Source: Eledone cirrhosa (lineage: Eukaryota). Taken from it: a DNA stretch of 64,000 bases. The notes below the pieces were generated by a model that saw nothing but the letters and a program-made list of their open reading frames with translations, ran no database searches and had not been told where the DNA came from. Made by a program: the position numbers and the translations under genes. This document shows positions 1 through 64,000 of the stretch, in pieces; the first letter of the stretch is position 1; the number at the start of each line of letters is the position of its first letter. The stretch lies in contig OZ024740.1 in NCBI GenBank assembly GCA_964016885.1, positions 360,778,001-360,842,000 on the forward strand, given 5' to 3'.

Positions 1-295
1 ACAATATGCCCCCACACCCCCCACCGCAAGGTGGTCATGGAGGTGCCACGGCAAAAAAGCACCCAGCCCACACTGTAAAGTGGACGTGTAGGCGCCACGA
101 AAAAGCACCCAGCACTCACTGTAAATGAGGTTGGTGTTAGGAATGGCAGCTGTAGAAATCAAGCCAAATCAGTTCCTGTATGAGCAAGGCATGGTCAGCC
201 GACCAGACACTGCCCACAACAGGACAACCCGTCTAACCCATGCTAGTGTGGAAGAACGGACGTAAAACGCTGATGATGATGATGATGATGATGAA
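1..295 (+). mobile_element. RTE LINE 3'-UTR/tail fragment ending in (GAT)n
   Basis: Near-identical to 61990-62295 (+) and 58905-59190 (-). The latter is contiguous with RTE ORF2 C-terminal coding sequence. Ends ...GGACGTAAAACGCTGATGATGAT. Confidence 0.8.
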
Positions 296-1560
296 TAAAC
301 TGCAGGTATTATCAGAGGCCAGTTAACATGAAACTGTAGGTTTATATAATGGAATATTTTTTTATACATGTGGCATAATTAATGTAACTGCAATGGTGGT
401 GATTGTAGTAATTGCTGTGATGTTATATGTGTGTGTGCATCATCATCATCATTTAATGTCTGTTCCATGCTAGCATAGATTGGACAGGTTGTCACAGACT
501 AAATCAGCACTTAATCATAGCCCCTGTACTAACAGATGGGCATGTAGCCACATCTCACTCATGTACATTCCTACACTATGCAGAGTGTATTGGGTGCAAT
601 TTATTGCGGTACCAAAACTAGGGAGGTTATGGTCCCCTCAACCCTTTGTTTATATATATATGTAATCATTATCATCAGTGTTTTTGTGTCTGCTTTCCAT
701 AGTGGCATGAGTTGAATGGGTTGTTATGGTTCAAGATTAGATAGGTCAGGATGCCCTGATCTCACTCACATGTTCCATATTCAGCATGATTTCTATGGCT
801 GGATAACCTTCCTAACACCAACCCACATATATACACACATACATTAACATCATCAACATAATCATCATTGTGTAATGTCCACTTTCCCTGTTAACAAGAG
901 TTGGACAGGTCTACATAGACCAAGTCATTATTGAAACAGGGTTACTGACCTCCCAAACAGGCCGAGGATCTGCATCCCGCTTATGTACGGTCTCACGTTC
1001 TACCGAGTGCACAGGAAAGTTTGTCTTGTCTTTTACACAACTTAAGGGTCCAACAACCCTTTGTTTGGAAAGCTTTCTACGGCTGGAAGCCTTTCCTATC
1101 ACCAACCACTTTACAGCGTGTACTGGGTACACTTATTGTGTAGATCACCAACACTAGGGAGGTTGCTGCACCATGACATGACTAAAGGGTCCTCTTAACT
1201 CCTTTTTTTATAGACATGGTTTCTACAACAGCATCCCTTTCCTGTCACCAACCACCTTACAGGGTTATAAAATGATAGCACATTTTATCAACTTATAAAA
1301 TAAATAATTGTTCAAGCCAGCATGAAAGACTATATGTGGACGCATCATTTGTTGGAAACAGTTGCCAGATTTCCCTCAAACACCCTACCGGTTTGAAAAA
1401 TAGGCAGGATTGTCATAACTGGAACAGGTTTGTTTAGTCAGAGTTGACCTATGGCTAAACAACAGAAATAGATAAATAATTTTTATTTTTTAGAATTGTA
1501 CTTGTTTGGTGAGTCACTTAATCAAAGACCATGTGTTGAAACTGAAGTATTAAGATTAAC

Positions 1561-1811
1561 GAAAAGTTATTCTAACCATTCAAAAAACACAAAAACTTAA
1601 ATTCACTTTACATTTATCATTTAATTCTTGGTAGGGCTAGTGCTACAATAAATTGGCACCAGTATTATCATTTTACAGAATGCACTGGGTGCATTTTATC
1701 ATGGCACCAGCACTACCACTTTACAGGTTGCACTGGGTTCAATTTATAAATGATAAATGTAAAGTGAATATAACAGTTTTATGTGTTTTTTGAATGGTTA
1801 AAATGACTTTT
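1561..1811. repeat. Imperfect inverted repeat (~65-bp arms), MITE/fold-back-like
   Basis: GAAAAGTTATTCTAACCATTCAAAAAACACA...ATTCACTTTACATTTATCATTTA at 1561-1623 is the reverse complement of TAAATGATAAATGTAAAGTGAAT...TGTGTTTTTTGAATGGTTAAAATGACTTTTC at ~1747-1811. Confidence 0.7.
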
Positions 1812-1812
1812 C

Positions 1813-3000
1813 TTGCTCTCTCCTCACTGACCTCGATACTTGTATCTGAGCAGCAGCCGAGGGGATATGCAACGTCAAGTTTGACGACATAGGGTGGCAA
1901 CAGGCCACTTTACCGGTCAGGTATGGTGGCCTAGGCCTCCGGTCCTCGATCTCACTAGCTTTGCCGGTGTATCTTTCGTCAGTAACCTCGTGCTGCGTCC
2001 TCGACAGCAGGGTTCTTCAAAACACAACAAAACCCTCTATGTTCAGAGAACGTGAGGCCGCCTGTGAGAAGTGGGACCAACTGGGACTTAGCCCAGTAGA
2101 CGTCCCTCCTCCTTCTCCCCCTGTTGACGTCAAGTCCCCCCAACGCACTTGGGATGCCATCCAGTGCAGCCTGGCCTTAGAGAGGCTCACGCGCCAGCTC
2201 GACCAGCACCGCCTTGTTTGTTTTCGTGCGGCCTCCAAACCCCACAGTGGTGCCTGGCTCCATGCTCTGCCCTGCTTCTCCACTGGCACACAGCTAGACA
2301 ACCATAGCCTGCGAATCGGGGTTTCCCTGAGGCTCGGCCTCCGGATCTGCCAGCCACACCAATGTCGCTGCGGTTCCACCATGGACTCTTTCGGCCTCCA
2401 TCCGCTTTCCTGTCTCCACAGTGCCGGCCACATTCCACGCCATACTGCCCTCAATGAGGTCATTAAGCATGGATTGGACGCTGCAGGCTTCCCTTCGCAG
2501 CTCGAGCCGGTGGGGCTGGATCGAGGGGATGGCAAAAGACCAAATGGCATGACCATCTTCCCGTTCCGCGGTGGCAAACCCCTCGTCTGGGATGCCACTT
2601 GCACCGACACATTCTGCAGCCGCAACCTGGTGCAGTCTGCGACTGACCCAGGTTCTGCTGCACATTAGGCTGAGGGGGCCAAACTCCTCAAATACCGGGC
2701 GCTCTCCGACAGGTTTGCAGTCGTTCCCCTGGCAGTGGAGACTTCTGGTGTCCTCGGCCCCAGGGCTACCTCCTTACTCACCACCATAGGCGCTGAGCTG
2801 GCCAGCCGCAGGTGTGATCCCCGCGAGTTGGAGTGGCTTTTCCAGTGCGTCTCCCTTGCCGTCTTCCGGGGAAACGCCTTCTCCATTCTGTCCGCCAGGG
2901 CTGTGGGTGGGCCCCATCGCGTACCAATACATTAGTTAAATACCATTCTTTCATCTGATACAATAAAGTTTACCTTATAAAAATGACATTAATAAAAAAA
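1813..3000 (+). mobile_element. 5'-truncated CRE-clade non-LTR retrotransposon (C-terminal Zn knuckle + restriction-like endonuclease), inactivated
   Basis: ORF 1961-2668 contains SGAWLHALP...RLGL...CRCG..D..GLHPLSC...RH...EP.GL.RGDGKRPNG.TIFP...GKPLVWDATC. It continues after a TAG into VETSGVLGP...SLAVFRGNA. A GC-rich island ending in AATAAA and an A-rich tail at ~2962-3000. Confidence 0.85.
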
Positions 3001-3877
3001 CAAATTGTTGTGTTAGCGTACTAACACTACTCTTACAGAATGTACTGAGTGCATTTTATCATAGAAGCCACTACCAATGGTTTTCAAATCCTTTTTTAAA
3101 TAACTAAGAATTTGGAGTGATTTAGTAAAATAAGTAACTTTCTCGTTATTATGATGTTTGGAACATAAAGATTTTTACATAAAATTCTGATGAAAGGTTT
3201 TTAGATAAAGAGTTTAGTATCATAGAATCATGTGTAATTTCAGGTAGTTTGGTAACAAAAGAGTCAAGGAAAAAAACGGAGAATTTTAAAAACAATAAAA
3301 ACTTACTTGGAAATTTGATGAAGAAATTGTTGGCCAAAGAACCGTTTCCCCCTTGTCGTTTTGTTTGTTAATATCACAACCTTCAATAACATAGAAACAT
3401 TATTATATTCTACATTCCATAATTAGAAATAGCAGCTAAATCTCACTCAAATAAGGACAGAGGCAGACAGAGAAAATCCAAGAAAATGAACTGGCAGTAA
3501 TGATGTGTAATATGAGGTTGCTACTGTTGTTGGAACTCCATCAGCACTGATGAGAAGTGTTCCAGTTGTTTGATCAATGGAACTGCCTACTAATGAAATT
3601 AACATGCATGTGGTTGAAAACTCCACAGATACAAGTATCTTTAACATAGATCTCAGAGAGATTCAGCATGACACAAGGCTGGCCCTTTCAATTACAAGTA
3701 GAAATCTTTTTTTTTCCAATTGAGTAAGCTAGAGCAATAAGAAATAAAGTGTCTTGTTGAAGGGCACAATGAACTGCTGGGAATCAAATTCATAATGTTA
3801 GGTTTGTGAGACAATCACATTAACCACTAAGCCCTCTGCCCTCACAAAAAAGGAGAGGACAAAATGATAAGACTTAC

Positions 3878-4003
3878 CTAATTCAATGAAAAGTTTCACC
3901 AAATCGAAACTATCGCCATAAGCTGCAGCATGAAGCACCGTGTCACCATTACCATCAACAGCATTGATGTCAGCACCATTCTCCAGTAATAGTTTGGAGA
4001 GTT
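3878..4003 (-). CDS. Ankyrin-repeat protein, internal exon (last exon found in window)
   Basis: tttctgtag|AACTCTCC...GAATTAG|gtaagt; 126 nt, phase 1-1; ELSKLLLENGADINAVDGNGDTVLHAAAYGDSFDLVKLFIEL matches the ankyrin consensus. Confidence 0.92.
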
Positions 4004-6634
4004 CTACAGAAACATAAAATATATACATATACTCACACATATATATATATGCATACACACACAAACACAGTTATTACACTCATCATGAGAAAGACAAACA
4101 ATAGATTGTAGAGAATGATGATAATATAGGCATTGATGAATATTGTGAAGAGAAATGGAGTCAAATGGTTGGGCCATGTGTTGATAAAAGTGACTGGGTG
4201 AGAGGTGTGATGAGAACAGAGTGTGATGATTGTTATGAAGAGAAATGGAGTGAGAGGGTTGGGTATGTGTTAAGGAAAGATGAAAATGACAGGTTGAGAC
4301 ATGGATAAAGATGAAAGAGACTGAATGTGACAACTAAAGATGATGGAAGAGAAAATGAAAGCCATGGGTAGGGGATACAGATGATATAGTAAAATAGAGC
4401 AGCTTATCATGGAGCCTGCAAGGTTGATTACTGTTTTAGTGGGGAAAACAGCCTTAAAACACTTCTACACAAACATAAGCATACATACATGCACATGCGT
4501 GTGTGCGTGCATGCACAGCATAATATCTAATAAGTGGTGAGAGAGCGCACTATATCTGTTGAAGAGCGATATAATTACTTCATTCCTATATTAAACAACA
4601 TTTATAAAGGTTACTTGCAAAAATCAAACTTTAATGAAGTTAACATATAATGTATGTGTGAAGACACAGTTCCTGAGGTTTGAAGAAATGCTTCTTCAGA
4701 CACAGTGTAATACGATCTGATTTCTGCATAAAACCAACAGGTAACCTTTACAGATCTTGTCGTATCATTTGTTATTACAGCTTACACCTATGTAGGTTTA
4801 GCTGGCCTGCTTTGAAGTTGTAGCTCATAGGAAGTTTCTTGGGTGTTTTCATGTAAAGCAATGTATAATGAAGCATCTTGCTCATGAATGCAATGCACTG
4901 CAAGGTCCAGTAATCAAACCCATAACCTTATGATTATAAGTCCATTGACCTAACCAAGTCAAGATACTTTAATATAAACCATATTAAACAGCTAGGTGAA
5001 CTGAGATTGTATAGAATTAAGTGTCCTATATGGTTATTTGAAATGCTGGATATAGTATTTGAATTATCAAAAGAAAGAACACATTAATGCAGACATAAAT
5101 AAACTATATCTTCCAAACAGCTTTGATGACTGATATTCTAGCTAGATTAAAGTTGGTCTTAAGATTAATAATAACAACAATACCTTCAGTGGATTTGAAC
5201 TGAAGACCTATGAGTTAGTAGTGCAATGTCATACCCACTCAGCAATTCCACCTTCTCTAACAGAATGACAACCTATAGATATGGAATAATAACATCCTAC
5301 AAAAACCTATACATCTAAGCAACAACATAGGGCAGTTATTCTGAGACTCAGGTCATTCCTTGTGATTCCAGGTTTCCTTAGTTCCTCCCCTATTTTTAAT
5401 TGTCATCTAGTAATTTTTCTCACCATTACACTTTTACAGTGTTAATTATTAAAATAATCTATTAAAGCAAATTTTATGAACTGTTAATTCAAGATCACAC
5501 TTAAAGTTGGGTACATTGGTATTTCATTTGATATTTACGCAATGTATACTATAGTTGGGCATATTGATATTTCATTTGATATATACACAATTCTTTCCCA
5601 ATTCATTCCTTGGCTAAAATTCCTTCTCTGGGAGACAAGTGCCTCCCTTTTAGGAATCACTGCTACAGAGGTTCTGAACCGGAGAGGAACAAAAGGGAAA
5701 TGAGAAGACTAGACACAAATGGAAGATACAGTGTTTCACAGTGCTGACATGCACATTTTCTTTCACACCAACAAGGACAAACATGTCACTTTATATTTTG
5801 AGGGTGATGTAGTGGCATTTGTTCATGTCCACTTTATGTTTTAAGTCCCAATTTTGCTGAATTTAACTTTTCCTCTCAGACTTCTAGAGTAGATAAAATA
5901 TGTACCAGTCAAATACTAGATTTTGAAAGCATGCAGCTTAGAGATTAGGGTGTTAGGTTCATGCTCTTAAGGTCATGGGTTAAATTCTTTGACCAGTGCA
6001 TTATGTCCTTCAGCAAGATACAATACATACAGTAAAGTGAAGTAAAAACTTTAATTATTAATGTGATGCAGTCATAATGAAATGAAGCTTTGTACTTTTC
6101 AAGAATACCTTAATGTAGTTGCATGTGGTACATGAGTTAAAGGGTCTGAAATTAATTTTTTGTGACCATAAAAATATATTATTTATGAAAATTTAAGCCA
6201 GGAGTTCCATGTATTCTTAATTCCCCCACAACCCACCCCCATTTACTGTTCAGGGCTATAGTCAGTGGTAGCACTGTAGATCTGATTGCTAAGCATGTAG
6301 CTTATCAGCTTGAGAGAGACTAACATCCCATCCAGGGAAGGTAACAACCTGCTTGTGAAATTAACATGTAAGTAGCTTAGTATTCCAGGCACATGTACCT
6401 TTAGCATAATTCATAGAGAGATTCAATGTGACACAATCTGTAGCAGATACATGGCATCTAATGAGCTTCCAAACAGTTTTAATCTACCCAGTTTCACTCT
6501 CAAGACTTATGTTGACCCAAGATGTCACACAGTCGAATCGAACCCAGAACCGGGTTGTTACAAAGCAAACTTCCTAGTCATTTGACCATGTAGCATCCAC
6601 TATCGTAATAATACTGCTAAGGGAAGATACTCAC

Positions 6635-6769
6635 CAAAATCTCCACCCATGGCACTCTGGTAGAGAGGCCGAATTCCTGAGTTGTCAGCCAGATTAACGT
6701 CACACTTCAGTTCAATGAGTTTGTTCACTAACGAGCGAGGGTTTTCTTGTTGGCCAAAATATACCGTCA
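6635..6769 (-). CDS. Ankyrin-repeat protein, internal exon
   Basis: cacttcag|TGACGGTA...GATTTTG|gtgagt; 135 nt, phase 1-1; LTVYFGQQENPRSLVNKLIELKCDVNLADNSGIRPLYQSAMGGDF; not in the ORF track, read manually. Confidence 0.88.
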
Positions 6770-6807
6770 CTGAAGTGTGAATATTGAGAGATTAGGAGAA
6801 TAATATA

Positions 6808-7105
6808 AATGATGATGATGGAGATCAAGTGATGATGGTGATGACAACGATGATAACAGTGATGATGATAATTGTAGCGACAATGATGATGATGGTGGTG
6901 GTAATGATGATGTCAATAATGGTGGTAATGGTGGTGGTGGTGATAATGATGATGACAGGGATGATGATAATGACGATGGTGGCACTGATGATGATAGGGA
7001 CAAAGATGGTGATAATGATGGTAGCAATGATAAGACCGATGAAGATGATGTGGTGATGAAAACAATAATGATGGTGACTGTGAAGATGATTGTGGTGATG
7101 AGGAT
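6808..7105. repeat. Degenerate (GAT/GGT)n trinucleotide low-complexity tract
   Basis: Runs of gatgatggtg/ataatg; the ORFs here are low-complexity artefacts. Confidence 0.85.
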
Positions 7106-7697
7106 AATAGTTTCTAACATTAGTTTGAGAGGACTCTTCAGTTGTCAAGGGCCTGACAATCTCTCTAGCGTTGGTGCACCCAGTACACTCTGTAATGTGT
7201 TAGAGTGTATGTAAGCAAGATGTGGACCCTCAGACCAGTCTGTGGGGTCAGAGGCTTTAATTAAATACTAACTTCATCTGTGAAGACCCATCCAACCAAT
7301 GTCAACACAGAACAGATGTAAAATGATGATGAAGATAACACAAGAACAGGTTTACTCTGTTGCTGCATAAGCCAGATGATGATGGAGAAGTGGCAACACA
7401 CTTTGAAACCAGTCAAGCTCATGCCAGCCTGGTTAAATGAACGCAAAACAATGATGATGATGTTATACATACATATATGTACACTCTGTAAAATGGTTTG
7501 GATATAGGTTATCCAACTGTAAAAACAATGTCTAAATATATGCAAGTGAGACATAGCACCCGTCTAGTCTGGGATGACAGTAGCCCCAATTAAGTACTGA
7601 CTTGGGCTATAACAACATGTCCAACTCATATTAGCATGGAAAAACAAACATAAAGTGATGATGATATGTGTATGAAAATATTTAGTCTTCTACTTAC

Positions 7698-7811
7698 ATT
7701 GGCTGATTGCAACAAGTATCGGACTGGCTCCTTGACGGTCACACATGTTGACATTACATCCGGAGTCTAGTAAACACGTTGCAACATCTATATGGTTTTT
7801 TCTGATAGCTT
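7698..7811 (-). CDS. Ankyrin-repeat protein, internal exon
   Basis: tttttgcag|AAGCTATC...AGCCAAT|gtaagt; 114 nt, phase 1-1; EAIRKNHIDVATCLLDSGCNVNMCDRQGASPILVAISQ. Confidence 0.9.
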
Positions 7812-7998
7812 CTGCAAAAATAATCATATATAGGAGCTTGAACTAGCACACAGTTTAAAGTAGTTAACAAAGATAGAAAATAACAGGCCACTACTAAATT
7901 GGTACTTTATTTATCAATCTTAAAAGGATGAAAGGCAATGTGTTTATGTGTGTGTGCATGCACATGTGCTCCTAATGAAAGTGTACACACAAACTTAC

Positions 7999-8145
7999 CA
8001 GTCAAACAAGTGAGCTTCTTGACAGTCCTAATGTCAGTGTCAGAACCAGATGATAATAACAGTTTCACAACATCTCGGTAACCCTCTGTCACAGCATAAA
8101 ACAGGGCGGTGCAGCCATAACGATCTCTTCGGTTAATTTCTGCTC
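7999..8145 (-). CDS. Ankyrin-repeat protein, internal exon
   Basis: gttacag|GAGCAGAA...TTGACTG|gtaagt; 147 nt, phase 1-1; GAEINRRDRYGCTALFYAVTEGYRDVVKLLLSSGSDTDIRTVKKLTCLT. Confidence 0.92.
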
Positions 8146-8234
8146 CTGTAACATTTAAAACCATATTCTTGTAGAATTTATAAAAGAAATCAATAAAGGA
8201 AACAAACTTGTGATTATGATTTGCAAAATGAACA

Positions 8235-8560
8235 CATCATCATCATCATTTACATCTGTTTCACCCACCAGGTTTGCATAGTTTGGATGGGTCTTTTCCA
8301 GCATAATTTCCCTCCACTTGTTGCGTTCCTTCATCATCTCCTGTGAGGTTCAGTGATTTGAATTCAGCTCTCACCACCTCTATCCACATCTTCCTCAGTC
8401 TTCCTCTACTGCAGCTTCCTCCAACTGAGATTTGTTGGCATTTCTTCACCCAACAATCATCATTCATATGCATCATCCATACAATGATGGTTCATTCCAA
8501 CACATTGCACACTACATCCGATTCCTCTTACATCCAGTTTTTCTCTAAGCTATTCAATAC
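8235..8560 (-). mobile_element. RTE LINE 3'-end fragment
   Basis: DDCWVKKC...GSCSRGRLRKMWIEVVRA, then (GAT)n tail; similar to 43340-43590. Confidence 0.8.
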
Positions 8561-9199
8561 TTCACCATTAAAAATGTCAGAAAGAAGAAGAAAAGAAAGA
8601 CAAATATACAACAGAGAATGCTAGTGTTGCCTTCTAAAACTGGAATTAGTTTGTACCAAAGAAACACTACCATGTTGAAACAGCTACCAATGTAATCATT
8701 TAGTATATTTTATATGAAGCATTGTGAAATGTGTGGTTAGGATTGCTTTGTGAGAGCCAGTACAAAACAAGTTAGAAATATCATCATCTTATATCTACTT
8801 TCCATGCTGGCATGAGTTAGACAGGTCCTCACAGTCAAAAACATCTTGCTCTCTCTTACAAAAGACTAATTTTTAATGTGATACAGTCATAGTGTTGTTT
8901 TGCACTTTTCAACAATGCCTTGCTAATGTGGTTTCATGTGGTACATGACATTAAGAGACTCTTAACATTCTGTAATGATTTAGCAGAAAATATTTTTAAA
9001 ATGGCTTTGTTAATTCAAATGTTTATAGTATCTTTGCTACAGGACAAATCATTGAGAAAATGTGCAGTATTAGTGCAAAGACGTTAAGTTATAATGTGAT
9101 GAAGTCCTAGTGTCTGTTTCATATTTTTCAAGAGTTAAAGGACAGGTGTGCTCAATAGGACCAAATATCAACAAATAACTGAAAAATCAAGAAGTCCTC

Positions 9200-9946
9200 T
9201 TGTGAACGTGACCTGGGCATTACTGTCAGCAGCGATTTGCGTTGGACAAAGCATGTCTCTAAGATTGTCAAGAAGGCCGAGGGTGTCTTGGCATCACTCA
9301 GCAAGACCTTTGTTAGCCGCTCTCCAGCCATCTATTTAAAACTGTATACAGCTATGGTACGACCACACTTGGAATTCGCATCATCAGTCTGGAACCCTTA
9401 TCTTGCTCAGAACATTGACCTCCTGGAAACTGTTCAGAGACGTGCAACCAAGCTCATACCCTCCATCAGACACCTACCATACTCTGAATGCCTTGCTTCC
9501 CTGGGCATGGATTCATTGAAGCTCCGACGTCTGGCAATGGACTTGGTGAATACCCACAAAGTTATTAACCATCTCGCCAATTGGAACCCTGAGCACCTTT
9601 TTGATCTCCATGTGTCTAACACACGTGGACATGCCTACAAGATCAGAAAACAGCACAGCTCCCATGACTTTCGTAGACATTTTTTCACGCTCAGAGTTGC
9701 TGAAGCATGGAACAAACTGCCTGCGTCAGTTGTTAGCTGCCGAGACACTGCATCCTTTACGACACTCATGCTTCCCGAAATACACCAAGGCTACACCTGA
9801 TGTACCCCTTCCATACACATGCACACGTGTGTATCATGACTCGTGCCCTGTTCATTTTACTGATGTTTGTGCATTGCCCTATGTACTGTACATGCACTTT
9901 TTGATGAGTTGTGGTGCACCTGGGTACTGTACACAATATTTCATTA

Positions 9947-9981
<35 letters not shown>
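9200..9981 (+). mobile_element. 5'-truncated CR1-clade LINE (RT C-terminal region + 3'UTR + (TAT)n tail)
   Basis: ORF 9237-9800 LYTAMVRPHLEFASSVWNPY...LETVQRRATKLIP...TRGHAYKI...FFTLRVAEAWNKLP is the typical CR1 C-terminus; (TAT)n at 9943-9981. Confidence 0.88.
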
Positions 9982-9982
<1 letters not shown>

Positions 9983-10083
9983 ACACCAACTACTAGAAAG
10001 ATAAAAAGCTAAATCAACTTCTAGCAGGATTTAACTCGTATGATTCTGAAATATACTGGTTTTATAATATAAAACTGTTTATT

Positions 10084-10290
10084 TTAACTCTTTCATTACC
10101 ATATTTCTAATTAAACACTATGATTTTTAAAAGAAACAAGAACTTGAAGGGATTTAGTAATATAACTAACTTTCTCATTAAGTTAGGGCTTGAAACAAAG
10201 CTCCATACATAAAATTATGCTGGAAGGTTTTTAGATAAACATAAACACTTTAAATCATAGAGCCAGGGGTGGTTTGGTATCAAAAGGGCT
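10084..10290. mobile_element. piggyBac-like MITE (TTAA-CC..GGG termini), degenerate
   Basis: Starts TTAACTCTTTCATTACCATATTTC and ends GGTATCAAAAGGG; same family as 35701-36332, 40624-41088 and 51806-52201. Confidence 0.55.
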
Positions 10291-10383
10291 ATTAAAAACC
10301 CAAACAATCCCTGCCGCCTAGCCTAAAACAAAATAAAAAAAACCCATTAGATGATCATTGCAATCCTCAAACTGAAAACATAC

Positions 10384-10974
10384 CTCCAATAAGAAGGCGC
10401 CTAACAATGTCAAGGTATCCGCAGCCACTAGCTATCATCAGTGCTGTGATCATCTGGAAATTATGAGCATCAACAAGGCAGTTGTGGTTCAGCAAAAGGT
10501 CGACCATCTGAAGGTTGTTGGTTCGAATTGCTGTCATCAATGGTGTCTCCACCTGGTCATTAGGAATGTCCACATCGCAACCATTGTTCAGCAGCATGCT
10601 AGCTACTTGCACAAAACCGTTCATGACAGCAGAATGCAGCGGGGTAGCACCATGCTCATTGCGACTATCTATGTCTGCAGAGTTCATGATGAGCACTTCA
10701 GCAACTTTGATGTAACCTTTTTGACAGGCTATGTTTAGTAAATTGTTGAGTCCTTGGTTGCAGCGGTTCACATCAGCTCCTTTCTGAAGAAGTGAACAAC
10801 AGATCTGGACATGACCGAGCTCAACGGCCACCTCAAGTGGAGTTTTTCTACGATATGGGAAATTAATATCAAGGACGGAATTACAGAGATTGAAGACACT
10901 GTTGAGGTCATCGCTTTCAATCGCATCAATCAATTGTCGGATCTGTTGTCGTTTCTGGCGCCTCAAGCGATAAT
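10384..10974 (-). CDS. Ankyrin-repeat protein, large exon (~5 ANK repeats)
   Basis: tttcttgcag|ATTATCGC...ATTGGAG|gtatgt; 591 nt, phase 1-1; TPLEVAVELGH, GATPLHSAVMNGF, ETPLMTAIRTNN and TALMIASGCGYLDIVRRLL ankyrin repeats. Confidence 0.95.
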
Positions 10975-11299
10975 CTGCAAGAAAAAAGAAAGAAAAGAAA
11001 AATGAAATTAGTAAGGATGGTGGTGAAATATCATTAATAAGGGTTTCTAACTTTGGTACAATAATCTACATTTTGAAAGGGAAAGTTATAGTTCATTCAA
11101 TGAATACCAAAATATGTGAATGCCACAATAAAATGCACCTAGTATAATCTACAAAGTGGTTGATGCTAGGTAACACACCAAGCCATAGAAAGCATATAAA
11201 ATATGGAAGGTATGAACAAGACATGATTCCCAAACCTATCTAATCTCAAACTGTGACAACCTTTCCAACCCATACCAACACGGAAAAACATTTAAAACT

Positions 11300-11600
11300 G
11301 GCACTCAATGGGAACTCCTGTATGCTGATGACCTTGTCCTTATAGCTGAATCTGTAGAAAAGTTAGAGGCAAAATTTGAAACATAGAAGAAAAACCTAGA
11401 GTTGAAAGGCTTAAAATTAAACATAACAAAGACAGAAGTAGGAAAGAGAACAGGAGGCTAATACCATCAGGGAAGTGGCCTTGTCCAATATGTCAGAAAG
11501 GGTTGAGCAGAAACTCCATAAGGTGCATACAGTGTAATTTATGGATGCCTGAGAGGTGTAGTGGGATTGCAGGTAGGCTAACCGAAAAAAAGGAAGCATT
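11300..11600 (+). mobile_element. Degenerate RTE LINE RT fragment
   Basis: TGGGAACTCCTGTATGCTGATGACCTT (WELLYADDL) followed by the GKWPC region. Confidence 0.75.
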
Positions 11601-11646
11601 AAGAGCTGACACCCTCCCACTGGTTAAATTAATATGATTTATATGG

Positions 11647-11865
11647 TTTCTGATTTAGGCACAAGGCTAACCATTTTGGGGGAGGGGAAAGTCGATTAAA
11701 TCGACCTCAGTGTGGACATGGTACTTTATTTTAATGATCCTGTAAGGATGAAAGGTAAAGCTAACCTTGGCGGGATTTGAACTCAGAATGTAAAGGGAGA
11801 TAACTATATGCTGCAAAAGCATGTTGTCCGGCGCTCTATCAATACTGCCAATCCACTGCCCTAAT
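11647..11865 (-). mobile_element. tRNA-derived SINE copy
   Basis: Reverse-complement B-box (GGATTTGAACTC) and body shared with 14468-14660, 23127-23470, 38253-38445, 40282-40450 and 56850-57032. Confidence 0.75.
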
Positions 11866-11879
11866 ATGATTTAAGTACA

Positions 11880-13225
11880 TATAGAGGACAACTGGAAATT
11901 CCTACATGACAATCTTTTGCAAATCATTGATGAAACTTGTGGTTAGAGCAAAGAGCCAGCCAGACAGAGGATGAGCCAGTGTTGGAACAGCACAATGGAT
12001 AGAGCCATTAAAGCCAAGAGATAAGCATAGAAAGACTTGGAAAATGGAGATAGCAGAGACCAGTACCAGGTAGTTAAGAGAGAAACTAAACAACAGATAT
12101 ACACAACTCAGAGAGAGGCTGAAAAAAGAGAGTTTGCCAATGTCTTGGGACATGACGACCAGAGATGTGAAGTATTTTGCATTACAAGGCAGTGTGTTAG
12201 TGTAAATTGAGATGTTGTTGGGGAAAAATGTGTTAGAAATGATGTTGGTACATTTAGCACCACTGATTCCCAAAAGAAAGAAGCCTGGAAATGTTACTAT
12301 AAGAGATTTATCAATGTAGATGGAGCCATACCTAATGACTGGCGAAGCAGTACAATCATAAATTGCTACAAGGACAAAGGTGATGCTCTAGAAAGGAGCA
12401 ACTATAGAGGAATAAAACTAATGGATCAAGTTATGAAAGTGACAGGAGTTATAGCACAGCTAATTAGGGAAAGAGAAAAGTTAGACAAGATACAGTTTCG
12501 TTTCATGCCTGGGAAAAGCATTACAGATGCCCTCTTCTTAGTGTGGCAACTACAGGAGCCAAGAATAATCCACTATATTTAGCTTTTGTTGATCTAGAAA
12601 AGGCCTTTGTCAGAATTCCTCGATTCATTAACTGGTGGACCTTAAGGAAATTAGGTATAGAAGAATGACTTGTGAAAGCAGTGCAATCTATGTACAGAGA
12701 AGTTGTCAGTAAAGTGAAAGTAGCAAGTGAGTTTAGTGAAGAATTCAAGGTACAGGGGTTCATCAAGGTTTGGTTCTTAGCCCACTGCTGCTCATCATAG
12801 ACCTCCAGGCCATAATAGAGGAGTTTAAAACTGGCTGTCCATGGGAACCTTTCTATGCAGATAATTTGGTACTTATAGCCAAATCTATAAAAGAACTAGA
12901 AAATAAGTTCCGACTATGGAAATGGAATTTGGAATCAAAAGGTCTGAGAGTAAATTTAACCAAAACTAAAGTGCTAGTGAGTAGGGATGAGGACCTGCTC
13001 CATATGTAGAAAAAGAGTACGGATAAACTCCATATGTTGTACACAATGTAAATCTTAAGCTCCATATGCTGTATACAAGAGTGGGTACACGAGAGATGTA
13101 GCGGGATAATAGGTAGACTAACAGTAAGGAAGAATTTGTATGTAGATGCACAGGAGTAATCGTGGAAAAGTGTGTCAGTGAAATGAGGAAATGAGGACGT
13201 AAAAACGATGGTGATGATAATGATG
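11880..13225 (+). mobile_element. Degenerate RTE LINE ORF2 fragment with internal deletions
   Basis: Similar to 30880-32330 (NYRGIKLMDQV, AFVDLEKAF, GCPWEPFYADNL); ends GGACGTAAAAACGATGGTGATGA. Confidence 0.8.
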
Positions 13226-13774
13226 AATAGCTGTTAGAAAAGAGATATTACCAGCTTTTCTAATTGTTCAGAGTTATTTCCCTTACACGAGGCTTCATGT
13301 TTTTCTGAAACCTTTAATTACCAGAAGTAACCACTATTCTGGATGTTTATGAATTTAATTATAACAGATGATTAGTTTTTGCAACTGGGACAAACAACTT
13401 CTAATATATGAAAAATGTACCTTTATCCACAAAAACTACTAGTTCCATGAAATTCAATTAAAACCGTGATTTTATATATATATATATTCAATGTAGTCTA
13501 CCTTTCGAAGAAGACGGTATGATTGAACCCAGATACTATGTCTGATAGTATAGTTCTGTAACTGCTATAGATCAGTCAATATATTGATATGATCAACCCT
13601 CCGAAACGATCGTAAAACAATAAATGAGATATGTAAAAAAACTTGCCTTTGTTATCATTGTTAAAAAACTAATATGTAATATATATATATACATATATAT
13701 CTATGTATGTAACCCTTGCTAGCAGGGAAAGCGAGCGTTAGAACGACAATGATGATATATATATATATATACAT

Positions 13775-13866
13775 AATTTAATCTAGAAATGGCTTCTACA
13801 GGACTAGAACTGTTTCATTCGAATGGAACTGTTCTAGTCCTGTAGAAGCCATTTCTAGATTAAATT
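13775..13866. repeat. Fold-back palindrome family A, copy 1 (PLE-terminus-like)
   Basis: 46-bp arms with 2 mismatches around TTC|GAA. Confidence 0.85.
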
Positions 13867-14467
13867 TTATATATATACACTACTTATGTATTGAGTAGCT
13901 TACATACTGTGGTTACCCCCGATTGAACCAAGGACTCACACATATATATATTGGTTTATTGGATTGCAGTTAATCTAAGTGTAAACCACATTCAGAACTC
14001 AATGCAATAGTTTGATACCCAAGATGAAGTTGTGTCAACCTGAAACATGATTACTAATTTCTTCTGTAACGTAGGAACAGGCAGTGATTGCTACCTGGTA
14101 TCAAGTAGGATTACAGAGCATAAGCAACCAGAAGGGAGAGATCAGTTTAACATATTTTTACTCTGTTTTACATGTTTCACTTGTGATCAGGCTCAAAAAT
14201 ACTCTCAATTATGTAACATTACTCAGTGTGTTTTAACACCACACACTTACATAATGTTATGTAATGGAGGACAGTTTTCTGTGTAAAGAAATAAAGATAT
14301 GTTATTGATCTCTTTCTTTGTGGAAAGTCAAGTTGATTTTACCTTTTTCCTATAGATATACACACACATATATATCATATATAGTGAAATTGGGGGTAAC
14401 CACAGTTAAAAAGGTACTCAATACATTAGTAAAGTGTAAACATCATTATTTAATATAGAAAATAATA

Positions 14468-14660
14468 TAGGGTGGTGGATTGGCAGTATCAGTAAAGGAT
14501 CGGACGCCATGCTTTGCAGCAGAGTTACGGCTCTTTACGGTATGTGTTCAAATCCCGCTGAGGTTAACTTACCTTTCATCAATACAGGGGGCGATAAAAT
14601 AAAGAACCAGTAATGCACTGGGTTAATTGGAGGCCTTGTGGCAAAAGTAGAAACAATTAT
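14468..14660 (+). mobile_element. tRNA-derived SINE with TSD
   Basis: A-box-like TGGCAGTATCAG and B-box GTTCAAATCC; flanked by TTATTTAATATAGAAA (14446-14461) and TTATTCAATATAGAAA (14657-14672). Confidence 0.8.
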
Positions 14661-14662
14661 TC

Positions 14663-14771
14663 AATATAGAAATGGCTTCTTCAGAACTAGAAATGTTTCA
14701 TTCATATGAAATCATCAAATGATTTCATATGAATGAAACAGTTCTAGTCCTGTAGAAGTCATTTCTATATT
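14663..14771. repeat. Fold-back palindrome family A, copy 2
   Basis: 53-bp arms, 3-nt loop CAA; centre reads ATGATTTCATATGAATGAAACAGTTCTAG. Confidence 0.85.
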
Positions 14772-14915
14772 AAATGATTATATATATATATATATATACA
14801 GAGAGCGAGAGAGAGAGATGTATATATATATGTATATATATGTGTGTGTGAGTCCCGGGTTCAATCGAGGGTAAATACAGTAAGTAAGGTACTCAATACA
14901 TAGTAGAGTATATAC

Positions 14916-15025
14916 AAGATTTAATATAGAAATGACTTCTACAGGACTAGAACTGTTTCATTCAAAGGAAATCATTCGAATGAAACAGTTCTAGTTCTGT
15001 AGAAGCCATTTCTATATTAAATCTT
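14916..15025. repeat. Fold-back palindrome family A, copy 3
   Basis: 48-bp arms with a 14-nt loop. Confidence 0.85.
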
Positions 15026-15042
15026 ATATATATATATATATA

Positions 15043-15620
15043 CACTGTAAATGTGGTTGGCGTTAGGAAGGGCATCCAGCCTTAGAAAACCAACCAGAAA
15101 CACCCCTATTGAGCGAGACATGGTCACTCGACACAAGTTGCCTCAAAATAGGAGCCGTCAAACCCATGCTAGCATGGAAGATGGACATTAATCAATGATG
15201 ATGATTATATATATACATATATATATATATCATCATCATCATCATCATCGTTTAACGTCCATCTTCCACGCTTGCATGGGTTTGGACGGGAGTTTTCCCA
15301 CTTGAGGCAAGATTGGTTGTCTTGCTCGTATAGGACTGTCTGGCGGGTTTTCTACGGCTGGATGCCCTTCCTAACACCAACCACGTTTACGGTGTGGACT
15401 GGGAGGTTTTTACCGTGTTACCTACATGGTCACATTACAGCGTGGACTGTGTGTTTTTTTTTCGTGACACCTACACGACCTCATTTATTTCGGACTGGAT
15501 GTTGTGGTACCAACATAACTTTACATCGAAAGGGGTGGTGGGACAGGGGTGTATTTTTGTTAGAGGTGCTTACTGACTGTAGGTTTCGCTTTGTACTTAG
15601 GCAAGGCGGGTCTTCTGTAT
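15043..15620. mobile_element. Two RTE 3'-tail fragments, tail-to-tail (15043-15205 +, 15230-15620 -)
   Basis: Both contain GGTTGG.GTTAGGAAGGGCATCCAGC and end in GGAC.TTAA..GATGATGAT facing a central (TA)n. Confidence 0.75.
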
Positions 15621-17967
15621 TATATATATATATATATAGCAGGGGAGAGAGAGAAAAGGGATGAGAAACAAAGAGAGAAAGAGATAGCAGATGTGGTGGG
15701 GTAACTATGTGTGGAAATCAGTGAATATCACTAAGGAAACATAAGTTCAATGACAAAAGATGATAGCTTTTTGTATAAGTGAGAGGGAGAAACAGTAAGA
15801 GAGGGTAAGACAGGGATGGTAAGAAAGAGAATGGTATAGAGATCCAATAAGAGAGATATAAAAGATGGTAAGATAAGTATAGTAAGTGAGATAGAGTAAG
15901 AGAAAAACGGAGCAATGGAGGATATAATGGAGTCAGTAGGATTGGATTGACCAACATTGGTACTTGTGCATGTATGTGCGTAAGTCCCCCCTCCATGTCT
16001 ATGTTTATGTTTGTATCTGTGTTTATGTTAATGTTTTATAACTTGAAAAAATAAGTACTGGCTGTTGATGTTGATAGTTGTGATGGTGTTGGTAGTGTTT
16101 GTTGGTGATGGTGGTGGTGTGTGATGGCTATAGTTGTAATGGTGGTAGTAGGGGTGATGGTGGTGGGGTAGTGGTGGTTGTGTGTAGTGTGTGTGTGTTG
16201 GGGGGGGGGGGGGGGGGGGGTAACATCAATGTCCTTGTCAGAACAACATTAACCCTCATTGCAAGAACAAAGGGAAATCTTTTGTATGTGGTAACTGGAG
16301 TGTAAACATACATACATATATACATACATCAATACAAACATAAATACATACATGCGAACACAAAAAGAAAAAGAAGAGTTCCCACCCCACCCATATTGTG
16401 TTCTCCCTCCCATCCCACCTCATCTGTAATTCCTTTCCCTGCACAATCCATGCCAGCAGGGAAGAAAGATGACCCCACCCATCCATCTACTTCACATGTT
16501 GCAGATTCTCAGGACTAATAAGTACTAAGAGCAACCACAAAAGAGATTCTCTGAAATGCTTGGACAGCTCTCTAAATGTAGTTCAGCTTTTGTTCTCCAG
16601 GTGACCAAATTACCAGTGGCAGTGGTTGTTCCAAAAATATAGTAGCTAGAGTAAGAACTGGTTCGAAAGAGTTCAAAGACTATATAATGTTTGTGTACAG
16701 AGTCTAATGTTGCATGGTTGTGAAACTTAGGCAAAAGATCTGTGCTGGCTGGAAAGAGATGAGGTGAGCATGCTTCACTAGGTATGTAATGTTAGTGGGT
16801 ATGAACAAAGGAGTTGAGAGAAAAACTTGATATAAGAGGAATTAGTTGTAGTGTGTAAGAGAGAAAACTCCACTAATAAAGACATATAATGTGCATGGAA
16901 AGTAACAGCTGTATAAAAAAAATGTGCAGGGCACTGAAAGTGGATGGGGCTTGTGAAGGAGAGAGAGCCAGAAAAACATGGAAGGAAGTAGTCAAGACTG
17001 ATCTCAAGATGTTGAGTCTCAAAAAGGAGACAACAAAGCACTGTGATGACTAGCAATGTGTAAGCATGGTGAAATGAACAGTGAAATGGTGGAGTGATGA
17101 AGGATAGGCAGTATATCTACATTTGGGCCTTTCACTCAGTATGCTTCTCTTAAAACTTTATCTGTTGTCCCTCCCTCTTCTTAATTCACCCTCATTTTTC
17201 TATCATTAATCTATTCCCTGTACGGTACTACCTATGTAACCAGGGATGGCAGTAAATACATCAGATACTCTCATCTCTTTGACACTCAGACTACTCTCCT
17301 ATTCATTGCACCATGCCACCTACATAATGATGGATGTCATGAGACCTGTCTATATTTGGTCTCCACCCATCAACTTTATCACGAGGGATTACATCAGATA
17401 TGTTTATATTCAATACACTTTCTGTGTTGCCATTTATCACACCCTCTCCCAGGACACTTCTTTCTGATATTCATCACTCTCTCCCTCTCATCAGCAAACA
17501 TGTAGCTATCATTACAGTCTCTGTTCCTTTACTACCCCTCTCCAATTGGTCTCTTCCATCATGCTCAATTCCACTACTGTCTCTCTTTCATTACTTGTTG
17601 ACAGTACTGTCTCTCTTGCACTACTACTCTTGTATATATTCTGTTTAGAAAAGGTACACCATATCCCTGTGTATTAAAAGAAGTGATAAAAAGGCTTGGC
17701 ACCAGGATGGGCATTTTGTCAATATTTCAAAAATAACCCCAACTCTCATGGTACCCACAAGTCTGACCCTTGTTTTATCAAGGAAAATGGTCATGAAATG
17801 CTTGTTGTTATTGTTATTTTATATAAGTATATATCATAATCATTTCAGAGTTTACTTTATGATGATGGCATGGGTTAAATGAAACTGAAGGAGAGCTTTA
17901 TGACTGGATGCATTTCTGTATGCCAACACTTTTAGTTGCCTCTGACGACACACACATATATATATGA

Positions 17968-18760
17968 TGAGCACCCAGCCCACACTATAAAGTGATTGTG
18001 TTGGTATCACAACAAAAAGCACCCAGGCAACGCTGTAAAGTGGTCGTGTTGGTATCACAACAAAAAGCACCCAGCCCACACTGTAAAGTGGTTATGTTGG
18101 TATCACAGCAAAAAGCACCCAGCCCACACTGTAAAGTGGTTGTGTTGGTATCACAACAAAAAGCACCCAGGCCACACTGTAAAGTGGTCGTGTTGGTATC
18201 ATAACAATAAGCACCCAGCCCACACTGTAAAGTGGTCGTGTTGGTATCACAACAAAAAGCACCCAGCCCACACCGTAAAGTGGTCGTGTTGGTATCACAA
18301 CAATAAGCACCCAGCCCACACTGTAAAGTGGTCATGTTGGTATCACAACAAAAAGCACCCAGCCCACACTGTAAAGTGGTCATGTTGGTATCACAACAAA
18401 AAGCACCCAGCCCACACTGTAAAGTGGTTGTGTTGGTATCACAACAAAAAGCACCCAGCCCACACTGTAAAGTGGTCGTGTTGGTATCACAACAAAAAGC
18501 ACCCAGCCCACACTGTAAAGTGGTCATGTTGGTATCACAACAAAAAGCACCCAGCCCACACTGTAAATTGGTCGTGTTGGTATCACAACAATAAGCACCC
18601 AGCCCACACTGTAAAGTGGTCGTGTTGGTATCACAACAAAAAGCACCCAGCCCACACTGTAAAGTGGTCATGTTGGTATCACAACAAAAAGCACCCAGCC
18701 CACACTGTAAAGTGGTCGTGTTGGTATCACAACAAAAAGCACCCCACATACACTGTAAAT
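17968..18760. repeat. 48-bp minisatellite (~16 copies) derived from an RTE 3'UTR sub-repeat
   Basis: Unit CACTGTAAAGTGGTCGTGTTGGTATCACAACAAAAAGCACCCAGCCCA; runs directly into an RTE tail (18752-18928) ending (GAT)n. Confidence 0.95.
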
Positions 18761-19268
18761 GTGGTTGGCATTAGGAAGGTCATCCAGCCGTAGAAACCAA
18801 GCCAAAAACAGTTCTATAAGAACAGGACAAGGTCTCCTGGCCCGACTTTCCCCCAATATGACAACCAGTCTAACCCATGCTAGCATGGAAAATAGATGTT
18901 AAATAATGATGATGATGATTATGATGATGAAAGACATCTGAAACGTCTGAAACGTTAAGACTATTTTCTTCCTTATCAAGCATTAAAATTCATTATACTG
19001 TATCATTACCCTATGTTGTTTCTCCGTTAATTTTCGCATATATATTTATATACACACACACACACACAAACAAACAGACAGATATATCATATAGGTAATT
19101 ATGGGTTCACGTAAGTGCAAATTAACATGCAGCAAAAAAAAGTACCCAATACCATTAGGTAGAGTGGAAGAACATTCAAAACAGAGTCGGGGAGAGTCAA
19201 TACTCAGAGTTTCTCGTTCCCGTTCCTCGGGCGACAACTGTCAGAGCATCAACAACGAAAATTCAGTT

Positions 19269-19272
<4 letters not shown>

Positions 19273-19310
<38 letters not shown>

Positions 19311-19316
19311 ATATAC

Positions 19317-19384
<68 letters not shown>

Positions 19385-19452
19385 GTATACACACATATGT
19401 ATATATATATATATACATATATATATTCATATATATATATATGTGTGTATAC

Positions 19453-19531
<79 letters not shown>

Positions 19532-19539
19532 TACATACA

Positions 19540-19575
<36 letters not shown>

Positions 19576-19670
19576 CACACATATATATATATATCATATA
19601 TATATACATGTAAATATATATATATACACATATGTATACACACATATATATATATACACACATATATATA
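19273..19670. repeat. Long (TA)n/(TACA) microsatellite
   Basis: Direct inspection. Confidence 0.95.
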
Positions 19671-19932
19671 TTCTTTTTATAGATATGTGTGTGCTTTTCT
19701 TTTGTTTGTATCGTTTATTTGCACGTATACCTAAGTAACACACACACACACATATATGCGAGTGTAAACTCGGCCGAAGAAGATATATATATATATATTG
19801 TTATACTTTGGGAGGGTCATGTTGCCAATAAGAAACACACGCACCAGTTGCTTTCACTTCAATTTATTATAATAAATTTATAAATTTCTGGTTGGTTGGT
19901 TGGTTCCACAACCAGATAGTTGTTTATATATT

Positions 19933-19975
19933 GTCAGAGTTCTTTCGTCACACATTATGTGACCTCTTCAGTGAC
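19933..19975 (-). ncRNA. Minimal type I hammerhead ribozyme motif
   Basis: GTCA-CTGAAGA-G-GTCACAT aat GTGTGAC-GAAAG-AA-CTC|TGAC: stem I GTCA/TGAC, intact core, CUC cleavage triplet. Confidence 0.75.
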
Positions 19976-20131
19976 TGGGGATTCTTTTCTTTGTTTTTGT
20001 GCCTCTCCTTTGTTCTGTCCTACGCCATTTTGTTTCTGTGTGTGTGTTGTGAGCACATAACACACACACAGAAACAAAATGGCGTAGGACAGAACAAAGG
20101 AGAGGCACAAAAACAAAGAAAAGAATCCCCA

Positions 20132-20174
20132 GTCACTGAAGAGGTCACAGAATGTGTGACGAAAGAACTCTGAC
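20132..20174 (+). ncRNA. Minimal type I hammerhead ribozyme motif
   Basis: GTCA-CTGAAGA-G-GTCACA gaatg TGTGAC-GAAAG-AA-CTC|TGAC; predicted cut after C20170. Confidence 0.75.
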
Positions 20175-20753
20175 AATATATAAACAACTATCTGGTTGTG
20201 GAACCAACCAACCAACCAGAAATTTATAAATTCCTAAATTTATAAATTTATTATAATAAATTGAAGTGAAAGCAACTGGTGCGTGTGTTTCTTATTGGCA
20301 ACATGACCCTCCCAAAGTATAACAATATATATATATATATATATCTTCTTCGGCCGAGTTTATACTCGCATATATGTGTGTGTGTGTCTGTGTGTGTTAC
20401 TTAGCTATACGTGCAAATAAATGATACAAACAAAAGAAAAGCACACACATATCTATAAAAAGAAGAAGCCGCTTTTTGTAACCACTGATAATGTTATTAA
20501 CCGGCTATTGTGATCAAAATTAGTTGGTCCCAAACACTTTATTTGCTTAGTGCTATCGGTTTGTTATTGTTATCGAAACAAAACAAAAAAGCATCGTCTG
20601 TGTTGTTTTCTTCGGCCCTGAACAGAATAATTTACCGAATTCCCGAAATATATTATATATATTTACATGGATGTATACACACACACAAACAGACATATAT
20701 ATGTGTGTGTGTGTGTATTATACGCATACACACGTATACATAATATCTATATA

Positions 20754-20854
<101 letters not shown>

Positions 20855-21113
20855 TACATGTATACATATATATAAATAAATACAATTTCAGTCTTTATGA
20901 CTACAAAGTATTGGAGTCGTCTGGTTTTGATTGCTAACCTCGTTAACATAATGTGGTAGCAAGGTATAATGATGTATGTGTATATTTATACATATAGCTA
21001 CATTTATATGTACTTATAACTAAATACAAAATAGTTAAATTGAATAAATTAAAATGAAAGATATATTATTATTTATAGTAAAAGACACAATAACACAAAA
21101 GAAGCAAACTAGC

Positions 21114-21150
21114 CTTTTTTCTTGTTCGAAGCTCCGTTTGCTGTCGCCAT
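21114..21150 (-). CDS. Candidate first coding exon of the ankyrin gene (MATANGASNKKK-)
   Basis: caagATGGCG start context in a locally CpG-rich patch; ends AAAAAAG|GCTAGT (GC donor, phase 1). This joins in frame to exon 10974 (G+AT = Asp): MATANGASNKKKDYRLRRQK. Confidence 0.55.
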
Positions 21151-21720
21151 CTTGTCGTCTGTAGACAAGTATTATGATATTTGTGTGCAGCAGCAAGGAA
21201 CTGCATCAGTTTAGGAAGATGCTAAATTTTTTGTTGTTGTTGTTGTTGTTTTGTTTAGCTTGAAAAATACAAAAAATTTCCTTTAAATTTGATTTCTTAT
21301 AATTACCTAATAATATCTATAATAACTTCTGTTGTCATTATTATTATTATTATTATCATTATATTATTTGTTATATTGTGTTTATTTACATTTGTACTTT
21401 ATAATATGCATCTTCGTTGTGACTTTTGTTTTCTTTTTAGATATATACATATATCTATTCCCTATGGTGCAATTGGTTAGTCCGTTTAACTGTTAACTGA
21501 AAATTTAGTGGTTCAAACCCATTCTGGAAAGCGTAATAACTTTCTGAAAGCGATGCACTGTCACAGGTCAATGACTCTAAGCGGTAAATTATTGAATGGA
21601 CCTCCGTCAGTTTCGACGGTGAATTTTCAAGATGCTGGATCAACATAAACCCTGCTTGCGGAATTAACGAACGCACACACACACGCACGTATATATACGT
21701 ATAAGCAATTTATCTTCTGC

Positions 21721-21756
<36 letters not shown>

Positions 21757-21954
21757 TCATCATCATCATCATCATACGTCCGCTTTTCCCTGCTTGCAAG
21801 GGTGGGACGGGAACTGATTCTGGCTTGATTTCTACAGCTGGATGCCCCTCCTAACACCAACCTCATTTACAGTGAGTGCTGGGTGCTTTTTTCCGTGGCG
21901 CCTACACGTCCACTTTACAGTGGAATGATGGGGACCCTAGTCCCTATCATCTCA

Positions 21955-22095
21955 TTTCTACAGCTGAGTAAACTGGAGCAATGTGAAATAAAGTGTCTTG
22001 CTCAAGGAAACAACACATCACCCGGTCTGAGAATTGAACTCACAACCTTTCGATTGCAAGGCCAATGCTCTAACCACTAAGCCATGTGCCTCCAT
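21955..22095 (-). mobile_element. CORE-type SINE fragment
   Basis: AAAGTGTCTTGCTCAAGGAAACAAC is the reverse complement of the CORE-like GTTGTGTCCTTGAGCAAGACACTT, plus a tRNA-like head; related pieces at 3720-3840, 5935-6020 and 40150-40260. Confidence 0.6.
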
Positions 22096-22176
22096 ATATA
22101 TATATATAGTGGTAGAACACTGGAAGGTAATATCCGTAGTGATAGAGCACTCAGTCCATGGGACGAGTTAGGTAGA

Positions 22177-22297
22177 AGAAGTGGTTACACAACAGTTAGT
22201 TCACCATACCGAGAACAATTGTTTCACCTTAGCGGGATCCGCTAAGGTGAAACAATTGTTCTCGGTATGGTGAACTAACTGTTGTGTAACCACTTCT
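22177..22297. repeat. Perfect palindrome (59-bp arms, loop GAT)
   Basis: Centre CCTTAGCGG-GAT-CCGCTAAGG; each arm reads outward GAAACAATTGTTCTCGG. Confidence 0.92.
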
Positions 22298-22321
22298 ATA
22301 TATATATATATATATATATAT

Positions 22322-23115
22322 ATCATACGAACAGCAATGTTGCATGGCAGTGAGACCTGGGCATTGTGTGCAGAGGATATACGCAGACTAGAGAGGAACG
22401 AAGCTTGCATGCTCCGCTGGATGTGTAATAGAAACATACGTGAACGGCGAAGCATAAACAAACTAAGGGAAAAATTAGAAATAAGAGGGATCAGATGTTG
22501 TTTACTCGAGAGAAGGCTACGTTGGTATGGTCACGTGATGCGCATGAAAGACGACAGCTGTATAAAAAGTTCAGGGCAATAAAGATAGACGGTAGCCACG
22601 GAGTAGGCAGACCCAGAAAAACCTGGGACGACCTGATAAATTCCGACCTCACACACTTACACCTCTCAAGACAATGTCACTGGACCGAGATCTTTGACGG
22701 TACTCAGTAATAGAGAAGACCTGCCTTACCTAAATACAAAGTAAAACCTACTACAGTCAGTAGGCATCTCTAACAAAATACACCCCCGTCCCACTAGCCC
22801 CACCCCATCCCTCTCAATGTAAAGTTATGTTGGTGCCACAACATCCAGGCCGAAACAAATGAGATCGTGTAGGTGTCACGACAAAAAAAACACACAGTCC
22901 ACGCTGTAATGTGGCCATGTAGGCAACACGGTAAAAACCCCCAGTCCCACACTGTAAATGTGGTTGGTGTTAAGAAGGGCATCCAGCTGTAGAAAACCCG
23001 CCAGACAGTCCTATGCGAGCAAGACAACCACTCTTGCCTCAAGTGGGAAAACTCCCGTCCAAACCCATGCAAGCGTGGAACATGGACGTTAAACGATGAT
23101 GATGATGATGATGAT
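22322..23115 (+). mobile_element. RTE LINE 3' fragment + 3'UTR
   Basis: MLHGSETWALCAEDIRRLERNEACMLRWMC, near-identical to 32610-33380; bounded by (TA)n and (GAT)n(TA)n. Confidence 0.9.
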
Positions 23116-23126
23116 ATATATATATA

Positions 23127-23470
23127 ATTGTTTCTACTTTAGGCACAAGGCCAGCAATTACCCAGTGCATTACTGGTACTTTATTTTATCGACCCCGTAA
23201 GGATGAAAGGCAAAGTCAACCTCGGCGGGATTTGAACTCAGATCGTAAAGGGACGTAACTATGCTGGAAAGCATGTCCGACCCTCAACCGATACTGCCAA
23301 CTCACCGCCCTAATAATAATTGTTTCTACTTTTGGCACAAGGCCAGCAATTACCCAGTGCATTACTGGTACTTTATTTTATCGACCCCATAAGGATGAAA
23401 GGCAAAGTTAACCTCGGCGGGATTTGAACTCAGTCCGTAAAGGGAGGTAACTATGCTGCAAAAGCATAAC
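23127..23470 (-). mobile_element. Two tandem tRNA-derived SINE copies
   Basis: Duplicated ATAATTGTTTCTACTTT.GGCACAAGGCCAGC...GGATGAAAGGCAAAGT.AACCTCGGCGGGATTTGAACTCAG. Confidence 0.8.
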
Positions 23471-23899
23471 GTCTATAATAATAAGGAGTTGACGGACCCA
23501 GCATATTTATCAATGCCAGGACCGGTTGTATCTCAGCGTACTCAATGGGCAATGTAGGATACATTTCCAGAGGGATATATATATATATATAGTTGCAGGA
23601 GATAAGTTGCTTATACATAATTGTTAGGTTGTAACTTCTTGAGGGTAAGCCGGTCCGAGCGATTGAAAAGTACTTCATGTCAGTAGTTTATCCCAGCTAA
23701 GAGTTGGTGATTAGGAGTGACAGAGTATTCATTTATCAAATAAGAGTAGTTAAGACGGGACTATTTCATTATAATTATTTTATTGCATGATATATATTTC
23801 TGTTACATGATTATGCATGTGACTTCGTCAGATTCTTACGCATTCATAGGGTCCATTATGCAATCATTGGGGTATGCATGTATAACTACCCTGTTGTGA

Positions 23900-25880
23900 T
23901 GGCAGCAACCATCTCCAATTGATCTAGCTGGATCCCCAAGTGAGACCAGCCAAGCTCATGGATGTTATTCAGCTACCTTGCTCAGGGTCTACGCTTGGGT
24001 CTCCTATCGGGTGGTTTTGTCCTTAAAATCTGTCGACTGATTCTTTCCTGAGACATTGTAACTACATGCCCACAATATTGGAGCTGTGATCTCTCAATTT
24101 GGAGACGTAACAGCTCTACCTGGTGCGACTCTTTGATCTCCAAGCTTCACATTCTATCGAGTAACATTACTCCAAGGACCCTTCAAAGGAGCCCCATTTT
24201 GGCCACTTGTATTTGCGATCATATTCTTTTGGTCATTACCCAAGATTTATGACCATAGGTAAGGGTTAAAGATAGCGAGTTTGGCATTTGCACCTACCTC
24301 CCTTCTTTTAATTACCAAATGCAGAAGCTGGCACATTACTATACTAGTTCCTGCAATTTCTACAATTCAGCCTCCTACCTTCCATTACTCATGAACATGG
24401 CTCCGAGATACTTGAACCTCTCCCCCTGTTTCAGTGGAACACTATTCACATGTACAATGCACTGTGCAGGCTTCTTTGAGAGAATGAGTGTCTCAGTTTT
24501 CAGAGTACTGATTTTCATTCCAACCATGCAGCATTCAGTATCAAACCTATCAAGTGCATGTTAGAAATCACCTGAGGAGTTAAATAATACCATGCTGCCT
24601 GCAAATTCCAGCCAACTAATCCTACACCTGCCAGTTGTGATACCACTTCCAACCCGGTTGCACATGTCAATCCTGTTCATGAAGATAAGGACCAGGAAAG
24701 GTGATAGTATGCACCTTTAGCAGAGTCACACTCCCATATCGAATGGCTTTGATTTAGCACCATTTATCCAAACACAAATACTTGGGCATTCAGATAGAGA
24801 CATCAGAGCAACAAGAAGCTGTCCATCAATCCCATACTTCTGCAGAACCTTCCACAGCAGGTCATGTGGAATGTGGTTTTTATGCCTTTTTGGGGTTTAC
24901 AAAGCAAGAATACACCTCTTGGCAGTACTCCCATAATTTCTCAAAGGCCTGCCGCTATGTGAATATTTGGTCGACTGTGTGGTGTCCAGGATGAAAACCC
25001 CACTGTTCATCAGTTACCTTGGACTCGACAATCTTTCTGCATCTCTTTGGCAGAGACAGCATAGATTTTACCGAGGAGGCTTATGAAGGAAATCCTGCTA
25101 TAACTGGAGTAATCTTTTTGAAAATTTGGATTATTACTCTCGCTTGCCATTGCTTAGGTGTGTTTCCAGAGATCTGAGCAACCCAGCACACATGAGCCAG
25201 CCAGCGGATACCTTCTCTATTTAAGGCTTTCAACATCTCAGGCCAAATTTCATTCTTCCCAGCAGTCTACCCACATTTGAGCTCTTTCATTGCTCTCATG
25301 ACCTCAGCCTCTGAGAGATTAGTCATCACTCCTAGATGCATCTCATGTACATCAGAAGATGCTGTTGTTATCAGGTTTAGCAAAGTATCCCTTCCACCTT
25401 GTGAGGATGTACCTCTCTCAAGATGGGAGAACCTTAGACACATTCCTGATAGCAGGTATGGAGGAGGACTTCTTAATACGAATTGGACACCTTTACTATC
25501 TCTGCTGTGACCTTATGCCTGCTTGTACTGCAAGTGCAAGAAGTAGAGCTTATTTCCAAACCAAGCTTTATAGACTGCTTTCTTTGCTCAGATAACATCT
25601 TTGACCTCTTGATTAAACCAAGGTGTCCTCATACCAGCCGGCACCACACCAAGCTGCTTTCACCCACAGCATTCAAGAGCAGAAGCAGAAAACTTCCAAG
25701 CAGAACAGCCTCCACTTCATTTCAATATCCTCAGTTTAATCAGGGAGTTTTGATGCAATAGTATCTGCATACCTGGTCCTGACTTCCTTATCCCTAAACG
25801 CTTCCCATTTAATCATGTACATTGACCTGAACCTGCCAGTTGTACGGGGGTCTTTAGATTTAGGTAGTCCCAAGCTGCAG
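23900..25880 (-). mobile_element. Old RTE-clade (Expander/Rex3-like) LINE remnant
   Basis: Minus strand gives LTYGHKSWVMT at ~24235-24265 plus degenerate endonuclease-RT linker/RT segments; a related piece lies at 58160-58480 (+). Confidence 0.6.
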
Positions 25881-27221
25881 ATAACTAGATGGTGTATGAG
25901 TGAAGTAGGAGAAGGGACATAATGATCATAGTAATAGGGGTGGAGGGAGTGACGGGTAAGACTATTTATAGACAGGGCTTAGAAGCTGAGGGAGTATTTT
26001 TAAGTAAAGAATAAAATTAACAATAAAAAGTGGGTTATATAGAAGTAAATGAACAAATGGTTAAATAAATTAGTAAATAGAATCAAATAAGATCAGGTAA
26101 AATATAAGGGTTTAAAAATAGGTAATATGGGTAGGTAATCAGTGATAAAGTGTATGTACTATGTGTATACTGCATACACATAAGCACACACAAATATGCT
26201 GGGGAGTTTTAGAAGGTTTTACATAGAAATGCATGAATAAATTAAACAATTATTACTTTAATGAAAGGAATGGAGTGAGGTAAAAATTTAGAGAGCAAAT
26301 AAATGAGGAGGTGGAAAGAATGGATAAAGTAAGCACATACAGGCACAAGCACAGTCATGCATGTGCACATACAAACCACTGTTCACACATACATGCACAT
26401 ACATATATGTATACTCATGCACATCCGTACACAATATCACATGCATACATACAGGCCCATGTTATCCATATGGTGAGAGGAATGCACATATGTATATGCT
26501 ACATTCATACAGCCATACAAGAATCAAGGAAGAAGGGGTGGTAAAGTTATCTGCACATATACACATGGGAAGTATAGTATGTGAAAGGAAACTTACAAGG
26601 TGAGAAGTCGTTGGTTGATGTTACATTGTAGGTAATAGGTGGATATACTGGGTGAGGCGTGGGAGAGTGGAGTGTGGGCCCGGGTTTCTGCCTGTGGGTG
26701 TCCAAGGGAAGTGCATGTGTTTGGGCAGGAGCGTAGGGTGGGACTTAGTCCAAGTACAGGTTGCTGCACAGGCTTAACTGCCGAGTAGGTGTAGATCATT
26801 AGCTTCCAGGATTGTTTGTTGGTTTGAAGCATAGGTATGATTTTTGTGTGCGGTGCAAACATTTTCTCACCAGTTCAGATTTTTTATTTATTAATATGCC
26901 CCTCTTGAACAATATGTAAAGTGCTTCGGCTGAGCAGAAGTTACAGGAGCCTCCTCCTCCTGAGTAGGGTAGAACCCTGGTGATGGTAGTCCAGCATAAT
27001 TAGTAGAGTATTCTGTTTTCGCGTAACCATCAGAGGTGGCTGGCGAGGCTTCTTGTATGCTTTCACTCTGGGTGTCGGAAGGAATATTTATGCAGGCGGT
27101 GGGTAACATCCTAGTGGAACACAGCTGGAAGCGATTGGTAGTGGATTTGATACACTACTGACAAGTGACATATCTCTAGATGGTTGGTTGTGGAGTGAGG
27201 TGGATGGAAATATAGAGGGAA

Positions 27222-27482
27222 ATGATGACGGGGAAAACGGATGAAATCGCAAGGACACTGAAAGAGATATTCTTGGAGTGGGGCTCTCTGGATGAACTGT
27301 TGATGGATAACAGCACAGCATTTCACTCAGAGGTGCTGAAGGAGATGCTCGATGGACCGAATGTGAGCTGCTTCTTCAAAGCAGTGTACAGGCCGAGTAG
27401 AAATGGGATCATGAAGGGACACCATCACATGATCAAGGCCACGGCGGAGAGGCGATATATTTCACCAATGGAGGCAGTGTGA
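27222..27482 (+). mobile_element. Gypsy/LTR retrotransposon integrase core fragment
   Basis: LKEIFLEWGSLDELLMDNSTAFHS...YRPSRNGIMKGHHHMIK resembles the rve motif (D-N-x-x-x-F ... Y.P..NG..ER....IK) with a degenerate catalytic Glu. Confidence 0.7.
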
Positions 27483-27539
27483 ATATTTGGTCGGTTGTGC
27501 TGAAAACTGCACTGTTCATCAGCTAGCTTGGACTTGACA

Positions 27540-29855
27540 CTGGCCAACCTTCTGACAGACAGTAATAAATGTTAAGACCTTTCCTGGAGAAGAATGTACT
27601 GCCCAACACAAGTTAGTTATTAGTGACATCAGGATAAACACAAGATAAGTAAGAAAACATGGAAAGAGAAGGTTTGGAAGCTAAATGACTTTTCTGTTAA
27701 ATATAGGTTTAAAAAGGCCCTGCAGGATGCATTTGGTGAGAGGAGAGACAGGACAATTCTAAATGTTTACGTGACAACCTTTTGTAAATTACTGATGAGA
27801 CTTGTGGCTGGAGCAAAGTACCAGCCAGACAGAGGGTGACCTGGTGGTGGAACAGCACAGTGGATACAACAATTAAAGCCAAGAAACAGATGTGGAAAGA
27901 CTGGAAAAATGGGTGTAGCAGAGACCAGTACCACATAGCTAAGAGAGAAGCTAGAAGATAGGTATACATAGCTCAGAAAGAAACTGAAAAAAGAAAGTTT
28001 GTCAATGTCTTTCAATGTGAGTATCAGAGATGTGAGGTGTACTGCATTGCAAGGCAGTGTGTCAGTGTGAATCAGGATGTTGTCAGGGAAAAGTATGTTA
28101 GAAATGAAATCGGTGCACTTAGTACCACTGGTGTTCAAAAGAAAGAGGCCAGGAAAAGTTACTATAAAAAACTGATGATTGTAGAGAATGAATGAGAGGA
28201 AGAGAGATTACCCCAACTTACCAAACAGAGGGACCAGCTATTAAAATTGACAGTTAAAGAAGCAATCATAGAGATGAAGAATGGTAAAACTGCGGGATAG
28301 TCAGAGATAGTCACTGAGATGCTGAAAGCATCGGGAAAAGTAGAAGCTGAACTAGTAACCCATATAGTCAATCATATAATACATGATAGAGTCATACCCA
28401 ATGACTTGTGCAACAGTACAATAATAAATTGCTACAAGGGTGATGCTCCAGAAAGGAGCTACTACAGAGAAATAAAACTAATAGACTAAGTTACAGAAGT
28501 GACAGAAAGAGTTCTGGCATAGTTAATAAGGGAAAGAGTCAAATTAGATGAGCTGCAGTTTGGTTTTGGGCCTGGGAAAAATACTACAGATGCCTTTGTA
28601 GTGAAACAACTACAAGGGATGTTTCTAGCCAAGAAGAAGCTGCTGTATTTAGCTTTTGTTGATCTAGAAAAGGCCTTTGACAGAGTACTTCGCTCTGTTA
28701 TCTGGTGGTCCTTAAGAAAATTAGGTGTAGATGAATGGCTTGTAAGAGCAGTGCAAGCCATGAACAGAGGAGCTGTCAGTAAAGTGCAAGCAGAGAGTCA
28801 GTTTAGTGAGGAATGCAAGGTGCAGATAGAAGTTCATCAAGGTTTGGTTCTTAGCCCACTGCTATTTCTAATTTTGAAGGCCATAACAGAGAAGTTTAAG
28901 ACTGGCAGTCTATGGGAACCTTTCTAAGCAGATGATCTGGTCCTTATAGCTGAATCCATAAAGCAACTGAGAATAAGTTCTGACTATGGAAACAGAATTT
29001 GAAATCAAAAGGTCTGAGAGTAAATTTAACCAAAACTAAAGTGCTAGTAAGTAGAAAGGAAGATATAAGCCTGATTCCTTGAGGGAAGTGGCCCTATTCA
29101 ATATTTAAAAAAGAGCAGGCATAAACTCTATATGATATACATAATGTAAATGTTGGGTACACAAGAGAAGTTGCAGGATAACAGGCAGACTAACAGGAAG
29201 GAAAGACTTTATAGAAGATAAACAAGGGTAATCAATGAAGGATCCATAGAAGTGGTTAATACCATTTGCTATCTAGGTGACCTAATTAGCAGCAGAGAAT
29301 GGTGCTCAAAAGAACATAATAGTTAGAATAAGGATAGGATGGAAGTTTAGAGAGCTATTCCCACTGCTGACAACAAAAAGCTCCTTCCTATGTACAAAAG
29401 GCTGGGTGTATAATGCCTTTGTGCAAAGTATGATGCTGCATGGTAGTGACTCAGAGGACATGTGTAGGCTGGAGAGAGATGAAGCAATCATGCTTTGCTC
29501 AATATGCAATGTAAATATGAGAGAAATGCAGGGCTTGGATGAACTGATGGAGAAACTGGCTTTAAGAGGAATCCAAGGTGGTGTACAGGAAAGAAGACTG
29601 CATTGATACAGACGTGTGATGTGCATGGATAATGATAGCTGGGTGAAGATGTGCCAGGAAATCCCAATAGAAGGAAGCTACAGTAGAGGTAGAGTAAGGA
29701 AGTCCTGGGTGGAGGTAGTAAGAGCTGATCTCAAATTGCAGACACTTACTGAAGAGATGACAAAGGAACATGGTGAATGGAAGGATGCTGTGGTAAAAAG
29801 GATCCGTCCAAACTATGTGAATGTGGAAAAATGGACGTAAAAACGATGATGACGA
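27540..29855 (+). mobile_element. Degenerate RTE LINE (post-endonuclease to 3' end)
   Basis: YLAFVDLEKAFDRV, HQGLVLSPLLF and MLHGS; many stops; ends GGACGTAAAAACGATGATGACG then (TA)n. Confidence 0.85.
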
Positions 29856-29911
29856 TATATATATATATACACACATATACATAAACATGCATATATATAT
29901 ATATATATATA

Positions 29912-32900
29912 GCACTCCTCTTTGTTTCGACCGCGGACGGCTAACATAAACCCCACCCCGCACCCTCCAAACGCAATCCAAAACTTCAGAGTTGGTACCA
30001 TAAATGTAGGCACCCTAAAGGGTCGCGCTAACGAGGTTGTAGAAATGCTTGAACATAAGGAGGTCGATGTTTGTTGTATTCAAGAGACCAGGTGGAGGGG
30101 TGGGTCTGCTAGATTCATTGAGGGTAAAAAACGATGTTATAAGCTTTTCTGGGTGGGAAACGACGATGGGCTGGGTGGAGTAGGAATCATGGTAGTAGAA
30201 AAGTGGGCAGATAAGATAATAGACGTAAATAGAGTGAACGACAGAATAATTAAAATACGACTTGTCCTCAATAGAACTACGGTGACAGTAATATCTGCGT
30301 ATGCACCCCAATCCGGACTGGCCGGCACTATAAAAGACAGATTCTATGAGACACTGATGCTCACTACCTCCCAAATAACCGACAGTGACTATATAATTAT
30401 TGCTGGCGACCTAAATGGTCACGTTGGACAACATTGTGACGGCTACGACGAAATCCATGGAGGCTATGGGTTTGGTACTAGAAATGAGGAAGGCTCCAGA
30501 ATCCTGGAATTCTGTGACGCAAATAACCTAACTATCTGTAACACTAACTTCAAAAAAACGTGACAATCACCTGATCACCTATAGATCCGGGGAACACACA
30601 AGCCAGGTAGATTATATCCTTACCAGAAGACGTGACAGAGTGTCTGTTGTAAACACTAAATCCCTCCCCCATGAAGAATGCACCTCCCAACATAGACTGA
30701 TAATTAGCGACCTCATAGTCAGAACGAGATGTACTCGACAGCAGAAGAGGACTATCCTCAGGAGAAAAATATGGAAGCTAAAGGACCCCACAGCCAGAAA
30801 TAAATTTCAAAGCATATTACTTGATGCTTTCGACAGTAAGGAAGAGCATTTAAAGTCGGACAATATAGAGAGACAGTGGGAATTTCTGAAAGCAAACCTG
30901 CTGATGGCGACAGACGAAGTCTGTGGCTGGAGCAGGCCAGTAGGCAGGAGGAGAGTAACATGGTGGTGGAACAGTAAGGTGGAGGGGTCAATTAAGGCCA
31001 AAAAGCAGGCTTGGAAAGTATGGCGGGATGGGGGAAGTAGAGAAGACTATCAAGTGGCCAGGAGGGAAGCTAGGAGACAAGTGTACTTCGCAAGAAGGGA
31101 AGCAGAGGAAAGAAAGTTCAAGCATGTTCTACAACGCGAGGACCAAAAACGTGAGGTGTTCAGGATTGCTAGGCAATGTGTCAAGGAAAACCGTGATATT
31201 GTCGGGGAGAAGTGTGTACTTAATGATGACGGCGTACTTGCCATCACCGACGCTGATAAGAAGGTAGCTTGGAAGTGTCACTATGAAAGGCTACTAAATG
31301 AGGAGAATAAATGGGAGAAAGACAGTCTCCCCCACATCGACCCAATAGAGGGACCAGCAGTGTTAGTCGAGGGGAGTATAATAAGTAAGGCAACCAAGGA
31401 TATGAAGACGGGTAAGGCGGCTGGGCCTTCGGAAATAGTCGCTGAGATGCTGAAGGCATCTGGCACGGTGGGACACACCATGGTCACCCGCATAGTTAAC
31501 CAAGTCATACAGAATGGGGTTGTTCCGAAGGACTGGCATAGCAGCATCATCGTTAACTGTTATAAGGGTAAAGGAGATGCCCTAGATAGGAGTAACTATA
31601 GAGGCATTAAATTAATCGACCAGGTCATGAAGGTCACGGAAAAAGTAATAGCGCAACTAATCAGAGAGAGAATTGACCTAGATGAAATGCAGTTCGGGTT
31701 TGTGTCAGGCAAAAGTACCACAGACGCTCTTTTCATTGTATGACAACTACAGGAGAAGTACCTAGCTAAAGGTAAACCCCTCTACTTAGCTTTTGTCGAC
31801 TTGGAGAAAGCCTTCGACAGAGTCCCCCACTCCATTATCTGGTGGGCTCTTAGAAAACTAGGTGTTGACAATGGCTTGTGAGAGCGATACAAGCCATGTA
31901 TAAAGAAACAGTCAGCAAGGTTAGAATTAACAACGAACATAGTGAAGAGTTTAGCGTAAAAGTTGGCGTCCATCAGGGCTCTGTTCTCAGCCCCCTACTA
32001 TTTATTATTGCCCTTCAGGCTATAACAGAGGAGTTCAAGACCGGCTGCCCATGGGAACTCCTATACGCAGACGACCTGACACTCATAGCTGAATCAATGG
32101 CCGAGCTAGAGAAGAAATTCCAAACATGGAAGCATGGCCTAGAATCAAAAGGACTTAAAATTAATCTGGCTAAGACTAAAGTTCTAGTTTGTAGGAAAGA
32201 AAATAAGGCGGCGGTCCCTTCTGGGAAATGGCCATGCTCAGTGTGTAGGAAAGGCATAGGTAGAAACTCCATTTTATGTCCCAAATGCAAAGTATGGGTG
32301 CATAAAAGATGTAGTGGGATCACAGGTAAGCTAACTAAGAACATAGATTTTACATGTGGCCGGTGCTCTGGTGCAATAAGTAGCAGCAAGTGCCCACAAA
32401 ATACTAGCTTTTAAAACTGCGCAGAGGGCTCTATAGAAATAGTGGACAGCTTCCGTTACCTGGGTGACAAAATCAGCAGTGGGGGAGGGTGCTCAGAAAG
32501 TACAGTAGCTAGAGTCAGAACTGGATGGAAAAAGTTCAGAGAGCTTATACCACTATTAGCTGCTAAAGGGTTCTCTCTAAAAATGAAAGGCAGGTTGTAT
32601 GATGCCTGCATACGAACAGCAATGTTGCATGGCAGTGAGACCTGGGCATTGTGTGCAGAGGATATACGCAGACTAGAGAGGAATGAAGCTTGCATGCTCC
32701 GCTGGATGTGTAACAGTAATATACGTGAACGGCAAAGCATAAACGAACTAAGGAAAAAATTAGAAATAAGAGGGATCAGATGTTGTTTACTCGAGAGAAG
32801 GCTACGTTGGTATTGACACGTGATGCGCATGAAAGTCGATAGCTGTATAACAAAGTGCAGGGCAATAAAGATAGACGGTAGCCACGGAATAGGCAGACCT

Positions 32901-33385
32901 AGAAAAACCTGGGACGAGCTGATAAACTCCGACCTCTCCAAGACAATGTCACTGGATCGAGACCTTTGGCGGTACTCAGTAACAGAGAAGACCCGCCTTA
33001 CCTAAATACATAGTAAAACCTACTACAGCCAGTAGGCATCTCTAACAAAATACACCCCCGTCCCACCACCCCCACCCCCTTCTATGTAAAGTTATGTCGG
33101 TGCCACGCCATCCAGGCCGAAAGAAATGAGATCGTGTAGGTGTCGCGACAAAAAAACACACAGTCCACGCTGTAATGTGGCCGTGTAGGCAACACGGTAA
33201 AAACCTCCCAGACCCACACTGTAAATGTGGTTGGTGTTAGGAAGGGCATCCAGCTGTAGAAAACCTGCCAGACAGTCCTATGCGAGCAAGACAATCACTC
33301 TTGCCTCAAGTGGGAATACCCCCGTCCAAACCCATGCAAGCGTGGAACACGGACGTTAAACGTTGATGATGATGATGATGATCAT
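29912..33385 (+). mobile_element. Near-full-length RTE-clade LINE (APE endonuclease + RT + PHD-like finger), pseudogenised by a few lesions
   Basis: 29922-30563 APE motifs (GTINVGTL, CIQETRW, SAYAPQ, AGDLNGHVG). RT motifs follow (NYRGIKL, QFGF, FVDLEKAFDRV, VHQGSVLSPLLF, LYADD, FRYLG). Broken by frameshifts/stops near 30560, 31741, ~31870, 32412 and 32814; 3'UTR then (GAT)n tail. Confidence 0.95.
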
Positions 33386-34200
33386 TATCATCATCGTTTA
33401 ACGTCTATCTTCCAGGCTAGCTTGGGTTCGACGGGTTTGTCCCACTTGAGGCAAGTTTGGTTGGGTGACCATATCTCACTTGTATAGAACTGGTTTTCAA
33501 CAGCTGGATGCCCTTCCTAGCGCCAACCACATTTAGTGTGGACTGGGTGCTTTTTTACTGTCTCCTATGCAACCACTTTACAGTGTGGACTGGGTGTTTT
33601 TTGTTGTGACACCTACACGACCACTTTACAGTGTGGACTGGATGTTCTGTGGTACCAACATAACTTTACAGAGAAAGGGTGGTGTGGACGGAAATGGGAG
33701 GATGGTGTATGGTGTGTTGGGTGGGGTGTATATTGGATTAAGAGGTGCCTACTGACTGTAGGTTTAAATTTGTATGCAAGGGAAGGCGGGTCTTCTGTAT
33801 TACTGCATAGCACCAAAGATCTCGATCCTGTGACATTGTCTTAGAGACATGCAAGTGTGCAAGGTCAGCTTTTATCACCTCGTTCCAGGTTTTTCAGGGT
33901 CTACCTACTCGGTAGCTTCCATGAATTTTGATCACCCAGCACTTTTTTGATAGAGCTGTTGTCCTTCATATGCATCACATGACCATACCAACATAATCTC
34001 CTCTCAAGTAAACTACATCTGATCCCTTTTATGCCTAATTTCTCACTTAGTTCATTTACGTTTTGCCATTTGTGTATTACACATATTATTGACACAGTTG
34101 TTCTATTTAGAACTAGTCTTATTTTAATGATTGTGTCGTTCACTCTATTTATGGTAATTACCTTATCTACCCATTTTTCTGCTAACAATAAATTTAGCAG
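33385..34200 (-). mobile_element. Internally deleted RTE LINE (endonuclease fused to C-terminus) with 3'UTR
   Basis: ORF 33901-34206 AEKWVDKVITINRVNDTIIKIRLVLNRTTVSII joins NELSEKLGIKGIRCSLLERRLCWYGHV; the tail faces the preceding element. Confidence 0.8.
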
Positions 34201-35374
34201 ACCCACCTCTCCACCTAGTCTCTTGGTGCATTTTCCCCATCAACTTGATAAACTGTGTCTGAAAAAAACGTAGTTGTGATAGTGATTATTCGGATATAGA
34301 ATAGTGGTCTCCAATTTTTTTAGCAATACTATCTACAAATATTTCTAAGAGACCTTAAACCATACAAATCACAAATATTACTAGATATTTCATGATGCAA
34401 ACTCCAAATTTTACTGAGAGATTTATATAGAACCCTTAAACAGGATCATTTTTTTCCTTTATTAAAAAAAAACTATACCATTTCATAAGAAAATGACATA
34501 TTAACTGTTAATGAAACCATATAACCAAAACATTCTTAAGAAGTATACAACAGTACTCTGCATCACATTACTTTAATACTTCAATTTTTCACACCAATCT
34601 GTTAACATATAAACATTTCAATTAACACATTTTTTTTCGATATTTTCTGCTAAATTATTACAGGATATTCAGAGTTAAAGTAGAAACTTTACAATATTCT
34701 TTAGAACTGCTTAACTTTACCTATAAACCCTGTAGGAAACGCTAAACAATATCTTAGTGAACTCTTTGAGTTTGTGTAGACACAGATTGTATATAGATCA
34801 TGGCCTTAGACAATAAGTTTGCTCAGTCAGGGCTGCTAACATTAGATTCAACATTAACAATATGTATCAAAGACAAGCCAGAAATCAAGTAAGATTTTTT
34901 TAAATATTCAACTTTATTGTTATTTATTTATTTCATCAACATACTTTTATGTTTATTCTTTTTAAACCAGAGCAAGAATATGTTCTTTTATTATCTATTT
35001 CTTTAATTTTACTTTCATGTACAGTTTACTATTATCATCATCATCATCATCATCATTGTCATGATCATTGGAATTGTTTGAGCACTGGACAAATCTTCAG
35101 CAGTATTTGTTCTGATACTTTACATTCAGAATTCAAATCCTGCCAAAATCAACTTTGCCTTTCATCCTTGATAAAATAACGTGCCAAATCAGGTACTGAG
35201 ATTTATATTTCCTTTCCCTCCAAATTGTTCACCCTTTTCAGCCACATTATTATTATTATTAATAAATAATAATTGTTTCTACATTTGGCACAAAGCCAGC
35301 AATTACCCAGTAGGTTACTGGTACTTTATTTTATCGACCCCGTAAGGATGAAAGGCAAAGTTAACCTCGTAATA

Positions 35375-35600
35375 ATGTGGGCAAAAAAGAAATGGAAAAA
35401 AATCAATAAGTATGTTGACCTTGCAGGCACTATTAGAACTGAGCACCATGCAGAGACAGAAGTTGAGCCAATAGTCATTGGAATGGTCACTAAATATCTT
35501 ACATCAAAAGCCTTGGGATCCCCAACTTCATAGGCAGTGTCCAAATTTCTACCAGTACTAGCACTGCCAAAATCCTACTTGATATATTGAGCCTCTGAGA
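35375..35600 (+). mobile_element. R4/Dong-type (restriction-like endonuclease) non-LTR 3'-end remnant
   Basis: KINKYVDLAGTIRTEHHAETEVEPIVIGMVTKYL...STAKIL resembles the K..KY.DL....R......V.PIVIG.LG C-terminus of RLE elements. Confidence 0.55.
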
Positions 35601-35700
35601 TCAGGGACTGATCTGAGGCTAATTAACATGCTTCATGTAGCAACTGATTGTTACAAAAACCTTACAAAAGAAAGAAAAAAATTATCATCATCATCATAAA

Positions 35701-36332
35701 TTAACCCTTTCATTACTGTATTTCTAATGAATGACATTGTCTATGATTTGAAATAATTTTCAAAATAATTAAGAATTTTTTTTGGTGGGGGCATTTAGTA
35801 AAATATCTAACTTTCTCAGTATTAAACTGATGTTTGGAACATAACTTACCATATATACTTGAATATAAGTCGGTCCGAATATAAGATAACTCCCTATTTT
35901 GTTTGAGAAATGAACAAAAATCAAAACCCCAGGTAAGCAACATGTTTAGATGGTTTGATTTTGAAATTCTCCATTACATAATGATTTTTTTTTTTTACCA
36001 ATTTCAGACCATTTTGAAGGCCATATTAATTCAAAACACAAAAACCAATAGGAAAAATAAATTTCACCTCCAAAGTAAAACCAGTGTAATATTCACTTCC
36101 AAAGCAAAAATATTTTAGCACCTCATTTACATAGTTGGTGAAAATCAGCAATACATTGACCTTGAGTATAAGCCGAAACCCCATTTTACCATTGATTTCT
36201 TTTTGGCACATATTTCTTGGCTTATATATGAGTTTATACAGTAACTATATAAAACTACATAAACACTTTAAAACAGTTTTGTATTGTAGAAACAGAGGTA
36301 GTTTTAGGTAGTTTGGTTATCAAATGGGTTAA
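35701..36332. mobile_element. piggyBac-like MITE with nested Tc1/pogo-like MITE (~35847-36244)
   Basis: Outer TTAACCCTTT...AATGGGTTAA. Inner TIRs TACCATATATACTTGAATATAAG...CTTATATATGAGTTTATACAGTA; the same nesting occurs at ~48589-49570. Confidence 0.6.
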
Positions 36333-36699
36333 ATGCAGAAGAAAAACAAAAAAAGCTGTTATATTTTTTATTATTTATTTATTACTGCAGTGTTATTTTA
36401 AAGTTTTTTTTTACATGTCAACTGTTTCCTCACTTTCTCTTCTTCCCCCTTCTCCCTCTCTCTTCTTCAACTTATATATAATTCTGTATATGCATATAGG
36501 GAGGAGGAGATGTGAATGCAAGTATATGTATACGTTTGTGAGGGGAGGAGGACAAGGAGGATGTGGTGAATACTTTTTTTGTCATATACTTTGTTTTGTT
36601 CTTTTATTTCCCTTATATGTGTATTTGTTCATTTCTTTCACTTATGGTGATGGGTAAGTGTGGAGCAGAGACAATAGGGTGTGTGTGGTGCGTACGTGT

Positions 36700-36735
<36 letters not shown>

Positions 36736-36851
36736 TAGAGACGTAAAGCAGAGCAAGGTAAGGTAGTAGTGGACACAGAAAGCATAGATTGGACAGAGAT
36801 GGTGATTTGTGTGTTTGTGTGTGCTGCAATGTATAAGGCTGACAGAAAGAG

Positions 36852-36884
<33 letters not shown>

Positions 36885-37588
36885 CGGGGAGAAAGAAGGA
36901 CCTGTGTGAGTGGAGAAAAAAGCAGTAGGCCATTTCAGTGGTGTTAGATGTCCCACTTAGCCTTCACTGTCGTTGATAATTTGTAGGTAGAGAAGGGTAT
37001 CTGTTAATCAGTCAATGGCAACCTCTACAACTGTAGGAGAAATAGTGGGTTGGGAGTTATGGCATAAAGCATACACAGGCCCTTAATTTCTAGTGGAGTT
37101 GTAAGGGTGTTGTAGTGATATACATCATGTCTTGGACATTTAAACCTGGCGGTGATCATCCCTCTCCAGATTTTAACGCAGTTGATTTCATCTAGAGAGA
37201 GAACTGGTGAGAAAGGAAGTGAGAAAAAGATATAGAGGAAGAATCGACTCCAGTATTGGATTGGTACTTCATTTATCGATCTCGACCATGGCAGTATTTG
37301 AACTCAGAGCACAGAAAGCCAGAATGAATACTGCTAAGCATTCTATCCAACGTTCTAACAACTCTGTCACATCACCAGCTGGCAGATAGAAGAGGGATTG
37401 ATTAACCGCCCCCCCTCGGTGGAAAATTCCACCTCAATGGAGGAGCAAGAGACTGTGGCAGAGTTTTGGGGTACATATTTTCCTATAGTTAGCCCAACTA
37501 TCTCTCAAAAATAAGAGGCATTGCTGTAAAAAAAAAAGAAGTGTGATGTAGGTGAAGCAGAGTAAGTGTAGATAAGAAAGGGTGTGTG

Positions 37589-37649
<61 letters not shown>

Positions 37650-37848
37650 ATATACACAAATATGAGTACATGTGTGTTTATGTCTATATATGTCTCTGTG
37701 TGTAGTGTTTGAGAGAGAGAGAGAGAGAGAGAGAAAGAAAGATAAAGATAAAGGAGGAGCATCATATTAGGTGGCTGAGTACCTCTGTAGAAGGAATTTG
37801 AATAGATGTGTGTAGTGTGTGGGAGAGAGAGAAGAAGAATAAGCATCG

Positions 37849-37986
37849 TTAGGTGGCTGAGTATCTCTGTAGAAGGAATGTGTGGCAAGTGTCACAAACT
37901 CTGCCCGGCTTTGCAGATGAAGGCAGTGGCATCTTGTTGTCTGAGCATTCATTGCAGAAGATGTAACCACAGTTTCGACAGTGATG
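37849..37986 (-). CDS. RUFY2: RUN and FYVE domain-containing protein (RUFY1/2-like), terminal exon
   Basis: gttgttacag|CATCAC...; [45 protein letters not shown], the second half of the FYVE domain, closely resembling the RUFY1/2 C-terminus. The paralogue assignment is uncertain. Confidence 0.92.
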
Positions 37987-38026
37987 CTGTAACAACAGAT
38001 AAGGAAATAAAGAAGTAAAAATATAA

Positions 38027-38143
38027 ATACACAGGGTGCCCTCCAAAATGTATACACACTTCAACAGCATTCTAATAAATATTGCCTGTACAGGTAATCA
38101 AAGTGTGCATACATTTGTAGGGGGGGCGGGGATACTCTGTATA
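38027..38143. mobile_element. Short Tc1/mariner-like MITE
   Basis: CAGGGTGCCCTCCAAAATGTATACACACTT ... AAGTGTGCATACATTTGTAGGGGG...TACTCTG imperfect TIRs. Confidence 0.5.
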
Positions 38144-38529
38144 TATAGATACATAAACAAATGTAAAAACAAATGAATAAAACAAAAACTTCCTCAGGCA
38201 GCAAGTCAACAAATATGCTAGCAGGCAGGAACGTCTATTTAAGATGGTAAAAATAATTGTTTCTACTTTTGGAACAAGGCCAGTAATTACTCAGTACATT
38301 ACTGGCACTTTATTTTATCGACCCTGTAAGGATGAAAGGCAAAGTTAACCTCGGCGGGATTTGAACTCAGAATGGCAAGGGCCGTAACTCTATGCATCAA
38401 AGCATGGTGTCCGACCCTCTACCAACACTGCTAATCCACCGCCCTAGATGGTAAAAATAATGGAAGCTTGCATGTATCTTCAGGGGCACAGTTGAAAGAA
38501 GGCAAAGAAGGGACAGACAAGGAAAAACC

Positions 38530-38825
38530 TGGTCTGACAACACCAAGGACTGGACAAGTCATACCACTATGACCCTTCTGCACATCACGGAAGGCACGGA
38601 GCAGTGATGATTGCTGACTGCAAGAGCTAGTCTCACAAAGCCAAAGGCTTGACAGGTCACAACACTGACCCTTCTGTGTATGAAGGACAGAGACCAGTGA
38701 CTATTGGTGACTACCAGAGCTGGTCTGACAACATCAAGGACTGGAGAGATCACAACACTGCAACTCTTCTGCACATCATGGAGGGTAGAGACCAGTGGTA
38801 ACTGCTGACTACAAAAGCATCTAGA
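38530..38825 (+). repeat. ~95-bp tandem triplication of an RTE C-terminal coding segment
   Basis: Units start GGTCTGACAACACCAAGGACTGG / AGTCTCACAAAGCCAAAGGCTTG / GGTCTGACAACATCAAGGACTGG; the third reads WSDNIKDWRDHNTATLLHIMEGRDQW. Confidence 0.6.
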
Positions 38826-39281
38826 GTGATATCCCAATGACTGGCTGCACCAGTTCTGGGAATTTCATTGGTCATCATCAACAACATCATCAAACAGAGT
38901 AAATTCTGAAACTGAAGGAAACAGGCAACAACTACCTAAACTTCAGTAAGGAGGGAAGAATCTAATACCTTATTCTGAGAGAGAGAATGGTGTTATCAGG
39001 TGGGTTCTTCTCATTCAAACTGAACATAGAATTCTCCTATCATCAATATGATTGCTGTCATCACATTTCTCGTCAGCAGCTGCATTGTTGACGTCATCAT
39101 CATCATCGTTCTCATCATAATTGTCACTATCATCATCAACATTAGCAGAAGCATCATTTCAATTAACATATTTTATACACACACATACAGTTACACACAA
39201 ACTTAACCATCATATCCTTATTCTAATTCTCAACCCCATTTATTTCAGTAACAACAATATATAGCAACAACATCAACATAC

Positions 39282-39408
39282 CTTTCTTCGTGAGACTGAG
39301 AACTGCTTAGTGCACTGTTTACACTGCTTGCTCTCCCGATCATTGGCCCACTGGGCCTCCCGTAGAGCAGAGTGAGCTTCTTTCATGTCTTCCATCTTTA
39401 GTTTTGAC
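39282..39408 (-). CDS. RUFY2: RUFY1/2-like, penultimate exon (FYVE N-terminal half)
   Basis: atactag|GTCAAAACTA...CGAAGAAAG|gtatgt; SKLKMEDMKEAHSALREAQWANDRESKQCKQCTKQFSVSRRK (WxxD and CxxC; RRK joins HHCR). Confidence 0.93.
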
Positions 39409-39829
39409 CTAGTATAGATATAAATCAGACTTTGTAGCTTGCTTAATAAACAACAGCAACAAAAATAATATCATCACCATCATTTTTTTATGCTGGTATG
39501 GTTTCAATAGATCATCACAGATCAAGTCAGTACTTAATTGAAGCTACTGTCTCTCCAGATAGACTGGTGAGGAGGTGGCATGTCACACTTACATACATTT
39601 TAATTTTAGCATGGCTTCTACAGCTGGATGCCTTTACAGAGTATACTGTGTGTATTTTACCATGGTACCAGCTTTAGGGGGGTTGTCATGTTGTAGACAC
39701 AAGTAAGTGTCTTCTGGTCCTTTGTTTGGCATGGTTTCTTTAGTTGGGTGCTCTACCTACCACCAAACAGTTTACAAAGTGTAATAATAATAATGATTTC
39801 TTTCTTTCTTTCTTTATTTATTTATTTAA

Positions 39830-40025
39830 TAATAATAATGAAAATATTGTGTACAGTGCTCAGGTGCACTACAACTCATCAAAAGTGTATGTATAATACA
39901 TAGGGTAATGTACAAACGTCAGGAAAATGAACAGTGCATGAGTCATATATACACATGTGTGTATGTGTATGGAAGGGGGACATCTTGTGTAGTTTTGGCG
40001 AATTTCGGGATGCATGAGGGTTTTA
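39830..40025 (-). mobile_element. CR1 3'UTR fragment
   Basis: Reverse-complement match to 9760-9950. Confidence 0.75.
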
Positions 40026-40623
40026 AACTAGGTGCATTTTTTGAGGTTTCAACAATAAGCAGGTTGTTATGTCCTTAACACAACTGATTATCTGAATGCT
40101 AAAATAATCTGTAGAATCTAACAACATCAGTGTATGACAGGGCTGACCCTTTGAATTACAGGTATAACTCATTTTTATCAACTGAGAGGACTGGAGGAAT
40201 AAAATGTCTTGCTCAAGGACACAACATGCCACTAGGAAACAAATTCACAACCTTACAACCTAAATACCCTAATCATGAAATAATTGTTTCTACGTTTGGC
40301 ACAAGGCCAGCAATTACCCAGTGTATTACTGGTACTTTATTTTATTGACCCCGTAAGGATGAAAGGCAACGTTGACCTCGGTGGGATTTGAACTCAGATT
40401 GGCAAGGGCCGTAACTCTATGCGTCCGACTCTCTACCGATACTGCCAATAATGTTCTTCAAAAGCACTTCTGTCCCCCTCTTATGCCATCAGTGATTGCA
40501 AAAAGATTTCAATACAGTTTTTGCTTAGCCAGATGGTTCTTCCAAGAGCTATTTAACAAGATTTTAAATGACAGTAGAATTGGTAAGTGGGAATCAGTTG
40601 GGAAAGAAAAACTAAAGTGTGTG

Positions 40624-41088
40624 TTAACCCTTCTGTAACTATATTTTAATAGAGCCATAATAACGTAGTGTGTTTAAGGCAAATAAAGCCACTATAGCAT
40701 AGTGGTGTTTAGAGTAAATAGAACCATTATAGCATAATAAGTTTAGGGTAAATAAAGTTGTCATAGCACAGTGTGTTAAAGGTAAATAAAGTTGTCATAA
40801 CATAGTGTATTTAGGGCAATTAGAGCCATCATAACATAGTGTGTTAGTTCTTTTGTGATGCTATTTGTAATGAAAGTCACTATTTCAATTAATTAACGAA
40901 GAATTTTTAGGTAATTATTAAAATTATTAATCATTTCATTACTATGGTTCTTATATAGAATTGTTGGAAGATATTAATTTAAATTGAACCCTTTAAAATG
41001 GGTGGGCTATGTTTCACAGAACCTGTGGGTTGGCTATATTTCATAGAACCTGAGCCGGTTTTCAGCTGGGCTGGTATCAAAAGGGTTA
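40624..41088. mobile_element. piggyBac-like MITE containing a ~32-bp tandem array (~40650-40850)
   Basis: TTAACCCTT...AAAAGGGTTAG ends; about 6 degenerate units of (AGCCATCATAGCATAGTGTGTTTAGGGTAAATA). Confidence 0.55.
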
Positions 41089-41427
41089 GTGTGTTGTGAG
41101 ATGATGCATTCTTTTTTCAGTTAGTCAGGCAGCACAGTAATGTTCCATGACTCTTTCTTAGGACCTCTCTGACTGTTGGGAGATATGGAGGAAAGTATCC
41201 TCAAACCAGAAACCTAGGCTGAATGCTTACAAAAGAGTGTACTCCACCAACAGTAACCAAAGGCCAGGTAGTAGTATTAAAAAAGGTGACAGACTATGGT
41301 GGGATTTGAATTCAAAATGCAAAATGCTGGAACAGATATGGCAAAATATCTCATCTGATGCTCTAGCAACTACACTAAACCATTACCCAAGACAGGTACT
41401 ATATATATATATATATATATATATTTC

Positions 41428-43597
41428 TTACATGACAACTTACTGCAGGCTACTGATGAAACTTGTGGATAGAGCAGAGCTCCAACCAGACAGAGAGTGA
41501 CCTGGTGGAGGAACAGCACAGTAGATAGGGCCATTAGAGACAAAAGACTAGCATGGAAGGCTTGGAAAAAGGGTGGGAGTAGAGAAGGATATACAGCCAC
41601 TAAGAGAGAAGCTAGACGTCAGGTGTACTTAGCACGCAGAGAGGCTGAGAGTAGGAGGTTTGCCAATGTTCTGCGACGGGAAGATCAGAGGCGTGCAGTG
41701 TTCCACATTGCAAGGCAGTGTGTCAATGCAAATCAGGATGTTGTTGGAGATAAATGTGTCCGGAATGATGCCGGTGTACTTAGTGTCACGAATGATCAGA
41801 AAAAGGAGGCCTGGAAATGTCATGATGAATGTGGAGAACGAATGGGAGAGAGAGAAATTACCCTCAGTAGATGCGACAGAGGGACCAGCTATTGAGATTG
41901 ACGAATATAGGGTCCAAGAGGCGATTAAGGAAATGCTGGACCGTCGGGGATAGTTGCTGAGATGCTGAAGGCATCAGGGGACGTAGGCACTAAACTGGTT
42001 GCACGCATCATCAATCAGGCTATATATGGTGGTGTCATACCCAAAGACTGGTGCAGCAGTATTCTCATAAATTGCTACAAAGGTAAAGGGGATGCTCTGG
42101 AGAGGAGCAATTATAGGGGTATAAAACTGATGGATCAGGTTATGAAAGTGACAGAAAGGATATTAGCACAACTAATTAGAGAAAGGGTCAAACTAGATGA
42201 GATGCAGTTTGGTTTTGTGCCTAGGAAAAGTACAACAGATGCCCTCTTCTTGGTGAGACAATTACAAGAGAGGTTCTTAGAGAAGAATAAGCCACTATAC
42301 TTAGCCTTTGTTGACCTAGAGAAGGCCTTTGATAGGGTACCCCGATCTGTCATCTGGTAGTCCCTAAGGAAACTAGGTGTTGAGGAATGGCTCGTGAGGA
42401 CAGTGCAAACTTTGTACAGAGGTTCTGTCAGTAAAGTCAGGGTAGGAATGGAGTTTAGTGAGGAATTCCAGATACAAGTAGGAGTACATCAAGGTTCGGT
42501 CCTCAGCCCGTTCTTGTTCATTATAGTCCTCCAAGCCATAATAGAGGAGTTACGACTGGCTGTCCATGGGAACTTCTCTATGCTGACGATCTGGTTCTTA
42601 TAGCAGAATCAGTAAAGGAGCTAGAGAATAAATTCTGGCTATGGAAACAGAAGTTGGAAGCAAGAGGACTGAGAGTGAACCTAGCTAAGACAAAAGTGTT
42701 GATGAGTAGAAAAGAGGACAAAACTCTGATTCCGCCAGGGAAATGGTCATGTTCGATATGCAGAAAAGGAACTGGCATAAATTCTATAAAATGCACACAA
42801 TGCAGATCCTGGGTACACAAGAGATGTAGTGGGATAGCAGGCAAACTAACAGGTAGGGAGAAATACGTATGCAGTAGATGTACAGGGAAATTAGCCAGTA
42901 GAAGTCGCATTGATAGATGCATTTTTCAATTGCAGGCGGGTGCTATAGAAGTGGTGGATAGCTTCTGCTACCTAGGAGATCAGATTAGTATGGGAGGGGG
43001 GGGGGGGGGGGTGTTCCGAGGCCATAGTATCTAGAATAAGGACGGGTTGGAAGAAGTTTAGGCAGCTGCTTCCTCTGCTGATGAAGAATGGTTTCTCCCT
43101 GCATACAAAAGGCCGGTTATATGCCTGTGTGAGGAGCGCGATGCTGCATGGTAGTGAGACATGGGCAGCAACTGCAGAGGATATGCGATGGCTGGAGAGA
43201 AATGACGCAAGCATGCTCCGTTGGATGTGCAATGTCAATGTGCGTGAACGACCCAGCATGAATGTGTTGAGAGAGAAACTGTGTCTGAGAGGGATAGAAT
43301 GTAGTGTGCAAGAGAGGAGACTGAGGTGGTATGGACATGTGATGTGCATGGAGGATGACCGATGGGTGAAGAACTGCAAGGAAATGGCAGTTGAAGGAAG
43401 ACGTGGTAGAGGTAGACCACGAAAAACATGGGCAGAGGTGGTGAGAACAGACCTCAGATCGCTGAAGCTCACGGTGGAGATGACGAAGGACCGTGACAAG
43501 TGGAGAGATGCTGTGTTGAATAAGACCCATCCCACCCTTGCAAGCAGGGAAAAGCGGACATAAAACGACGATGATGATGATGATGATGATGATGATA
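41428..43597 (+). mobile_element. 5'-truncated RTE LINE, second family (short 3' tail)
   Basis: RT ORF pieces 41497-43563 including LAFVDLEKAFDRVP, YADD, the Cys/His finger and MLHGSETW; the ORF runs to ...LASREKRT* directly before (GAT)n. Confidence 0.9.
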
Positions 43598-44138
43598 TAT
43601 ATATATCATCATCATCATCATTTTACGTCTGCTCTTCCCTGCTTGCAAGGGTGGGACATATATATATATATATATATCAACCTCAGAAAGATGAAAAGTA
43701 AAGTTTAGCTCAGCAGGATTTGAACTCAAAGCATGAAGGAAACAGAATATACTGCAAATCCTTTCATTCAATGTTCTAATGCTCTTGCCAATTTATTACC
43801 TAGTATAGACTGTAATTCTGACAAAATAACTTCAACTCCCACCTAAAAAAAACAACAACTAGTTTCTACATCCAATTATGGCCAACATGACTTTTGTTTC
43901 AATCTTAAACATTTATTTTCAAATTCAGGCAAAGTGCCACTAAGACATTCCCATTAACATTCTGAAATAATCTGAATCTAACTTAGAACAGTGAAGAGTA
44001 TTTTATTTTTAACTGAGAAAAGGATGATATCTTGAAGAAGAAAAACAGACAAAAATTTACAACATTTTGTTTCAAACTTGACAAAAATTTGGGAAAAAAC
44101 TAGTTGGCATATTTACTCTTATTTTCATATATATATAT

Positions 44139-44254
44139 ATATGAAAACATTCAGGACCCCAACGGATGAGCTCCGGCCATTTCGACAGCTAGATCCGGAT
44201 CTAGCTGTTGAAACGGCTGGAGCTCAGCCGTCGGGGACCTGAATCTTTTCATAT
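44139..44254. repeat. Fold-back palindrome (58-bp arms, no loop)
   Basis: Centre CAGCTAGATCC|GGATCTAGCTG with several mismatches in the arms. Confidence 0.85.
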
Positions 44255-44963
44255 TACCCACTCTACTACCCCAAGTATCGAGTACTCTGGTGGGTTATGG
44301 TCTACCTGGTTTTTACCACACCCTATCTGATATATATATGTGCTTTCATATACACCTCTATGATATATACATGTGTCCACTGTTCCAATGGAACAGTGGA
44401 CATGAAATGATGATGATATATAGTGGATCTGGTGGCATGTTATATTCTTGAGCAAAGCACTTCATTTCATGTTGCTTTGTGGTGATGGTGCTGTGGTGTT
44501 GTTGGTGCGATGGTGATGGTGTATGTGTTAATAATCACAGTGGTGGTAGTGATGATGGTGGTGGTAGAAAAGGGGTTGGTTGTGACTGTCAGAGTGGTAG
44601 TGTTGGTAGTGTTAATGCTAGTTGTAATAGCAGTGATAATGGTAGTGGTGCTGGTGATTGTTGCAGAAAGTAGACAAAGAAAGATCAGTCAACCAGGAAG
44701 GTAGTTTGTTAATCTGTCACGCAACAATAAATTGGAAACAAGCCTGTTTCATAGTCATGTGATGGCTGGCAATCTGGAGAAACACTCTTGAAGTTTTCTC
44801 ATTTAAATAGTTGAAAATAAGAACAATGCTAAAGAATTTGTGAATTGAATTTTAATTACAGGTTTTCTAATTATATTTTAATTACAATAACATTGTTGTA
44901 GAGAACATAACACATCTGTGGTGTTCTAACAAATCAACTGAAGAGACAATTTGACGCACGCAT

Positions 44964-45014
<51 letters not shown>

Positions 45015-45646
45015 AATTATCATCACTACACTGTTTAATGTCTATTTTCCATGCTTGCATTGGTTAGATGGGTTGTCACATTCTGAGGACAGATAAATTA
45101 GGTGACCACATCTTGTGCATACATCGATTTTGGCTTGGTTTCTATAGCTGGATGAACTGTATATGTATGCATGTGTGTGTGTGTATATATATATATATAT
45201 ACACATAAAGTGGTTGGGAGGACCCTTCAGTTTGCGTCAAAAGACATGACAACTTTTCCTCTGCAGTCGATAGAACATATGACCATATATAAGTGAGATG
45301 CAGACACCTCAGCCACTCTGGGAAGTTCGTAGCCCTGCTTCAGTACTGACATAGTCTATGTAGGCCTGTCCAACCCTTACTAGCAGGGAAAGCAGACATT
45401 AAACAATGATGATAATACTTTTGCAAATGTACATCGTATTTGAATTCATCACAGAAGAACAATTCATTATACCATGACTAAGATAGTAACTTAACAAATG
45501 GCTCTTGTATAAAATTATGTTAGAAGATTCTAATTTAAATAGGAACCCTTTAAAATGTGTGGCTTTGTTTCATAGGACCAGAACCAGCTTTAGTCAGTTT
45601 GGTATTAAAAGTGTTAATAATAGAAATATGTAAAGAGGTTACCCAC

Positions 45647-45741
45647 TGGCTTAAATGTGTTCCAAGTTCTGCTAAAGTTGCTTCTTGTTCTTCAACTGTT
45701 TGTTGAAGATGTAAATGGGATCTCTCCAGGCATGTATATCC
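45647..45741 (-). CDS. RUFY2: RUFY1/2-like coiled-coil exon
   Basis: tctatacag|GGATATACA...TTAAGCCA|gtgggt; GYTCLERSHLHLQQTVEEQEATLAELGTHLSQ; phase 0-2 fits the neighbouring exons. Confidence 0.9.
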
Positions 45742-46270
45742 CTGTATAGACGAAATAAAGGAAAACAAATAAAAAATGAGGGACCTTGCTATGCAATTGT
45801 TTGACCTGCTAGAAATGGCAGCAAAAACCTCACTCAAATCTCACCATTTCACAAAAGGAAGGACACCCTGAATAGTGCAGTCCTAGATGCAAAAACACAC
45901 ACTCAGCCTCCGGACTCTGCACGCCCCCTCTCCCCCACCCTCTCCATCCACATGCGCGCGCACACACACACACACTGTCTTACACTGGTTTCCCTATTAC
46001 CTGAACATGGAACCTCGTTCTTCCTCAAACTCTCACATTCACATCCACACACTCACACACATGTACACCTACACACACACCACCTTCCGCCCTCCCCGCT
46101 CGGACCCCCTGTCTCCCTCTCCACCCACCCACCCACCACCACCCCTACACGCCTCACACCCTTTCACCACTTGTTTCATTTTAATTTTGTTTACCCTCTA
46201 CCCCCCCCCCCTTAATGTCTTTCCACCCCCACCCACCCCAGACCCTCTGAACTCTTTTCCTGGCCACTTT

Positions 46271-46298
46271 TTTCCTGATGAAGGGCTTGCCCGAAACG
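46271..46298 (+). ncRNA. Partial hammerhead core in a probable PLE 3' end (~45890-46400)
   Basis: CTGATGA-AGGGC tt GCCC-GAAAC; the 3' strand of stems III/I is replaced by a C-run. Upstream LRTLH...PYYLN resembles PLE C-termini. Confidence 0.45.
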
Positions 46299-46664
46299 CC
46301 CCCCCCCCACTCTCAAGCGTGAACCTAATATTAACACTTTGTACTGCCTCTTCGCTTCGTTTTTGTTTTTTTATTTTCTGTTTTAACTATAATATATAAA
46401 CGGAAAAAATGAAACGAAATTTCATTTCCCACTCTTAGTACGGCTGTTACTTAAATATAAGTATGTATACGTACATACATATATGTATACAGACGTACAG
46501 TAGTATGTATATATATATAGATACATGCACACATACATATATGTACGTATGGATTCACCAAACATTTATTATAATGCTCGGTGTTTTTGTAAACAAACAT
46601 CCCATATTAAGCCGTAGTGTCTAGCAACCACCGTTGCTCGTTTGTTCAACACTGACAAAGGAAC

Positions 46665-46703
46665 GCTGTACTAGTTTCAAGCTTGTTAGCTATCATCAGC
46701 AAC
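46665..46703 (-). ncRNA. Minimal type I hammerhead ribozyme motif
   Basis: GTTG-CTGATGA-TAGCT aaca AGCTT-GAAAC-TA-GTA|CAGC; sense with respect to the RUFY pre-mRNA. Confidence 0.75.
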
Positions 46704-46730
46704 GTATACCTTCCTGTCAACTATCTGGCA

Positions 46731-46769
46731 GTTGCTGACGAAAGCTAACAAGCTTGAAACTAGTACAGC
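46731..46769 (+). ncRNA. Minimal type I hammerhead ribozyme motif
   Basis: GTTG-CTGACGA-AAGCT aaca AGCTT-GAAAC-TA-GTA|CAGC; perfect 5-bp stem II, palindromic stem III (ACTAGT), GUA triplet, predicted cut after 46765. Confidence 0.8.
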
Positions 46770-47616
46770 GTTCCTTTGTCAGTGTTGAACAAACGAGCAA
46801 CGGTGGTTGTTAGACACTACGGCTTAATACAGGATGTTTGTTTACAAACACACCGAGCATTATAATAAATGTTTGGTGAATCCATACGTACATATATATA
46901 TGTGTGCATGTATGTATATATATATACATACTACTGTACGTCTGTATACATATATGTATGTATGTATACATACTTATATATAATATATATATATATATGC
47001 ATGTTTTATTTCTCCCCCTTTTTTCCTCATTTTCCCCCATTCCTTCCCCTTATCACTCTTTACTTTCCATTTATCTTCTATTTCTAACTCTATCTTCTGA
47101 TGAGGGATTAGTGTCAGAAACGTTTAGACTCTTTTCCTTCTATTTCAAGTGTTAAACTAATATATTTCTTCCATGTACTGTGTGTGATGTTTGTTTTGTT
47201 ATTTCTGTTTACCTTTTACATATATATACACACAAGCACTTTACATCCTGACATGCTGTAATAGTTTAACATAAAATACCTAAAAACAGGTAGGTTTGTG
47301 AATTCAAATGTTTATAGTATCTTTAGTTGTGAACAGATTGTGAAAATTTGCAGTATTAGAGTGAAGACTTTAATTTCAACAGGATGTAATCATAGTGCTG
47401 CTTTGCACTTTTCAAAAATATCTTGCTAATATGGTTTTGTGTGGTATAGGACATTAAAAATGAATAATATATAATTATCAGAAGTAAGAAAACACTGTTT
47501 ATCACTTGATCAAAAAATATAACCATAAAGGTTAAAAGAGAATGTGGACCCTCTGTTGTCAGACAAAAATAAGTGATGTGCATGTGTAATGAAATAGAAG
47601 AAAACATTTAAAATAC

Positions 47617-47746
47617 TTTTTGAATTTCTTTCATTTGTTGTAACTCCATCTGTACCAGTGTGACATTATGTCGCTCTTGCTCAAGAGTTTTTTGCAGTGT
47701 ACCCCTCCATTCTCGCTCAATTCGCAGATCTGTTTCAAGTGCCGTC
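47617..47746 (-). CDS. RUFY2: RUFY1/2-like coiled-coil exon (most 5' exon confidently found)
   Basis: ttttatag|GACGGCACTT...ATTCAAAAA|gtattt; TALETDLRIEREWRGTLQKTLEQERHNVTLVQMELQQMKEIQK matches the RUFY-family LETDL.IE.EWR..LQ motif. Confidence 0.9.
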
Positions 47747-48145
47747 CTATAAAAAAGTACATAAAAAAAGAAAGAAAACAATTGAAACTGGATGCAAAGA
47801 TTTACCACTTGAAAGACAATTGAACAAAGTCTTTTATATTTTATGTTCTATAAGCAAACTTTGTCTTTAATCCTTTCGAAGTTGATAAAGTACCAGTTCA
47901 GTACTGGCATCAATTCTTCTTCTATACCTCTTTATCACCCCCTCTCTCTCTCTTTTTCATTCATTCCCTCTCGGTCTGCTTCTTCTCTGGAAGAAACCAG
48001 CTGTGTTCAGACCTGGAGAGAGATGAACACCACCAGGCTCAAATGCCCAAGATCTGTCATATGCCATGATGGCACTCTTATGACTCCATCAAGAGTCCAC
48101 TCTTCATTTATTCATTCTTTAAGTATCAGAACAATTAATACTAGT

Positions 48146-48451
48146 ACAGATTAAGAATCCTTTATCTGAAATACTTGGGACTAGAAGTGTTTTGGATTTA
48201 GGATCTTGGAATTTCAGTGTTGCTATGACAACTACTGACAATGAACTGGCACCAATTTAACTAGGCTGGGCAATCTCCACCACTCAGAAGTAGTTGAGGT
48301 GACTTAAACACTTGCCACATGGTACAGCAGTGCATCAGCTGCACATAATCTGGGAACCTTTCCAGTGCTTTCTTGAATTTTCCATTTGCAGTGAGTCAGC
48401 ACTAGAAACACTTTCAGATTTTGGAATTATAAATGAAGTATTCTTAACCTG
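48146..48451. mobile_element. Tigger/pogo-family MITE
   Basis: TA-CAGATTAAGAATCCTTTATCTGAAATACTTGGGACTAGAAGTGTTTTGGATTT ... TTTCAGATTTTGGAATTAT...TTCTTAACCTG. Confidence 0.55.
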
Positions 48452-50939
48452 CGTTAAAAAGACAGATGCTGGAATGTAGTAGAACTGTTAGAGTGTCAAC
48501 TAAATACCTTGCAGTATTTAGTCTCCCATCCTCCATAAAATTAAAATAAAGGAAATCTAAGTAATCTTCTGCATCTGTAGAAATTAGTTAACCATTTGAT
48601 TTCCATATTTCTAATGAAATACACTGCCTATGATTTTCAAATAATTTTGAAAATAATCCAGAATTTGGAGGGGTTCTAGTAATATAATTGACTTTCTTGT
48701 TATCAATCTGGTGTTTGGAATATAAGTTAACAAAGGTTCTTAAATAAAATTATGATGGAAGTGTTTTTAGATAAATATAAACAAGTTACTGTATATACTT
48801 GAATATAAGTCGAGAGATATGAGACAAAAAAAAATTGATGGTAAAACAGAGGTTGGCGTATTTTTGAGGTGAACTTCAAATTCTACGTAAATCATCATCA
48901 CAAAAATAACTGGATTGATTATTTGTCATGAGTATTATTTATGCGTTCCCAACAAATCTTTATAATTTGAGCTTTTTAATACATAAATATCACCTACACA
49001 CGCACATACATTCAAGCACTCATGTGTCAACTTTTTTCTCTATGACTTAATTATTCTTATTCTTTCACTTTTCTGTCTTGTATTTTATTGGTCTAGCTCT
49101 CTCTCTCTCTTGTGCTATCTTTCTTTTGCTCTTCCCCTCCTCTCTCTCAATTGCTGTCTCTCCCTTCCCCTTCTTCTCTGAATCCTTATACAATGTTCTT
49201 TTAGTCAATCTCTTTCTTTCAACTATTCTCTATTCATTATGTCTCCTTGTACATAGTTTTGATCTCCCCCTAAGTAGCTGAAAGTAAACAAAAATTCAAG
49301 AAACTTGTTCAAACTTTATGAAATGGATAAAATGGTAAAAAATCATTATGTAATGGAGTTATGAAACGAAATTACACACTAAACGACACTTAAAACAATT
49401 TAAATATCAAAGTTTTAAAACTTCATAAATATATTCTCCACTCATGAAAATTTCAAAACCATGCCATCTAAACATGATGTGTTGATTAACTGCCTCGGCT
49501 TATACACAGACATAATTGTGTGTGTGTGTGCGTGTGCGTGTGCGTGTGTGTTTGTGTATATACGGTAATTCTTTCTTTACCATATTTCTAATGAAAGACA
49601 CAATGATATTATGTAATAATTCAGGGTGAATTCCGAGGAGTCTGCTGTTACCATTATTAACAACTTATTCTCTACAAAATCTTTACATCACACGTTTGTT
49701 TATTCTTTAAAAAAACATATGAAAGTGGAAACATTCTTGCTATATTTTAACTATATAGAAATACAAATGTCTTGACACTCGCCGCACTGTGTTTGGAAGC
49801 CATAGCTCGAGATGAACATATGTAAAGTAGGATAAGAATTTCCCCATTTCACCAAAGATGATTGAAAATGAGACAGCATTGCCAATGGCAAACATGTAAA
49901 CTCCTCTGGTGGATCACAAGAAATTCAAGTGTCTGTTCATAATTATGCCAAGATTAACCCTTTCTTAACCATATTTCGAATAAAACATTTTGAAAATAAC
50001 AAAGAATTTGGAAGGATTAAGTAATATAACTAATTTTCTCAAATAGCTACAGTTGAGAAATGAAACCAAGCTACAGGATTACTCTACCATCTAGTAACTC
50101 CCCAACTCCATTCTACAGTTATTGCCAAACACTATTGAAAGCTATACAGGATTCTTAAACCAGAATTCCTGTTGTTTCAAGCTTCAGTGAGCAATGATTT
50201 GCTGAGCTTAAAAAGAAAGTAAGCCTAGACACATTTTCATGACCAAATTTCCAAGTTGCCTGCTATTCAACTTGATCCATTGATTGTTAATAGCGATATC
50301 ATTGACAGGATAATAGCAATAACGATATCATTGTGATTGTGTCAATTGATTTTGTAATGCATCATTAGAAAATAATATAATACATATTTATATAAAGGTG
50401 TACATGTGTGCGTGAATGTGCATATATCAGTATGTGTGTGTTCACATCTATAGAGACTGTATCACATCTATAGAGACATCTACAGAGACTGCACACATCT
50501 ATAGAGACTGTATTAATACACAGATATAAACATACTCATATACATATACACACACATATATATATGCATATGTGTATGCTTGTATGCATGTATGTATAAT
50601 CTGTGTGAATATAAGCATAATATTTCAGCTGGGTTTTATAATACACCATCTCAGGCCTACACCTTGTTCTCCTGCTGCTCCTCAGCTCCTACTATCTTCC
50701 TCCCCACAATAAAGTATGTGTATATGAAGCTTAGAAAGTTCCTATCAACAGATTGCAAAACAAAACTATAAAGAATTGCAACAATGAATTTATACATATA
50801 GGTGTTTGTATAAATCAGAGAGAGGAGGTAAATGTAGAAGTGAGAGAGGAAGTGGGGGAGAGAAAGAGGGGAGGGAGGGATGGAGAAGGAGAGGGAGAGA
50901 AAGCAGAGTAAGTAGTATGGACCTGCAAAATAGTATGTG

Positions 50940-50976
<37 letters not shown>

Positions 50977-53257
50977 ACAAGTAGGAAGTAGCTATATGGT
51001 TGTATCAAACATGCATAAACACACGTCTGAATGTAAATTTACACACACACATATATGTAGTATATATATTATATACATTTTAAATTATATATAAGAAAAA
51101 CATACACATAGAGTTACTTGAAAAGAAATTGCGAGTGAGAAAATTTAAGCTCAATGTGTTTATATTGGTAGCAGGAAAAACAGATATTAAATATATATAT
51201 ATGTGTGTATGTGTGTGTGTGTTTATATATGCATGTATGTGTGTGTGCATGTGTGCATTTACACACACATATACACAGATAGGCTAAGTAACTCAACCTA
51301 CAAAGTCACACAGAGAAATAATGTATACACATTCACACACACACACATTCACACATACATGCACTGATGTATTTATTACCATTCACAAACATATAAGAGG
51401 TCATGCAAATTTATATGTGTTTGCATTTCTATACATATGTACGTGTGTGCACTTACTCATGTGTGCAAATGTATGCACATAAGCAAGTGTATGAATATGT
51501 ACAAGCGTATGCCTGTGTGCAAGTGTATGCACACGTGTGTCAAAGGAAGAAATAAAAGGAAAGGAAGAAGTATGAGAAAGTCTGAAAAGACTGGACAATT
51601 ATAGGTTAAATGACCCACACAATGAATAATTATGAAGGCCATGAACTACACAATGGCCAATTATTAGGTGATCTGACCAATACAATGTGTCATCACTGAA
51701 GGTAGGTGGTCTACACAATACTAGGTCCAAAACAAGCCACAATGGACTTCCATATAATGCTGAAGATACAAATAGTGAGATTATCTTGTAATGGCAAAGA
51801 TGAATTTAACTCTTTTGATACCAAACTGCCTGAAACCACCTCTAGTTCTATCATACTAAACTATTAGTTTTAAAATGTTTATATTTATCTAAAAACCTTC
51901 CATCGTAATTTTATGTAAGAACCTTTGTTAAGTTCCAAACACCAGCTTAACCATTTGATACCAAACTGCCTGGAACTGCCCCTGGTTTTATGATACAAAA
52001 CTGTTTGTTTTAAAAGTTTATATTTCCAACATAATTTTATGTAAGTAATATTCGTTAAGTTACGTTCAAACATCAGTGAACCTGAATAATGCAAAAATTA
52101 GTAATATTACTAAATCCATTCAAATTTTATATAATTTTCCAAAATTAATTGAAACACATTTGCCATGGGATTCATTAGAAATATAGTAATAAAAGGATTA
52201 ATGGTTTTCTTTTTCCCCCATATAAAATCACCAGCCCCACTATTATCATAAGCTAATGGAGAGCCTACAGGGTTGCTCAGCCTACTAGAAATAGCAGTTA
52301 AATCTCATTCAAATCACACATAATCTCCTCAGCCAGCAATAAAAATCACCACCGCCATCACCACCACCACCACCACCACCACCACCACCCACCATCAAAA
52401 CCCCACTCCCCAAACACCACCACCATGATCAATACAAGGACAACGATAACCACCATCCCCACCCTTGCCACATGCAACTCAAAATCTGTCTGTGTGATTG
52501 GATTAGATGGAATTAATTTAGTAAGGAAGATTTTGGTGTATGGACATGAACAAAGGAGCAATTGTCATGTGGACAGCAATGGCAACAGCAGAGATGGACA
52601 ATGGTATGGGTGGTATGAATGGTGAGGAGTAACTTGATTGTCTCCCTTTCCTCAGCAAACTCTCCTGACAATAGAAAACAAATTTGTCAAACATCTATCC
52701 AATCTATCCTTCCATTTGTTTGTTTGGTCAGAGAAAGATGAAACCCCAACCACCACAAACATCCCATCCCCACCATTACTACTATGGACCAATGCCACTA
52801 CTACCTACACCACCACTACTTACTCTTCTTCTCATCACCACCCCTTTACTAACCACACACACAACAACTATCACCACCACTTACACTGTATGTGCAATCA
52901 AATCTTGGAACAAAGAAACTTTGTTTTCTTGACCACATCTCATCATTCAAGTTTTACCTTTGATCCAGGGAAATGTGTGAGAGAGAGAGATAGATTGATA
53001 GAGAAAAAGAAATAGAGATATAGAGGGAGAGAGAGAAAGACGGATATATATATAGTGATATATATATACATATATATATATATAAAGAGAAAAAGAGAGA
53101 GATGGCATAGAGAAAAGTTCATGTTACTAATAAATAAGAGACATATAAATAACAACAAAATCAAAAACACACAAAAAGTGAATGAGTAAATTAACAAGGC
53201 AAAACAAGCAATGAGATGATAAATTACATTGAACTTCATCAAATCTGTATGAATCTT

Positions 53258-53620
53258 CTTTTGCTGGTTTCAATCAAAGGACTGTGTCCATGCTAAGGCA
53301 CTACTTTAAAGTGATTTAATTGATTATATAAAATACCAGTACTTTTTCTTGTTGGTCAAAAGACTGTAGCTTTGCTGGGGCATCATCTAGAAGGGATTTA
53401 GTTAATTATATAGACCTCACTATTTTCTTTTGTTGGTTTCAGTCATTGGACTGTGGTCATTGGACTGTGGTCATTGGACTGTGGTCATTGGACTGGGACA
53501 CCATGTTGAAGAGATTTAGTTGATTATATAGAACCCAGTAGTCTCTAGCTGGTTTCAGTCATTGGATTGTGGTCATGCTGCAGCGCCACCTTGAAGGGTT
53601 TTAGTTGATTATATAGTCCA
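53258..53620. repeat. ~85-bp degenerate tandem repeat (x4) with internal 14-bp repeats
   Basis: Units TTG(C/T)TGGTTTCAGTCATTGGACTGTGG.CATGCT..G.CACC..CTTGAAGGG.TTTAGTTGATTATATAG. Confidence 0.65.
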
Positions 53621-55116
53621 CATTGTAAAATGGTTGCATAGGCGTCACAACAAAAAGCACCCAGTACTCACTGTAAATGAGGTTGGCATTAGGAAGGGCA
53701 TCCAGCTGGAGAAACCAAGCCCAAACCAGTCCTGTATGAGCAAGACATGGTCACTTGACCTAGCATTGCCCACAACAAGACAATTTGTCTGACCCATGCT
53801 AGGGTGGAAAATGGATGTAAAATGGTGATGCTGATGATATAGTGCCCCAGTACTTTTTCTGGTATTCATTACATTGGTCCCCTAAGATATGAAATGCAAA
53901 GTGGACACTGATATAAGAGGAGATAACTCAATACCAATACTTATCCCAAGCTGATATAAACATACTATCTCATCATTATTTAATGTCCGTTTTCCCTGTT
54001 AGCAAGGGTTGGATGGGTCATCACAGACCAAGTCAGTACTTAATCAAACCAGGGACCAGATCCAACATATATGTTCCCACATTCTACATAGTATACTGCA
54101 TGTGTTTTATCATAACACTAGCTGTCATCTCTTTGACATAATTAAAGTGTCCTCTTGACCCTTTGTTTGATAAACTTTCTACAGTTTGATGTTCAAGTCA
54201 CTAATATGACCATATATATTCTGAAGATGGGGATGTGAAGGTCTTGAAACTTTAATATACATATGAATTTATGAATGCTAGTTTTTCATACTAAATTTAA
54301 AGAATTAACAAGAAAAATATGAAAAATCATTAATAAAAAAATGAAACTGAAGTACAGTCATGAAGTACAGTTTTCTATATATCACAAGTTCGAAAGAAAA
54401 GCTGTTCCCTACTTAAATGAATATATATATAAATTCATTTAATGGAGTCATTAAACAGCAGCCATACTGGGGTAGTGCCTTCATTTATCATATTAACCAC
54501 AGTACTTATTTTATCTACTTCAATTTGTTGAACCTTGAGATTATAGGACATAAACTCAGACACACATACATAAATATATATATACGACAGGCTTCTGCAT
54601 AGTTTCCAAGTGTACCAAATTATTTCACACACACTGACACACCTTTAACCACCTCCCATATACATATATATATTCATCATTGTTTAACGTTCTTCTTCAA
54701 CGCTAGAATGGGTTAGATAGGTTTGTCCCATTAGAGGCAAGTTGGGTCGGGTGATCGTGTCTTGCTCATACAGAACTGTTTCTGGCTGGTTTTCTATGGT
54801 TGGATTGCCTTCCTAGCGTCAACCACATTTATAGTGTGTGATGGGTGCTTTTTGTTGTGTCTTTTACATGACCACTTTACAGTGTGGGCTGGGTGCTTTT
54901 TATTGTGACACCTATACGACCACTTTCAGTTTATATATATATATACACATATGGTCTATATATATATATATATGATGATTGCTTCATCTTGTCAGATGGT
55001 AGCCATCTCAACATCACCACAATCATTCCTCAAGTCTACATCCTCCCATGTGCATGGAGGTGACTTTCAAATCAAGTAACAAAAAGCAAAACTAAGATCC
55101 CAAGATCTCTCATATA

Positions 55117-56680
55117 CTAGCAGAGGTACCCGGCATTGCTCGGATATTAAATAGCAGTTGTGTATATCATTTATGTCAATACTTCAGTGCTGGTTCGATA
55201 ACTATACTTTTACAAAATCATTGGCTTTTTCCAAAAGGGGGTTCCTGCCCCCAGGGGTCCCCTACCCAATATGTGCCAATTCTCAGAGTTCACATTCATC
55301 TGTAGGACAAACGTAGCCCATGTGTCAAGTTTTGTGAAAATCGGTTGCGATCTCCAGAAGTTATGACGTTTTGTTGCATTGCACTGCAGTACTTCAGTCG
55401 ACTCCAAGGAAGTGGTTAAAGGGGTTATCTGCTGGGGGGCCCTATAATCAATATCTGGAAAAATGACAGTGCCCATGACCATCCAGAGTACATAAGTAAC
55501 CTATGTCTTAAGTTTGGTGAAAATACTGTAGAAATGCATAAGGTTTATACATACGTGCGTGCGTTCATGTGTGTGCGTGTGTGTGTATGGGGAGGGGGGT
55601 ATGTATGTGTATGTCCGCCGGGGCATACGTATGTACTGGCCTAAATCTTCACTATTTACTTTTACTATTTTAATAACCTCTATCATTTTCGTTTTCAATT
55701 TTATTTACATCATTCTTAAACTCCGGGGCTGGAAATCATTCTGTTAAATAGAATATTAGTCTAACGACTCCATTTATACCATAAACTTGGTCTTGTCTTT
55801 GCATGAAATTGTTCTTCACGCTCCACATGACGACGTATTATCCTCGCTTTTTTTCCCGCTCATTGCCAGGGAACGTCTTCACGAACCAAAATATCGTCTT
55901 CCTGTTTTCGTTCGGTTGCAACGTTTCTCAAAATATTTACTTCTGCGTTCACAGATTACTCTCAGTTCAATTTGAATGGGAAATTCCTGTTTCATCGATT
56001 TTCTCTGTAACCATGGAAGCTTGTAGCTTGAAAGTCAACCCAACGCCTCCTTGGGTCATTCTGCATAACTGTGTAATTTTCGCTGCATTCCACCAAGCCG
56101 TTTCGACGTTTATCCGACTACACCTACATATACAACGTCCAACCACTTCCAATTTATATAGTAGATTTGTTTATATATGAATGACAAAAAGAAAAGTACA
56201 AAACTATACATGAATTGTTTCTACTAAACCTTCAATTTAAGACACAACCTACATATTTGATAGGACTCCAGCTCACTTCTTCTTCTCCTCTTCCTCCCCC
56301 TGGAACATTGGGCTGCGAGCCACCCCCACACAACGCCTTGTTCTGAGTCTGCTTTTCAACTCCACCATGAGGCACGGTGCGTCATGGTGTATCTAACCAT
56401 TTTTTTAGGTCTTACTACGGGATTTTACTGCTTTATTTGTATGAAATTGTAAATAAGACAAAAGTATTAGAACAGGGGGAAATAACTCACCAAATGTGAT
56501 AGTTTTGGGACCCCAGGGACCACATTTTTCAAGTTAGAGATTTGAAACCTTGTCTATTTGCTTCTTGGGCACTTTTTACATAGGTGTGTAAATTTTCATG
56601 TCAGTCCGACCACGTCTACTACCATTTAACCGTGCACATCTGAATTTCAACGATCACCCATTTCACAAATATATATTAGA
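55117..56680 (-). mobile_element. Non-autonomous Helitron (~1.56 kb)
   Basis: Minus strand starts TCTAATATAT and ends CCGAGCAATGCCGGGTACCTCTGCTAG (imperfect GC hairpin + CTAG); inserted between A and T with no TSD. Confidence 0.7.
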
Positions 56681-56849
56681 TATATATACATGTAAAAATG
56701 TTATCATAAGAAATGAGAGAATGTTTAGATCTTCATAAAATTTCACATGTTATTGAGATATTCATGGTAAAAAGCAAGTATACTGAAATGTTTGTTTTAT
56801 ATGAGAGGAGCTGAATGTTTAAAATCCTTTCATAGAACTTCTAGCATTA

Positions 56850-57032
56850 TTTAGGCAGTATTGGTAGAGAGTCGGACACCATGCTTTGAAGCATAGAGTT
56901 ACATCCCTTTATGATCTGAGTTCAAATCCCGCCGAGGTTAACTTTGCCTTTCATCCTTATGGGGTCGATAAAATAAAGTACCAGTAATGTACTGGGTATG
57001 TGCTGGCCTTGTGCCAAAAGTAGAAACAATTA
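56850..57032 (+). mobile_element. tRNA-derived SINE copy
   Basis: GGCAGTATTGG...GAGTTCAAATCCCGCCGAGG...GCCTTTCATCCTTATGGGGTCGATAAAATAAAGTACC...AGAAACAATTATT. Confidence 0.8.
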
Positions 57033-57654
57033 TTTATTTGAGTTATGAGGTGAATCATGTGTTGAACAAGATGACAAGAAATCTTCAGCAATAAATATTT
57101 AGCAGTATAAGTATAATTTAAAGGAATGACTATGACATTCTTATTCCCTATGGACTAATGGATATATTATATTAGATATTTTATAGGAATTATAGATTAA
57201 ATTAAATCATGAAAGAAATATAGCAAAATTGGTATGGTTTGTTTTCTATAACAGAATTTGAATGTTTATAAATACTTCATTGAACTTGTATGTTTCAGAT
57301 ATAACAAAGTCTGTGAACATTTGATTTGTTTGTTGAAGAAATATTGATCTGTTAGCATTTAAACCGGCTGTATCCGGCCAGAATTCTCTCACCTCTTTCT
57401 GTTGAAACTAGCCATAATTGGCCACTCATAGGGATGTTAAGGTATTGTTCTCAAAATAAATAACATCAAAATCTCATAGATTCGATATTATGTGAGGTAA
57501 AACCTTTACTGTGAAAATACAATAGTAAATATAGAGTAATATAAATAGTAAAGGGTTAAAGAAAGGGTTTTGATATTTATGCCTTTCCCAAAGTCCCCGA
57601 AACAACTCCAAATGAGAGTTGAATCTGTTGATGGCGTTCTCGCGATCTCACTAC

Positions 57655-57845
57655 TGAAGTAGTAGTGGTGGTGGTGATAGTTGTGGTAATAGTAGTGGTT
57701 GTGGTAGTTGTAGTAGAAATAGCAGAAGTAGTAGAGGCATTCACTGCAGTGGGAGTAGTAGTAGTGATGATGTTAGGAGTAGCAGTGGTGATAGTAGTAA
57801 TAGTTGTAGTAGTGTTGGTGGTGGTGGTGGTGGTAGTAGTAATAA
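57655..57845. repeat. (GTA/GTG)n trinucleotide low-complexity tract
   Basis: Direct inspection; source of the poly-Thr/Val ORFs. Confidence 0.85.
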
Positions 57846-58006
57846 GAAGGATAATGAAAAATAAAGATAAAGAACAATTGAAGATTGAAGAAGAAAAGAA
57901 AAAATGATCAACTTTAACAAAAAAAAACAAAACAAAAACAATAACAGTAACAACAATAACAATGGAAGAAAATATTCAAATAACCTGTGGATATATATAT
58001 ATAATT

Positions 58007-58055
<49 letters not shown>

Positions 58056-58858
58056 AACAGTTACAAATATCTACATATATATATGTTTACAATTTTCAAT
58101 TCAGTATTTGTTCCAACCCTTTACAGTTATGAATCTTGGTTAATGACCAAAAAATACGATTGTGAATACAAGCAGCCAAAATAGGGTTCCTCCGAAGGGT
58201 CTTTGGAATAATGTTACTTGATAGAATGCACAGCCCAGAGATTAGGAAGTTGTTCCAGGTAGAGCTGCTACTTCTCTGAACTGAAAGATCACAGCTCTGA
58301 TACTACAGACATGTGATCAGAATGTTTAAGGAAAGAATTGCTGGACAAACTTCACAGGCAAAACCAACCGACAGGAAACCCAGGGATAGACCCTGAGCAA
58401 AATGGTTGGATAACGTTCATGAGCTCAGCTGATCACTCTTTGGGATCCAGCCAGGACCCACTGGAAGACATACTTAAGGGCTTTGCCTCAACAACCCTCA
58501 CAGGAATAAGTAAACAAAGAAGAATATATACACACACATATATTTACATATATATTTACAATATGTGTGTGGAAATATATTTCTAGTTAAATTTTTGATA
58601 TTAAACATTTTTGACATCTGACAATCATAATCATCCACCATTCTTCCATCAAACACAAATACACACAACACATAAACATTGGGAAATATGGATATATATA
58701 TATAAAGAGGGGAAGGGGCAGAGAGAGTAGGCCATAAATTGCATAAAATTTGAAAAATATAATGACATTTTTTAATTGTTTATTATAGCATGAAATATAT
58801 ATATTTTTAAAACCCCTCTGTCAAGTACAATCCCCCTTTCATTCATATATTCATTGGG

Positions 58859-58902
<44 letters not shown>

Positions 58903-58906
<4 letters not shown>

Positions 58907-59722
58907 TCATCACCGTTTTACGTCCGTTCTTCCACGCTAGCATGGGTTAGACGGGTTGTCCTGTTGTGGGCAGTGTCTGGTCGGCTGACCATGCCTTGCT
59001 CATACAGGAACTGATCTGGCTTGATTTCTACAGCTGGATGCCCTTCCTAACACCAACCTCATTTACAGTGAGTGCTGGGTGCTTTTTCGTGGCGCCTACA
59101 CGTCCACTTTACAGTGTGGGCTGGGTGCTTTTTTGCCGTGGCACCTCCACGACCACCTTGCGGTGGGGGGGGGGGGGGGGCATATTGTTTATATGCTTCA
59201 GCATGTACCCATGGGAGGTCGGGTACCCTGTATTACTGCGTGACGCCAGAAGTCACGGTCGTGTGTCATTGACTTTGAGAGGTGTAGTTGGGTAAGGTCG
59301 GCTTTTATCACCTCATCCCAAGTCATCTTGGGTCTCCCCACTCCGCGGTTTCCATCAACTTCTAGTGCTCTGCACCTTTTTATGCAGCTGTCATCCTTCA
59401 TACGCATCACATGTCCATACCAGCGTAACCGCCTCTCCTGCACGCAGCATTTGATTCCTCTTATGCTCAGTCTCTCTCTCAATTCATTTATGCTTTGTCG
59501 TTCACGTATATTACTGTTACACATCCATCGGAGCATGCAGGCTTCGTTTCTCTCTAATCTACGTAAGTCTTCCACCTTCAGCGCCCAGGTCTCACTACCA
59601 TGCAACATCGCTGTTCGGATACACGCATCATACAGTCTGCCTTTCATTCTGAGGGAGAAGCCTTTTGCAGCTAGCAGTGGTAGTAGTTCCCTAAACTTCT
59701 TCCATCCCGTTCTTACCCTAGT
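58903..59722 (-). mobile_element. RTE LINE 3' fragment + 3'UTR
   Basis: TRVRTGWKKFRELLPLL...MLHGSETW...RWYGHVMRM...GRPKMTW; both ends abut (TA)n. Confidence 0.9.
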
Positions 59723-59757
59723 TATATATATATATATATATATACATACACACATAA

Positions 59758-59800
<43 letters not shown>

Positions 59801-60156
59801 CACACATAAATATCAATACATACATATATACATGCACACACACACATATATATATATCCACTGTAAAGTGGTAATGGTAGAACCATGAGAAAATGCACTC
59901 AGTACATGTTGCAATGTGGTAGTGCTGGTCACGATAGAATGTATCTACTACATACTGCAATGTGATAGTGCCACTATAAGCAGCATTAGGAATGGCATCC
60001 ATTCAAAGAAACCATGCCAAAATAAAACATACGATGAAGAAATGGTCATCTAATTTATCTAGTCTCAGAATGTGACCAGTACCAGCATGGCAAACAGGTG
60101 TAAAATGGTGTTGTTGATGACGATGGTGATATCTATATACAAATATATAAAGGTTT

Positions 60157-61882
60157 AAATTGATCTAGACGAAATGCAGTTTGGGTTTGTGTTGGGTAAA
60201 AGTACCACAGACGACCTTTTCCTTGTACGACAACTGTGGGAGAAGTACCTAGCTAAAAGTAAACCCCTATACTTAGCTTTTGTTGACTTGGAGAAAGCAT
60301 TTGACGGAGTCCCCCGTGCCATTATCTGGTGGGCCCTTAGAAAACTAGGGGTTGATGAATGGCTTGTGAGAGCTATACAAGCCATGTATAAAGAAACAGT
60401 CAGCAAGGTTAGAATTAACAACGAATATAGTGAAGAATTTAGCGTAAAAGTTGGTATCCATCAGGGCTCTGTCTTTAGCCCCCTCCTATTTATTATTGCC
60501 CTTCAGGCTATAATAGAGGAGTTCAAGCCCGGCTGCCCATGGGACTTCTCTATGCAGATGATCTAACACTCATAGCTGAATTGATGGCTGAACTAGAGAA
60601 GAAATTCCAAACATGGAAGCATGGCCTAGAACCAAAAGGCCTTAAAGTTAACTTGTCTAAGACTAAAGTTCTAGTATATAGGAAGGAAAATAGAGCACAG
60701 GTCCCCTCTGGGAAATGGCCATGCTCAGTGTGTAGGAAAGGAGTAGGCAGAAATTCCATTTTATGTCCCAAATGCAAAGTATGGGTGCATAAAAGATGTA
60801 GTGGGATCACAGGTAAGCTATCTAACAACGTAGATTTTATATGTGGCCAGTGCTCAGGTACAATAAGTAGCAAGCGCCCATAGGATACTAGCTCGTTCTA
60901 TTGCCCAGATGGCTCTATAGAAATGGTGGACACCTTCCGTTACTTGGGTGACAAAATCAGCAGTGGTGGAGGGTGCTCTGAAAGTACAGTAGCTAGAGTC
61001 AGAACTGGATGGAAAAAGTTCAGAGAGCTTATACCACTATTGGCCACTAAAGGTCTCTCTCTAAAAATGAAAGGCAGACTGTATGATGCCTGCATACGAA
61101 CAGCTATGTTACATGGCAGTGAGACATGGGCATTGTGTGCAGAGGATCTGCAGGAATGAAGCATGCATGCTCCGCTGGATGTGTAATAGTAATATACGTG
61201 AACAGCAAAGCATAAATGAACTAAGTGAGAAATTAGGTATAAGAGGGAGCAGATGCTGTTTACTCGAGAGAAGACTACGTTGGTATGGTCACGTGATGCG
61301 CATGAAAGACGACAGCTGTATAAAAAAAGTGCAGGGCGATCAAAATTGACGGAATTTACGGAGTAGGCAGACCCAGAAAAACCTGGGATGGTTTGATAAA
61401 TTCCAACCTTACACACTTACACCTCTCTAAGACAATGTCACTGGACCGAGATCTTTGGCGCTACGCAGTAATACAGAAAACCTGACTTGCCTAAGTACAA
61501 AGCGAAATCTACAGTCAGTAGGCACCTCTTAACCAAATATACACCCGTTTCACTCCCCCACCCCACCCCCATCAATACCACCCCTTTCTCTGTAAAGTTA
61601 TGTTGGTACCACAACATCCAGTCCTAAATAAATGAGGTTGTGTAGGTGTCACGACAAAAAACACACAGTCCACGCTGTAATGTGGCCGTGTAGGTTACAC
61701 GGTAAAAACCTCCCAGTCCACACTGTAAACGTGGTTGGTGTTAGGAAGGGCATCCAGCCGTAGAAAACCTGCCAGACAGTCCCATACGAGTGAGACGACC
61801 AATCTTGCCTCAAGTGGGACAATTCCCGTCTAAACCCATGCTAGTGTGGAAGATAGATGTTAAACGATGATGATGATGATGA
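60157..61882 (+). mobile_element. 5'-truncated RTE LINE (same family as 29912-33385)
   Basis: Collinear with 31670-33380, including the Cys/His finger and 3'UTR; ends (GAT)n(TA)n. Confidence 0.9.
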
Positions 61883-61903
61883 TATATATACACACACACA
61901 CAC

Positions 61904-61984
<81 letters not shown>

Positions 61985-62295
61985 TAGACAATATGCTCCC
62001 CCCACTCTCCCACTGCAAAGTGGTCATGGAGGTGCCATGGCAAAAAAGCACCCAGCCCACACTGTAAAGTAGACGTGTAGGCGCCACGGAAAAAAAGCAC
62101 CCAGCACTCACTGTAAATGAGGTTGGTGTTAGGAAGGGCATCCAGCTGTAGAAATCAAGCCAGAATCAGTTCCTGTATGAGCAAGACATGGTCAGCCAAC
62201 CAGACACTGCCCACAACAGGACAACCCGTCTAACCCATGCTAGTGTGGAAGAACGGACGTAAAGCGGTGATGATGATGATGATGATGATGATGAC

Positions 62296-62326
<31 letters not shown>

Positions 62327-62331
62327 TACAT

Positions 62332-62374
<43 letters not shown>

Positions 62375-62385
62375 TATATAATACA

Positions 62386-62571
62386 GTAAAATGACAAGAG
62401 GCCAGACAGGTAAAATTCCTTCAGGTTTTTATTTCTGGAAACACTATGTACATTTCAGTGGTCAGGTTACATATGAACCTGGTGACATCATCAGGCGTAT
62501 ATTGCATCATAGTGTTTGCAGGAATAAAAATCTGAAGGAATGTGATATGTCTGGCCTCCTGTCATTTTACT
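62386..62571. repeat. Imperfect inverted repeat (~62-bp arms) enclosing a hammerhead
   Basis: GTAAAATGACAAGAGGCCAGACA...AAACACTATG pairs with CATAGTGTTT...TGTCTGGCCTCCTGTCATTTTAC. Confidence 0.8.
62441..62498 (-). ncRNA. Type I hammerhead ribozyme motif
   Basis: ACGC-CTGATGA-[TGTCAC CAGGTT catatgt AACCTG ACCACT]-GAAAT-GTAC-ATA|GTGT; palindromic stem III (ATGTACAT); the base of stem II is imperfect. Confidence 0.6.
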
Positions 62572-63265
62572 CGATAATATTTAACTCTGTTCCCACACCA
62601 CCAACAGGATTAAACATGGATGAATTGCGTAACGTCGAGTGCTTTCCTACTATTACATCATGGTTAACAATGCGGAATGACCAATTCTACCCAGTGGTGA
62701 ACCACCAAAATTTTAAACATACGGTATATTGCCAAATATACTACACATACATTCATGTATACATCGCTATTTCAGAGCACCATTCCTAATAACTAATTTT
62801 TGCTGGACCGGCAATCACTCTGTATAATCAGCTCCTGATTATTACTGGAATTCTATAAGAATCCAGCTTCTATAATTTTCAGTGGAAGCAGGGGGTGCGT
62901 GGCTCTGATGATCACCAGCCAGCGTGAAACAGACTGTTAGCTTCTCTCCCTTCTTTTGCCGAAAAGAAGTGACATAGTCACTACTTTAAAACCGATAACG
63001 TATGGTCTTCTAAATGTTTTTAATTAAACATACAGTATATTGCCAAATATACTATACATACATTCATATCATCATCATCATTTTACGTCCACATTTCCCT
63101 GCTTGCAAGGGTGGGACGAGAGCTGATTCTGGCTTAATTTCTACAGCTGGATATCCTTCCTAACACCAACCTCATTTACAGTGAGTGATGGGTGCTTTTT
63201 TGCCGTGGCACCTCCACGACCACTTTGCAATGGAATGATAGGGACCCAGTCCCTCAAGAATTGAG

Positions 63266-63297
<32 letters not shown>

Positions 63298-64000
63298 TCA
63301 TCATCAATATATATATGTATATATATATATATAATATGTATATATGCATGTATGTATATATATTAATATTAGGGTGGCAAATTGAGTCATCATTACTGTA
63401 AGATGGAGTAAATCTTTTTTCATTATGAAGACTAAGGAATTATAAAAGAATGTAAGCATTTGAAAGTTTTGCAAAAGATTACAGGTTTTGTATAAAAAAT
63501 TGTTGTACACTACATTACCGTAAATATACATATATTTAAAACTATATACTATACTATATGCCACACAAGAAAGGCAGTTTAAACTTTTATTCATTGTGTA
63601 TAACATATTCCTATTATTTACATTAAATAATTTGATCAAATCCAGGCTGACCAAATTATTTATATTACATAATTTGGTCAATAGCAGGCTGACTTTGTTT
63701 ACCAAATATGATTGTGCCAGAGTTTTAGGAATATGTTTAGAAAGTTGATTGGTACTTTATTTCATCAACCTTGGATCGATAAACTTTGTTAGGATTTGTA
63801 CTATGAGCACAGAAAGCCAAAACAAACACTGCAAAGCGTTCTCTTTGATGATTAAATGATCCTGCCACTTTACCACCATCTTAATAACTTAATAATGAGA
63901 AAGTTAGTTATTTTACTAAATCATTTCAGATTCATGATTATTTTCAAAATTAATTGAAACATTTATACAGTGTATTTTATAAGAAATATATTTTTCAAAT

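What the first reader, a model, noticed from the sequence alone, without database searches (positions are those of the whole stretch)
46455..46980. Twin hammerheads in an inverted repeat inside a RUFY intron
Both arms end inward in a textbook minimal hammerhead (GTTG-CTGANGA-stem II-GAAAC-TA-GTA|CAGC). The two copies differ at the variable core position 7 (T vs C) and the first stem II base. The minus copy (46665-46703) is sense in the RUFY pre-mRNA, in the 1.9-kb intron before the last coiled-coil and FYVE exons. Cleavage could uncouple the FYVE-coding exons (inference), whereas the ~250-bp duplex would block it.
Basis: partly seen in the sequence, partly recalled or inferred. Interest (0 to 1): 0.75.

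Follow-up and report, generated by a model that had tools for sequence, protein, structure and literature searches.

The report
Self-locked hammerhead retrozyme in octopus intron
This is one ordinary copy of a small non-coding repeat with a hammerhead-ribozyme motif, present thousands of times in this octopus genome and likely pasted into the RUFY intron as two mirror-image arms by a Penelope-type jumping-gene enzyme; the arms are predicted to pair and keep the ribozyme shut, so it is likely not a switch for the gene.

Summary
The inverted repeat, both hammerhead motifs, their cleavage coordinates and the 1,875-nt RUFY intron are real. The site is not a RUFY-specific device. It is a 584-bp insertion (46396-46979) of a 420-433-nt non-LTR retrozyme whose 35-nt ribozyme pattern occurs 7,662 times in the genome. 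Head-to-head pairs are the family's usual form: 34 of 62 sampled insertions, none tail-to-tail; 37 loci have twin ribozymes 20-50 nt apart. The arms end at two fixed family sites 59 nt apart, run into TA repeats and have a 7-bp flanking duplication, which matches the Penelope-like 'tail' footprint. In RUFY pre-mRNA the antisense arm is transcribed first, and the ribozyme fold costs 47-55 kcal/mol. The motif is also of a type reported to need a partner copy. A spliced contig joins the flanking exons exactly. Not shown: cleavage, the mobilising Penelope family, the template's form, or an empty site. The scan found this family before on other DNA (e1-8665316). New member of a known kind; interest low.

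The parts
46396..46719 (-). Long arm of the retrozyme insertion; starts about 50 nt upstream of the scissile site and ends at the family's outer 3' site (monomer position 275)
   Evidence: 95% BLAST match to a family monomer
46717..46979 (+). Short arm; ends at the family's inner 3' site (monomer position 216)
46396..46454 (-). 59-nt 'tail' present on one arm only; contains a predicted hairpin just before the 3' end
   Evidence: same asymmetry at other loci
46653..46719 (-). Type I hammerhead with extended helix I (core 46665-46703; predicted cut 46669/46668; U.U at the base of helix II; palindromic helix III). Sense in RUFY pre-mRNA
   Evidence: predicted to be sequestered
46731..46769 (+). 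Second hammerhead core (predicted cut 46765/46766), antisense to RUFY; lacks 11 nt of the upstream helix I strand
46704..46730 (.). 27-nt loop: junction of the two arms' 5' ends, made wholly of family sequence from just upstream of the ribozyme
46389..46395 (+). Left copy of probable 7-bp target-site duplication (interrupted TA repeat)
46980..46986 (+). Right copy of probable 7-bp target-site duplication
47617..47746 (-). RUFY coding exon upstream of the host intron
45647..45741 (-). RUFY coding exon downstream of the host intron
45742..47616 (-). Host intron, 1,875 nt; the insert lies about 640 nt from either splice site
   Evidence: spliced joint in a contig of run X4

Best explanation
The site is a 584-bp, two-armed copy of an abundant non-coding hammerhead repeat (a non-LTR retrozyme), likely inserted by a Penelope-like element's protein and predicted to be catalytically shut inside RUFY pre-mRNA. 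SHOWN: the family, its 420-433-nt unit, the head-to-head geometry, the two fixed 3' ends 59 nt apart, the TA target, the 7-bp flanking duplication, and exact splicing of the intron in one contig. INFERRED mechanism: (1) a retrozyme RNA is bound in trans by a Penelope-like RT/GIY-YIG protein; (2) the enzyme nicks both strands of a TA tract about 7 bp apart; (3) each nick primes reverse transcription at one of two internal start sites flanking the 59-nt tail, as shown in vitro for the anole element; (4) both cDNAs run through the scissile site, so the template was uncleaved or circular, and they stop 15-30 nt upstream of the core; (5) repair joins the two ends, leaving a palindrome. Since then each arm has collected about 2% private substitutions. 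In RUFY pre-mRNA the antisense arm is made first and would pair with the ribozyme as it emerges. The likely host-level effect is nil or a 250-bp intronic double strand open to A-to-I editing (untested).
For: 7,662 exact 35-nt matches, reversed control 0; 17,259 matches to a sister-subfamily pattern. 50 units of 420-433 nt between cleavage sites. Census of all 61 loci behind the first 100 hits: 62 insertions, 34 two-armed with 3' ends outward, 0 convergent, 28 one-armed. Of the 34, 17 have one end at 216 and one at 275, none has two at 216, 2 have two at 275, and 15 have one end at neither by k-mers; 5 of those 15 resolve to 216+275 by BLAST or motif. 59 of 70 such ends abut TA repeats. 7-bp duplication here, 6-bp at L049. 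Both arms share a T found in 0 of 51 census arms; arms of different loci share a rare variant in 30 of 1,265 pairs. RT+GIY-YIG elements are abundant (10,597 candidates, 150 scored), several families end in TA repeats, and one shows two 3' ends about 60 nt apart (1 locus vs 5). Published: both strands cut and extended, two internal RT starts equal the tail (PMC11167929); inverted 5' copy and one-sided tail typical of these elements (PMC8557442). Folding: hammerhead fold costs 55.3 kcal/mol in context, 46.6 in the nascent chain, 1.4 without the antisense arm. Spliced joint 45740/47616, no differences, depth 48.
Against: No autonomous element sharing this repeat's sequence was found among 46 GIY-YIG loci. 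The two that hold the repeat (L081, L100) have it as a separate insert beyond a TA tract (the BLAST print was cut). The tail is 59 nt, against the published 30-40. Opposite arms shared a rare variant at only 1 of 10 census loci where this could be tested, so the one-template argument rests on few sites. Most target duplications are unreadable in pure TA. The census is one contig and requires an intact 35-mer; one locus (L115) duplicates another. ViennaRNA cannot model the 2-nt loop of helix III or kinetics. Run X4's type is not on record and its individual may lack the insertion.
Confidence: 0.85

Rival explanations
1. Domesticated regulatory ribozyme: the sense hammerhead cuts RUFY pre-mRNA and uncouples the last coiled-coil/FYVE exons, with the antisense arm (or its editing or unwinding) as the switch.
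For: The sense copy has an intact core and an extended helix I, and is predicted to fold when isolated (helix I probability 0.72). Intronic ribozymes with host effects are in print (Cpeb3, PMC10919898, listing and abstract start only).
Against: Predicted 47-55 kcal/mol barrier with the antisense arm transcribed first. Monomers of this architecture cleave poorly (PMC4209133 part 2, PMC7229834 section 15). The only other sense family copy in the gene is 80 kb upstream. Each arm has 3 private changes in 158 nt, as for neutral decay. This subfamily alone has about an 18% chance of landing in a 165-kb gene. Exact splicing.
Confidence: 0.03
2. Same retrozyme family, but the palindrome arose by another route: one primed cDNA folding back or switching template, or a later DNA-level inversion or duplication of a single-armed copy.
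For: The junction has a small deletion and a 3-nt overlap, as expected of template switching or repair. The arms share a rare variant, which fold-back copying also predicts.
Against: A fold-back or inversion would not set the second arm's 3' end at a fixed family site with its own TA flank. One-armed copies also end at either site (12 at 275, 5 at 216, 11 elsewhere, of 28), which fits two independent priming sites. No convergent arrangement among 62.
Confidence: 0.08
3. A MITE-like DNA transposon with long terminal inverted repeats.
For: 250-bp inverted arms and a short flanking duplication.
Against: Arm lengths and junctions differ at every locus, arms often hold several tandem units, the two ends are asymmetric and 28 of 62 insertions have one arm. 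Helix I pairing is kept through U.G, G.U and A-U across subfamilies, pointing to selection on RNA.
Confidence: 0.02
4. Assembly or long-read fold-back artefact.
For: No listed contig spans the junction with unique flank.
Against: The arms differ at 9 of 249 positions, only one has the tail, the junction is asymmetric, and a target duplication flanks the whole. 36 other loci have different close junctions.
Confidence: 0.02

Closest known systems
Metazoan non-LTR retrozymes (Cervera and de la Pena 2020, PMC7229834; Li, Clavereau and Pollet 2026, 10.64898/2026.07.22.740005)
   Same: Non-coding tandem units with one type I hammerhead each, thousands of copies, low GC, coexisting with Penelope-like elements. 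U.U at the base of helix II as in axolotl HHR_Amex2. Intronic copies are common (43.9% in X. tropicalis).
   Different: Unit slightly longer (420-433 nt vs about 170-400). More than half of the sampled insertions are two-armed with fixed Penelope-type ends; the word 'inverted' has 0 hits in the 2020 text and one, in a reference title, in the 2026 text. This copy holds less than one full unit per arm. Circular RNA and cleavage are not shown here.
Penelope-like element insertions (Craig et al. 2021, PMC8557442; Frangieh et al. 2024, PMC11167929; Cervera and de la Pena 2014, PMC4209133)
   Same: Inverted 5'-truncated copy next to the main copy, tail on one end only, AT-rich or microsatellite target, hammerhead with palindromic helix III. 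Opposite-strand hammerhead pairs 100-700 bp apart were already reported in Schistosoma.
   Different: No RT/endonuclease ORF; tail 59 nt rather than 30-40; hammerhead of canonical proportions (6-bp helix I, 4-bp helix II) rather than the minimal type; partner element not identified.
Domesticated intronic ribozymes (ultraconserved amniote hammerheads, title only seen in a reference list; Cpeb3 ribozyme, PMC10919898, listing only)
   Same: Self-cleaving motif sense within a host intron.
   Different: Those are single-copy and conserved (recalled, not tested). This one is a young member of a high-copy mobile family, decaying, and locked by its own mirror image.

Membership tests
Type I hammerhead ribozyme | Core CUGANGA / GAAA / NUH with helices I-III | tested here: met
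   Both copies; helix II 4-5 bp; helix III 2 bp with a palindromic 2-nt loop. Rfam gathering scan negative.
Type I hammerhead ribozyme | Helix pairing kept by covariation | tested here: met
   One helix I pair is G.U in 8, U.G in 4, A-U in 3 of 15 sequences; 97 of 100 listed sister copies keep that pair (counted by eye). These reflect a few subfamily-level events.
Type I hammerhead ribozyme | Self-cleavage | not testable with these tools
   No assay; predicted blocked at this locus.
Non-LTR retrozyme | Short tandem units, one type I hammerhead each, high copy | tested here: met
   50 units of 420-433 nt; 7,662 motif copies. Met for the family; this locus has under one unit per arm.
Non-LTR retrozyme | Non-coding, no LTR-type structure | tested here: met
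   Only low-complexity spurious frames of 72-91 aa overlap the insert; ends are TA-flanked and asymmetric.
Non-LTR retrozyme | Expressed as monomeric linear and circular RNA | not testable with these tools
   Needs northern blot or RNase R-treated reads.
Non-LTR retrozyme | Coexisting Penelope-like elements | tested here: met
   RT plus C-terminal GIY-YIG ORFs in the same genome.
Penelope-like insertion footprint | Inverted 5'-truncated copy adjacent to main copy, 3' ends outward | tested here: met
   This locus and 34 of 62 census insertions; 0 convergent.
Penelope-like insertion footprint | Tail at one end only | tested here: met
   59 nt here; at least 22 of 34 two-armed loci. Longer than the published 30-40 nt.
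Penelope-like insertion footprint | AT-rich or microsatellite target | tested here: met
   59 of 70 fixed ends abut TA repeats.
Autonomous Penelope-like element | RT + GIY-YIG ORF | tested here: not met
   None in the insert.
Autonomous Penelope-like element | Repeat is the pLTR of a coding element | tested here: inconclusive
   Not seen in 46 GIY-YIG loci out of 10,597 candidates.
Domesticated intronic ribozyme | Locus-specific conservation across species | tested here: inconclusive
   No listed contig of another organism bridges the site; private substitutions in both arms argue against.
MITE / DNA transposon | Fixed symmetric terminal inverted repeats shared by all copies | tested here: not met
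   Variable arms, asymmetric ends, 28 of 62 one-armed.

The most novel reading that the evidence does not exclude
A Penelope-like enzyme dimer copies one uncleaved or circular retrozyme RNA from both sides of a DNA break, and the resulting head-to-head geometry silences the ribozyme in any host read-through transcript. Two-armed copies would then be tolerated in introns, while unlocked sense copies are selected against. This locus, where both arms run through the scissile site and stop just upstream of the ribozyme, would be the minimal self-locked product.
Probability: 0.25. Interest if true: 0.55.

Novelty: new member of a known kind. Interest (0 to 1): 0.25.

Why it matters
For RUFY it most likely does not matter. 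It is a useful negative: a textbook-looking intronic ribozyme that is one of thousands of mobile copies and is predicted to be shut. The family matters somewhat more. Retrozymes are proposed to borrow Penelope-like machinery on grounds of co-occurrence and phylogeny (10.64898/2026.07.22.740005). Fixed start sites 59 nt apart and two-armed insertions are a direct insertion footprint for that proposal, and give exact positions for an in vitro test with the system of PMC11167929. Searches for 'non-LTR retrozyme + inverted + tail' gave 0 papers; 'hammerhead ribozyme + octopus + retrotransposon' and 'octopus + Penelope + hammerhead' listed no study of octopus retrozymes. The library lacks most subscription journals.

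Tried and rejected
Rfam gathering scan of the window: 0 hits. Search for the autonomous partner: 46 GIY-YIG loci (30 best hits plus 16 chosen for long frames, of 150 scored); the repeat was seen in L081 and L100 only, beyond TA tracts, and read as separate insertions; the BLAST print was cut at 5,000 characters, while the motif scan covered all 46. Sequencing runs: no RNA holder listed. Empty-site search: 8 of 15 listed runs laid; no listed contig or read bridges the insertion site, so presence/absence is untested. Editing scars in genomic copies (lead from e1-8803865): 13 A>G vs 8 T>C on 49 A and 44 T positions, no clear excess. Pile-up of 5' ends at the cleavage site, expected for a cleaved linear template: 1 of 90 segment ends within positions 425-8, and that one is an alignment break. 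Target duplications: of 49 rows many are false internal motif hits or pure TA; 3 were flagged informative, and L006 was dropped as off-register. Co-folding two isolated cores favoured a non-catalytic duplex over the dimeric hammerhead (-21.3 vs -11.2 kcal/mol for the minus copy); isolated 39-mers are a poor model, so this was not used. Pfam gave no family for the two coiled-coil exons. Look-ups of earlier findings near the site and by sequence returned nothing. Supplements of the 2026 preprint were not seen and might list related families.

Full report
OBSERVATION. The inverted repeat is real: arms 46451-46703 and 46731-46983, 96% complementary, 27 nt apart, with 10 mismatches, one beyond the true arm end. 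Rfam reports nothing at its gathering thresholds. The host gene is RUFY on the minus strand. The upstream exon is 98% identical to Octopus RUFY2-like proteins, the last exon's best solved relative is the RUFY1 FYVE domain, RUN-domain matches lie about 155 kb upstream on the same strand, and 12 exon matches span window coordinates 208,646 to 37,852. A 626-nt contig of run X4 joins 45740 to 47616, skipping 1,875 nt with GT..AG ends on the minus strand and no differences. The run's type is not on record, and its individual may or may not carry the insert.

WHAT IT IS. The arm is a repeat. A 35-nt pattern over the ribozyme has 7,662 exact matches in the 3.0-Gb genome, reversed control 0; a pattern for sister subfamilies has 17,259. 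Tandem arrays give 50 units of 420-433 nt from cleavage site to cleavage site. I fetched all 61 loci behind the first 100 matches. They hold 62 insertions: 34 two-armed with both 3' ends outward, none convergent, 28 one-armed. Ten of the 61 loci have the exact ribozyme pattern head to head within 1 kb and none tail to tail. Genome-wide, 37 loci including this one have twin ribozymes only 20-50 nt apart, each with a different junction. The twin arrangement is therefore the family's ordinary insertion form.

ENDS. Arms stop at two fixed monomer positions, 216 and 275. Of the 34 two-armed loci, 17 have one of each, none has two at 216, 2 have two at 275, and 15 have one end at neither by the k-mer test; 5 of the 15 resolve to 216+275 by BLAST or motif (L031, L120, L140; L119, L127). 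One locus (L115) duplicates another. 59 of 70 fixed ends abut TA repeats. In the window the minus arm ends at 275 (46396) and the plus arm at 216 (46979), so the insert is 584 bp with a 59-nt one-sided tail, and a 7-bp interrupted-TA word is repeated on both flanks. An inverted 5'-truncated copy, a one-sided tail and microsatellite bias are described for Penelope-like elements (PMC8557442, passages). The anole element's protein cuts and extends both target strands and starts reverse transcription at two internal sites whose interval is the tail, mainly on unprocessed RNA (PMC11167929, parts 1-2 of 4). The genome has many RT+GIY-YIG elements. Their cysteine linker resembles the Neptune/Nematis type as described; no tree was built. 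One such family shows two 3' ends about 60 nt apart (1 locus vs 5, counted by eye). None of 46 loci examined carries this repeat as its own terminal repeat, so the partner is unidentified.

TEMPLATE AND AGE. Over a 158-nt segment both arms share two subfamily markers and one T seen in 0 of 51 census arms, whereas arms of different loci share a rare variant in 30 of 1,265 pairs. This fits one template, but opposite arms shared a rare variant at only 1 of 10 testable census loci. Each arm has 3 private changes (about 2%). Both arms extend 5' through the scissile site, and census 5' ends do not pile up there, so the template was likely uncleaved or circular (inference).

THE RIBOZYME. The family motif has a 6-bp helix I continued by an interrupted stem, a 4-bp helix II on a U.U mismatch, and a 2-bp palindromic helix III. 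One helix I pair is G.U, U.G or A-U in 8, 4 and 3 of 15 sequences, which suggests selection on the fold at family level. The same U.U is reported for axolotl HHR_Amex2, whose monomer cleaves weakly and dimer well (PMC7229834, passages and sections 14-15). An unstable helix III is reported to require a second copy, and opposite-strand pairs 100-700 bp apart were seen in Schistosoma (PMC4209133, parts 1-2 of 4). In isolation the minus copy is predicted to form helix I (probability 0.72) and the plus copy, which lost 11 nt, is not (0.0).

IN THE RUFY TRANSCRIPT. The minus-strand transcript makes the antisense arm first. Forcing helices I and II costs 55.3 kcal/mol in context and 46.6 when the chain ends at the ribozyme's last base, against 1.4 without the antisense arm (helix III and kinetics not modelled). 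The only other sense family copy in the gene lies 80 kb upstream in another intron; it is one-armed and not predicted to be locked (1.5 kcal/mol). At 1.2 loci per Mb this subfamily alone has about an 18% chance of hitting a 165-kb gene. In Xenopus 43.9% of retrozyme copies are intronic, and 8 of 9 tested dimers did not cleave (10.64898/2026.07.22.740005, parts 1-3 of 5). A RUFY switch is not excluded by experiment but nothing supports it (3%).

COMPARISON AND NOVELTY. It works like a Penelope-like insertion and the family meets the testable features of a non-LTR retrozyme; cleavage and circular RNA could not be tested. I found no paper on octopus retrozymes or on tails and inverted arms in retrozymes, within a library that lacks most subscription journals. 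Earlier notes of this scan describe the same 422-nt family and similar ones in this genome. I had the two fixed ends before that look-up; the reading of copying from both sides of a break came from e1-8665316 and PMC11167929, and I tested the ends, not the circle.

VERDICT. Observation confirmed, regulatory reading unsupported. New member of a known kind; interest 0.25.

Noticed in passing
G000:C1:360,904,723-360,905,100 (L149; window-equivalent 126,723-127,100), minus strand: A second, older (87%) one-armed family copy, sense in a RUFY intron, with intact core and GUU triplet, not predicted to be locked (1.5 kcal/mol). A better candidate than the present site for testing intronic cleavage.
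   Followed up: partly
window 46220-46395 and 47000-47230 (+): The insert sits in the TA tract between two other repeats, each with a hammerhead-like core (46275, 47097), antisense to RUFY; high contig depth marks them as multi-copy.
   Followed up: no
window 44139-44254: 116-nt near-perfect palindrome (58-nt arms, no spacer); similar sequence lies beside L095, so probably another repeat's inversion junction.
   Followed up: no
window 19971 (-) and 20136 (+); also 11325, 54221, 62905: Another head-to-head pair of hammerhead-like cores from a different family, and further single cores.
   Followed up: no
census loci; window 46731: 10 of 90 segment 5' ends fall in monomer positions 392-405, the 5' edge of the ribozyme, against 8 in the 52 nt upstream; the window's plus arm also breaks there. 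Possibly an RT stop at helix I, but the sample was chosen for an intact ribozyme.
   Followed up: partly
runs X6, X7, X11 laid on window 45500-47800: Other organisms hold close copies of the repeat: X6 has 5 differences in 144 nt of repeat but 18 in 143 nt of RUFY exon; X7 has a 389-nt contig with a tandem joint and no RUFY exon among its 5 laid records. Horizontal transfer, strong constraint or contamination; not resolved.
   Followed up: no
L090, L101 downstream of the ORF: An autonomous RT+GIY-YIG family carries a hammerhead-like motif with the same U.U at the base of helix II as this retrozyme.
   Followed up: no
L008 and L115 (G000:C1:19,620,300-19,626,473): Two adjacent two-armed insertions with identical junctions: a local duplication of one event.
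   Followed up: no
window 29913-32816, 41473-43563, 60159-61349: Broken endonuclease/RT LINE-like frames around and within RUFY; 17985-18793 holds a long tandem repeat; an ankyrin-repeat-like exon at 10367-11065 (-) (labels recalled, not tested).
   Followed up: no
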